Source: Coriobacteriales bacterium
GTDB lineage: Bacteria > Actinomycetota > Coriobacteriia > Coriobacteriales > UBA8131
Assembly: GCA_031263105.1 (NCBI GenBank)
Contig: JAISGJ010000236.1
Location: forward strand, 1-35,883
Length of the DNA: 35,883 bases
Direction of reading: 5' to 3'
Part shown: positions 1-35,883 of the stretch, piece by piece
How the letters are laid out: every line of letters begins with the position of its first letter
How positions within the stretch are numbered: position 1 is the first letter of the stretch
Translations under genes and position numbers: made by a program
Notes under the pieces: generated by a model
Told to the model about the DNA's origin: nothing
Seen by the model: the letters and a program-made list of their open reading frames with translations, nothing else
Database searches by the model: none

Positions 1-48
1 CCCCCCCCCCCCCCCCCCCCCCCCCCGCCCCCGCCCCCCCCCCCCCCC
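1..48. other. Poly-C contig end, probable sequencing artefact (reverse-complemented poly-G tail)
   Basis: Near-pure C run at the very start, mirrored by a poly-G run at 35777-35800. Confidence 0.8.
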
Positions 49-90
49 GGCCTGGGTCGGGGACTGGCTCGGTGCGCTGCTCTGCTCCAT
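49..90 (-). CDS. 5' fragment (MEQSSAPSQSPTQA...) of a gene running off the left end, probably the N-terminus of the DUF4352-like protein at 35196-35776
   Basis: Minus-strand ATG at 90 preceded by AGAAGGGA RBS; frame open into the poly-C; same strand as and directly downstream of cI. Confidence 0.65.
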
Positions 91-186
91 GGTGGTTCCC
101 TTCTGTATCGTGTCCGGCCCTGTGCCGGGACATCCCGTTTCGGCCCGGACGTCCGTCCGGGCGTGCCGCCTGCGTCCTCTTATCTA

Positions 187-837
187 CTACTTCTTCATCA
201 CGTAGTCGAACGGGAACGTCAGCCAGACGACCTTCCCGATGATGCGGATGCCCTCGGTCTCGGGCCTCCCGAAGTCGTAGGTCTTCGGCTGGAAGGTCGG
301 GTCGGTCGAGTCGGGGACGAGCTCCAGGCCGTTGTTCAGGCGCCTCACGCGCTTGACGGTCGAGTCGTGGCCGTTGACGTTCACGGCGTACACCTCGTCG
401 TCGACCACCTCGGTCTTGTTCGGGTTGACGAGCGCGTAGGAGTACCTCGGCAGCACCTTGTTCATGCTCTCGCCCGAGACCTCGAGCAGGAACGAGCCGG
501 GCTCCCTCTCCATGACCTGGCGCGGAACGGGGAAGTAGTCGTCGACGGGGCACATCTCGACCGGCTCCCCTGCCGGGACCCTGCCGCGTAGCGGGACGTC
601 GATGTAGTCGGGGTCGGAATACTCAAGGATTCTAGTGCTTTCGCTTCCGAGCGACATAGGGTCAAGCCCCAACGCCCTGCATATCGGGAGAATAGTGTCG
701 ATTCCGCTTCCGCCAAGCCCGCGATTAAGGGCGTTGTTGACGGTGCTGTATGGTATCCCTGTTTGCTTGGAAAACTGAGCGACGTTGCCATACAGGTCTT
801 TGATTCTCAGTTTAACCGTTTCCTCTGTTTTGCCCAT
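187..837 (-). CDS. cI: CI-like repressor, N-terminal HTH plus S24 (LexA-type) autopeptidase
   Basis: HTH-like NVAQFSKQTGIPYSTVNNAL; VPAG cleavage motif, VSGESM catalytic Ser, TVKR catalytic Lys; ATG at 837 has a GGGAG RBS (track start 849 is TTG); divergent from cro. Confidence 0.92.
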   Translation of the reverse strand: MGKTEETVKLRIKDLYGNVAQFSKQTGIPYSTVNNALNRGLGGSGIDTILPICRALGLDPMSLGSESTRILEYSDPDYIDVPLRGRVPAGEPVEMCPVDDYFPVPRQVMEREPGSFLLEVSGESMNKVLPRYSYALVNPNKTEVVDDEVYAVNVNGHDSTVKRVRRLNNGLELVPDSTDPTFQPKTYDFGRPETEGIRIIGKVVWLTFPFDYVMKK

Positions 838-844
838 AGTTTCT

Positions 845-956
845 CCCAATTGGATGTATCACAAGAAATATTTTCCCAGTAGTACGAAAATTTATCAAGA
901 ACCTATTGCAAGTTTACCCAAATAGGTTATTATTGCTACGTAGTAACCCAATTGGG
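845..956. promoter_or_regulatory. Genetic switch: three putative operators and the rightward promoter
   Basis: AT-rich spacer. Palindrome CCCAATTGGG at 947-956, variants CCCAATTGGA at 845-854 and CCCAAATAGG at 917-926. TTGCAA (906-911)-N16-TATTAT (928-933) points at cro. Confidence 0.65.
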
Positions 957-984
957 AAAACCATAGCAACGGGAAAGGCGAAGC

Positions 985-1410
985 ATGGCGACCTACGGGA
1001 ACCTGAAGGCAGAGATGGCACGAAACGGGATCACCCAGAAACGGCTGGCCGAGTTCCTTGGCATGACACCTCAGAACGTCAAGATGAAGTTCGCAGGTCA
1101 GGTTAAGTTCTCGCTGGATGAGTGCAAGTCGATACGACGCGAGATCTTCCCGGGTCTCTCCCTCGACTACCTCTTCGCCGACAACGACATGGCCGAGGTG
1201 CGCATCGGCGCCCGCCCGCTCACCTATGACGAGTTCGTGAGCGGAGCGCCCGGGCCCGGGCTCGGCGACGACATCTACCTCCTGCCGCGCGACGCCGAGC
1301 GCAGGACGAGGCTGCGCCCCGACGGCGGCGGCGAGCTGTACATGGAGCCCCCCGGCCTGTGCTTGAGGGCGGGCGACGCAGACACGGCGGAGGGAGGCGG
1401 CGCGGCATGA
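985..1410 (+). CDS. cro: Cro-like XRE HTH regulator with C-terminal extension
   Basis: NLKAEMARNGITQKRLAEFLGMT...FSLDECKSI...LSLDYLF; divergent from cI. Confidence 0.85.
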   Translation: MATYGNLKAEMARNGITQKRLAEFLGMTPQNVKMKFAGQVKFSLDECKSIRREIFPGLSLDYLFADNDMAEVRIGARPLTYDEFVSGAPGPGLGDDIYLLPRDAERRTRLRPDGGGELYMEPPGLCLRAGDADTAEGGGAA

Positions 1411-1601
1411 GATACAGGGATTCGAGCCTCGGCCTCAGCCAGAGGCTCGTGTTCGAGGACGGCACCGTGTTCGAGCGGCGCCCCATGCGCGGCCGGCACG
1501 ACAGCACCTGGCGCGAGCAGCACAAGGTGGACGGCAGGGTCGTCGGCCGCGACGCCTGGTGGCAGCGGCTCGAGGCGAAGAAGGGGGGCGAGACGTCATG
1601 A
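1407..1601 (+). CDS. Hypothetical protein
   Basis: ATGA overlap with the cro stop, GGGAGG RBS, and ATGA overlap with the next gene. Confidence 0.6.
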   Translation: MRYRDSSLGLSQRLVFEDGTVFERRPMRGRHDSTWREQHKVDGRVVGRDAWWQRLEAKKGGETS

Positions 1602-1813
1602 GCGCCCCGTACAGGCCCTCCGTCGTCGTCTACCTCCACCCGGACGTGCCGCTGTACCAGTCCGCGACCGAGGCGGCGGCGACGCTCGGCGTGGGGCGCG
1701 AGACGCTCAGGGAGTACATGCGCCGCGCGCGCGACCCGCTGCCCTTCATCCGTGTCGGGCGCACCCAGAAGATATGCATCCCCGTCGCCGTCGAGTGGCT
1801 GGAGAGGCACTGA
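1598..1813 (+). CDS. Excisionase-like HTH protein
   Basis: SATEAAATLGVGRETLREY...LPFIRVGRTQKI...EWL pattern; early position in a phage with a tyrosine integrase. Confidence 0.75.
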   Translation: MSAPYRPSVVVYLHPDVPLYQSATEAAATLGVGRETLREYMRRARDPLPFIRVGRTQKICIPVAVEWLERH

Positions 1814-2415
1814 TGGGCGGCCTCCCCTTCGACAACATGACCCGCCGCGACGTCGCCTTCTCGGCCGCCCTCGCCGCCGCCGTCACCCTCGCGCTGGCCC
1901 TCGTGCCGCCCGCCGTGTCGGCCTGCTCGGACGCGCGCCCCGTGTACGCCTCTGCCTCCCTTCTCCCCCCGGACGTCCCCGTCGTCCGGCTGCGGACACC
2001 CCTCCCGCAGCAGCCTCCCCATGCAGAGCCCGCGGAGCAGCCCGAGCAGGCCGTCACGGCGGGCGGTATTGCAGGCGCCGCCCCCGCCGAGGGGGCGGCG
2101 GCGCCCGCCGCCGAGCCGCCGGCGCCGACGTCCCCTGCGGACGCGGCGCCGGCGGCCACCCCTTTGAGCGACGCCGAGTGCGCCGCCCGCATCATCGACT
2201 ACGAGAGCCGGGGCGACCCCTGGGCCGAGAACGGGCGCTACAAAGGCATAGGCCAGCTGGACGAGTCCTACTACCCCCTGTACATCGGCAGGACGTGGGC
2301 CGAGGTGGCCGGGGACTACGATGCCCAGTTCGAGGCCATGAGCGCCTACGTCATGTCGCGCCACGGCTCGTGGCAGGCGGCGTGGGCGCACGTCGAGAGG
2401 GAGGGGTGGTACTGA
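1813..2415 (+). CDS. Exported protein with Pro/Ala linker and C-terminal lysozyme-like (Apf/Rpf-like transglycosylase) domain
   Basis: TRR plus hydrophobic segment plus VSAC; C-terminus IIDYESRG..NGRYKGIGQL...AYVMSRHGSWQAAWAH..GWY; TGATG coupling at both ends. Confidence 0.75.
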   Translation: MGGLPFDNMTRRDVAFSAALAAAVTLALALVPPAVSACSDARPVYASASLLPPDVPVVRLRTPLPQQPPHAEPAEQPEQAVTAGGIAGAAPAEGAAAPAAEPPAPTSPADAAPAATPLSDAECAARIIDYESRGDPWAENGRYKGIGQLDESYYPLYIGRTWAEVAGDYDAQFEAMSAYVMSRHGSWQAAWAHVEREGWY

Positions 2416-2546
2416 TGGGCCGCGATCCGCTGAGGCGAGGCACGGGCGCCGCCGCCGGGTGCGGGTGCGGGTGCGCCGTCATGGGCCTCCTGCTCGCGGC
2501 CGGGTGCCTGTGCGTGGCGCTGGCGGCGAGGGCTCTGGGGCTTTAG
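2415..2546 (+). CDS. Small Cys-rich membrane peptide
   Basis: TGATG overlap; MGRDPLRRG...GCGCGCAVMGLLLAAGCLCVALAARALGL has one hydrophobic helix. Confidence 0.5.
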   Translation: MGRDPLRRGTGAAAGCGCGCAVMGLLLAAGCLCVALAARALGL

Positions 2547-2616
2547 GAGGACGGTATCGACGGGCGCGGCGTGCGCCCTGGTACGGACATGACGGTCGGA
2601 CGAAGGAGAGAGAGAC

Positions 2617-3060
2617 ATGGACGACGGAGTGACGATCAGCCTGAGGATCGAGGGCGGCGCCGGGACGGAGCGGATGCGGAGGGTCCTCGGCGCGCTGTGC
2701 GGGGACGCGGGGGCCGCCGCCGCGCCGCCGCCGCCGGAGGCCGCCCCGGCCGAGAAGCCCAAGGCCGCGAAGGCCCGCGCCAGGAAGGGCGCCGCGCCCG
2801 AGCCTGAGCCGGAGGGGGCGAAGGGGCCCGGGGGCGCGCGGCTCCCGGGCGGCGGGCCGGTCGACGCGGGGCCGGTCGGGACGGCGGGGGCCGGGCCCGT
2901 CGGGCTCGAGCGCCTGCGCGAGGTCGCCTACGGGCTCGTCCAGGCAGGCAGGCGCGAGGAGCTCGCGGCCCTGCTGGGAGAGTTCGGCGCCGCGGCGCTG
3001 CCGGAGGTCGCCGAGGCCGACCACACGGCGCTCCTCGCGCGCCTGGAGGCGCTGAGGTGA
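2617..3060 (+). CDS. Conserved phage protein typically preceding DUF2800
   Basis: AGGAGAG RBS; Pro/Ala linker and helical C-terminus LAALLGEFGAAALPEV; GTGA overlap with the next gene. Confidence 0.7.
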   Translation: MDDGVTISLRIEGGAGTERMRRVLGALCGDAGAAAAPPPPEAAPAEKPKAAKARARKGAAPEPEPEGAKGPGGARLPGGGPVDAGPVGTAGAGPVGLERLREVAYGLVQAGRREELAALLGEFGAAALPEVAEADHTALLARLEALR

Positions 3061-4226
3061 GCGGCGCGCACGCGCTCCTGAGCGCGTCCGCGTCGCACAG
3101 GTGGCTCGCGTGCACCCCCTCGGCGCGGCTCGAGGCCGGCATGCCCGAGGGCGCCAGCGTGTACGCGGAGGAGGGCACCGCCGCGCACGAGTACGCCGAG
3201 CTGGAGCTGTCCCACAGGCTCGGCAAGGTGACCAGGGCCGCCTACAGCAGGCGCCTGAAGGCCGTGAAGGCGGGCGCGCACTGGTCTGCGGAGATGGAGC
3301 GCCACATAGGCGACTACGTCGCCCAGGTGCTCGAGCTCGTGGCGGCGCTCGGGGCCTCGGGGCTGAAGCCCTACGTCGACCTGGAGCGGAGGGTCGACTT
3401 CAGCCGCTTCGTCCCCGAAGGCTACGGGACCGCTGACGTGGTCGTCTTGGCCGGGGGCGTCCTGCACGTCATAGACCTCAAGTACGGGAAGGGCGTGCCC
3501 GTCGCCGCCGAGGGCAACCCCCAGCTCATGCTGTACGCGGTCGGCGCAGTAGAGGGCTACGGCATCCTGTTCGACTTCGCCGACGTCGAGATGACCATCA
3601 TGCAGCCCCGCCTGGGCGCGACGAGCGGCTTCTCCCTGTCGCGCGAGGAGCTCCTGGCGTGGGCGAGCGACTACGTGGCCCCGAGGGCCGGGCTCGCGGC
3701 GGCGGGCGAGGGCGAGTACGCGCCGTCCGACGGCGCGTGCCGCTTCTGCAGGGCCAGGCCCGTCTGCCGCGCCCGGGCGGACGCCGCCCTCGCCGCCGCG
3801 CGCGAGGACTTCGCCCTGCCGCCGGCGCTCTCCGTCGAGGAGGTCGCCGGGCTCCTGCCCAGGCTGCCGGGCGTCGAGGCGTGGGCCAAGGACGTGCAGG
3901 AGTGGGCCCTCGGGCAGGCCCGCGACAACGGGGTCGCCTTCGCCGGCTACAAGCTGGTGGAGGGCCGCTCGGTGCGGAGGATCCCCGACGCCTTCGCCGC
4001 CGAGACGGTGCTTAAAGACGCGGGCTACCCGAAGCGCGACTACCTCAAGCCCACGGAGCTCAAGGGCGTCACCGACCTGGAGAGGCTGCTCGGCAAGCCG
4101 AGGTTCGCCGAGATGCTGGGCGGCCTGGTCGTGAGGCCCCCCGGCAAGCCGGTGCTGGTGCCGGACAGCGACAGGCGCCCGGCGCTCGGCAGCGCGCAGG
4201 GCGCGGCGGAGGACTTCAAGGACTGA
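3057..4226 (+). CDS. DUF2800 family PD-(D/E)xK (Cas4-like) exonuclease
   Basis: HALLSASASHRWLAC, AEEGTAAH, GYGTAD, IDLKYGKG, NPQLMLYA, CRFC..C. Confidence 0.9.
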   Translation: MSGAHALLSASASHRWLACTPSARLEAGMPEGASVYAEEGTAAHEYAELELSHRLGKVTRAAYSRRLKAVKAGAHWSAEMERHIGDYVAQVLELVAALGASGLKPYVDLERRVDFSRFVPEGYGTADVVVLAGGVLHVIDLKYGKGVPVAAEGNPQLMLYAVGAVEGYGILFDFADVEMTIMQPRLGATSGFSLSREELLAWASDYVAPRAGLAAAGEGEYAPSDGACRFCRARPVCRARADAALAAAREDFALPPALSVEEVAGLLPRLPGVEAWAKDVQEWALGQARDNGVAFAGYKLVEGRSVRRIPDAFAAETVLKDAGYPKRDYLKPTELKGVTDLERLLGKPRFAEMLGGLVVRPPGKPVLVPDSDRRPALGSAQGAAEDFKD

Positions 4227-4256
4227 CCGGGGAACCGACAGAAAGGAAGCACGGAA

Positions 4257-4853
4257 ATGGCAAACGGAAAAGCAGGCACCGTCACGAACCAGACCACCAA
4301 GGTTGTCACCGAGGAGGTGCGGCTGAGCTTCGTGCACCTGTTCGAGCCCTTCGCCTTCGACGACACGCAGGAGGCCAAGTACAGCGTGATGGCGCTGATC
4401 CCCAAGACGGACAGGAAGACGCTCGGCCGGATCAAGGCCGCCCAGCAGGCGGCGGTCGAACTCGGCGTCAGGAACAAGTGGAACGGCAGGAGGCCGGCGA
4501 AGCTCGGCAACACCCTGCGCGACGGCGACGAGGAGATGGAGGGCGAGGAGTTCGAGGGCTGCTACTTCATCCGGGCGTCGTCCAGGACCAGGCCCGGCGT
4601 CGTCGACGCCGCCTTGAACACGATCCTCGACTCCACCGAGGTCTACAGCGGGTGCTACGGGCGGGTGTCGCTCAACTTCTTCCCCTACGCCCACGCCGGC
4701 AACAACGGGATCAGCGCAGGGCTCAACAACGTGCAGAAGACCCGCGACGGCGAGCCCCTGGGCGGGCGCAGCAGGGCGGAGGACGACTTCGACAGGTACG
4801 ACACGGGCGAGGACGGCCTCTCCGGCGCCGACGCGGACCTGCTGGGGCTGTGA
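4257..4853 (+). CDS. DUF2815 family single-stranded DNA-binding protein
   Basis: VRLSFVHLFEP, LRDGD, EVYSGCYGRVS, GLNNVQKTRDGEPLGG, acidic tail. Confidence 0.9.
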   Translation: MANGKAGTVTNQTTKVVTEEVRLSFVHLFEPFAFDDTQEAKYSVMALIPKTDRKTLGRIKAAQQAAVELGVRNKWNGRRPAKLGNTLRDGDEEMEGEEFEGCYFIRASSRTRPGVVDAALNTILDSTEVYSGCYGRVSLNFFPYAHAGNNGISAGLNNVQKTRDGEPLGGRSRAEDDFDRYDTGEDGLSGADADLLGL

Positions 4854-6769
4854 GGACGCTCGGCATAGACATAGAGACCTTCTCCGACGAGGACCTGGGG
4901 GCGGTGGGCGTCCACCGGTACGCCGCGTCGCCGGGCTTCAGGGTGCTGCTGTTCGGCTACTCGGCGGACGGCTCGCCGGCAGAGGTCTGCGACCTCGCGA
5001 ACGGCGAGCCGCTGCCGCGCGAGGTCGCTCGCGCGCTCGATGACCCGCAGGTCGTCAAGCGGGCCTTCAACGCCCAGTTCGAGCGGGTCTGCCTGAGCGA
5101 GCATCTGCGCCGGGGCCGCCCGTTCGACGGCTACCTGGACCCCGCGCAGTGGCGCTGCACGATGGCGCAGGCCGCGTACTGGGGCGCCTCCGGCGGCCTC
5201 AGGCAGGCAGGGGCCTGCCTCGGGACCGACGTGCAGAAGGACGCCGCCGGGACGCGCCTGATGAACCGCTTCTCGAGGCCGCAGCCCGCGCCCGTCCCCC
5301 GCGAGGGCGAGGACTGGGAGCGCTTCGTGGCGTACTGCAGGACGGACGTGGAGTGCGAGACGGCCATAGCCGCCGCGCTCCCCGGCCCCCTCCCCGAGCG
5401 CGAGCAGCGGCTGTACGTGCTGGACCAGCGCGTCAACGACGCCGGCGTCAGGGTGGACAGGGCCCTGGCCCGATGCGCCGTGAGGATGGCGGAGGACAAC
5501 GACGAGCGGCTGCAGGCGAGGCTCAGGGCCGTCACCGGCCTCGCCAACCCCAACAGCGTGGCGCAGCTCAAGGGCTGGCTCGACGCGCAGGGCGCGTGCA
5601 TGCCGAGCCTCAACAGGGAGGCCGTGGAGGCGGCGCTGGCCGGCGGCGGGGAGCTGAGCGACGCCGTCCGCGAGGCCCTCTCCCTGCGCCTCGCCGGCGC
5701 CAAGGCGACCAACAAGAAGTACGCCGTCGCGGCGCGCGCCGCCGGGGAGGACGGCCGCCTGCGCGGCTCCTTCCAGTTCTACGGCGCGTCCACCGGCCGG
5801 TGGGCCGGGCGCCTCGTGCAGCTGCAGAACCTCGCGCGCGGGGATCTTCAGGGTCGCGACCGGGACATGGCCCGCGAGCTCGTGCGCGCAGGCGACGCCG
5901 ACGGCGTGAGGATGCTCTACGGCGACGTCGCGGAGACGCTCAAGAGCCTCGTGCGCACGGTGCTGGTGCCGGCCCGAGGCGCCGCGCTGGTGGTCTCCGA
6001 CTTCGCCTCCGTCGAGGCCCGCGTGCTCGCGTGGCTCGCGGGCGAGGAATGGGCGCTGGACGTCTTCAGGACGACCGGGCGCGTGTACGAGGCGACCGCC
6101 GCGCGCATGTTCCGGGTCGCCGAGGGGGAGGTCACGAAGGAGCTCAGGCAGCGCGGCAAGGTCGCGACGCTCGCGCTCGGCTACCAGGGCGGGCCCGCCG
6201 CCCTGGAGCGCATGGGGGCGCTCAGGGCGGGCGTCGACAAGAGGGACCTGCCCCGGCTCGTCAGGATGTGGAGGCTCGCCAACCCCGGGATCGTCAGGCT
6301 CTGGGCGGAGACGGAGGACGCCGTGCGCGCCGTGGCGGCCAGGGAGGCCGGGCGCCTCGCCGTGGCCAAGGGGCGCATCGAGGTCTCGGGCGCGGGCTTC
6401 GGGGTCCTGGTGCGCCTGCCGTCCGGCCGCGCGCTCGCCTACCGCGGCATGAGGGCCGACCCCTGCGACGGCAGGCTCTCATACGTCGCGGCCGGCTCCC
6501 GCACGGAGACCTACGGCGGCAGGCTCGTCGAGAACGTCACCCAGGCGGTGGCCCGCGACCTCCTGGCGGAGGCGATGCTCGAGCTGCACGGGGACGGGCG
6601 CCGCATAGTCGCCCACGTCCACGACGAGGTGGTCATGGAGGCGGACGAGGCCGAGGCCGCCTCGGTGCTGGGCGCCGCCAGGGCCGCGATGTCGAGGGCC
6701 CCCGAGTGGGCGCCCGGACTGCCCCTGAGCGCCGAGGGGTACGTCTGCGACTACTACCGCAAGGGGTGA
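4850..6769 (+). CDS. Family A DNA polymerase with 3'-5' exonuclease
   Basis: GTG overlapping the SSB stop; IDIET and AFNAQFE exonuclease motifs, TGRWAG, motif A SDFASVEARV, motif B RQRGKVATLALGY, motif C HVHDE. Confidence 0.95.
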   Translation: MRTLGIDIETFSDEDLGAVGVHRYAASPGFRVLLFGYSADGSPAEVCDLANGEPLPREVARALDDPQVVKRAFNAQFERVCLSEHLRRGRPFDGYLDPAQWRCTMAQAAYWGASGGLRQAGACLGTDVQKDAAGTRLMNRFSRPQPAPVPREGEDWERFVAYCRTDVECETAIAAALPGPLPEREQRLYVLDQRVNDAGVRVDRALARCAVRMAEDNDERLQARLRAVTGLANPNSVAQLKGWLDAQGACMPSLNREAVEAALAGGGELSDAVREALSLRLAGAKATNKKYAVAARAAGEDGRLRGSFQFYGASTGRWAGRLVQLQNLARGDLQGRDRDMARELVRAGDADGVRMLYGDVAETLKSLVRTVLVPARGAALVVSDFASVEARVLAWLAGEEWALDVFRTTGRVYEATAARMFRVAEGEVTKELRQRGKVATLALGYQGGPAALERMGALRAGVDKRDLPRLVRMWRLANPGIVRLWAETEDAVRAVAAREAGRLAVAKGRIEVSGAGFGVLVRLPSGRALAYRGMRADPCDGRLSYVAAGSRTETYGGRLVENVTQAVARDLLAEAMLELHGDGRRIVAHVHDEVVMEADEAEAASVLGAARAAMSRAPEWAPGLPLSAEGYVCDYYRKG

Positions 6770-6777
6770 CGGGGGGC

Positions 6778-9153
6778 ATGGGAGACAGGCTCTACGACGT
6801 GGCGAGGGCCCCCGGCGCCCGCTCCGGGCGCTGGAAGAACACGCGCATGTCCTGGGCGGAGTTCGTCCGGTGGCAGCGCGAGCCGCGCCGCACAGAAGAG
6901 AGCGCGGCCGAGTACAGGGCCATGACGAAGGCGCAGCAGGCGGCCGCCAAGGATGGCCCGGCATACGTCGCGGGCCGCCTCGAGGGCGGCAGGCGCACCA
7001 AGGCGGCCGTCAGGAGCCGCTCCATGCTCACGCTCGACGCGGATGCGGCGGCGGCGGGCCTCTGGGACGGGTACCGCCTGCTCGTGGGCGCTGCGGCGCT
7101 CATGCACTCCACCCACTCGCACACCGGCGAGGAGCCGAGGTGCCGCCTCGTCGTCGCGCTCGGCCGGGACGTCGCGCCCGACGAGTACCGGGCGCTGTCC
7201 ATGAAGGTCGCCGAGTGCATAGGGCCCGGCAGCTTCGACCCCACGACGCACCAGCCCGAGCGCCTCATGTACAAGAGCAGCTGCAGCGCCGACGCCCCCT
7301 TCGTCTTCGAGGAGCTGGACGCCGCCCCGCTCGACGTGGAGCGCTGGCTCGCGACGTGCCCCGACCGGCACGGCGCGCCGTGCGCGGCGGACGCGGCCAA
7401 GGCGCAGGACCCCGCCGCCAAGCCCGGCGCCATAGGCGCGTTCTGCCGCCTGTACGACATCGACGCGACGATAGCGGCCTTCCTGCCCGACGTGTACGCC
7501 GAGGCGGGGGAGGGGCGCTACACCTACAGGGGCGGCAGCTCCTGGGGCGGGCTCGTGGTCTACGGGGACGGGAAGTGGGCGTACTCCAACCACGCGACCG
7601 ACCCCGCCGGAGGGCGGCTCGTCAACTCCTTCGACCTGCTGCGGCTGCACAGGTGGGGCGGGACGGACGCGGGCGCCGAGGAGGGGGCGCCGGTCATGTC
7701 GCTGCCGTCGATGAGGGCCGCGCTGGACTTCGCCCTGTCGCTCGAGGACGTGGCCGCCGAGGTCGCCCGAGGTCGCCTGTCCGCCCCCGAGGAGGACTTC
7801 GGCGCCGTGGGCGCCCCGGACGGCGACGAGGGGGACGGCTGGCTCGGCAGGCTGTCCAGGAGCCGCAAGACGGGCGAGGTGCTGCCGACGGCGGCCAACA
7901 TAGGGCTCGTCTTCCGGCACGACGCCGGGCTGGCGGGCAAGGTGAGGTGCGACGTCACGACGGGGCTGCCCTGCGTGGTCGCCGACGCCCTGCCGTGGCG
8001 CAGGGTCGAGGGCGCGTACTCGCGCTGGTCCGACGGAGACGACGCGAGCCTGCGCATCCACCTCGAGACCCGCTACGGCATCGTGAACAGGGCGAAGGTG
8101 GACGACGCCCTGTCGCACGAGGCGAACAGGCGGCTGTACGACCCCGTGCGCGAGCACCTGGAGGCCCTTCCCGCGTGGGACGGCGTCCCGCGCGCGGACA
8201 CGCTCCTGATCGACCTGATGGGCGCCGAGGACGGCCCCTACGCCCGCGCCGTCACGCGCAAGACGCTGTGCGCCGCCGTGCACAGGGCGCTCCACCCGGG
8301 CTGCAAGTTCGACTACATGCTCATCCTGGAGGGCGTGCAGGGGCTGGGAAAGAGCTCGCTGTTCCAGCTGCTCGCCGGGCGGTGGTTCACAGACTCGCTG
8401 AGCCTGTCCGACCTGTCCAGGGACAAGGTGGCCGCAGAGAAGCTGCAGGGGTACTGGGTATGCGAGGTGGCCGAGCTCGACGGGATGGCGAAGGCGGACA
8501 TAGAGCGGCTCAAGGGCTTCCTCACGACGCCCAAGGACAGGTACCGCGCCGCGTACGACCGGCGGGTGGACGAGCGGCCGAGGCGCGGGATCATCGTCGG
8601 CTCGGTCAACAACCTGGACGGCTACCTGAGGGACGCCACGGGCAACCGCCGGTTCTGGCCCCTGCGGGTGCACACGAGGCTCGACAGGCGGCGCCTGGAC
8701 GCCGGCACGGTGGCGCAGGTGTGGGCCGAGGCCAAGGTGCTCGACGCGCTGGGCGAGCCGCTGTACCTGTCCGACGAGCTGGAGAGGGAGGCGGGCGCGA
8801 GGCAGCGCGAGGCGATGGAGACGGACCCGCGCGAGAGCCTGGTGCGGATGTACCTCGACACGCCCGTGCCGCCCGACTTCGACCGGTGGACCCTGCCGGC
8901 GCGCAAGGACCACTGGGCGGCCGCCGCCGAGTTCGACGGGCCGGAGGCCCCGACGGAGGGCCGCGCGGGGCGCTCCGAGGTGTCGGTGATCGAGGTGTGG
9001 ACGGAGGCCCTGCGGGAGGTAACCACGAAACCAAACCGTTACGACAGTTACCAGATCAGCGCGATCCTGAAGCGCCTGGGGTGGGAGCCGAGCGGGAAGG
9101 TGAGAAAACTGAGGGCCTACGGGGCGGTGAAGACGTATGAAAAAGGTAACTAG
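6778..9153 (+). CDS. Primase-helicase with VirE (virulence-associated E) domain
   Basis: LTLDAD and HSTHSH primase-like motifs; Walker A GVQGLGKS, EVAELDG, YRAAYDR, LRDATGNRRFWP. Confidence 0.9.
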   Translation: MGDRLYDVARAPGARSGRWKNTRMSWAEFVRWQREPRRTEESAAEYRAMTKAQQAAAKDGPAYVAGRLEGGRRTKAAVRSRSMLTLDADAAAAGLWDGYRLLVGAAALMHSTHSHTGEEPRCRLVVALGRDVAPDEYRALSMKVAECIGPGSFDPTTHQPERLMYKSSCSADAPFVFEELDAAPLDVERWLATCPDRHGAPCAADAAKAQDPAAKPGAIGAFCRLYDIDATIAAFLPDVYAEAGEGRYTYRGGSSWGGLVVYGDGKWAYSNHATDPAGGRLVNSFDLLRLHRWGGTDAGAEEGAPVMSLPSMRAALDFALSLEDVAAEVARGRLSAPEEDFGAVGAPDGDEGDGWLGRLSRSRKTGEVLPTAANIGLVFRHDAGLAGKVRCDVTTGLPCVVADALPWRRVEGAYSRWSDGDDASLRIHLETRYGIVNRAKVDDALSHEANRRLYDPVREHLEALPAWDGVPRADTLLIDLMGAEDGPYARAVTRKTLCAAVHRALHPGCKFDYMLILEGVQGLGKSSLFQLLAGRWFTDSLSLSDLSRDKVAAEKLQGYWVCEVAELDGMAKADIERLKGFLTTPKDRYRAAYDRRVDERPRRGIIVGSVNNLDGYLRDATGNRRFWPLRVHTRLDRRRLDAGTVAQVWAEAKVLDALGEPLYLSDELEREAGARQREAMETDPRESLVRMYLDTPVPPDFDRWTLPARKDHWAAAAEFDGPEAPTEGRAGRSEVSVIEVWTEALREVTTKPNRYDSYQISAILKRLGWEPSGKVRKLRAYGAVKTYEKGN

Positions 9154-9350
9154 AAGCTCTGCGGCAATGTCTGGTAAAGCTCTGGTTACCGGACAAATGA
9201 GCAGGCAGACCGGCGAAAATCGATGTTTTGTAACCAAGTTACCAGATCCCTATAGGTATAAGAGCAAAAAAGAGAGAAATAATAATATACATATACGCGT
9301 AACGCTACGTGCGCCTGCGGGCGCGCGCGTTCTATATATGCGCGAAAAAA
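9018..9350. other. Putative replication origin (AT-rich, iteron-like GTAAC/GTTAC repeats)
   Basis: Local drop in GC; about eight GTAAC/GTTAC copies; AGTTACCAGATC at 9046-9057 and 9237-9248; A/T tract about 9250-9295. Confidence 0.5.
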
Positions 9351-9397
9351 CGCCGACGCGCCCGGCGGCGCCCGGCGGCGGGCCCCGGTGACGGCGG

Positions 9398-9667
9398 ATG
9401 GAGAGGGACGTGGAGAAGGTGTTCGTGGCCGAGGGGAGGAGGCGCGGCGCCCTGGTGCTCAAGCTGGCCTCGCCGGGGTGCGCGGGCGTGCCCGACCGGA
9501 TGGTCCTGCTGCCGGGCGGCGTGTGCCGGTTCGTGGAGGTCAAGGCGCCCGGCAGGGGGCCGAGGCCGCTCCAGCGCAGGGTCTTCGGGCGCTTCGCCGC
9601 CCTGGGCCATGCGGTCGACGTTGTGGACAGCGCCGACGCGGCGCGGTCGTGGTGGGAGGGGCTGTGA
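9398..9667 (+). CDS. VRR-NUC domain nuclease
   Basis: ERDVE, GVPDRMVLLPGG, FVEVKAPG, RPLQ. Confidence 0.9.
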   Translation: MERDVEKVFVAEGRRRGALVLKLASPGCAGVPDRMVLLPGGVCRFVEVKAPGRGPRPLQRRVFGRFAALGHAVDVVDSADAARSWWEGL

Positions 9668-11073
9668 GGGCGGCGCTGCACCCGTACCAGGAGCGCTGCG
9701 TGAGGTGGCTCGTGGAGCACGAGGCCGCGGCGCTGCTCCTGGACATGGGGCTCGGCAAGACCCTGGTGACCCTGACCGCGCTCTGCGACCTGCGCCTGCT
9801 GGGCGAGGCGACGGGCAGGATCCTCGTCATAGCGCCCCTGCGCGTGGCGCTGCACGTGTGGCCCGCCGAGATCGACAAGTGGGACCACACGAGGGGCCTG
9901 ACCTACAGCGTCGCGGTCGGCGACGAGCGCGCGCGCAGCGGGGCGCTCGCGGCGGACACCGACGTCTGCATCATAAACCGCGAGAACGTCGCGTGGCTCG
10001 TGGAGCAGTGCCGGGGCAGGAGGTGGCCCTTCGAGACGGTGGTGGTGGACGAGCTGTCCGGCTTCAAGTCGCACCGCTCGAAGCGCTTCAGGGCCCTGCG
10101 CTCGGTGCGCCCCTGGGTGAGGCGCGTCATCGGCCTCACGGGCACGCCCGCCGCCAACGGGCTCATCGACCTGTGGGCCCAGATGTACCTGCTGGACCGG
10201 GGCGAGAGGCTGGGCGGGTCCGTCGGCGGCTACCGCAGCCGGTACTTCCGGCCCGCGCAGCAGTCCGGCCGCGTCGTCTACCGGTGGGCGCCCCGGCGGG
10301 GGGCGGAGGACGCGATACACGCCCGCATCGGCGACGTCGCCGTGTCCATGAGGGCCAAGGACGTCCTCGGGCTGCCGGGCAGGGTGGACAGCGTGGTGGA
10401 GGTCGAGCTCGGCGACGCGGGGCTCAGGGCCTACAGGCGCATGGAGCGCGAGCAGGTGCTGGCGCTCGAGGGGCGCGACGTCACGGCGGCCTCGGCGGCC
10501 GTCGTCGCGGGCAAGCTGCTGCAGATGGCCAACGGGGCGGTCTACGACGACGAGGGCGGCACCGTCGTGCTGCACGGGGCCAAGCTCGACGCCCTGCGCG
10601 AGGTCGTGGAGGGCGCCCAGGGGTCCCCGGTGCTGTGCTACTACGCCTACCGCCACGACCTCGCGCGCCTCCGCGCCGCCTTCCCCGGCGCCGTGCGGAT
10701 AGACGAGGCCGGGGCCATCGACAGGTGGAACAGGGGGGAGGCGCCCCTGATGCTCGCGCACCCGCAGAGCGCCGGGCACGGGCTCAACCTCCAGTACGGC
10801 GGGCACATAGTCGCGTGGTTCGGCCTGACGTGGAGCCTGGAGCTGTACCAGCAGGCCAACGCGCGCCTCGACCGGCAGGGGCAGGCCGGGACCGTGGTGG
10901 TCCACCACATCGTGGCCAAGGGCACGATGGACGAGAGGGTCATGAGGGTGCTTCAGGGCAAGGGCAGCGTCCAGGACGCGCTGCTCGACGCGCTGCGGGC
11001 GGAGAGAGAGGACCCGGGAATGAGCGACATCAGGAGGATCGAGGCGGACGTGCAGGAGGCGACGGGGCCGTGA
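9664..11073 (+). CDS. SNF2-family helicase
   Basis: LHPYQ, LDMGLGKT, VVDELS, GLTGTP, SAGHGLNLQ, QANARLDRQGQ; GTG start overlapping the VRR-NUC stop. Confidence 0.93.
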   Translation: MRAALHPYQERCVRWLVEHEAAALLLDMGLGKTLVTLTALCDLRLLGEATGRILVIAPLRVALHVWPAEIDKWDHTRGLTYSVAVGDERARSGALAADTDVCIINRENVAWLVEQCRGRRWPFETVVVDELSGFKSHRSKRFRALRSVRPWVRRVIGLTGTPAANGLIDLWAQMYLLDRGERLGGSVGGYRSRYFRPAQQSGRVVYRWAPRRGAEDAIHARIGDVAVSMRAKDVLGLPGRVDSVVEVELGDAGLRAYRRMEREQVLALEGRDVTAASAAVVAGKLLQMANGAVYDDEGGTVVLHGAKLDALREVVEGAQGSPVLCYYAYRHDLARLRAAFPGAVRIDEAGAIDRWNRGEAPLMLAHPQSAGHGLNLQYGGHIVAWFGLTWSLELYQQANARLDRQGQAGTVVVHHIVAKGTMDERVMRVLQGKGSVQDALLDALRAEREDPGMSDIRRIEADVQEATGP

Positions 11074-11713
11074 GGCGAGAGGAGGCAGCAATGACCGAGG
11101 AGGCCGCCCACGCGATCGAGGACGGGAAGTACGCCGCCGCCCCAGCGGCGCTCGGGGACGGCAGCGAGGCGAGGCCGGGCGTCGTGACCGCGCCCGTGCT
11201 GGACGCCTGCTGCGGCTCCCGCACCATGTGGTTCCCCGGCTACAGGGACAGCCCCCTCGTCGAGTTCTGCGACGTGCGCGACGAGGCGCTCTTCTTCAGG
11301 GAGCGCGGGCGCGACCGCGTCGTGGAGGTGCGCCCCGACACCGTGGCCGACTTCGCCGACCTGCCGTTCCCCGACGGGTCGTTCGCGCTGGCCGTCATGG
11401 ACCCGCCGCACCTTCTGCGGGCGGGGAGCGGCGCCTTCAGGGCCAAGTACGGCGAGCTCGGCGAGGGCTGGGAGGGCGACGTCAGGCGCGGCGTCTCCGA
11501 GTGCATGAGGGTGCTCAGGCACGAGGGCGTGCTCGTCTTCAAGTGGAGCGAGGCCCAGGTGCCGCTGTCGCGCGTGCTCGCCGCCCTCGAGTGGGAGCCG
11601 CTGTTCGGGCACACGACGACCAAGCGGGGCACTCACTGGATGTGCTTCGTGAAGGGCGTCTCCCGGCGGCGCGGGCACGCGCAGGAGGCGACGGGGCCGT
11701 GAGGCGAGAGGAG
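11052..11713 (+). repeat. 33-bp exact direct repeat (11052-11084 and 11681-11713) flanking the methyltransferase gene
   Basis: GCAGGAGGCGACGGGGCCGTGAGGCGAGAGGAG occurs twice; SNF2 and the MTase both end in QEATGP. Confidence 0.9.
11091..11702 (+). CDS. SAM-dependent methyltransferase, probably an amino (N6-A/N4-C) DNA MTase
   Basis: VLDACCGSRTMWF SAM motif, DPPH motif, GVLVFKWSE; GAGGAGG RBS. Confidence 0.8.
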   Translation: MTEEAAHAIEDGKYAAAPAALGDGSEARPGVVTAPVLDACCGSRTMWFPGYRDSPLVEFCDVRDEALFFRERGRDRVVEVRPDTVADFADLPFPDGSFALAVMDPPHLLRAGSGAFRAKYGELGEGWEGDVRRGVSECMRVLRHEGVLVFKWSEAQVPLSRVLAALEWEPLFGHTTTKRGTHWMCFVKGVSRRRGHAQEATGP

Positions 11714-11719
11714 AGTGAC

Positions 11720-11893
11720 ATGACGGGACGCATCGACAGGGACGCGCCGCCGCGGCGGCTCGACGAGACCGCAGACGACGCGGAGGACGACGCCTTCGTG
11801 CCCGCGTTCGGGGCGACCTGCACCGGGGTCGGCGTGTGCTCCGGGGAGATGTGGGAGGACGACGGAGAGAGGAGAGGCGACGATGCTGCATGA
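11720..11893 (+). CDS. Small acidic hypothetical protein
   Basis: GAGGAG RBS supplied by the repeat; fills the gap between the MTase and DUF3850-like genes. Confidence 0.5.
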   Translation: MTGRIDRDAPPRRLDETADDAEDDAFVPAFGATCTGVGVCSGEMWEDDGERRGDDAA

Positions 11894-12176
11894 GCTCAGG
11901 ACCGCCAAGAGGTTCTTCGACCTGACGTGGGCGGGGTTCAAGACCGACGAGGTGCGCTGGGACGACCGCGACTACCGCCCGGGCGACCGCGTGAGGATGT
12001 CCCGCGACGGCTACCTGTGGGGACCCGTGATCGAGGCCGAGGTGGCGTCCGTGACGCAGCTGGACGACGTCGGGTGCCCGCCCGGATGGGTGCTGCTCGG
12101 CCTGCGCATCGTCAAGCGCGACGACAGGGGGATTCCGCTCGTGCCGTTCATGGACGAGGATAGGAGACCGCAATGA
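11883..12176 (+). CDS. DUF3850 / ASCH-like (PUA fold) protein
   Basis: HELRTAKRFF..GFKTDEVRWDDRDYRPGD...GWVLLGL. Confidence 0.75.
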   Translation: MLHELRTAKRFFDLTWAGFKTDEVRWDDRDYRPGDRVRMSRDGYLWGPVIEAEVASVTQLDDVGCPPGWVLLGLRIVKRDDRGIPLVPFMDEDRRPQ

Positions 12177-12559
12177 CCGAGGAGACGACGAGAGAGGAGA
12201 CAGCGATGACCGAGGAGGCCGCCAAGCGGGCGTTCCTGTCGTTCCCCATGCGGGGCAAGACCTACGACGAGGTGCGCCGCGAGTGGGGGGCGTGGGCGGA
12301 TTGGGTCAGGGAGACATGGGGCTACGAGGCCGTCGACAGCACCTGCACGGAGTTCGGCGACAACGCCGACCACAGGGCGCTGTACTACCTCGGCCACTCG
12401 CTGCAGAGGATGGACGAGGCCGACGTGGCCGTGTTCCTCGGCGGGTGGGAGTCCGCCGACGGCTGCCGCGTCGAGCACATGGCGGCGCTGCTGTACGGGG
12501 TGCCGACGCGGTACGGGCCGACGGAGCGGGACGGCGAAGAGACGGAGGGGGAGGGATGA
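12173..12559 (+). CDS. DUF4406 / nucleoside 2-deoxyribosyltransferase-like protein
   Basis: AFLSFPMRG, MDEADVAVFLGGWESADGCRVEH; alternative start at 12206. Confidence 0.75.
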   Translation: MTEETTREETAMTEEAAKRAFLSFPMRGKTYDEVRREWGAWADWVRETWGYEAVDSTCTEFGDNADHRALYYLGHSLQRMDEADVAVFLGGWESADGCRVEHMAALLYGVPTRYGPTERDGEETEGEG

Positions 12560-12801
12560 CGCGCAACACGCTGGGCGACCTCAACAACCACCTGTTCGAG
12601 GCGCTGGAGAGGATCAACGACGAGTCGCTGGAGGGCGCGGCGCTCGACGCCGAGATACGGCGCGCGCAGTCGGTCGCCGGGATATCGGCGCAGATCATCA
12701 AGTCCGGCCGCCTCGCCCTGGCGGCGCTCAGGGCCAAGGACGAGGCGTGCGACGCGGGCATGGCGCTCCCGCCGATGCTCAAGGCGGGCGACGGCAGGTG
12801 A
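12556..12801 (+). CDS. Conserved phage protein usually found upstream of an HNH gene
   Basis: NTLGDLNNHLFEALERIND...EIRRA...QII...LP.ML; ATGA overlap. Confidence 0.75.
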   Translation: MTRNTLGDLNNHLFEALERINDESLEGAALDAEIRRAQSVAGISAQIIKSGRLALAALRAKDEACDAGMALPPMLKAGDGR

Positions 12802-13352
12802 GGCACCGGTGGACCGACGAGGAGCGCGGGTTCCTGCGCGGGGCCATCCCCGGGCGCTGGCGGGCCGAGGTCTGCGCCGCCTTCGAGGAGAGGTTCGGGA
12901 GGCCGGTGACGCAGGCGCAGGTAAAGGAGTTCGCCTCCTGCCACCGCGTCCTGTCCGGCGTGAGGGGGACGCCCCCCGGCAGCCCTTCGGAGCGGACGCG
13001 CTTCGGGCCCGGGCACGTCCCGCACAACCGGCGGCCCATCGGCTCCGAGGAGTGGAGGCTGGGATACCTGTGGCGCAAGGTGGCGGAGACGAGGCCCTCC
13101 CGCCTCGGGTGGGCCCCGGTGCACCGCCTCGTGTGGGAGGAGGCCCACGGCCCCGTCCCGCAGGGCTGCGAGGTCGCGTTCTGCGACGGCGACCGGACGC
13201 GCATCGAGCCGGGCAACCTCATGCTCATCACCGGGGCCGAGCACGCAGTGATGGCAAGACGGGGGCTGTTCGGCGCCGGGGAGGCCGGCAGGGCGTGCGC
13301 GGACCTTGCGATCGCCGCGAGCAGGCGGCGGCGGGAGGCGGGGGGCCGGTGA
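12798..13352 (+). CDS. HNH endonuclease-family protein
   Basis: WTDEERGFL, RFGPGHVPHNRRPIGSE, HRLVWEEAHGPVP..FCDGD...NL. Confidence 0.8.
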   Translation: MRHRWTDEERGFLRGAIPGRWRAEVCAAFEERFGRPVTQAQVKEFASCHRVLSGVRGTPPGSPSERTRFGPGHVPHNRRPIGSEEWRLGYLWRKVAETRPSRLGWAPVHRLVWEEAHGPVPQGCEVAFCDGDRTRIEPGNLMLITGAEHAVMARRGLFGAGEAGRACADLAIAASRRRREAGGR

Positions 13353-13792
13353 GGGCGGCGAGGGACGTCCTTGCGGAGTACCGCGCGGCGAAGGACAGGC
13401 TCAGGGCGAAGCAGGACGCGATCGAGGGCCTGATATGCGAGCTCACCCGCACGTCGGCCAGGCTCGGCGAGGTCGGGCTGCGGCAGGGGGCGGGCAGGGA
13501 CAGGATCGGGAGGATCGTCGCCGACATGGAGGACGCCTACGCGGAGGTCGTCGGCGCCGGGGCCGCCGCCGCCGAGGGGCTGGAGTGCGCCCTGAGGCTG
13601 ATAGAGCGGGCCCCGACCGAGCGCCAGCGCCTGCTCCTGACCCTCCGCTACGTGAAGGGGCTCACGTGGGAGGGCGCGGCGCGGGAGGCCGGCGTGAGCA
13701 GGCGGCACGCGCTGAGGGCGACGGACGACGCGCTGGGCGTGCTCGACGCCCATCTGGCGGGGCTCGACGGCAGGTACTCGGCGGAGCCGTGA
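13349..13792 (+). CDS. RinA/ArpU-like late transcription activator
   Basis: Last early gene before terS; C-terminal sigma region 4-like HTH RLLLTLRYVKGLTWEGAAREAGVSRRHA. Confidence 0.75.
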   Translation: MRAARDVLAEYRAAKDRLRAKQDAIEGLICELTRTSARLGEVGLRQGAGRDRIGRIVADMEDAYAEVVGAGAAAAEGLECALRLIERAPTERQRLLLTLRYVKGLTWEGAAREAGVSRRHALRATDDALGVLDAHLAGLDGRYSAEP

Positions 13793-13823
13793 GGGCGGGG
13801 GAGGCTCCTCGGGTTTTTTCGGG

Positions 13824-13858
13824 AATGTCACCAAATGTCACCAGAAATGTGGTATTCT
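13824..13858 (+). promoter_or_regulatory. Putative activator-dependent late promoter
   Basis: Tandem AATGTCACCA x2 (13824-13843) in place of a -35; extended -10 TGgTATTCT (13850-13858). Confidence 0.65.
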
Positions 13859-13887
13859 GGCAGCCTGAAGAAGTGTCGAAGAATCCG

Positions 13888-13916
13888 GAAGCCCCCTCGC
13901 GGGGCTTTCTTCGTTT
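13888..13916 (+). terminator. Terminator-like hairpin in the late leader
   Basis: AAGCCCC-ctcgc-GGGGCTT followed by TCTTCGTTT. Confidence 0.45.
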
Positions 13917-13928
13917 GGGGGCGACGCC

Positions 13929-14351
13929 ATGCTCACCGAGAAGCAGCGGGCCTTCTGCGAGCACTACGTGGCGTCCCTGAACGCGACCGACGCGGCCCGC
14001 AGGGCCGGGTACAGGAAGCCCTCCGAGCAGGGGTACGAGAACCTCAGAAAACCTCAGATCCAGAAGCACATCGACGAGGTGCTCGGGGCGCTGTCCGCCG
14101 AGCGCGTGGCGACCGCGCAGGAGGTGCTCGAGTACCTGACCTCCGTCGCGCGCGGCGAGGAGGCCGAGGAGGTCGTCTCGGTCACCGACGCGGGCGTCGC
14201 GCGGTGCGAGAGGCGGGTCGCGACGCGCGACCGCATCAGGGCCGCCGAGCTGCTGGGCAGACGCCACGCGCTCTTCACCGACCGCTCCCTCGTCGAGGCC
14301 AGGGTGGACCCCACGGGCCTACTCGACGAGATCGCCCGGCAGATTGGATAG
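13929..14351 (+). CDS. terS: Terminase small subunit
   Basis: LTEKQRAFCEHY..NATDAARRAGY..ENLRKPQI; EVLEYLTSVARGE; RIRAAELLGR. Confidence 0.93.
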   Translation: MLTEKQRAFCEHYVASLNATDAARRAGYRKPSEQGYENLRKPQIQKHIDEVLGALSAERVATAQEVLEYLTSVARGEEAEEVVSVTDAGVARCERRVATRDRIRAAELLGRRHALFTDRSLVEARVDPTGLLDEIARQIG

Positions 14352-15720
14352 CCTGCGCTTCCCGCTCTCCGAGAAGTACCGCGACTTCCTGCGCCACGAG
14401 GCCCCCGTCGAGTTCATGGAGGGCTCCACGGCGTCGGGCAAGACGACGGTGGGGGCGGTCAAGTTTCTGCTGAAGGCCCACGCGTCGCCCAGGCGCCAGC
14501 ACCTCATCGCGGGAGTCGACCTCGGCACCATCGAGCGCAACGTCATCAACCGCGACATGGGCGTGCTCGACGTGTTCGGCGACGCGCTGGCCTACCACCC
14601 GTCGGGGCACGCGGGCACGACGCTCCCGCACCTCACGCTCGGGGACAACACCGTCTACCTCTTCGGGTACGCCGACCGGGCGCGGTGGAAGAAGGCGCTC
14701 GGCGGCCAGTACGGCTGCGCCTACATCGACGAGATCAACGTCGCCGACACGGCGTTCCTCCACGAGGTCTTCATGCGCAGCGACTACGTGCTCGCGAGCC
14801 TCAACCCCGACAGCCCGGGCCTGCCGGTCTACGGGGAGTACATCAACCACTCCAGGCCCGTGCCCAAGTACGCCGACGACGCGCCGGCGGAGCTGCTCCG
14901 GATGCTCGACCGCCCCGCGAAGCCGGGCTGGACGTGGTGGTACTTCTCGTTCAGGCACAACGCGGCGCTCTCGGACGAGAAGCGCGAGCGGATCATCGCC
15001 AACACGCCGGTCGGCACCAAGGAGCACAAGAACAAGGTGCTGGGGCTCAGGGGCAGGGCGACCGGGCTGGTGTTCCCCAACTTCGACCGCGCCCGGCACG
15101 TGGTGAGGGCCGCATGGGTGCGCGAGGAGGTCAGGCAGAAGCGGATCGTGTGGAGGCAGTTCAGCTGCGGCGTGGACACGGCGTACTCGTCGCGCTCCAA
15201 GGACACCATCGCGCTGACCTACTGGGGCGTCGCGACCGACGGGCGGGCCCTCCTGCTCGACGAGCGCGTGTACGACAACGCAGGGCTGGCCGTTCCGCTC
15301 GCCCCCTCCGACACCGTCGTGAACATCGTCGCGTTCATGGAGCGCAACGCGAAGGCGTGGGGCTTCACGCGCCACGTGTGGGTGGACAGCGCGGACCAGG
15401 CCACGCTGACCGAGGCGAGGAAGTACAACCGGACGCACCCGCCCGTCTGCACGTTCAACCCGGCCTGGAAGAGGACGCCCGTCATCGACCGCATCAACCT
15501 CCAGCTCGGGTGGCTGCACCACGGGCGGATGCTCGTCACGGACGCCTGCCCGGCCTACGTCGCCGAGATGGAGTCCTACAGCTGGGACGAGCGGAAGGAC
15601 AGCACGCCGGAGGACGGCAACGACCACTGCGTGAACTCAGGGCAGTACGCATGGCTGCCCTACAGGCACCTGATAGGGGCGGCGGAGCCCGAGGAAGAGG
15701 ACAGGAGGAAGGGCACATGA
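14344..15720 (+). CDS. terL: Terminase large subunit
   Basis: EGSTASGKT Walker A, YIDEIN Walker B, SLNPD, CGVDTAYS, PEDGNDH nuclease motifs. Confidence 0.93.
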   Translation: MDSLRFPLSEKYRDFLRHEAPVEFMEGSTASGKTTVGAVKFLLKAHASPRRQHLIAGVDLGTIERNVINRDMGVLDVFGDALAYHPSGHAGTTLPHLTLGDNTVYLFGYADRARWKKALGGQYGCAYIDEINVADTAFLHEVFMRSDYVLASLNPDSPGLPVYGEYINHSRPVPKYADDAPAELLRMLDRPAKPGWTWWYFSFRHNAALSDEKRERIIANTPVGTKEHKNKVLGLRGRATGLVFPNFDRARHVVRAAWVREEVRQKRIVWRQFSCGVDTAYSSRSKDTIALTYWGVATDGRALLLDERVYDNAGLAVPLAPSDTVVNIVAFMERNAKAWGFTRHVWVDSADQATLTEARKYNRTHPPVCTFNPAWKRTPVIDRINLQLGWLHHGRMLVTDACPAYVAEMESYSWDERKDSTPEDGNDHCVNSGQYAWLPYRHLIGAAEPEEEDRRKGT

Positions 15721-17195
15721 GCCTCATGGACGCCGTGCGCGAGGGCGCGCGGGACTGGCTGCGCATCAGGGACGCCGAGCCCTTCCGGGCCGAGATACGG
15801 CAGCTCCTGACCTACGAGGGCAACGCCTTCAAGAACCGCATGTGGTACCGGGGCGACGCCTACGAGCTCGACCAGTTCTTCAAGGCCTACGCCGGGCACA
15901 CCCGCTCGTTCTGGGGCTCCGTCCCGAGCAGGGGCCTCGAGATGCGCAAGCTGCACTCGGGGCTGCCGCAGCTCGTCGTGGACACCCTGACCAACATCAC
16001 GCTCGCCGACCTCAACGGCGTCGCCGTCACGCAGGGCGGGGAGCCGTCGGGGCGGCTGCAGGGCGTCTGGGACGGCGTCGCCGGCGGGGCCGAGGCCGAG
16101 AGGCTCTTCCAGCGGGCGACGCGCGAGGCCCTGATAGTCGGCGACGGCGCCTTCCGCATGACGCTGGACGGCGCGGACGTGCGCCCGCGCATCGGGTTCG
16201 TCGGCGGCGAGCGCGTCGGGTACACGACGGACAGGGGCCGGGTGTCCGAGGTGGTGTTCAGGACGGCCTACCGGAAGCGGGACGAGACCTACACCCTGTG
16301 GGAGGCCTACGGGCACGGCTACGTGACGTACCGGCTGACCAGGCGGGGCAAGGAGGTGCCGCTCTCGGAGCTGCCCCAGACGGCGGGGCTCGCGGACGTG
16401 CGCTTCGACGACGCGCTCATGATGGCGGTGCCGTTCCGGGTGTTCGAGAGCGAGCGCCACCCGGGGCGCGGGCAGTCGGTCTACGAGGGCAAGTCCGACG
16501 CCTTCGACGCCCTCGACGAGTGTCTGAGCCAGTGGGTGGACGCCCTGCGGGCGGGCCGCACCAAGACCTACATCCCGGAGAGCCTCGTGCCGAGGGACCC
16601 GAGGAACGGCTCGCTGATGAGGCCCAACCCCTTCGACAACCGCTTCGTCACCGTCGGGGACGACACGCACGAGACGGGCGCCAACAGGATCGACGTACAG
16701 CAGCCCGCGATCCCGTCCGACAGCTACGTGGAGACCTACACGACCTTCCTCGACCTGTGCCTCCAGGGGCGGGTCAGCCCCTCGACGCTGGGCATCGACG
16801 TCAAGAAGCTCGACAACGCCGAGGCGCAGCGCGAGAAGGAGAAGGCAACGCTGTACACGCGCCAGTCGATCGTGGGCGCCCTCCAGGGCGTCATCCCGCA
16901 GGTCGTGCGCTGCGCCGTCAACACCTGCCGCGTGCTGCGCCGCCAGGCGCCGGTCGACGCGGGGGCCGAGGTCGGCTTCGGCGGGTACGCCAACCCCTCG
17001 TTCGAGGCGCAGGTCGAGACGCTGTCCAACCCCAACGCCCCCATGAGCGTCGAGGCGCGCGTGGAGGAGCTCTGGGGCGACACGAAGGACGCGGCGTGGA
17101 AGGCCGAGGAGGTGGCCCGCGTCAAGGAGCAGCAGGGCATCGGGCGGGCGAGGGAGCCGGACATGGGCTTCGGCGGCGCCGATGCCGGCGTATGA
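15717..17195 (+). CDS. Portal protein
   Basis: Follows terL with ATGA overlap; about 490 aa; FDALDECLSQW, SPSTLGID, EAQREKEKATLYTR. Confidence 0.85.
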   Translation: MSLMDAVREGARDWLRIRDAEPFRAEIRQLLTYEGNAFKNRMWYRGDAYELDQFFKAYAGHTRSFWGSVPSRGLEMRKLHSGLPQLVVDTLTNITLADLNGVAVTQGGEPSGRLQGVWDGVAGGAEAERLFQRATREALIVGDGAFRMTLDGADVRPRIGFVGGERVGYTTDRGRVSEVVFRTAYRKRDETYTLWEAYGHGYVTYRLTRRGKEVPLSELPQTAGLADVRFDDALMMAVPFRVFESERHPGRGQSVYEGKSDAFDALDECLSQWVDALRAGRTKTYIPESLVPRDPRNGSLMRPNPFDNRFVTVGDDTHETGANRIDVQQPAIPSDSYVETYTTFLDLCLQGRVSPSTLGIDVKKLDNAEAQREKEKATLYTRQSIVGALQGVIPQVVRCAVNTCRVLRRQAPVDAGAEVGFGGYANPSFEAQVETLSNPNAPMSVEARVEELWGDTKDAAWKAEEVARVKEQQGIGRAREPDMGFGGADAGV

Positions 17196-18873
17196 CGTCC
17201 GGGAGGCCTTCGAGCGGATAGAGCTCTCGCTCATCCGGTCGATGGCCCGGAACCTCAGGGGGCACCGCGACTGGGAGCTCTCCGAGGGCTTCGACTGGAC
17301 GGCGTGGCAGGTCGAGCAGCACAGGAGCCTCAGGGCCTTCTCGGACGCCAACGCGAGGATGTGCCCGGAGCAGTTCGGGCGCATCAACGCGGAGATCGAC
17401 GGCCTCATACGCTCGATGCACGGGCAGGGCGGGCTCGACGAGGAGGCGGGGATACTCTCGGCGCTGAGAGGCGGCTACAGGCCCCCGAGGACGCCGCTGG
17501 ACGCCGAGGGCTTCTTCGGCGTGGACGACGCCAAGCTCCAGGCGCTCCTTGCGGCCACCAGGCAGGACATGGAGCGCGCCGAGCACGCCGTGCTGCGCTT
17601 CGCCGACGACCAGTACCGCCGCGTCATCTTCAACGCCCAGGTCTACGCCAACACCGGGGCGGCGTCGCTCCACCGGGCCGTGGACATGGCCACGAAAGAT
17701 TTTCTTTCCAAGGGCATCAGCTGCATCGAGTACTCCGACGGGCGGCGCGTCAACATCGCGTCGTACGCCGAGATGGCCGTCCGCACCGCCAACAAGCGTG
17801 CCTACGTACAGGCCCAGGGCGACATGCGGCGGCGCTGGGGCATGTCGCTCGTGGAGGTGGCCCCCAACGGCGCGGCCTGCCCCCGGTGCCTGCCGTGGCT
17901 CGGCCGGGTGCTCGTGGACGACGTGTGGTCGGGCGGCGCGCCCGACGGCAGGCACGCGCTCATGAGCGAGGCCATAGCGCAGGGGCTCTACCACCCCAAC
18001 TGCCGCGACGTGCACACCACGTGGCTCGGCGACGGGGACGACGAGGAGGCCTTCGAGTACACGGACGCGCAGCGGGAGGCCGACGAGGAGCGGTACCGCG
18101 TCGAGCAGGGCATGAGGACAACCGCGAACGGCCTGCAGCGGGCCAGGCGCCTCGAGGTGGGGTCGCTGCTGCCGGAGAACCGGGCCAGGGCCGCAGGCAC
18201 GATAGGGCGGCTGAGGGACGCCTGGAACGCCCAGGCGGCAGAGGCCCGGAAGACGGGCATCATACCGCCGGGCTTCGTGGCGGCGGGCCAGGCGTGGGAG
18301 TCCATCAAGGCCAGCGTCAGGAGCGTGTACGCGCCGAAGGGCCCCTATTATGCCACAGCCTATGAGAAGGCCGCTGCCACGATAGGGAGCCGCGACCGCA
18401 GGCTTGTAGAGGCAGAGCTGGCTCGGCGCGATCCTGAGTGGGTAAAAACCGGGAAGCCGGGAAAAACAAGCTACGACTCGGAAAAGCTCCGAGAGCAGGT
18501 TGCGACGAAGAGGGCGCATGAAGCGCTTACTTCCGAGCGGCTGAACAAGCAGGGCCTCGATTTCCACTTCATCGAAGCGACAAACACGTACAGATCAAAA
18601 ACGCTTGACGGGATGGTTGACCCGGAACACAGGCTGTGGGAGCTGAAGGCGCCGAGCGGCGACAAGCAGAGCACGATAGACAACCTGCTGCGCGACGCCA
18701 AACGGAAAGAGGCGGACTACGTTGTGATCGACAACCAGCCCGGGAGAACGGCCCTGAGCGACGCAAAGCTGGAGGAGTTCGTGCGAAGAAGCATAAAGTC
18801 CCCGTATCGAAGATTCGCCGAGGTTCTGATAGTCAGAACGAACGGCGACCTGCTCAGAATAGACGGGCAATAG
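17182..18873 (+). CDS. Minor head protein (MuF-like) with C-terminal CdiA-CT-like PD-(D/E)xK nuclease toxin domain
   Basis: Post-portal position; SYAEMAVRTA, ACPRCLPW, GLYHPNCRD; tip LDGMV...WELKAP...IDNLLRDAKRKEADYVVID of lower GC. Confidence 0.8.
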   Translation: MPAYDVREAFERIELSLIRSMARNLRGHRDWELSEGFDWTAWQVEQHRSLRAFSDANARMCPEQFGRINAEIDGLIRSMHGQGGLDEEAGILSALRGGYRPPRTPLDAEGFFGVDDAKLQALLAATRQDMERAEHAVLRFADDQYRRVIFNAQVYANTGAASLHRAVDMATKDFLSKGISCIEYSDGRRVNIASYAEMAVRTANKRAYVQAQGDMRRRWGMSLVEVAPNGAACPRCLPWLGRVLVDDVWSGGAPDGRHALMSEAIAQGLYHPNCRDVHTTWLGDGDDEEAFEYTDAQREADEERYRVEQGMRTTANGLQRARRLEVGSLLPENRARAAGTIGRLRDAWNAQAAEARKTGIIPPGFVAAGQAWESIKASVRSVYAPKGPYYATAYEKAAATIGSRDRRLVEAELARRDPEWVKTGKPGKTSYDSEKLREQVATKRAHEALTSERLNKQGLDFHFIEATNTYRSKTLDGMVDPEHRLWELKAPSGDKQSTIDNLLRDAKRKEADYVVIDNQPGRTALSDAKLEEFVRRSIKSPYRRFAEVLIVRTNGDLLRIDGQ

Positions 18874-18921
18874 AAAAGCGACAAGACGGCCATCCAAAGT
18901 TGGTCGGCGTATGTCGCTTTC
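18874..18921 (-). ncRNA. Candidate antisense-oriented hairpin sRNA A directly after the toxin stop
   Basis: Stem AAAGCGACA (18875-18883)/TGTCGCTTT (18912-18920); upstream minus-strand TGTGG-TAAGAT extended -10 (18936-18926). Confidence 0.45.
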
Positions 18922-18984
18922 GTGCATCTTACCACACATTGCCCCCTTGTGGGGCGGGGTTGTGAGACCGCACAGACGATATCG

Positions 18985-19043
18985 AAACAAAAGTTAAAGG
19001 CGGTTACAGATGAGCCGTAGGGCCCAACCGTCCGCCTTTGTGA
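18985..19043 (-). ncRNA. Candidate antisense-oriented hairpin sRNA B
   Basis: Stem AAAGGCGG (18996-19003)/CCGCCTTT (19032-19039) followed on the minus strand by TTTAACTTTTGTTT; promoter TTGCCT-N17-TAGGAT with TGTGG (19077-19049). Confidence 0.45.
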
Positions 19044-19080
19044 CACGCATCCTACCACACCTCGCATAAGGAGGCAACCC

Positions 19081-19269
19081 ATGGGCATCCAAGACCTGCT
19101 GACCGACGAGACCGCCGCGAGGTTCAAGGACCTGCCCGAGGACAAGAGGCGCAAGGTCGAACGGCGCGTGGCCGCCAGGTGCTCCATGCTGGCGGCAGGT
19201 GCGCTGGTGGCGACGGTCACCTTCGTCGCGCTGCTGGTCAAGCTCTTCGCCTTCATCGTAGGCGCGTAA
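19081..19269 (+). CDS. Small membrane protein
   Basis: AAGGAGG RBS; basic N-terminus and one C-terminal hydrophobic helix. Confidence 0.7.
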   Translation: MGIQDLLTDETAARFKDLPEDKRRKVERRVAARCSMLAAGALVATVTFVALLVKLFAFIVGA

Positions 19270-19295
19270 GGAGCGGCCCCACCTATCGGGAAACA

Positions 19296-19324
19296 GAGCC
19301 GTCTCCTCCGGAGGCGGCTTTTTT
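19296..19324 (+). terminator. Intrinsic terminator-like hairpin
   Basis: GAGCCGTCTCC-tcc-GGAGGCGGCTT plus T run. Confidence 0.7.
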
Positions 19325-19429
19325 CATGTCCGGAACATGCCTACGACACTAAAAGGCGCATGGGAGGCCGACGGGCCCGAAACGCAGGCACGCACGGCGA
19401 CGGCCGGAAAACGGAAAGGAAGGCACGCA

Positions 19430-20077
19430 ATGGCAGAGGACGGACAGGGCGCAGACGGCGCCCCGGGCGCAGGAGCGGTGGCAGGGGCGGCGACAGGCGC
19501 CCCGGGCGCACAAAGTGGCGCACAGGGCGCACAAGGCCCGCAGAGCGGCTCTGAGTGGCTCACGGACGACGCGGCGCGCAACGCCAAGATCGACCAGATC
19601 ATCGAACGCCGCGCGGCGGGCATCATCAAGGCCGCGCTCAAGGAGAACGGCATGACGGACGACGCGGACATCAAGGCCGTCATCACCGGGTACCATGCGA
19701 GCAAGAGGGCGCAGTCCGACACCGGCGCGAAGCAGGTGGCGGAGCTCGAGGCCCGGGTCGCGGCGCTGACCGCCGAGAGGCAGCAGCAGGCGCTCTCGGC
19801 AGAGGTCGCGCGAGTCGCGGCCGAGCTCGACGCCGATCCCGCGCGCATCGCCCACCTGTCAAGGCTCGCGGACCTCTCGGCGGCGCTCAAGGACGGCGAG
19901 CCCGACAAGGACGCCATCAAGGGCGCGCTGGAGAAGGTCCTGGAGGACGTGCCGGAGTTCAAGAAGACGAAGACGGGCGGCATACGCATAGGGGCCAGCG
20001 ACGACGGGGCCGGACAGGGCGCGTCGGAGCTGGAGTCTATGCTCAGGGCCGCCGGGCTCAAGACGAAAAAGGAGTAG
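19430..20077 (+). CDS. Capsid scaffolding protein
   Basis: Directly before the capsid gene; low-complexity N-terminus, coiled coil, ALEKVLEDVPEFK; AAGGAAGG RBS. Confidence 0.8.
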   Translation: MAEDGQGADGAPGAGAVAGAATGAPGAQSGAQGAQGPQSGSEWLTDDAARNAKIDQIIERRAAGIIKAALKENGMTDDADIKAVITGYHASKRAQSDTGAKQVAELEARVAALTAERQQQALSAEVARVAAELDADPARIAHLSRLADLSAALKDGEPDKDAIKGALEKVLEDVPEFKKTKTGGIRIGASDDGAGQGASELESMLRAAGLKTKKE

Positions 20078-20080
20078 GAA

Positions 20081-20971
20081 ATGCCAAACAGCATCGCATA
20101 CGCGGAGAGGTTCGTACCGGTCCTCGACGCGATCTACCAGGACGCCGCCCTCTCGGGCGCGCTCGACACCTCGGGGAACCTCCTGGGCTGGCTCGCCGGC
20201 ACAAGGGAGTTCCGCCTGGGCAGGCTCTCCATGGACGGGCTGGGCGACTACGACCGCTCGCTCGGCTACCCCGCCGGGGACGTCACCCTCGACTGGGAGA
20301 CCCATGCCCCCGACTGGGAGCGCGGGCGCATGTTCACCGTGGACTGCCTCGACAACGAGGAGTCCCTCGACCTCGTGTGGGCGAACCTCTCCGGGGAGTT
20401 CCTGCGCACCCACGTGGCGCCCGAGCTCGACGCCGTGCGCTTCGCGAAGTACGCGGCCCTCGCGGGCAACACCGTGGCCGCGCGCATCGCCGACGCCGCC
20501 GCGCTCCTCGCCGCGCTGCGCGTCGCCACCAACACGCTCGACGAGGCGCAGGTGCCCGACACCGACCGGCTCCTGTTCGTCACCCCGTCTTTGATCGCGG
20601 GCGTCGACGACCTGGACACCACCAAGAGCCGCGCGGTCCTCTCCCGGTTCTCCTCGATCGTCCACGTCCCGCAGGCGCGCTTCTACACCGCCGTCGAGAC
20701 GCTCGACGGCAAGAGCCCCGGCGAGGAGGCGGGCGGCTACGCAAAGGCCGACGGCGCCGAGGACGTCAACTTCCTCGTCGTCCACAGGCCCGCCGTCCTC
20801 CAGGCGCTCAGGCACGTCGCGCCCAAGATCGTCGACCCCGCCGCCAACCAGAGCGCGGACGCGTGGAAGTTCGGCTACCGGGCCTACGGCATCGCCGACG
20901 TGCAGGAGCTGAAGGCCGTCGGCCTCTACCTGCACAGCGACCTGACGCCGGCCCCGCCGGCGCAGGGCTGA
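20081..20971 (+). CDS. Major capsid protein
   Basis: MPNSIAYA, MDGLGDYDR, RGRMFTVD..DNEES, EFLRTHVAPELDAVRFAK, NQSADAWKFGYR. Confidence 0.88.
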   Translation: MPNSIAYAERFVPVLDAIYQDAALSGALDTSGNLLGWLAGTREFRLGRLSMDGLGDYDRSLGYPAGDVTLDWETHAPDWERGRMFTVDCLDNEESLDLVWANLSGEFLRTHVAPELDAVRFAKYAALAGNTVAARIADAAALLAALRVATNTLDEAQVPDTDRLLFVTPSLIAGVDDLDTTKSRAVLSRFSSIVHVPQARFYTAVETLDGKSPGEEAGGYAKADGAEDVNFLVVHRPAVLQALRHVAPKIVDPAANQSADAWKFGYRAYGIADVQELKAVGLYLHSDLTPAPPAQG

Positions 20972-20982
20972 GAGGAGCAGGC

Positions 20983-21147
20983 ATGAGACGCTACGGAACG
21001 CCGGCGCCCGGCCCCCAGGGGGCGGACGCCGCACCGAAGGGCAAGGCCGCACCGAAGGGCAAGGCCGCACCGGCCCCCAAGGAGCCGGAGGCGACGGCGG
21101 CAGTTGCCGAGGAGCCAGAAGAGGCTCCGCAGGAGCCGGAGGAGTGA
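20983..21147 (+). CDS. Small Pro/Ala/Glu-rich protein after the capsid gene
   Basis: GAGGAG RBS; internal 18-bp tandem repeat encoding AAPKGK. Confidence 0.6.
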   Translation: MRRYGTPAPGPQGADAAPKGKAAPKGKAAPAPKEPEATAAVAEEPEEAPQEPEE

Positions 21148-21160
21148 GGGAGGCGAGGAC

Positions 21161-21550
21161 GTGTCCCAGTACCTGACGTACCAGCAATACACAGCCATGG
21201 GCGGGCATGTCCTCGCCGAGGACGACGCCGACGGGTACCTGACGGCGGCGTCCTCGCGCGTCGACGGCCTCACCTTCAACCGCATCGTGCTGCTGGGCAT
21301 CGACGCCCTGACGCCGTTCCAGCAGGAGCTCGTCAGGCTCGGCGTCAAGGAGCAGGCCGACTTCGAGTACGAGAACGCCGACGTGATCGGGAGCGCCCTC
21401 GCCGCCTACAGCATCAACGGCGTCTCGGTGAGCTTCGGCGGCGGCCTCGGCGTCGAGGTCATAGACGGCGTGGCCGTCAGGCGCTCGGCCGCCGACGCGC
21501 TCAGGCAGACCGGCCTCATGTGCCGCTCGTTTAACTGGAGGCGGCAGTGA
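21161..21550 (+). CDS. Head-tail connector (adaptor)
   Basis: YLTYQQY, VDGLTFNRI, YSINGVSVSF, LRQTGLMCR; position. Confidence 0.75.
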   Translation: MSQYLTYQQYTAMGGHVLAEDDADGYLTAASSRVDGLTFNRIVLLGIDALTPFQQELVRLGVKEQADFEYENADVIGSALAAYSINGVSVSFGGGLGVEVIDGVAVRRSAADALRQTGLMCRSFNWRRQ

Positions 21551-21879
21551 GGTGGCCGAGGCTCGTGCGCGAGGCGAGGACGCCCTGCAAGGTGACCGTC
21601 TGGGCCGAGGGCATCGGCGAGGACGGAAGCCCCGTGGTCGCCCTCGACGCCGACCTCGTGTGCAACTACCAGTCCAGGGCGAGGACCGTCCGCACGAAGG
21701 ACGGGACGGCGGTCGAGGTGTCCGGCACGTGCCTCTTCGACGGCGACATATGCCCCGGCGTGGCCGAGCTCGCAGGCGGCGAGGTCTCCGTCTTCGGCGA
21801 GCGCCGCGCCGTGGCGCTCGGCTCGAAGGCCAGGAACCCGGACGGCACGGTCAACCACACGAGGCTGGAGCTCGTATGA
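21547..21879 (+). CDS. Head closure / completion protein
   Basis: GIGEDGSP, CNYQ, FDGDICP, KARNPDGTVNHTRLEL; position. Confidence 0.7.
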   Translation: MRWPRLVREARTPCKVTVWAEGIGEDGSPVVALDADLVCNYQSRARTVRTKDGTAVEVSGTCLFDGDICPGVAELAGGEVSVFGERRAVALGSKARNPDGTVNHTRLELV

Positions 21880-22244
21880 GGATAGACATCGACAAGGGCG
21901 CGGTGAGGGGCGTCGAGCACGCCGTGACGGCCGCCCTGGCACAGACGGCGGAGTGGATCGTCAGCGACGTCCGCAAGGCGCAGACCGTGCCGCGCGACAG
22001 GGGCGTGCTGCAGGGCGAGGCGATGCACGTGGTCGCGTCCGCCCTCGAAGGCGTCGAGATCGTGCAGTCAACCCCCTACGCCCGCCGCCTCTACCACCAT
22101 CCCGAGTACGACTTCTCCAAGGAGGCCAACCCCAACGCGGGGGCGCTCTGGTGGGAGCCGTACATCGACGGCGGGAAGCGCAGGGACGTCGAGCGCGCGT
22201 TCCTCAGGGCGTGCAGGCGCAACGGGCTGGACGTGGCCCCATGA
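21876..22244 (+). CDS. Neck / tail completion protein
   Basis: VPRDRGVLQ, STPYARRLYHHPEYDF, NPNAGALWWEPY. Confidence 0.75.
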   Translation: MRIDIDKGAVRGVEHAVTAALAQTAEWIVSDVRKAQTVPRDRGVLQGEAMHVVASALEGVEIVQSTPYARRLYHHPEYDFSKEANPNAGALWWEPYIDGGKRRDVERAFLRACRRNGLDVAP

Positions 22245-22639
22245 CGCTGACGGACATCAAGGACTGGCTGCACGGACTCCTGGGCGACGGGCCGAGCTAC
22301 TACGTCGGCGTCCTCGACAGGAAGAGGGAGCGCTCCATAGGCGTCTACCAGCTCCACAGGCGCAACGACGCCGACCCCCATGTCGGCGGCGGGGCGGCGA
22401 CCATGCGCAAGTGCGCGTCGATACTCGTCCACTGGGACCGCAGCGCCTCGTCGACCGAGGCGGTGGCGCAGACGGTCCACAGCAGGATACGCGAGGCCTA
22501 CAGGGGACAGCCCATCGGCCCGCACACGGCGGACTACGTCCGCCTGCTCGAGAACGAGCCAATCGACGTCGGACAGGACGACGCGGGCGTGTTCGAGCGG
22601 GTCATCAACATCGAGGTCTACTACAGGAAGGAACAGTGA
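22241..22639 (+). CDS. Tail terminator protein
   Basis: MTLTDIKDWL, SIGVYQ, SILVHW, EPIDVGQDDAGVFERVI; precedes the tail tube gene. Confidence 0.72.
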   Translation: MTLTDIKDWLHGLLGDGPSYYVGVLDRKRERSIGVYQLHRRNDADPHVGGGAATMRKCASILVHWDRSASSTEAVAQTVHSRIREAYRGQPIGPHTADYVRLLENEPIDVGQDDAGVFERVINIEVYYRKEQ

Positions 22640-22640
22640 A

Positions 22641-23087
22641 ATGGGACTCATCGCAGGCGGGGTCTACCCCGTGTTCGAGAACGTGTTCAAGGTCGGCGTC
22701 GAGGGCAAGGCGTCCTCCGAGTCCGACATGAAGCCGATAGCCGACGTCGAGACGTTCTCCGTCAGCTTCGACGACAACGTGGAGGAGTGGACGCCGATGA
22801 CCACCAAGGGGTGGAGGCGGGCCCTCAAGACGGGCAAGGCGTTCACCGTCTCCCTCTCCGGGAAGCGCAACATCGGCGACGAGGGCAACGACTACGTGGC
22901 CGGGCTCGCGTTCAAGACCGGGCAGGACTGCGAGACGAGGTTCGAGTGGGTGCTGCCCGACGGCACGACCGTCAAGGTCGGCTGCATCGTCAACATCACC
23001 GGCGGCGGCGGCGACAGCACCAACGTCGACGGCCTCGATTTCGAGGTCATGTCGAACGGCGAGCCGACGGTGACGGCCGCCGGATAG
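22641..23087 (+). CDS. Major tail tube protein
   Basis: GVYPVFEN, ETFSVSFD..VEEWTPM..GWRRALKTGK, GKRNIGDEGNDYVA, LDFEVMSNGEP. Confidence 0.85.
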   Translation: MGLIAGGVYPVFENVFKVGVEGKASSESDMKPIADVETFSVSFDDNVEEWTPMTTKGWRRALKTGKAFTVSLSGKRNIGDEGNDYVAGLAFKTGQDCETRFEWVLPDGTTVKVGCIVNITGGGGDSTNVDGLDFEVMSNGEPTVTAAG

Positions 23088-23158
23088 GGCGCCGCGCATC
23101 ACACGACCGGCGGGGGAGCGGACGCACCCGCCTCCCCGCCCGACATTAGGAGGCACCA

Positions 23159-23482
23159 GTGGCACGAGTGGTGGACATCACCCAGAGGCTCAGGACCGAG
23201 CCGGTCTTCTTCGTCCTGGACGGCAGGGAGTACAGGCTCAACGACGACAAGAACACGGTCCTTGCGGCCATGAAGGCCGTCCAGGACGGCGGGGACGGCG
23301 ACACGGAGGGCATGGACGAGGCGCTCGCGCTGTTCCTGGGCGAGGGTCCGGCGCGGGAGGTCGCCGAGGGCCTGTCGTTCGCCGGGTACAACGCGCTGTT
23401 CACCTCGGTCATGGCCGAGGTCACCCAGACGCCCTACGAGGAGGCCGAGGCGCGGTTTCAGCAAGAGCGGCAGGGCGGCTGA
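23159..23482 (+). CDS. Tail assembly chaperone
   Basis: Between tail tube and tape measure genes; TAGGAGG RBS, GTG start; ends EEAEARFQ. Confidence 0.75.
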   Translation: MARVVDITQRLRTEPVFFVLDGREYRLNDDKNTVLAAMKAVQDGGDGDTEGMDEALALFLGEGPAREVAEGLSFAGYNALFTSVMAEVTQTPYEEAEARFQQERQGG

Positions 23483-23810
23483 GGCGCACTACGACCTCTT
23501 CGAGGACTGGGCCCTGATCGAGGCGAGCTTCGCCCAGCAGTACGGCATCAGGCTCAGGCACGAGGACGACATGCCCTTCGGCGAGTTCGCGACGCTCCTG
23601 GGCGGCCTCAACGGCGACACGCCGCTGGGGGCGACCGTCCAAATCAGGGCCGAGAGGGACCGGAAGGCCATCAGGAAGTTCTCCCGCGAACAGCGGCGCA
23701 TCTATAACGACTGGCACCGCAGGCGCGCCAAGGCCGTCACGCGCGAGGAGTACGAGAGCGCCATGAAGGGGCTCTCGCAGGCGTTCAGAGGACTGGGAGG
23801 TGAGAAATGA
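23457..23810 (+). CDS. Gp15-like second tail chaperone frame, probably reached by +1 frameshift
   Basis: YDLFEDWALIEASFAQQYGIRL lies upstream of the first in-frame start (23571); the frame is +1 relative to the chaperone. Confidence 0.7.
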   Translation, partial: FSKSGRAAEAHYDLFEDWALIEASFAQQYGIRLRHEDDMPFGEFATLLGGLNGDTPLGATVQIRAERDRKAIRKFSREQRRIYNDWHRRRAKAVTREEYESAMKGLSQAFRGLGGEK

Positions 23811-26800
23811 GCAGCGTAGGGACCATCGACCTCGGCCTCAAGCTGGACAAGGCGGGGCTGAAGAGCCTGGCCGGGCTGAACAAACAGACGTTCAACACCG
23901 GCAACGCCAAGGCGTTCAGCGCCGAGCTGTCCGGAGTCGGCAGGAAGGCGAACGGGCTCATAGGCGCCTTCGGCAAGGTCGCCGTCGCCGCAGGGCTCGC
24001 GCTCGGGGCCGCAGCGGCCGTGAAGTTCGGCAACGAGTGCGTCAAGGCGGCATCGACCGCCCAGGGCGCGTTCATGGGCCTGCAGTCCATCCTCGCCGCG
24101 CAGGGGCGCAGCTTCGGCGACGCGAAGGGCTGGGTCGACGACTACGTCAAGGACGGCCTCGTGCCCCTGCAGAACGCCGTGACGGCCTACAAGAACCTCG
24201 CCGCGAGAGGCTACGACGACGCCCAGATACGCGGCACGCTGGAGGCGCTGAAGGACTCCGCCGCCTTCGGCCGGCAGTCGTCCTACACGCTGGGCGAGGC
24301 CGTCCAGTCCGCCACCGAGGGGCTGAAGAACGAGAACTCGATCCTCGTGGACAACGCCGGCGTGACCAAGAACGTCGCCAAGATGTGGCAGGAGTACGCA
24401 GGCTCGGTGGGCAAGACCACGGCGGAGCTCACGCAGGCCGACAGGATACAGGCCGAGTACCTGGGCATCATGAGGGAGACCGCCTTCCAGACCGGCGACG
24501 CGGCCAGATACACGCAGACCTACCAGGGGCGCGTCTCGGGCCTGTCCGCCGCGTGGCTCGACCTCAAGACCAACCTGGGCGCGATGCTCATGACGGTGCT
24601 CTCGCCGCTTGTCGGGGCGCTGCAGTCGGCGGTGTCCTGGGTCAACTCGCTCGTCACGGGCTTCATGACGCTGGTCTCGACGCTCACGGGGGTGTCCTTC
24701 TCGCTCATCGGCGAGTCGGCGGGGGGCGCCGCCTCGGGCGTGCAGGGCATAGCCGACGGCCTCGGCGAGGTCGAGGGCGCGGCCTCCGGCGCCGGGGGTG
24801 CCGCCAAGAAGGCAATGAAGGCCCTCATGGGCTTCGACAGCCTCAACGTGATGCCCGCCAAGGACGACGGGGGCGGAGGCGGCGGGAGCAGCGGAGGCGG
24901 CGGAGGGGGAGGCGGGTCCGCGCCGAAGGCCGTTGCCCCCGCCATCGACGCCGGCGGGGTGCTGGCGCAGATACAGGGCGTGTCCGAGGGCATGAAGGGC
25001 TTCTTCGACCCGATGGTGCAGGCGTGGAGCACGAAGGGCGCCGGGGTCGTCGCGTCCTTCAAGACCGCCTGGGGCGGCGTGACCGCCCTGTTCGGCGAGA
25101 TAGGCAGGAGCTTCGCGACCGTGTGGACGAACGGCACGGGGCAGCGGACGCTCGAGCTCGTATTCGGCCTCGTCACGAGCATCAACACCGCCATAGGCGG
25201 GATGACCGGCGCCTTCGCCCTCGCTTGGGCGGCGGGCGGGCGCGGCACCTCCATCGTCCAGAACGTCTGGGACGGCGTCAACAACCTGCTCTCGATAGTC
25301 GGGGGCGTGGCCGAGGAGATCGCGAAGTGGTGGAACAGCGAAGAGGGGAAGAGCTTCGCGGACGCCGTCGTCGAGACCGTCGCCAAGATATCGGACGCCT
25401 TCGAGCGCGTGACCAAGGTCATAAAGGACATCTGGGACAACGGAGGCCGCGAGACGTTCGGGCTCATCCTCGACGTCATAGGAGGGGTGATCGAGGTCGT
25501 CTCCGTCGTGATCGGCTACGTCGCCGAGCTGTCGGCGGAGCTGGCGGAGTGGGTGCAGCCCGCCGTCGAGGCCTTTTTGAACAACGTCCTGAACCCGGCG
25601 CTCGAGGCCGTCAAGGACGCCCTCAAATGGCTCACGACCGACGGGAAGCCCGTGCTCGAGGTCGTCGCCGCCCTTGTCATCGGCGTCGCCACCGCAGTGG
25701 GGATCGTGACCGCAGCGCTCAAACTGATGGCGCTCGCCCAGGCGGCGGTCAACCTGGTCATGTCGGCCAGCCCCCTGACGTGGATCGTCTTGGCCGTCGG
25801 CGCCCTGATAGCGGTCATCATCCTCCTGGTCACGCACTGGGACGAGGTCACCGCGGCGGTCAAGGGTGCGTGGGACGCGATCGTCGGGGCGTTCGGCGAC
25901 GCCGCGAAGTGGATAGACGACAACGTCGTCAAGCCCATCGTGGAGTTCTTCACCGGGCTCTGGGACGGGATCGTCAAGACCTTCAAGGGCGCGGGCAAGT
26001 GGTTCAAGGACCGCTTCACCGAGGCCTGGAAGGGGCTGACGGACGCCTTCTCCGCGATAGGCACGTGGTTCTCCGACCGCTGGAACGACGTCGTGAGGGC
26101 GCTCGCCGCCATCCCCGCCTGGTTCAGGGAGAGGTTCCAGGAGGCGTGGACGAACCTGACGCTCGTCTTCGCTGCGCTGGGCACCTGGTTCACGGACAGA
26201 TGGAACGACCTCAAGACCGCGCTCGCCGCCATCCCCACGTGGTTCAAGGAGAAGTTCCAGGCCGCGTGGACGAACCTGACGCTCGTCTTCACCGCGTTGG
26301 GCGCATGGTTCGGCACCAAATGGGGCGAGCTCAAAGACAAGCTCGCCGCCATCCCCACGTGGTTCAAGGAGCGCTTCCAGGCCGCCTGGACGAACCTCAC
26401 GGGCGTCTTCAGCGGGATCGCCGCATGGTTCGGGACGAAGTGGGGCGAGCTCAAGTCGAGGCTCGCGGAGATACCCACATGGTTCAGGGACAGGTTCAAC
26501 GCGGCGATAGAGAACATCAAGTCCGTGTTCAAGAACCTCCCGGAGTGGTTCAAAGGGGTGATCGACAAGATAGTCTCCGCGCTGAGCAACATCGGCTCGA
26601 CCATAGGCGGCGCCATCTCGCAGGGGTTCAAGACCGCCATCAACACGCTGATCGGCGGGATCGAGGGCGTCATCAACTCGGCCGTCGGCAAGATCAACGG
26701 CATAACCAGCCTGCTGGGCTTCGAGCTCGGCACGGTCGCGCTGCCCCGCCTCGCCTCCGGCGGCTACGTCGCGGCCAACACCCCGCAGCTCGCCGTCATC

Positions 26801-27022
26801 GGGGACAACAGGCACGAGGGCGAGGTGGTCGCGCCGGAGTCCAAGATGAGGGAGATGGCGATGCAGGCCGCCGCCGCCGTCGTCCGGGCGATGGCCCCGC
26901 AGCAGCAGGCCGCAGGGGCGGGAGCGGACATCGTCATCCCGCTGTACCTGGACGGGGCCGAGGTCGCCCGCGCGGTCCGCAGGGCGGACGCCGACACGCG
27001 GCTGAGGTCGGGGGGCTGGTGA
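23807..27022 (+). CDS. Tape measure protein
   Basis: 1071 aa, Ala/Gly-rich helical; LKDSAAFGRQ, GLKNENSILVDNAGVTKN; Trp/Phe periodic repeats; LPRLASGG. Confidence 0.93.
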   Translation: MSSVGTIDLGLKLDKAGLKSLAGLNKQTFNTGNAKAFSAELSGVGRKANGLIGAFGKVAVAAGLALGAAAAVKFGNECVKAASTAQGAFMGLQSILAAQGRSFGDAKGWVDDYVKDGLVPLQNAVTAYKNLAARGYDDAQIRGTLEALKDSAAFGRQSSYTLGEAVQSATEGLKNENSILVDNAGVTKNVAKMWQEYAGSVGKTTAELTQADRIQAEYLGIMRETAFQTGDAARYTQTYQGRVSGLSAAWLDLKTNLGAMLMTVLSPLVGALQSAVSWVNSLVTGFMTLVSTLTGVSFSLIGESAGGAASGVQGIADGLGEVEGAASGAGGAAKKAMKALMGFDSLNVMPAKDDGGGGGGSSGGGGGGGGSAPKAVAPAIDAGGVLAQIQGVSEGMKGFFDPMVQAWSTKGAGVVASFKTAWGGVTALFGEIGRSFATVWTNGTGQRTLELVFGLVTSINTAIGGMTGAFALAWAAGGRGTSIVQNVWDGVNNLLSIVGGVAEEIAKWWNSEEGKSFADAVVETVAKISDAFERVTKVIKDIWDNGGRETFGLILDVIGGVIEVVSVVIGYVAELSAELAEWVQPAVEAFLNNVLNPALEAVKDALKWLTTDGKPVLEVVAALVIGVATAVGIVTAALKLMALAQAAVNLVMSASPLTWIVLAVGALIAVIILLVTHWDEVTAAVKGAWDAIVGAFGDAAKWIDDNVVKPIVEFFTGLWDGIVKTFKGAGKWFKDRFTEAWKGLTDAFSAIGTWFSDRWNDVVRALAAIPAWFRERFQEAWTNLTLVFAALGTWFTDRWNDLKTALAAIPTWFKEKFQAAWTNLTLVFTALGAWFGTKWGELKDKLAAIPTWFKERFQAAWTNLTGVFSGIAAWFGTKWGELKSRLAEIPTWFRDRFNAAIENIKSVFKNLPEWFKGVIDKIVSALSNIGSTIGGAISQGFKTAINTLIGGIEGVINSAVGKINGITSLLGFELGTVALPRLASGGYVAANTPQLAVIGDNRHEGEVVAPESKMREMAMQAAAAVVRAMAPQQQAAGAGADIVIPLYLDGAEVARAVRRADADTRLRSGGW
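26101..26500 (+). repeat. 120-bp (40-aa) tandem repeats within the tape measure gene
   Basis: GCTCGCCGCCATCCCC at 26101, 26221 and 26341, degenerate at 26461 (LAAIPxWFxExFQxAWTNLT). Confidence 0.85.
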
Positions 27023-27369
27023 TGGCGGTCATCAAGGTGGGCGGCCTGAGCCTGCCGGACGGCAACCTGACCTCCTACGACCTCAAGCGCTCCGACATCG
27101 ACTCGGCGGCCACCGGCCGGAGCGAGGACGGGCGCATGATCCGCGACCGGGTGAGGCAGAACGTGTGCTCGCTCGAGGCGACCTACGAGATGCTCACGGA
27201 CGCCCAGGTGGCGCAGCTCTTTTCCGCCACCGACGCGGCGCAGCTCACCGTCGTCATCGACGACGGCGGCGGTGCCGTCACCAAGACCATGATGCGCTCG
27301 GGCGACATCCAGAAGACCATGCGCTGCGCCGGGTACTGGGACGTGGCGCTGTCGCTCGTCGAGTACTGA
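27022..27369 (+). CDS. Distal tail (Dit-like) protein
   Basis: Follows the tape measure gene by TGATG; TGRSEDGRMIRDRVR, WDVALSLVEY. Confidence 0.65.
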   Translation: MAVIKVGGLSLPDGNLTSYDLKRSDIDSAATGRSEDGRMIRDRVRQNVCSLEATYEMLTDAQVAQLFSATDAAQLTVVIDDGGGAVTKTMMRSGDIQKTMRCAGYWDVALSLVEY

Positions 27370-27384
27370 GGAGGAGAGACACGC

Positions 27385-28989
27385 ATGTACCCTGTGCCCG
27401 ACGCCTACAAGGAGGCCATAGACGGCAACGACCGCGAATACGCGCTCGCAGGCACCCTGACGCTCGGGGACGGCTCCGTGCACGCCCTGTCCGACGCGTC
27501 GTTCCTCGCGGGCTCCGTGTCCGTGTCCTACGACTGCGTGACGGGCGAGTCCCTCGCCCTGGGCGCTGCCATGGCGGCGTCGCTGAAGGCCACGCTGCTC
27601 GGGCTCGCCCTCGACCGCTACGCGCTCTACGGGGCGTCGGCCGTCCTCGCCTTCGTGCTGGGGGACACGACGGTCCCCCTCGGCGCCTTCACCGTCACCG
27701 AGGCCGTGTCCAAGGGCGACGCGCTCGTCGTGTCCGCAGTCGACGACATGTGCAGGACCGACGTGCCCGCAGCGCTCGGGGCCGCGTCGGGGACCCCCTA
27801 CCGGTGGCTCACGGACCTCTGCGGGGCCTGCGGCCTGCGCCTCGCCCAGAGCGAGGAGGAGGTCGAGGCGATGCCGAACGGCACGGCGACGCTCGAGATG
27901 CCCGTGGCCGGCGCGGACGCGAACTGGCGCGACGCGCTCTGCCACGTCGCCCAGGCGCTGGCGGGGTTCGCCGTCATCAACAGGGCGGGGGAGCTGGAGG
28001 TCAGGGCGTTCGGGACGGCCCCCGTGGCCGTCGTCCCGAAGGGGCGGTGCTACTCGCTCGCGCCGGCCGACTACGTGAGCCGCCACACGTCCCTGTCCTG
28101 CGAGAGCGGCACCGACGTGATAGTGGTGGCGGGGGAGCCGAACGACGGGCTGAACCTCGCGGTGCGGGGCAACCCGTTCTTCGACGTGGGCGAGGCGACC
28201 GACCACTACCAGACGGTCGCGAACATGTACGGGGCGGTCGAGGGGCTGGCCTACGTCCCCGGGCAGTGGTCGTATGCGGGGAACCCCGCGCTTGACGCGG
28301 GCGACATGGTGACCATCGACGGGCGGGACGTGCTGCTCACGGGCATCGTGTTCAGGTACCACGCCCCCCAGGACCTGCGCAGCGCCGGCGCGAACCCCCG
28401 CCACGGGTCGGTCGTGCCCGCGAGCGAGAGGCGCCAGCACGAGGCCAAGGTCCTGACCCTCGAGGAGATCAGGCGCGTCCAGGGCGAGCTCGTCGACGTC
28501 AACGCCCAGATCGTCCGCACCCAGGACAACATACAGCTCTGGGTGCAGGACACCTACACGGCGTCCGCCGACTACTTCTCGAAGGTCACCGAGCTCCAGA
28601 GCCTCATCGAGCAGAACGCCGAGTCGATCTCCCTCAGCGTGGGCGAGCTGACGGCCGTCATAGCCGACCTCGACGACGCCCTGACGAGCCGCATCGACGG
28701 CATGAACACCTCGCTCCTCATCGACGCCGCCGGCGTCCACATACGCAAGTCCGTCGACGGGGACCTCGGCAGGTACGAGGTCTTCATCGACGAGGCGTCG
28801 TTCCGCGTCCGCTCCATAACCGCCGACGCGCCGCCCTCCGACCCGTCCGCCGACACGGCGGCGGTCGCGTGGATAGACAACGACGACATGCACATCCACA
28901 ACGCCACCGTCGTCAACGCGCTCGACCTGGGCTCGTTCCGCTTCGAGCCGCGCTCCTCCGGCAACCTGTCCCTGGTCTGGAAGGGGTGA
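27385..28989 (+). CDS. Baseplate hub / tail tip protein
   Basis: MYPVPDAYKEAI, GFAVINRAGELE, GNPALDAGD, coiled coil, C-terminal RSSGNLSLVWKG. Confidence 0.72.
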   Translation: MYPVPDAYKEAIDGNDREYALAGTLTLGDGSVHALSDASFLAGSVSVSYDCVTGESLALGAAMAASLKATLLGLALDRYALYGASAVLAFVLGDTTVPLGAFTVTEAVSKGDALVVSAVDDMCRTDVPAALGAASGTPYRWLTDLCGACGLRLAQSEEEVEAMPNGTATLEMPVAGADANWRDALCHVAQALAGFAVINRAGELEVRAFGTAPVAVVPKGRCYSLAPADYVSRHTSLSCESGTDVIVVAGEPNDGLNLAVRGNPFFDVGEATDHYQTVANMYGAVEGLAYVPGQWSYAGNPALDAGDMVTIDGRDVLLTGIVFRYHAPQDLRSAGANPRHGSVVPASERRQHEAKVLTLEEIRRVQGELVDVNAQIVRTQDNIQLWVQDTYTASADYFSKVTELQSLIEQNAESISLSVGELTAVIADLDDALTSRIDGMNTSLLIDAAGVHIRKSVDGDLGRYEVFIDEASFRVRSITADAPPSDPSADTAAVAWIDNDDMHIHNATVVNALDLGSFRFEPRSSGNLSLVWKG

Positions 28990-28993
28990 CGTC

Positions 28994-31219
28994 ATGAATA
29001 ACGTCAATGTGAGGATCGGCAACGCCCTCTTCGGATCCACAGCGACGGCGACGATGGAGGGCATCCCGGGCGACAAGGTCCGCAAGGTGGTCTGGTCGGT
29101 CAACGGGCACACGACCACACAGACAGGCACCGGCCCCTCGGCCTCGCTGGGGATGGACCCGGCGTGGGCCGGGGCGCTCACGTCGGGGCAGTACGTCGGG
29201 GCGACGTGCACGGTCACGGTCTACCAGAGCACAGAGGTCATAGGAGAGGGGAGCGCATCCTTCGGCGTCGGGATGCCAGCGAGGTCCACGGCGGGCGTGC
29301 AGGCCACGTCCTTCGGCGCGGCGGTCGCGGTCTCCATCGCCCGGAGCGCGGCGTTCCTCACCCACACCGTGACCTGGCAGGTGGGCTCCCACAAGGCGTC
29401 CTCGACGAGGGTGGCGACATCGGCCTCCTACACCGTCCCCGCGTCATGGGCGGACGCCGCGCCGTCCGCGACCTCGGCGTCAGGCACGGTCACGGTGGAC
29501 ACCTACAACGGCGCGACCAAGACAGGCTCCGTGACCGTGCCCTTCACCCTGACGGTGCCGAGCAGCTACCTGCCCACGGCGGGGGCGCTCGGAGTCGCCC
29601 GCGTCGACGGGCGGGTGCCTGCGGGCTGGGGCGTCTACGTGCAGGGCCAGTCAAGGGCCACGCTCTCGCTGCCGTCGGCGGCGGGCTCCAACGGCTCCGC
29701 CATAGCGCTCAAGACGCTTTCTGTGAACCGCCTCCTAACCGCTGACGTCCTGTTCTCGGGCGCGGGGGGCGCGTCCTACACCTTGACGACGGGGTACCTG
29801 CCTGCTGGCAACGTCGAATGCCGTGGCAAGGTCAAGGACAGCCGTGGGCGCGAGGCCTTAGCCGAGTCACGGGCGTTCACGGTCCTCCCGTGGTCGCCCC
29901 CGGAGATCACGTCCGTCTCGGCCCAACGGTGGACGACCGGCGACGCGTCGGGCACGGCCTCCGACGACGGCACGTTCATCCGGGTCCTCGTCACCGACAG
30001 GGTCTCGCCCGTCGACGGCAAGAACACGTTCTCCCGCGCCTGGCACCGGCGGCGGGTCGGCACGGAGGACTGGACGGTCGGGCCGTACACGCCCGGCACG
30101 CCCCTTTGGCTGTCCGGGGCCTCGGCCGAGTGCAGCTACGAGGTCGCGTTCACGCTCGCCGACGCCTTCGGCAGCGTCTTCACGAGCGTCCTGGTGCCCA
30201 CCGCGCACGTCGCGATGGACTTCAGGGCGGGCGGCAAGGGCATCGCCGTCGGCAAGGTGTCGGAGAAGGAGGGGCTCGAGGTCGACTGGCCGTCGTTCTT
30301 CAACGGGCCGGTGTACCTCTCCGCCCTGACGCTGGACGGCACGGACCTCTCCCTGCCCGTGTCCGTGGCCAACGGCGGCACGGACGCCCGGAACGCGGCC
30401 GATGCCCGGACGAACCTGGGCTTCCCGAAGACGGGCGCCGCCAAGCAGAAGCTGCTGTACCTGCCGCCGGGCTCCAACGCCCCCGGCCTCGCGTGGTCGG
30501 GGGACGCCGACACGAGCAACCTCTTCGTCGTCTACCGCAACGGCTCGCTGTCGTCCTCGGCCATCCCGCTGGGCCGGGGTGACGGGGGCACGGGCGCGTC
30601 CGACGCGGCCGGCGCACGGGAGAACCTGGGCGCACAGGCCGATGTCCGCAACGTGGGTGCGCTCGAGCTTAGCCAGAACGTCGGGGCCAACGCAAACTCC
30701 TACATAGACTTCCACTCGCTCGGCGGCTCGGACTACACCTCGCGCATCATCAACAGCAGCGGGAGCTGGACGCTCCAGGTCATCGCGGGCGAGGGCAGCG
30801 GCACGGGCCCCCTCTACCTCCGGGCGCTCCACACCTTCGTGCCGAGCGCGTACGCCGACACGACCTCTGCGGGGGCGAACGTGTCCGTCGGCTCCACCGG
30901 CCAGCTGTACCGCTCGACCTCCTCGCGGCGCTACAAGAAGAACATCGAGCCCCAGGAGGCCGACCTCGGCGCGGTGGACGGCCTCATGCTCTGCACATGG
31001 GAGCCCGCCCGGGACGACCTGGGCATCGACGAGGGCCGCTACGCGGGCCTGGTGGCCGAGGACGTGTCCGACGCGCTGGGCGGCCTGTACGTCACGCTCG
31101 ACTCCGAGGGCCGCCCCGACGCCATCGAGTGGGCCGCCGTGACGGGCTACCTCGTGGAGCAGGTCAAGGACCTGCGGGCGCGGGTGGCGGCGCTGGAGGG
31201 GAGGGGGGCGCAGGCATGA
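28994..31219 (+). CDS. Tail fibre / receptor-binding protein with C-terminal intramolecular chaperone (S74-like)
   Basis: Ser/Thr-rich beta domains, YVQGQSRA, VKDSRGR, GIAVGKVSE, VANGGT/GDGGTGA repeats, SSRRYKKNI..GLVAEDV plus terminal coiled coil. Confidence 0.8.
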   Translation: MNNVNVRIGNALFGSTATATMEGIPGDKVRKVVWSVNGHTTTQTGTGPSASLGMDPAWAGALTSGQYVGATCTVTVYQSTEVIGEGSASFGVGMPARSTAGVQATSFGAAVAVSIARSAAFLTHTVTWQVGSHKASSTRVATSASYTVPASWADAAPSATSASGTVTVDTYNGATKTGSVTVPFTLTVPSSYLPTAGALGVARVDGRVPAGWGVYVQGQSRATLSLPSAAGSNGSAIALKTLSVNRLLTADVLFSGAGGASYTLTTGYLPAGNVECRGKVKDSRGREALAESRAFTVLPWSPPEITSVSAQRWTTGDASGTASDDGTFIRVLVTDRVSPVDGKNTFSRAWHRRRVGTEDWTVGPYTPGTPLWLSGASAECSYEVAFTLADAFGSVFTSVLVPTAHVAMDFRAGGKGIAVGKVSEKEGLEVDWPSFFNGPVYLSALTLDGTDLSLPVSVANGGTDARNAADARTNLGFPKTGAAKQKLLYLPPGSNAPGLAWSGDADTSNLFVVYRNGSLSSSAIPLGRGDGGTGASDAAGARENLGAQADVRNVGALELSQNVGANANSYIDFHSLGGSDYTSRIINSSGSWTLQVIAGEGSGTGPLYLRALHTFVPSAYADTTSAGANVSVGSTGQLYRSTSSRRYKKNIEPQEADLGAVDGLMLCTWEPARDDLGIDEGRYAGLVAEDVSDALGGLYVTLDSEGRPDAIEWAAVTGYLVEQVKDLRARVAALEGRGAQA

Positions 31220-31584
31220 CGGAGCTCAAGGCGATCCTCGACCTCGTGGGCGACCTGGGCGCGACCTCTACCCTCGCGCTGGCGGCCGCGCTGTTCGCGG
31301 CCCGCAGGAGGCTCTTCGCGTACCTGCGCGTCGTTCTCGGCATCGAGGCCGTCGAGTGCAAGGTGCTGCGCGAGACCATACTCAACAACATCCGCCACGC
31401 CCCCCACAAGGCCGAGGCCATCAGGTCGGACTACGACGACTACAAGGCCATGAAGGGCAACACCTACCTCGACAAGGTGGTGGCGGAGTGGCACGAGTCC
31501 TACGAGCGGGGCCTCATCGCAGAGAGGCTCGGCACGTGGGACGGGCATGAGCGGCGAGGACGGGAGGGAGGTGAATCGACATGA
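31216..31584 (+). CDS. Membrane-anchored lysis-region protein
   Basis: N-terminal hydrophobic helix; YDDYKAMKGNTY motif; ATGA overlaps at both ends. Confidence 0.65.
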   Translation: MTELKAILDLVGDLGATSTLALAAALFAARRRLFAYLRVVLGIEAVECKVLRETILNNIRHAPHKAEAIRSDYDDYKAMKGNTYLDKVVAEWHESYERGLIAERLGTWDGHERRGREGGEST

Positions 31585-31817
31585 ACCTTTTAGCAATCGG
31601 GAAGCGCAAGTACCTGTACTACGTGACGGCCATATACGCCCCGAGCGTGATTCTGGCCGTGGCGCTGATGAACGTGTGGGGGGCCCCCTGCACGGAGCAG
31701 GTGACCTACACGCTGGAGGCCGTGGGGACGTTCCTGGGCGCGATATCGGGCGTGTTCGGGCTGGCGAACTACAGCCCGGCGCAGGGCGCACAGGCAGGGC
31801 CGGAAGGCACCGACTAG
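31581..31817 (+). CDS. Holin (Dp-1-like)
   Basis: Two hydrophobic segments, VWGAPCTEQV..TLEAVGTFLGAI; upstream of the endolysin. Confidence 0.75.
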   Translation: MNLLAIGKRKYLYYVTAIYAPSVILAVALMNVWGAPCTEQVTYTLEAVGTFLGAISGVFGLANYSPAQGAQAGPEGTD

Positions 31818-31833
31818 AGAGAGAGGTAGTGAC

Positions 31834-31926
31834 ATGGAAGACAAGACCGCTGACGGGGCCATGGGCCAGGAGGAGATCGAGGCCATGGGGCCGGGCGACG
31901 ACATGCCCGAGGAGGTGGCGTCATGA
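31834..31926 (+). CDS. 30-aa acidic peptide (MEDKTADGAMGQEEIEAMGPGDDMPEEVAS), not in the ORF track
   Basis: GAGAGGT RBS; stop overlaps the endolysin start (ATGA). Confidence 0.5.
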   Translation: MEDKTADGAMGQEEIEAMGPGDDMPEEVAS

Positions 31927-32888
31927 GCCTGGATATCGTGCAGATCCCCGCCGACCCCTCCAACTACACGCGGAACCGCGCCGCGCAGGGCGGGCGCGTC
32001 ACGCACGCCACCGTCCACCACGCGGCGGGCACCTCGCTGCAGGGGGTGGACAACACGTTCCGGACGCCGGGCCGCAGCGCGAGCACCCACTACGGCGTGC
32101 AGGACGGGCAGGTGCACCAGTACCTGCCCGAGACGGACGTGCCGTGGTCGGACGGGAGCTGGGCGAGCAACATCAGCACGGTCAGCATGGAGCTGGTGGA
32201 CGCGGGCGGCGCGCCGGACTGGCCGGTGTCGGAGGCCACATTCGACACGGCGGCGCAGCTCGTGGCGGACATCCTCAAGCGTCACGGCCTGGGCCCCGCC
32301 GTCAAGGGCGTGAACGTGTGCTGGCACCAGATGTACTCCGCGACGGCCTGCCCCGGGCCGTGGATGCTCCGCAACATGGACAGGTTCGTGGCATTGGTCA
32401 ACAAGTACATGGAGGTTCCCGTGACAAAAGAGAAGAAGGTGCAGATGTACGCGTACAACGGCACCGACGCCCAGATGTGGAGGCCCGTCCTCGTGGCGGA
32501 GAACGCCTACACGCTGGAGAGCAAGGCCAAGCCCGGGTACTTCCTCGGGGTCGCAGGCGGCGCACACAGGGCGGGCGTCCTCATTCAGGCCCAGCCCAGG
32601 ATGGCGAACGCCGCGAGGCAGCAGTTCAAGCTGGTGCACTATGCCGACCGTAAGTACGTCCCTGCATGGGCGGCCCCTTTGCAGATAGTGCCCTGCACCG
32701 GCAACGGGAAGGGGCTGAGGCTCGACGTCAAGGCCGCATCGAAAGACGACGGGGCGGCCCTTCAGCTGTACGCGGCCAACGCGACCGCCGCCCAGAAGTT
32801 CGTCATATACGACCACGGGGACGGCTATTGGAGCCTTGCCTGCATAGGCACAGGAACGGTCGTCGACCTCGCCGCAGGCGGGAGGTAG
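31923..32888 (+). CDS. Endolysin: zinc amidase (Amidase_2-like) plus ricin-type beta-trefoil domain
   Basis: TVHHAAG, STHYGV, SMEL, WHQMYSATACPG; VQMYAYNGTDAQMW and LQLYAANATAAQKF ricin repeats. Confidence 0.88.
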   Translation: MSLDIVQIPADPSNYTRNRAAQGGRVTHATVHHAAGTSLQGVDNTFRTPGRSASTHYGVQDGQVHQYLPETDVPWSDGSWASNISTVSMELVDAGGAPDWPVSEATFDTAAQLVADILKRHGLGPAVKGVNVCWHQMYSATACPGPWMLRNMDRFVALVNKYMEVPVTKEKKVQMYAYNGTDAQMWRPVLVAENAYTLESKAKPGYFLGVAGGAHRAGVLIQAQPRMANAARQQFKLVHYADRKYVPAWAAPLQIVPCTGNGKGLRLDVKAASKDDGAALQLYAANATAAQKFVIYDHGDGYWSLACIGTGTVVDLAAGGR

Positions 32889-32891
32889 GTC

Positions 32892-33236
32892 ATGGGCAGG
32901 ACCAAGGGCAAGGCCGTGACCGGCCCCGTCAACGGCGTCACCCTCAACGGGGCGACCGTGGCCCTCCCTGGGACGGAGCTCACCACCGGCCGTGCGCGCG
33001 TGGTGCCCTACGTCCCGTCGGACGCCCCCGAAGGGGCGAAGCCCCCGAAGGCGGGCGAGAAGGTCACGGTGATCCCGAGGGAGGCGCACGTCCGCTCCAC
33101 GCCCCGGAGGCTCGACGACCTCTCCAACGTCGTCGGCGCGGTCCGGCGCGGCGACGCGCTGGACGTCCTCGAGCGGCTGGACGGGTGGGTGCGCGTCGGC
33201 GAGGGCAGGTACGTCTTTGCCGAGTGCGTCAGGTAG
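32892..33236 (+). CDS. Stand-alone SH3b-like domain protein
   Basis: AHVRSTP...VVGAVRRGDALDVLERLDGWVRVGEGRYV. Confidence 0.65.
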   Translation: MGRTKGKAVTGPVNGVTLNGATVALPGTELTTGRARVVPYVPSDAPEGAKPPKAGEKVTVIPREAHVRSTPRRLDDLSNVVGAVRRGDALDVLERLDGWVRVGEGRYVFAECVR

Positions 33237-33251
33237 GCCGCAGCAGAGTCA

Positions 33252-33291
33252 GGCCCCCGTCCGGATCGTCCGGGCGGGGGCCGTTTTTTTT
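33252..33291 (+). terminator. Intrinsic terminator of the late operon
   Basis: GGCCCCCGTCCGGA-tcg-TCCGGGCGGGGGCC plus 8 T. Confidence 0.9.
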
Positions 33292-33317
33292 GTGCCCGGA
33301 GCCGGCCCCCGCCGCCG

Positions 33318-33530
33318 TGTGCCATCCTGTGCCATCGGGTGTCAAGATGTGCCGTGATGTGCCGTTGTCGTGGTAAGTCGCGGGGTGACGCGGGGCGTAA
33401 GATTGTGGCGCCTGCCTCGCAAAACGGGGTTTTCCCACAAAGCCGGGTGGCGGAGGGACAGGGATTCGAAGGCCGGGGCATAGTGCATCTGCCTGCACAA
33501 ACGCGTTTTGGGTGTGCCGTCAGGTGCCGT
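33318..33530. other. attP with tRNA-Ser 3' core and phased arm-type repeats
   Basis: Minus strand 33470-33448 reads TTCGAATCCCTGTCCCTCCGCCA; TGTGCC-like repeats every 10 bp at 33318-33365 and 33513-33530; adjacent to the integrase 3' end. Confidence 0.85.
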
Positions 33531-34614
33531 TCGCTGCCCTCGCGTAGGCCCGGTCGATCGCCTTCGCGTCCTCCTTGAGGTCCGTCAGCAGGGGGCGGAC
33601 GTAGCGGTTCAGCGTGGTGGTCACGTCGGTGTGCCCGAGCCACTTGGAGACGGACGCGACGTCGATGCCCGCCCGGATCGCGGCGGTCGCGAAGGAGTGC
33701 CGCAGCGTGCTCATGTTTATCCTCGGGACGTCGTGCGCCTCCCTGAAGCGCTCGATGAGGGTGGTGGCGCGGCGCGGCTTCACCGGGCGGCCGCCGTGGT
33801 CGGCCACGGGGCCGGCGATGCGGGTGACGCCGCCGCAGTCGCGCAGCGCGACCATCTGCCCGAAGGCGAAGTCGGTCATGGGGACCGTGCGCCGCGACTG
33901 CCTCGTCTTCGGCGGCGTCATGTCCGGCTCGCCGACCGTGTACGTGTAGGTCTGCCTCACATGTATCTCGCGCCTGCCGAAGTCGACGTGCCCCCACTCG
34001 AGCCCCAGTATCTCGCCCTTGCGCAGCCCGAAGCACAGGCCCAGGACGAGCAGCGCCCGCGTCTCGGCGTCCCCGGCGAGCCCGATCACCCTCCTGTGCT
34101 CGCCGAACGACGTGAGCCACTCGCCCCTGCGGTCGCGCGTGCTCTCCTTCGGCGGCATCCTGTAGCGGCCGGCCGCGGGGTTGTGGGCGAGCACCTCGTT
34201 GTCGACGGCGTGGGACAGGACGCAGCGCAGCGTGTCCCGGGCGTTCTCGGCGATGCTCGCCGTGTCGCACGCCGACAGCATCCTCTGTATCTCCGAGTGC
34301 GTGACGTCCCCTATCAGGCGCCCGCCGAGCCAGGGGCGTATCCTCAGCTCTATGTCGCGCCTGTACCCGGCGAGGGTGTTCTTGCGCAGTATCTCCTCCT
34401 TGTCCGGGAGGAAGTGGCCGTCGATGTACGCGGAGAGCGTGATGCGGTTCGAGCGCCCCCGCAGGTCGCGCTTGAGCATCTGCAGGTCGATCTCGGCCCT
34501 CCTGGCCTCCTTCGCCGTCCTGCACGAGGCCGTCTTGCGGTCGCGGCTGCCGTCGGGCCTGGTGCCGATGTCCACCTGGACGCGGTAGCCGGTCTTGGTC
34601 CTGTAGATGCTCAT
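33520..34614 (-). CDS. int: Tyrosine integrase
   Basis: N-terminal arm-binding-like segment; GLRKGEILGL, PKT, TLRHSFAT, LGHTDVTTTLNRY. Confidence 0.95.
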   Translation of the reverse strand: MSIYRTKTGYRVQVDIGTRPDGSRDRKTASCRTAKEARRAEIDLQMLKRDLRGRSNRITLSAYIDGHFLPDKEEILRKNTLAGYRRDIELRIRPWLGGRLIGDVTHSEIQRMLSACDTASIAENARDTLRCVLSHAVDNEVLAHNPAAGRYRMPPKESTRDRRGEWLTSFGEHRRVIGLAGDAETRALLVLGLCFGLRKGEILGLEWGHVDFGRREIHVRQTYTYTVGEPDMTPPKTRQSRRTVPMTDFAFGQMVALRDCGGVTRIAGPVADHGGRPVKPRRATTLIERFREAHDVPRINMSTLRHSFATAAIRAGIDVASVSKWLGHTDVTTTLNRYVRPLLTDLKEDAKAIDRAYARAANGT

Positions 34615-34648
34615 CGTGCGCCTCCTGTGGCCGTTCTCTGCGCCTGCT

Positions 34649-34678
34649 TTGACACGCCCCCTGCGTCCGTGCTACAAT
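34649..34678 (+). promoter_or_regulatory. Near-consensus sigma70 promoter, antisense to the PemK-like gene
   Basis: TTGACA (34649-34654)-N18-TACAAT (34673-34678) with TG extension; no plausible plus-strand CDS downstream. Confidence 0.75.
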
Positions 34679-34683
34679 CTCCG

Positions 34684-34725
34684 TACAAATTCCTTCGGGA
34701 TCGCCCCCGCGAGAGCGTGGGGCTA
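34684..34725 (+). ncRNA. Candidate structured sRNA at the 3' end of the PemK-like gene (3' limit unknown)
   Basis: TCC-TTCG-GGA (cUUCGg tetraloop) and GCCCCCGC-GAGA-GCGtGGGGC (GNRA tetraloop) immediately after the promoter. Confidence 0.55.
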
Positions 34726-35124
34726 ACAGGACTGGCCGAGCAGCAGCTCGGCCAGCTTCCTTTTCAGGGCGTCGAACTCCTCCTGGCCGACCATCCCCGT
34801 CTTGTTCGCCAGCCTCGCGCTGTCCCAGACCCCGGCCTGGCTCAGGAGGGCGACGCTCGGCCTTCCCTTGACCGTGACCTCGTGGTAGTGCCTCCCGCGA
34901 TTCCTGGTGGTCGAGAGCGGGACGCCCCAGAACAGCCAGTCGTTGAACTTCTTGACGACCAGCACCGGGCGGCGGAACATGGGCCCCTTCCCGTCCTCCT
35001 CGAACCCGACGTTCTCGCCGATGCTCGTCCAGAAGACGTCGCGCTCCTTGAACGACGCGTGGCGGCCCGCGTTGTTCACCCCCGCCTTGACGGGCATCCA
35101 CCTGCTGTAGTCCTTCTCGCCCAT
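34723..35124 (-). CDS. PemK/MazF-like endoribonuclease toxin without an adjacent protein antitoxin
   Basis: DVFWTSIGENVGFEEDGKG..RRPVLVVKKF..FWGVPLST..ALLSQ...DSARL; ATG at 35124 with GAGGGAG RBS. Confidence 0.85.
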   Translation of the reverse strand: MGEKDYSRWMPVKAGVNNAGRHASFKERDVFWTSIGENVGFEEDGKGPMFRRPVLVVKKFNDWLFWGVPLSTTRNRGRHYHEVTVKGRPSVALLSQAGVWDSARLANKTGMVGQEEFDALKRKLAELLLGQSC

Positions 35125-35195
35125 GCTCCCTCTCTTCTCCTCTCCGCCTTCCGGCCCCTCCGGCCCCCTCCCCCTCGCCCGCTGCGGCCCAGAGG

Positions 35196-35776
35196 CTACT
35201 GCCCGACACTCCACGCGACGTAGTCCTGCTCGCTCGAGAAGATGCTGTTCCCGTAGAGCAGCTTCGCTATCCCGTCCTCCTCGAGGAAGTACAGGTGCTT
35301 CGTGAAGGACCCGCCGGGCGCGAGGTTCCCCGACGACATCTCGTCGGTCGCCCCCTCGACCATGAAGGCGGTGCTGTCCCGCACGCCGCTCACGGTCTGC
35401 GCCTGCCAGTCGAACGGGTTGAACGAGTGCTCGCGGTCGGAGCCGTTCGTGTAGGACACCGTCACCTGTATCGCGGGCTTGTCCTCGTAGTCGTACCAGC
35501 CCGCCTCCACCGCGTCGACCGAGACGGTCAGCCCGTCCTGCACCTCGTAGGCCGTGCCGACGGGGAGGTTCTGCGGGTCGGGGCCGGGCTCCGGCTCGGG
35601 CTCCTCCGCGTCGGGAGCCGCCGCCCCCGTGGCCCCGCCCGGCTCCTCCGCCACGGGCCTGTCGGCGGGAGGCGCGTCCTCGCCGCCGCCGCTGCTCGCC
35701 GCCGCTATGCCGATGCCGATGACGGCCACGACGAGGATCCAGAGCCAGGGACGCTTATAGACCGGCTTCTTCACCC
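35196..35776 (-). CDS. Membrane-anchored DUF4352-like (Ig-like) protein, 5' end broken at the contig edge
   Basis: KKPVYKRPWLW plus transmembrane helix, Pro/Glu linker, VTVSYTNGSD..FNPFDW, SGNLAPGG. Confidence 0.75.
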
Positions 35777-35883
35777 GGGGGGGGGGGGGGGGGGGGGGGG
35801 CCGGGGTGGGGGAAAGGCACGGTGCGCGCAGGTGGACCATTGGGGTTCACATAGTTTTCTTTGGCGCCCACTTGGCGGGACAA
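35777..35883. other. Poly-G run and low-quality tail, probable artefact
   Basis: 24 G followed by sequence unlike the rest of the genome at the contig end. Confidence 0.75.

Follow-up and report, generated by a model that had tools for sequence, protein, structure and literature searches.

Toxins of the MazF/PemK type are textbook members of type II toxin-antitoxin (TA) systems, in which the antitoxin is a protein. To our knowledge, RNA antitoxins that act on the toxin protein itself are known only for ToxN-like families, where they are always encoded as repeat arrays. In these type III systems, which are frequently phage- or plasmid-borne and have a role in abortive infection, the RNA binds and inhibits the toxin protein and is processed by it. 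Type I toxins are mostly small (<60 aa), hydrophobic peptides of the membrane, controlled by RNAs that work through long complementarity; as convergent examples of this type we take TxpA/RatA and BsrG/SR4 of B. subtilis and SymE/SymR of E. coli. A further candidate relative, the pemK RNA motif RF02913, is said to belong to the Weinberg et al. 2017 set. In PMC7781912, SymER is listed, and the ToxIN RNA is described as containing the toxin's own cleavage motif and remaining bound as an inhibitor.

Here, we analysed a locus in a contig of a Coriobacteriales bacterium (JAISGJ010000236.1), of which the entire stretch of 35,883 nucleotides is referred to as the window. A predicted MazF/PemK-type toxin gene and a convergent small RNA gene make up one two-part module, as their linkage and conservation across homologous loci demonstrate (Table 1). 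Like the type III systems ToxIN, AbiQ/antiQ, CptIN and TenpIN, the module places a predicted sequence-specific endoribonuclease of the Kid/MazF class beside a small structured RNA and lacks a protein antitoxin. The arrangement, however, is different. Whereas type III RNAs form a tandem array of 34-37-nt repeats, located upstream in the same transcript as the toxin with a terminator between them, the module RNA is single-copy, lies downstream in convergent orientation and has its own promoter. Its predicted fold consists of two simple tetraloop hairpins with no pseudoknot. The toxin, for its part, is a genuine member of the MazF/PemK family PF02452 and does not belong to ToxN/AbiQ, CptN or TenpN. 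With the type II systems MazEF, PemIK (Kis-Kid) and EndoA-EndoAI, the module has the toxin fold and the catalytic Arg in common. The adjacent MazE/PemI-type gene, which in those systems usually lies upstream and overlaps the toxin gene, is missing in the window and in 85 homologous loci, with a conserved RNA gene in the protein partner's stead. Convergent type I systems (TxpA/RatA, BsrG/SR4, SymE/SymR) resemble the module in their single-copy RNA, its own promoter and the 3' overlap; in contrast to them, the overlap here is short or absent, outside the window often amounts to no more than a shared terminator hairpin, and leaves the conserved part of the RNA outside the toxin coding sequence. 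Finally, RF02913 is likewise a small structured RNA tied to pemK genes, from which it took its name, but its Rfam model does not match the module RNA.

Table 1 Predicted features of the toxin-RNA module and its neighbours in the window.
Feature	Position	Strand	Basis
Tyrosine integrase, 3' neighbour of toxin	33520-34614	minus	Pfam PF00589, E 1e-18
Small RNA promoter	34649-34678	plus	-35 TTGACA 34649-34654, 18-nt spacer ending TGc, -10 TACAAT 34673-34678
Covariance-model match, conserved RNA core	34682-34729	plus	36.8 bits, E 1.1e-06 over 315 kb
Single-stranded 5' leader UACAAAU	34684-34690	plus	column conservation, 75 copies
Hairpin 1, UCC-UUCG-GGA	34691-34700	plus	window fold and family covariation
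Hairpin 2, 8 pairs, one bulged U, GAGA loop	34703-34723	plus	fold and family covariation
Hairpin 3, terminator-like, core stem 34732-34755 and CTTCCTTTTC tail	34728-34765	plus	fold
MazF/PemK-subfamily endoribonuclease toxin gene (predicted), 133 aa	34723-35124	minus	Pfam PF02452
DUF4352 membrane protein, 5' neighbour of toxin	35196-35840	minus	Pfam PF11611, E 7.3e-05, under cut-off

In Pfam, the predicted toxin matches PemK_toxin (PF02452) alone, over residues 28-128 (E 5.3e-08, 33.5 bits, cut-off 23.1) and PHROG 9567, 'MazF-like growth inhibitor' (E 8.2e-17), and reaches only E 1e-4 against NCBIfam MazF, with a score far under the cut-off. Its best PDB profile match is B. subtilis EndoA/MazF (4mdx, E 7.9e-08). 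In the profile alignment to this structure, the invariant R52-P53 aligns with the R-P of EndoA, such that R52 of the toxin family pairs with EndoA R25, and P69-L70-S71 aligns with the EndoA A-I-T segment; EndoA R25 and T48 are the catalytic Arg and the Thr/Ser of the loop past strand 3. An AF2 model of the protein (pLDDT 85.5) was compared with known structures using Foldseek. The top matches all belong to the MazF family, with TM-scores (target) of 0.70-0.78 and E-values down to 5e-07, and every match listed, to rank 49, is a MazF-family chain, with ToxN/AbiQ chains absent. Among solved structures, those of B. subtilis EndoA/YdcE, B. anthracis MoxT/PemK and the S. aureus and M. tuberculosis MazFs come closest. 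In its predicted model, the protein thus adopts a MazF/SH3-like barrel fold, and this fold, together with the aligned conserved Arg52 and Ser71, points to nuclease activity and toxicity. Unlike type II MazF, members of the family carry an extra conserved N-terminal helix (residues 6-18 in the model) with an invariant K13 and a near-invariant W9, which might have another role, e.g. self-inhibition.

All sequence features listed in a first-pass annotation of this DNA were found in place, including the near-consensus antisense promoter past the toxin stop (TTGACA-N18-TGcTACAAT, plus strand). The upstream gap that it had put at about 70 bp is 71 bp, separating the toxin from the same-strand DUF4352 gene, and the downstream int is the tyrosine integrase. 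Hairpin 3 was missing from its list. The DUF4352 neighbour is common only to the paralogous prophage module in contig C104, with the gene order repeated in L002. The integrase represents context outside the conserved module, whose neighbours vary from locus to locus. The proposed assignment to a prophage lysogeny operon holds for the two copies of this genome and is too narrow for most family members, which in CPR bacteria, DPANN archaea and Campylobacterota occupy varied chromosomal contexts. Adjacency to a tRNA, a sign of integrative elements, does not define the module: just 6/60 loci have a tRNA within 1.5 kb, and the window contains none. Among INPHARED phages, relatives of the toxin occur in only seven records, of the Campylobacter CJIE4 type and at 35% identity. 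Neither covariance model of the RNA (see below) matches the flank of this Campylobacter prophage homologue, although a GC-rich, T-tailed hairpin is present there in antisense orientation. In IMG/VR, a single-protein scan with the toxin found no relatives, and an alignment scan with the toxin family found only four weak, partial matches, which were left out of the comparisons.

The small RNA promoter has an extended -10 element (TG at 34670-34671), matches the consensus at 11/12 positions, and is the sole promoter-like site within 30000-35883, for which dinucleotide shuffles yield 0.3 +/- 0.6. From the promoter geometry, the RNA is predicted to start at A34685, 7 nt past the -10 element. A look through the sequencing runs for this DNA turned up DNA contigs from a single termite-gut study and no RNA run. 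The final base of hairpin 2, which is devoid of a U-tail in the window, complements the first base of the toxin stop codon. Hairpin 3 lies within the toxin coding sequence, antisense to the last ~14 codons, and together with CTTCCTTTTC probably terminates the small RNA, although the tail of this candidate is weak (CUUCCUUUUC); the predicted 3' overlap with the toxin mRNA in the window is about 40 nt. The 85-nt plus-strand RNA spanning 34684-34768 folds into exactly these three hairpins at -44 kcal/mol (z -4.8), a value equalled by 0/200 shuffles. As the reverse strand folds almost equally well (z -4.3), folding energy alone does not choose the strand; the comparative data do.

These comparative data comprise 85 non-duplicate homologous loci with toxins 37-57% identical to the protein of the window. 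The first covariance model was seeded with seven sequences of equal length, because the MAFFT alignment misplaced hairpin 2 between length classes. With it, the RNA element was found antisense at the toxin stop in 73/85 loci (E<=1), ending between -44 and +50 nt relative to the stop codon, mostly at +1 to +15. Model R2 adds a weak match at the same place in six of the 12 loci missed by the first model, and five further missed loci hold variant RNA forms recognised by eye. A regex screen for ACAA followed by a hairpin with a 4-nt loop gave 74/88 loci with both false calls and misses, including L001 and L002, and was set aside in favour of the covariance models. Carriers of the element are CPR bacteria, DPANN archaea, Campylobacterota, Verrucomicrobiota, Deinococcus, Clostridia and Coriobacteriales.

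Across 75 copies, the leader UACAAAU is conserved at 80, 100, 91, 97, 96, 86 and 73% per column. In hairpin 1, two of the three pairs covary across the family (GC 36 / UA 34; GC 40 / CG 33), and the loop is UUCG in 62/75 copies. Hairpin 2 shows compensatory changes at all seven modelled pairs, with a GNRA loop in 20/75 and a UNCG loop in 5/75 copies. Taken together, 9/10 pairs show compensatory change, with 97.9% of cells paired vs 65.4% in shuffles and 216 cells changed on both sides vs 61.5. The covariation score is 0.701 vs 0.184, reached by 0/500 shuffles, and slid controls stay at or below 0.118. The alignment behind these pair counts was fitted to the model, and the related sequences in it are not independent. 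RNAalifold on an unfitted MAFFT alignment recovered both hairpins, with compensatory changes at 8/9 pairs. According to the first-pass annotation, the promoter's strand is the only one on which the tetraloops read correctly, and this extends to the whole family, as seen from the UUCG and GNRA loops and from 20 G-U vs two A-C cells in paired columns. A hairpin with a T-tail is present on the RNA strand at 47/73 homologous sites, and the RNA is estimated to measure 74 nt (median). Upstream of the RNA, 64/67 bacterial sites carry a sigma-70 promoter of the form TTGnnn-N16-18-TAnnnT, and at all 67 the TAnnnT ends 5-10 nt ahead of ACAAA; the promoter of the window is kept in the paralogue L002 and in L003. 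In all seven DPANN copies, it is replaced by a BRE/TATA box, (A/C)TTATTTAAA, about 22-27 nt upstream of the RNA. Both comparisons proposed at the outset, promoter conservation and stem covariation in homologues, thus gave a clearly positive result.

Scans that started from the RNA led back to the toxin. In its own 2.9-Mb genome, the two best matches are the two toxin loci, the core in the window ranking first (E 1.0e-5). Among 34 genomes of the same family, five matches were found at E<=0.01, four of them adjoining a toxin-family gene, and none in genomes without the toxin. In 81 CPR genomes, 16 of 19 matches at E<=0.001 abut a convergent toxin gene; the other three are an RNA abutting the remnant of a toxin gene, an orphan and a false match. 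Tandem toxin arrays hold an RNA for each toxin copy (L015, 2/2; L035, 2/2; L018, two by model and one variant by eye). The RNA is also kept where the toxin has decayed, namely beside the pseudogene in G019 and the remnant in L109, and as an orphan in L122, an asymmetry that would be expected of an antitoxin. The initial idea of a single-copy RNA gene on the opposite strand beside the toxin is thereby borne out: the RNA gene exists, and in different phyla and in both domains it is tightly linked, one to one, to that of the toxin.

Searches for other partners were largely negative. The absence of an antitoxin-sized ORF flanking the toxin, noted earlier for the window, was confirmed there, and no conserved protein antitoxin emerged in the 85 loci: no recurrent protein family exists among the 82 ORFs upstream of toxin homologues, and 42 small ORFs gave no MazE, PemI, AbrB or RHH matches. 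In two Deinococcus loci, an Xre-type HTH ORF of 76-77 aa overlaps the toxin start, so some lineages may possess a protein regulator or antitoxin. A search for ToxI-like repeats found none, only a 9-nt repeat present twice. The suggested comparison with Rfam was run as well, and no Rfam 15 family matches the RNA of the window or 20 homologous loci. More specifically, the RF02913 model (61 positions, gathering score 34.8) found nothing in the window at the gathering score or at E<=10, nothing in L021 at E<=10 and no match in the window's own genome; in five other module-carrying genomes, its only match scores 17.9 bits and lies elsewhere. In the literature searched, which left subscription journals mostly outside, neither an RNA partner for PF02452 toxins nor this RNA is described.

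On balance, we lean towards the RNA being the antitoxin of the MazF/PemK-type endoribonuclease, acting mainly by binding the protein in a type III-like manner. For the module we infer transcription, toxicity, neutralisation and binding mode as follows. The small RNA would measure ~80 nt in the window and 45-85 nt elsewhere, and would be made from its own strong promoter with its 5' end at or beside the near-invariant, single-stranded ACAAA(U), followed by two hairpins with very stable tetraloop caps and an end at the toxin stop codon. The ACAAA end would occupy the RNA-binding groove of the toxin, mimicking a product or serving as a pseudo-substrate, and the hairpins would supply affinity and stability. 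Reduced synthesis or stability of the RNA, e.g. when phages attack or the element is lost, would then release the nuclease. Direct binding is favoured by the cleavage site U^ACAU given for EndoA and S. aureus MazF, the closest solved relatives, in PMC7781912, since it resembles UACAAAU; this is a resemblance and not a measured specificity.

Antisense control of the type I kind appears unlikely to us. Here the RNA would leave the protein unbound and base-pair either with the toxin mRNA, at its 3' end, or with a transcript reading through from toxin to int, so that RNase III cleavage is triggered or expression is blocked, as for convergent systems of the TxpA/RatA type in B. subtilis. Such control would fit the convergent genes with overlapping 3' ends and the position of hairpin 3 opposite the last toxin codons. 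The window also lacks a toxin-int terminator, which means that the RNA would find full complementarity in a read-through mRNA, and in several loci hairpin 2 serves as the RNA terminator where the toxin strand has no T-tail. Direct binding is nevertheless preferred over pairing, because the conserved core lies past the stop codon and outside the toxin coding sequence in most loci, because a bidirectional terminator on the stop codon limits the overlap to one hairpin in many CPR loci, and because the leader sequence is conserved across domains. Pairing alone leaves this cross-phylum leader and the UUCG loop unexplained, with toxin 3' ends being variable; UUCG and GNRA loops are poor initiators of pairing. 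Furthermore, the toxin is a 133-aa soluble RNase, unlike the small membrane peptides. A chance combination of a promoter-like word and GC-rich hairpins could be suspected in a genome of 70% GC, where hairpins abound and folding of the minus strand is nearly as favourable, but it is refuted by the linkage across homologous loci, the covariation, the promoters, the RNA-first scans and RNAalifold, and we give it practically no weight.

The same linkage and conservation would also be seen if the RNA were a dedicated partner other than an antitoxin, with the protein as its processing or binding factor, or the RNA as a cofactor, sensor or specificity subunit, e.g. in a ribonucleoprotein defence complex switched on by phage. 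The extra N-terminal helix, foreign to classical MazF, is compatible with this, and as PADLOC gave no match for the module, such a defence system would be an undescribed one. We regard this role as rather unlikely: the catalytic Arg and the MazF fold are retained, and the persistence of the RNA near decayed toxins, and once alone, fits an antidote better than a cofactor that is useless without its protein. Control of the toxin by a protein or by itself, be it through an unlinked antitoxin, the Deinococcus Xre-type ORF or the N-terminal helix in cis, would reduce the RNA to no more than a conserved terminator and promoter region or an unrelated small RNA. The HTH ORF in two Deinococcus loci speaks for it, and solitary MazF genes with unlinked partners exist, as PMC2701414 describes for M. 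xanthus MazF and MrpC. We consider it highly improbable, given that no recurrent neighbour is found in the 85 loci and that a mere terminator needs neither its own promoter, which in archaea is exchanged for a TATA box, nor an invariant leader.

The antitoxin reading can be extended to a more specific proposal, which we put forward tentatively and, with all of its parts taken jointly, hold to be possible but doubtful. The module would then represent a new TA class of bacteria and archaea, in which a MazF/PemK nuclease is checked by a single, separately transcribed mini-RNA. The primary 5' end of this RNA, ACAAA, would mimic the 3' cleavage product of MazF and plug the active site, while the tetraloop hairpins would clamp the RNA to the family-specific N-terminal helix. 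Such a module would cross the domains of life by a promoter swap alone, from sigma-70 to BRE/TATA.

If RNA control of the toxin is true, it would constitute a new architecture of RNA-based toxin control, combining a large MazF subfamily (475 clusters at 50% identity at E<=1e-30; 1,984 at E<=1e-10) with one structured small RNA. It would also account for many of the MazF genes annotated as 'orphan' in genomes from metagenomes, and the compact RNA-protein pair of ~45 nt and 130 aa would be usable with both bacterial and archaeal transcription. Few conserved non-coding RNAs can be recognised in CPR bacteria and DPANN archaea, and the module RNA is one of them. In the prophage lysogeny region of the window, the module may have a role in phage exclusion or prophage retention.

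The window spans an entire 35.9-kb contig with a GC content of about 70%. Its plus strand carries phage structural and lysis genes, and three genes on the minus strand make up the right end. The first-pass annotation had described a solo PemK/MazF-like toxin gene there, facing a convergent promoter followed by a UUCG and a GAGA hairpin. These features are present as claimed, and a third hairpin with a T-rich tail extends the set slightly. The promoter lies on the plus strand, within the 108 bp that separate the toxin stop from the integrase start. Near the contig end, a G run of about 36 nt (88% matches; 35777-35812) lies within the 5' end predicted for the DUF4352 gene and reads as poly-Pro; because this run may be a sequencing or assembly artefact, the true start of the gene is uncertain. 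Between the lysis-module genes and the integrase, a strong GC-rich 14-bp hairpin followed by GTTTTTTTTG (33252-33282) is likely the terminator of the late operon, with the likely attP region nearby. No tRNA gene was found in the window.

Features of the toxin locus in the window, and reading frames overlapping the toxin start in two Deinococcus loci
Feature	Position	Strand	Remarks
Tyrosine integrase (int)	33520-34614	minus	
Promoter TTGACA-N18-TGcTACAAT	34649-34678	plus	sole promoter-like site within 30000-35883; 0.3 in shuffles
Leader UACAAAU, then UCC-UUCG-GGA hairpin (hairpin 1), then GAGA-loop hairpin (hairpin 2)	3' of promoter	plus	hairpin 2 ends on toxin stop codon
Third hairpin and T-rich tail	34732-34765	plus	within last codons of toxin; resembles terminator of the RNA
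PemK/MazF-like protein, 133 aa	34723-35124	minus	Pfam PF02452, E 5.3e-08, exceeds cut-off
DUF4352 membrane protein	35196-35840	minus	window right end
Xre-type HTH ORF, 76-77 aa	L054 1268-1498; L082 1237-1464		overlaps toxin start, alongside RNA; Deinococcus MAGs

The toxin belongs to the MazF/PemK family. When a profile of 45 family members was compared with the PDB, the best relative was B. subtilis EndoA/YdcE (E 8e-08), followed by B. anthracis PemK/MoxT and S. aureus MazF. In the profile alignment, the invariant R52-P53 aligns with the R-P of EndoA, which we take to carry the catalytic Arg. The AF2 model (pLDDT 85.5) combines a MazF barrel with an extra N-terminal helix (residues 6-18), a stretch in which K13 is invariant and K4 and W9 are near-invariant. 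All Foldseek chains listed, to rank 49, are MazF-family, and source databases annotate family members as MazF or PemK toxins; PADLOC returned no match. The subfamily is large, with 475 clusters (50% identity) at E<=1e-30 and 1,984 at E<=1e-10.

A paralogue with 57% protein identity to the window toxin lies on contig C104 of the same genome, likewise in the order DUF4352-toxin-integrase. The intergenic promoter and UUCG hairpin there differ little from those of the window, and the second hairpin has the same shape and another sequence. This second prophage-like module (L002, G000:C104, 706-3324; DUF4352, toxin, RNA, integrase) has a tRNA gene directly past the integrase (3242-3324), the probable integration site. 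Within the same family, the toxin was found in 5 of 34 genomes. When 185,579 species genomes were scanned with a degenerate pattern, at least 600 stretches matched, at least 442 of them encoding relatives. The best 80 of these at least 442 were kept as loci, and they come from CPR/Patescibacteria, DPANN archaea, Campylobacterota, Verrucomicrobiota, Deinococcus, Clostridia, Coriobacteriales and a few others. Past the toxin stops, the loci read share one recurrent layout on the antisense strand, consisting of a promoter, UACAAAU, hairpin 1, 2-4 nt, hairpin 2 and an A-rich stretch, often followed by a third hairpin overlapping the toxin stop codon. Hairpin 1 is usually GGC-UUCG-GCC or UCC-UUCG-GGA; the stem of hairpin 2 varies, and its loop is often GNRA or UUCG. 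In 5 of 60 loci (L017, L066, L068, L069, L073), the toxin-RNA pair has a tRNA gene immediately next to it, which fits occasional insertion at tRNA-proximal hotspots.

The conserved RNA core was captured in a covariance model, R1, built from seven copies of equal length (45 positions, 10 pairs) and searched against the window and 92 loci, 315 kb in total. It matches the plus strand of the window at 34682-34729 (36.8 bits, E 1.1e-06). For the locus count, five duplicates were dropped (L001, the window itself; L024, equal to L003; L034, equal to L004; L008 and L011, equal to L006), as were partial or too weak toxin matches (L006, L009, L028, L094-L097), leaving 85 loci. An R1 match at E<=1 lies on the strand opposite the toxin in 73 of these, with ends from -44 to +50 nt relative to the toxin stop, mostly +1 to +15. 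A second model, R2, built from 80 matches and run without filters, gave weak matches where expected in 6 of the 12 loci missed by R1, and variant leader or loop forms were seen by eye in five further misses (L005, L012, L072, L076, L093). Neither model matches the locus of Campylobacter phage CJIE4-3 (L013, KF751795.1, 2468-3060). There, a 35%-identical 'toxin MazF' gene lies between terminase and portal genes, with a GC-rich hairpin (CCCCGC...GCGGGG) over its stop, a T-tail on the antisense strand and TGaTATAAT about 100 nt upstream.

Linkage was likewise assessed starting from the RNA. In the genome of the window, the two best matches are the two toxin loci, and the next two are partial (E 0.05 and 0.19). 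The 34 family genomes contain five matches at E<=0.01, four beside a toxin-family gene and the fifth a leaderless double hairpin (L104); no match at this threshold lies in a genome without the toxin. In 81 CPR genomes, 19 matches at E<=0.001 were found in 12 genomes, and a convergent toxin gene abuts 16 of them (tblastn E<=1e-8). The others are an RNA abutting a toxin remnant (L109), an orphan RNA that is intact and has both a promoter and a terminator of its own (L122), and a false hit (L124). One of the four toxin-family genes beside a match in the 34 family genomes is a pseudogene in G019, frameshifted (three frames and an internal TAG) beside an intact RNA of 43.5 bits (L006/L102, G019:C6, ~69441-69875); here the RNA outlives the toxin. 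Furthermore, where two or three diverged toxin genes stand in tandem (L015, L018, L035), each toxin has its own RNA: 2/2 in L015, 2/2 in L035 and, in L018, two by model plus one variant by eye. This variant, at the first L018 copy, has the leader UAUAUU, not UACAAAU, a difference that hints at paired specificities.

In the model-fitted alignment, 97.9% of pairing cells pair (65.4% in shuffles), 216 cells are changed on both sides (61.5 in shuffles), and compensatory change is seen in 9 of 10 pairs. The score for covariation, 0.701 compared with 0.184 in shuffles, was reached by 0/500 shuffles, and slid controls stayed at or below 0.118. Since such an alignment leans towards its model, 26 copies were also aligned with MAFFT alone and passed to RNAalifold, which recovered both hairpins and showed compensatory change in 8 of 9 pairs. 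Among the cells of paired columns, 20 are G-U and 2 are A-C; the loop of hairpin 1 is UUCG in 62 of 75 copies, and that of hairpin 2 is GNRA in 20/75 and UNCG in 5/75. Together, these observations settle the RNA strand as that of the promoter, as had been proposed from the tetraloops.

The promoter is conserved as well, which, like stem covariation, the first-pass annotation had named as a check on its reading. A TTGnnn-N16-18-TAnnnT (sigma-70-type) element lies within 50 nt upstream in 64 of 67 bacterial copies, and in all 67 the distance from the end of a -10-like hexamer to ACAAA is 5-10 nt. Instead of a sigma-70 promoter, the DPANN archaeal copies (7/7) have an (A/C)TTATTTAAA BRE/TATA element ~22-27 nt upstream. 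That the promoter type follows the host while the RNA is retained strongly indicates a gene with its own transcription, and both geometries place the predicted RNA start in or next to ACAAA. In 47 of 73 copies, a hairpin with T-tail lies downstream on the RNA strand, from which the RNA length is estimated at a median of 74 nt; by the criteria applied, archaeal and Campylobacterota copies mostly lack such a hairpin. In the DPANN loci (L019, L025, L027, L037, L038, L050, L061), the RNA is nearly unchanged (UUACAAAUUCCUUCGGGA...) behind its BRE/TATA box, and T-rich stretches stand where hairpin terminators would, which together suggests transfer of the module between domains with a change of promoter. 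In Campylobacterota loci (L022, L035, L049 and others), inspection by eye suggests that AGGGG, the 3' half of hairpin 2, might instead pair with a downstream CCCCU that precedes a U-run, forming an alternative terminator-like fold.

No protein antitoxin is encoded in the window. The 82 upstream same-strand ORFs at the 85 loci group into no more than five pairs, in each case of neighbours from similar loci; one pair (L018 and L035) is a second toxin copy. No recurrent upstream family emerges. Pfam scans of the 42 upstream ORFs of <=135 aa gave no MazE, PemI, AbrB or RHH match. The exceptions are the Xre-type ORFs of the two Deinococcus MAGs, which may act as a regulator particular to that lineage or as an additional protein antitoxin. 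Lacking a protein antitoxin, the module falls outside the type II definition. In its presumed mode of working it is closest to type III systems (ToxIN, AbiQ/antiQ), but it lacks their defining upstream repeat array and ToxN-like toxin; no ToxI-like tandem repeats were found. The convergent layout is common to some type I systems, but the module has no small peptide toxin. The Rfam pemK motif (RF02913) does not match the RNA, and no description of the RNA was found in the full-text literature searched; the RNA family appears undescribed.

Beyond gene structure and linkage, we infer the function as follows. The pair would consist of a toxin and an RNA antitoxin acting by direct binding to the toxin. 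Antisense pairing is the less favoured mode, because the toxin CDS usually does not include the conserved part of the RNA and because the stop codon in many CPR loci carries a bidirectional terminator hairpin, which would then be all that the two transcripts have in common. Moreover, the leader and first loop are conserved across domains while toxin 3' ends vary, and UACAAAU resembles the U^ACAU cleavage site of the closest solved relatives (U^ACA in D. radiodurans; PMC7781912). In the window itself, an antisense contribution may exist, as toxin and int may be co-transcribed. An antidote role also agrees with the finding that the RNA is retained next to decayed toxin genes and, in one case, on its own, an asymmetry that an antidote would be expected to show. 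The RNA is strongly supported as the partner of the toxin, and its role as the antitoxin, as first proposed, is probable.
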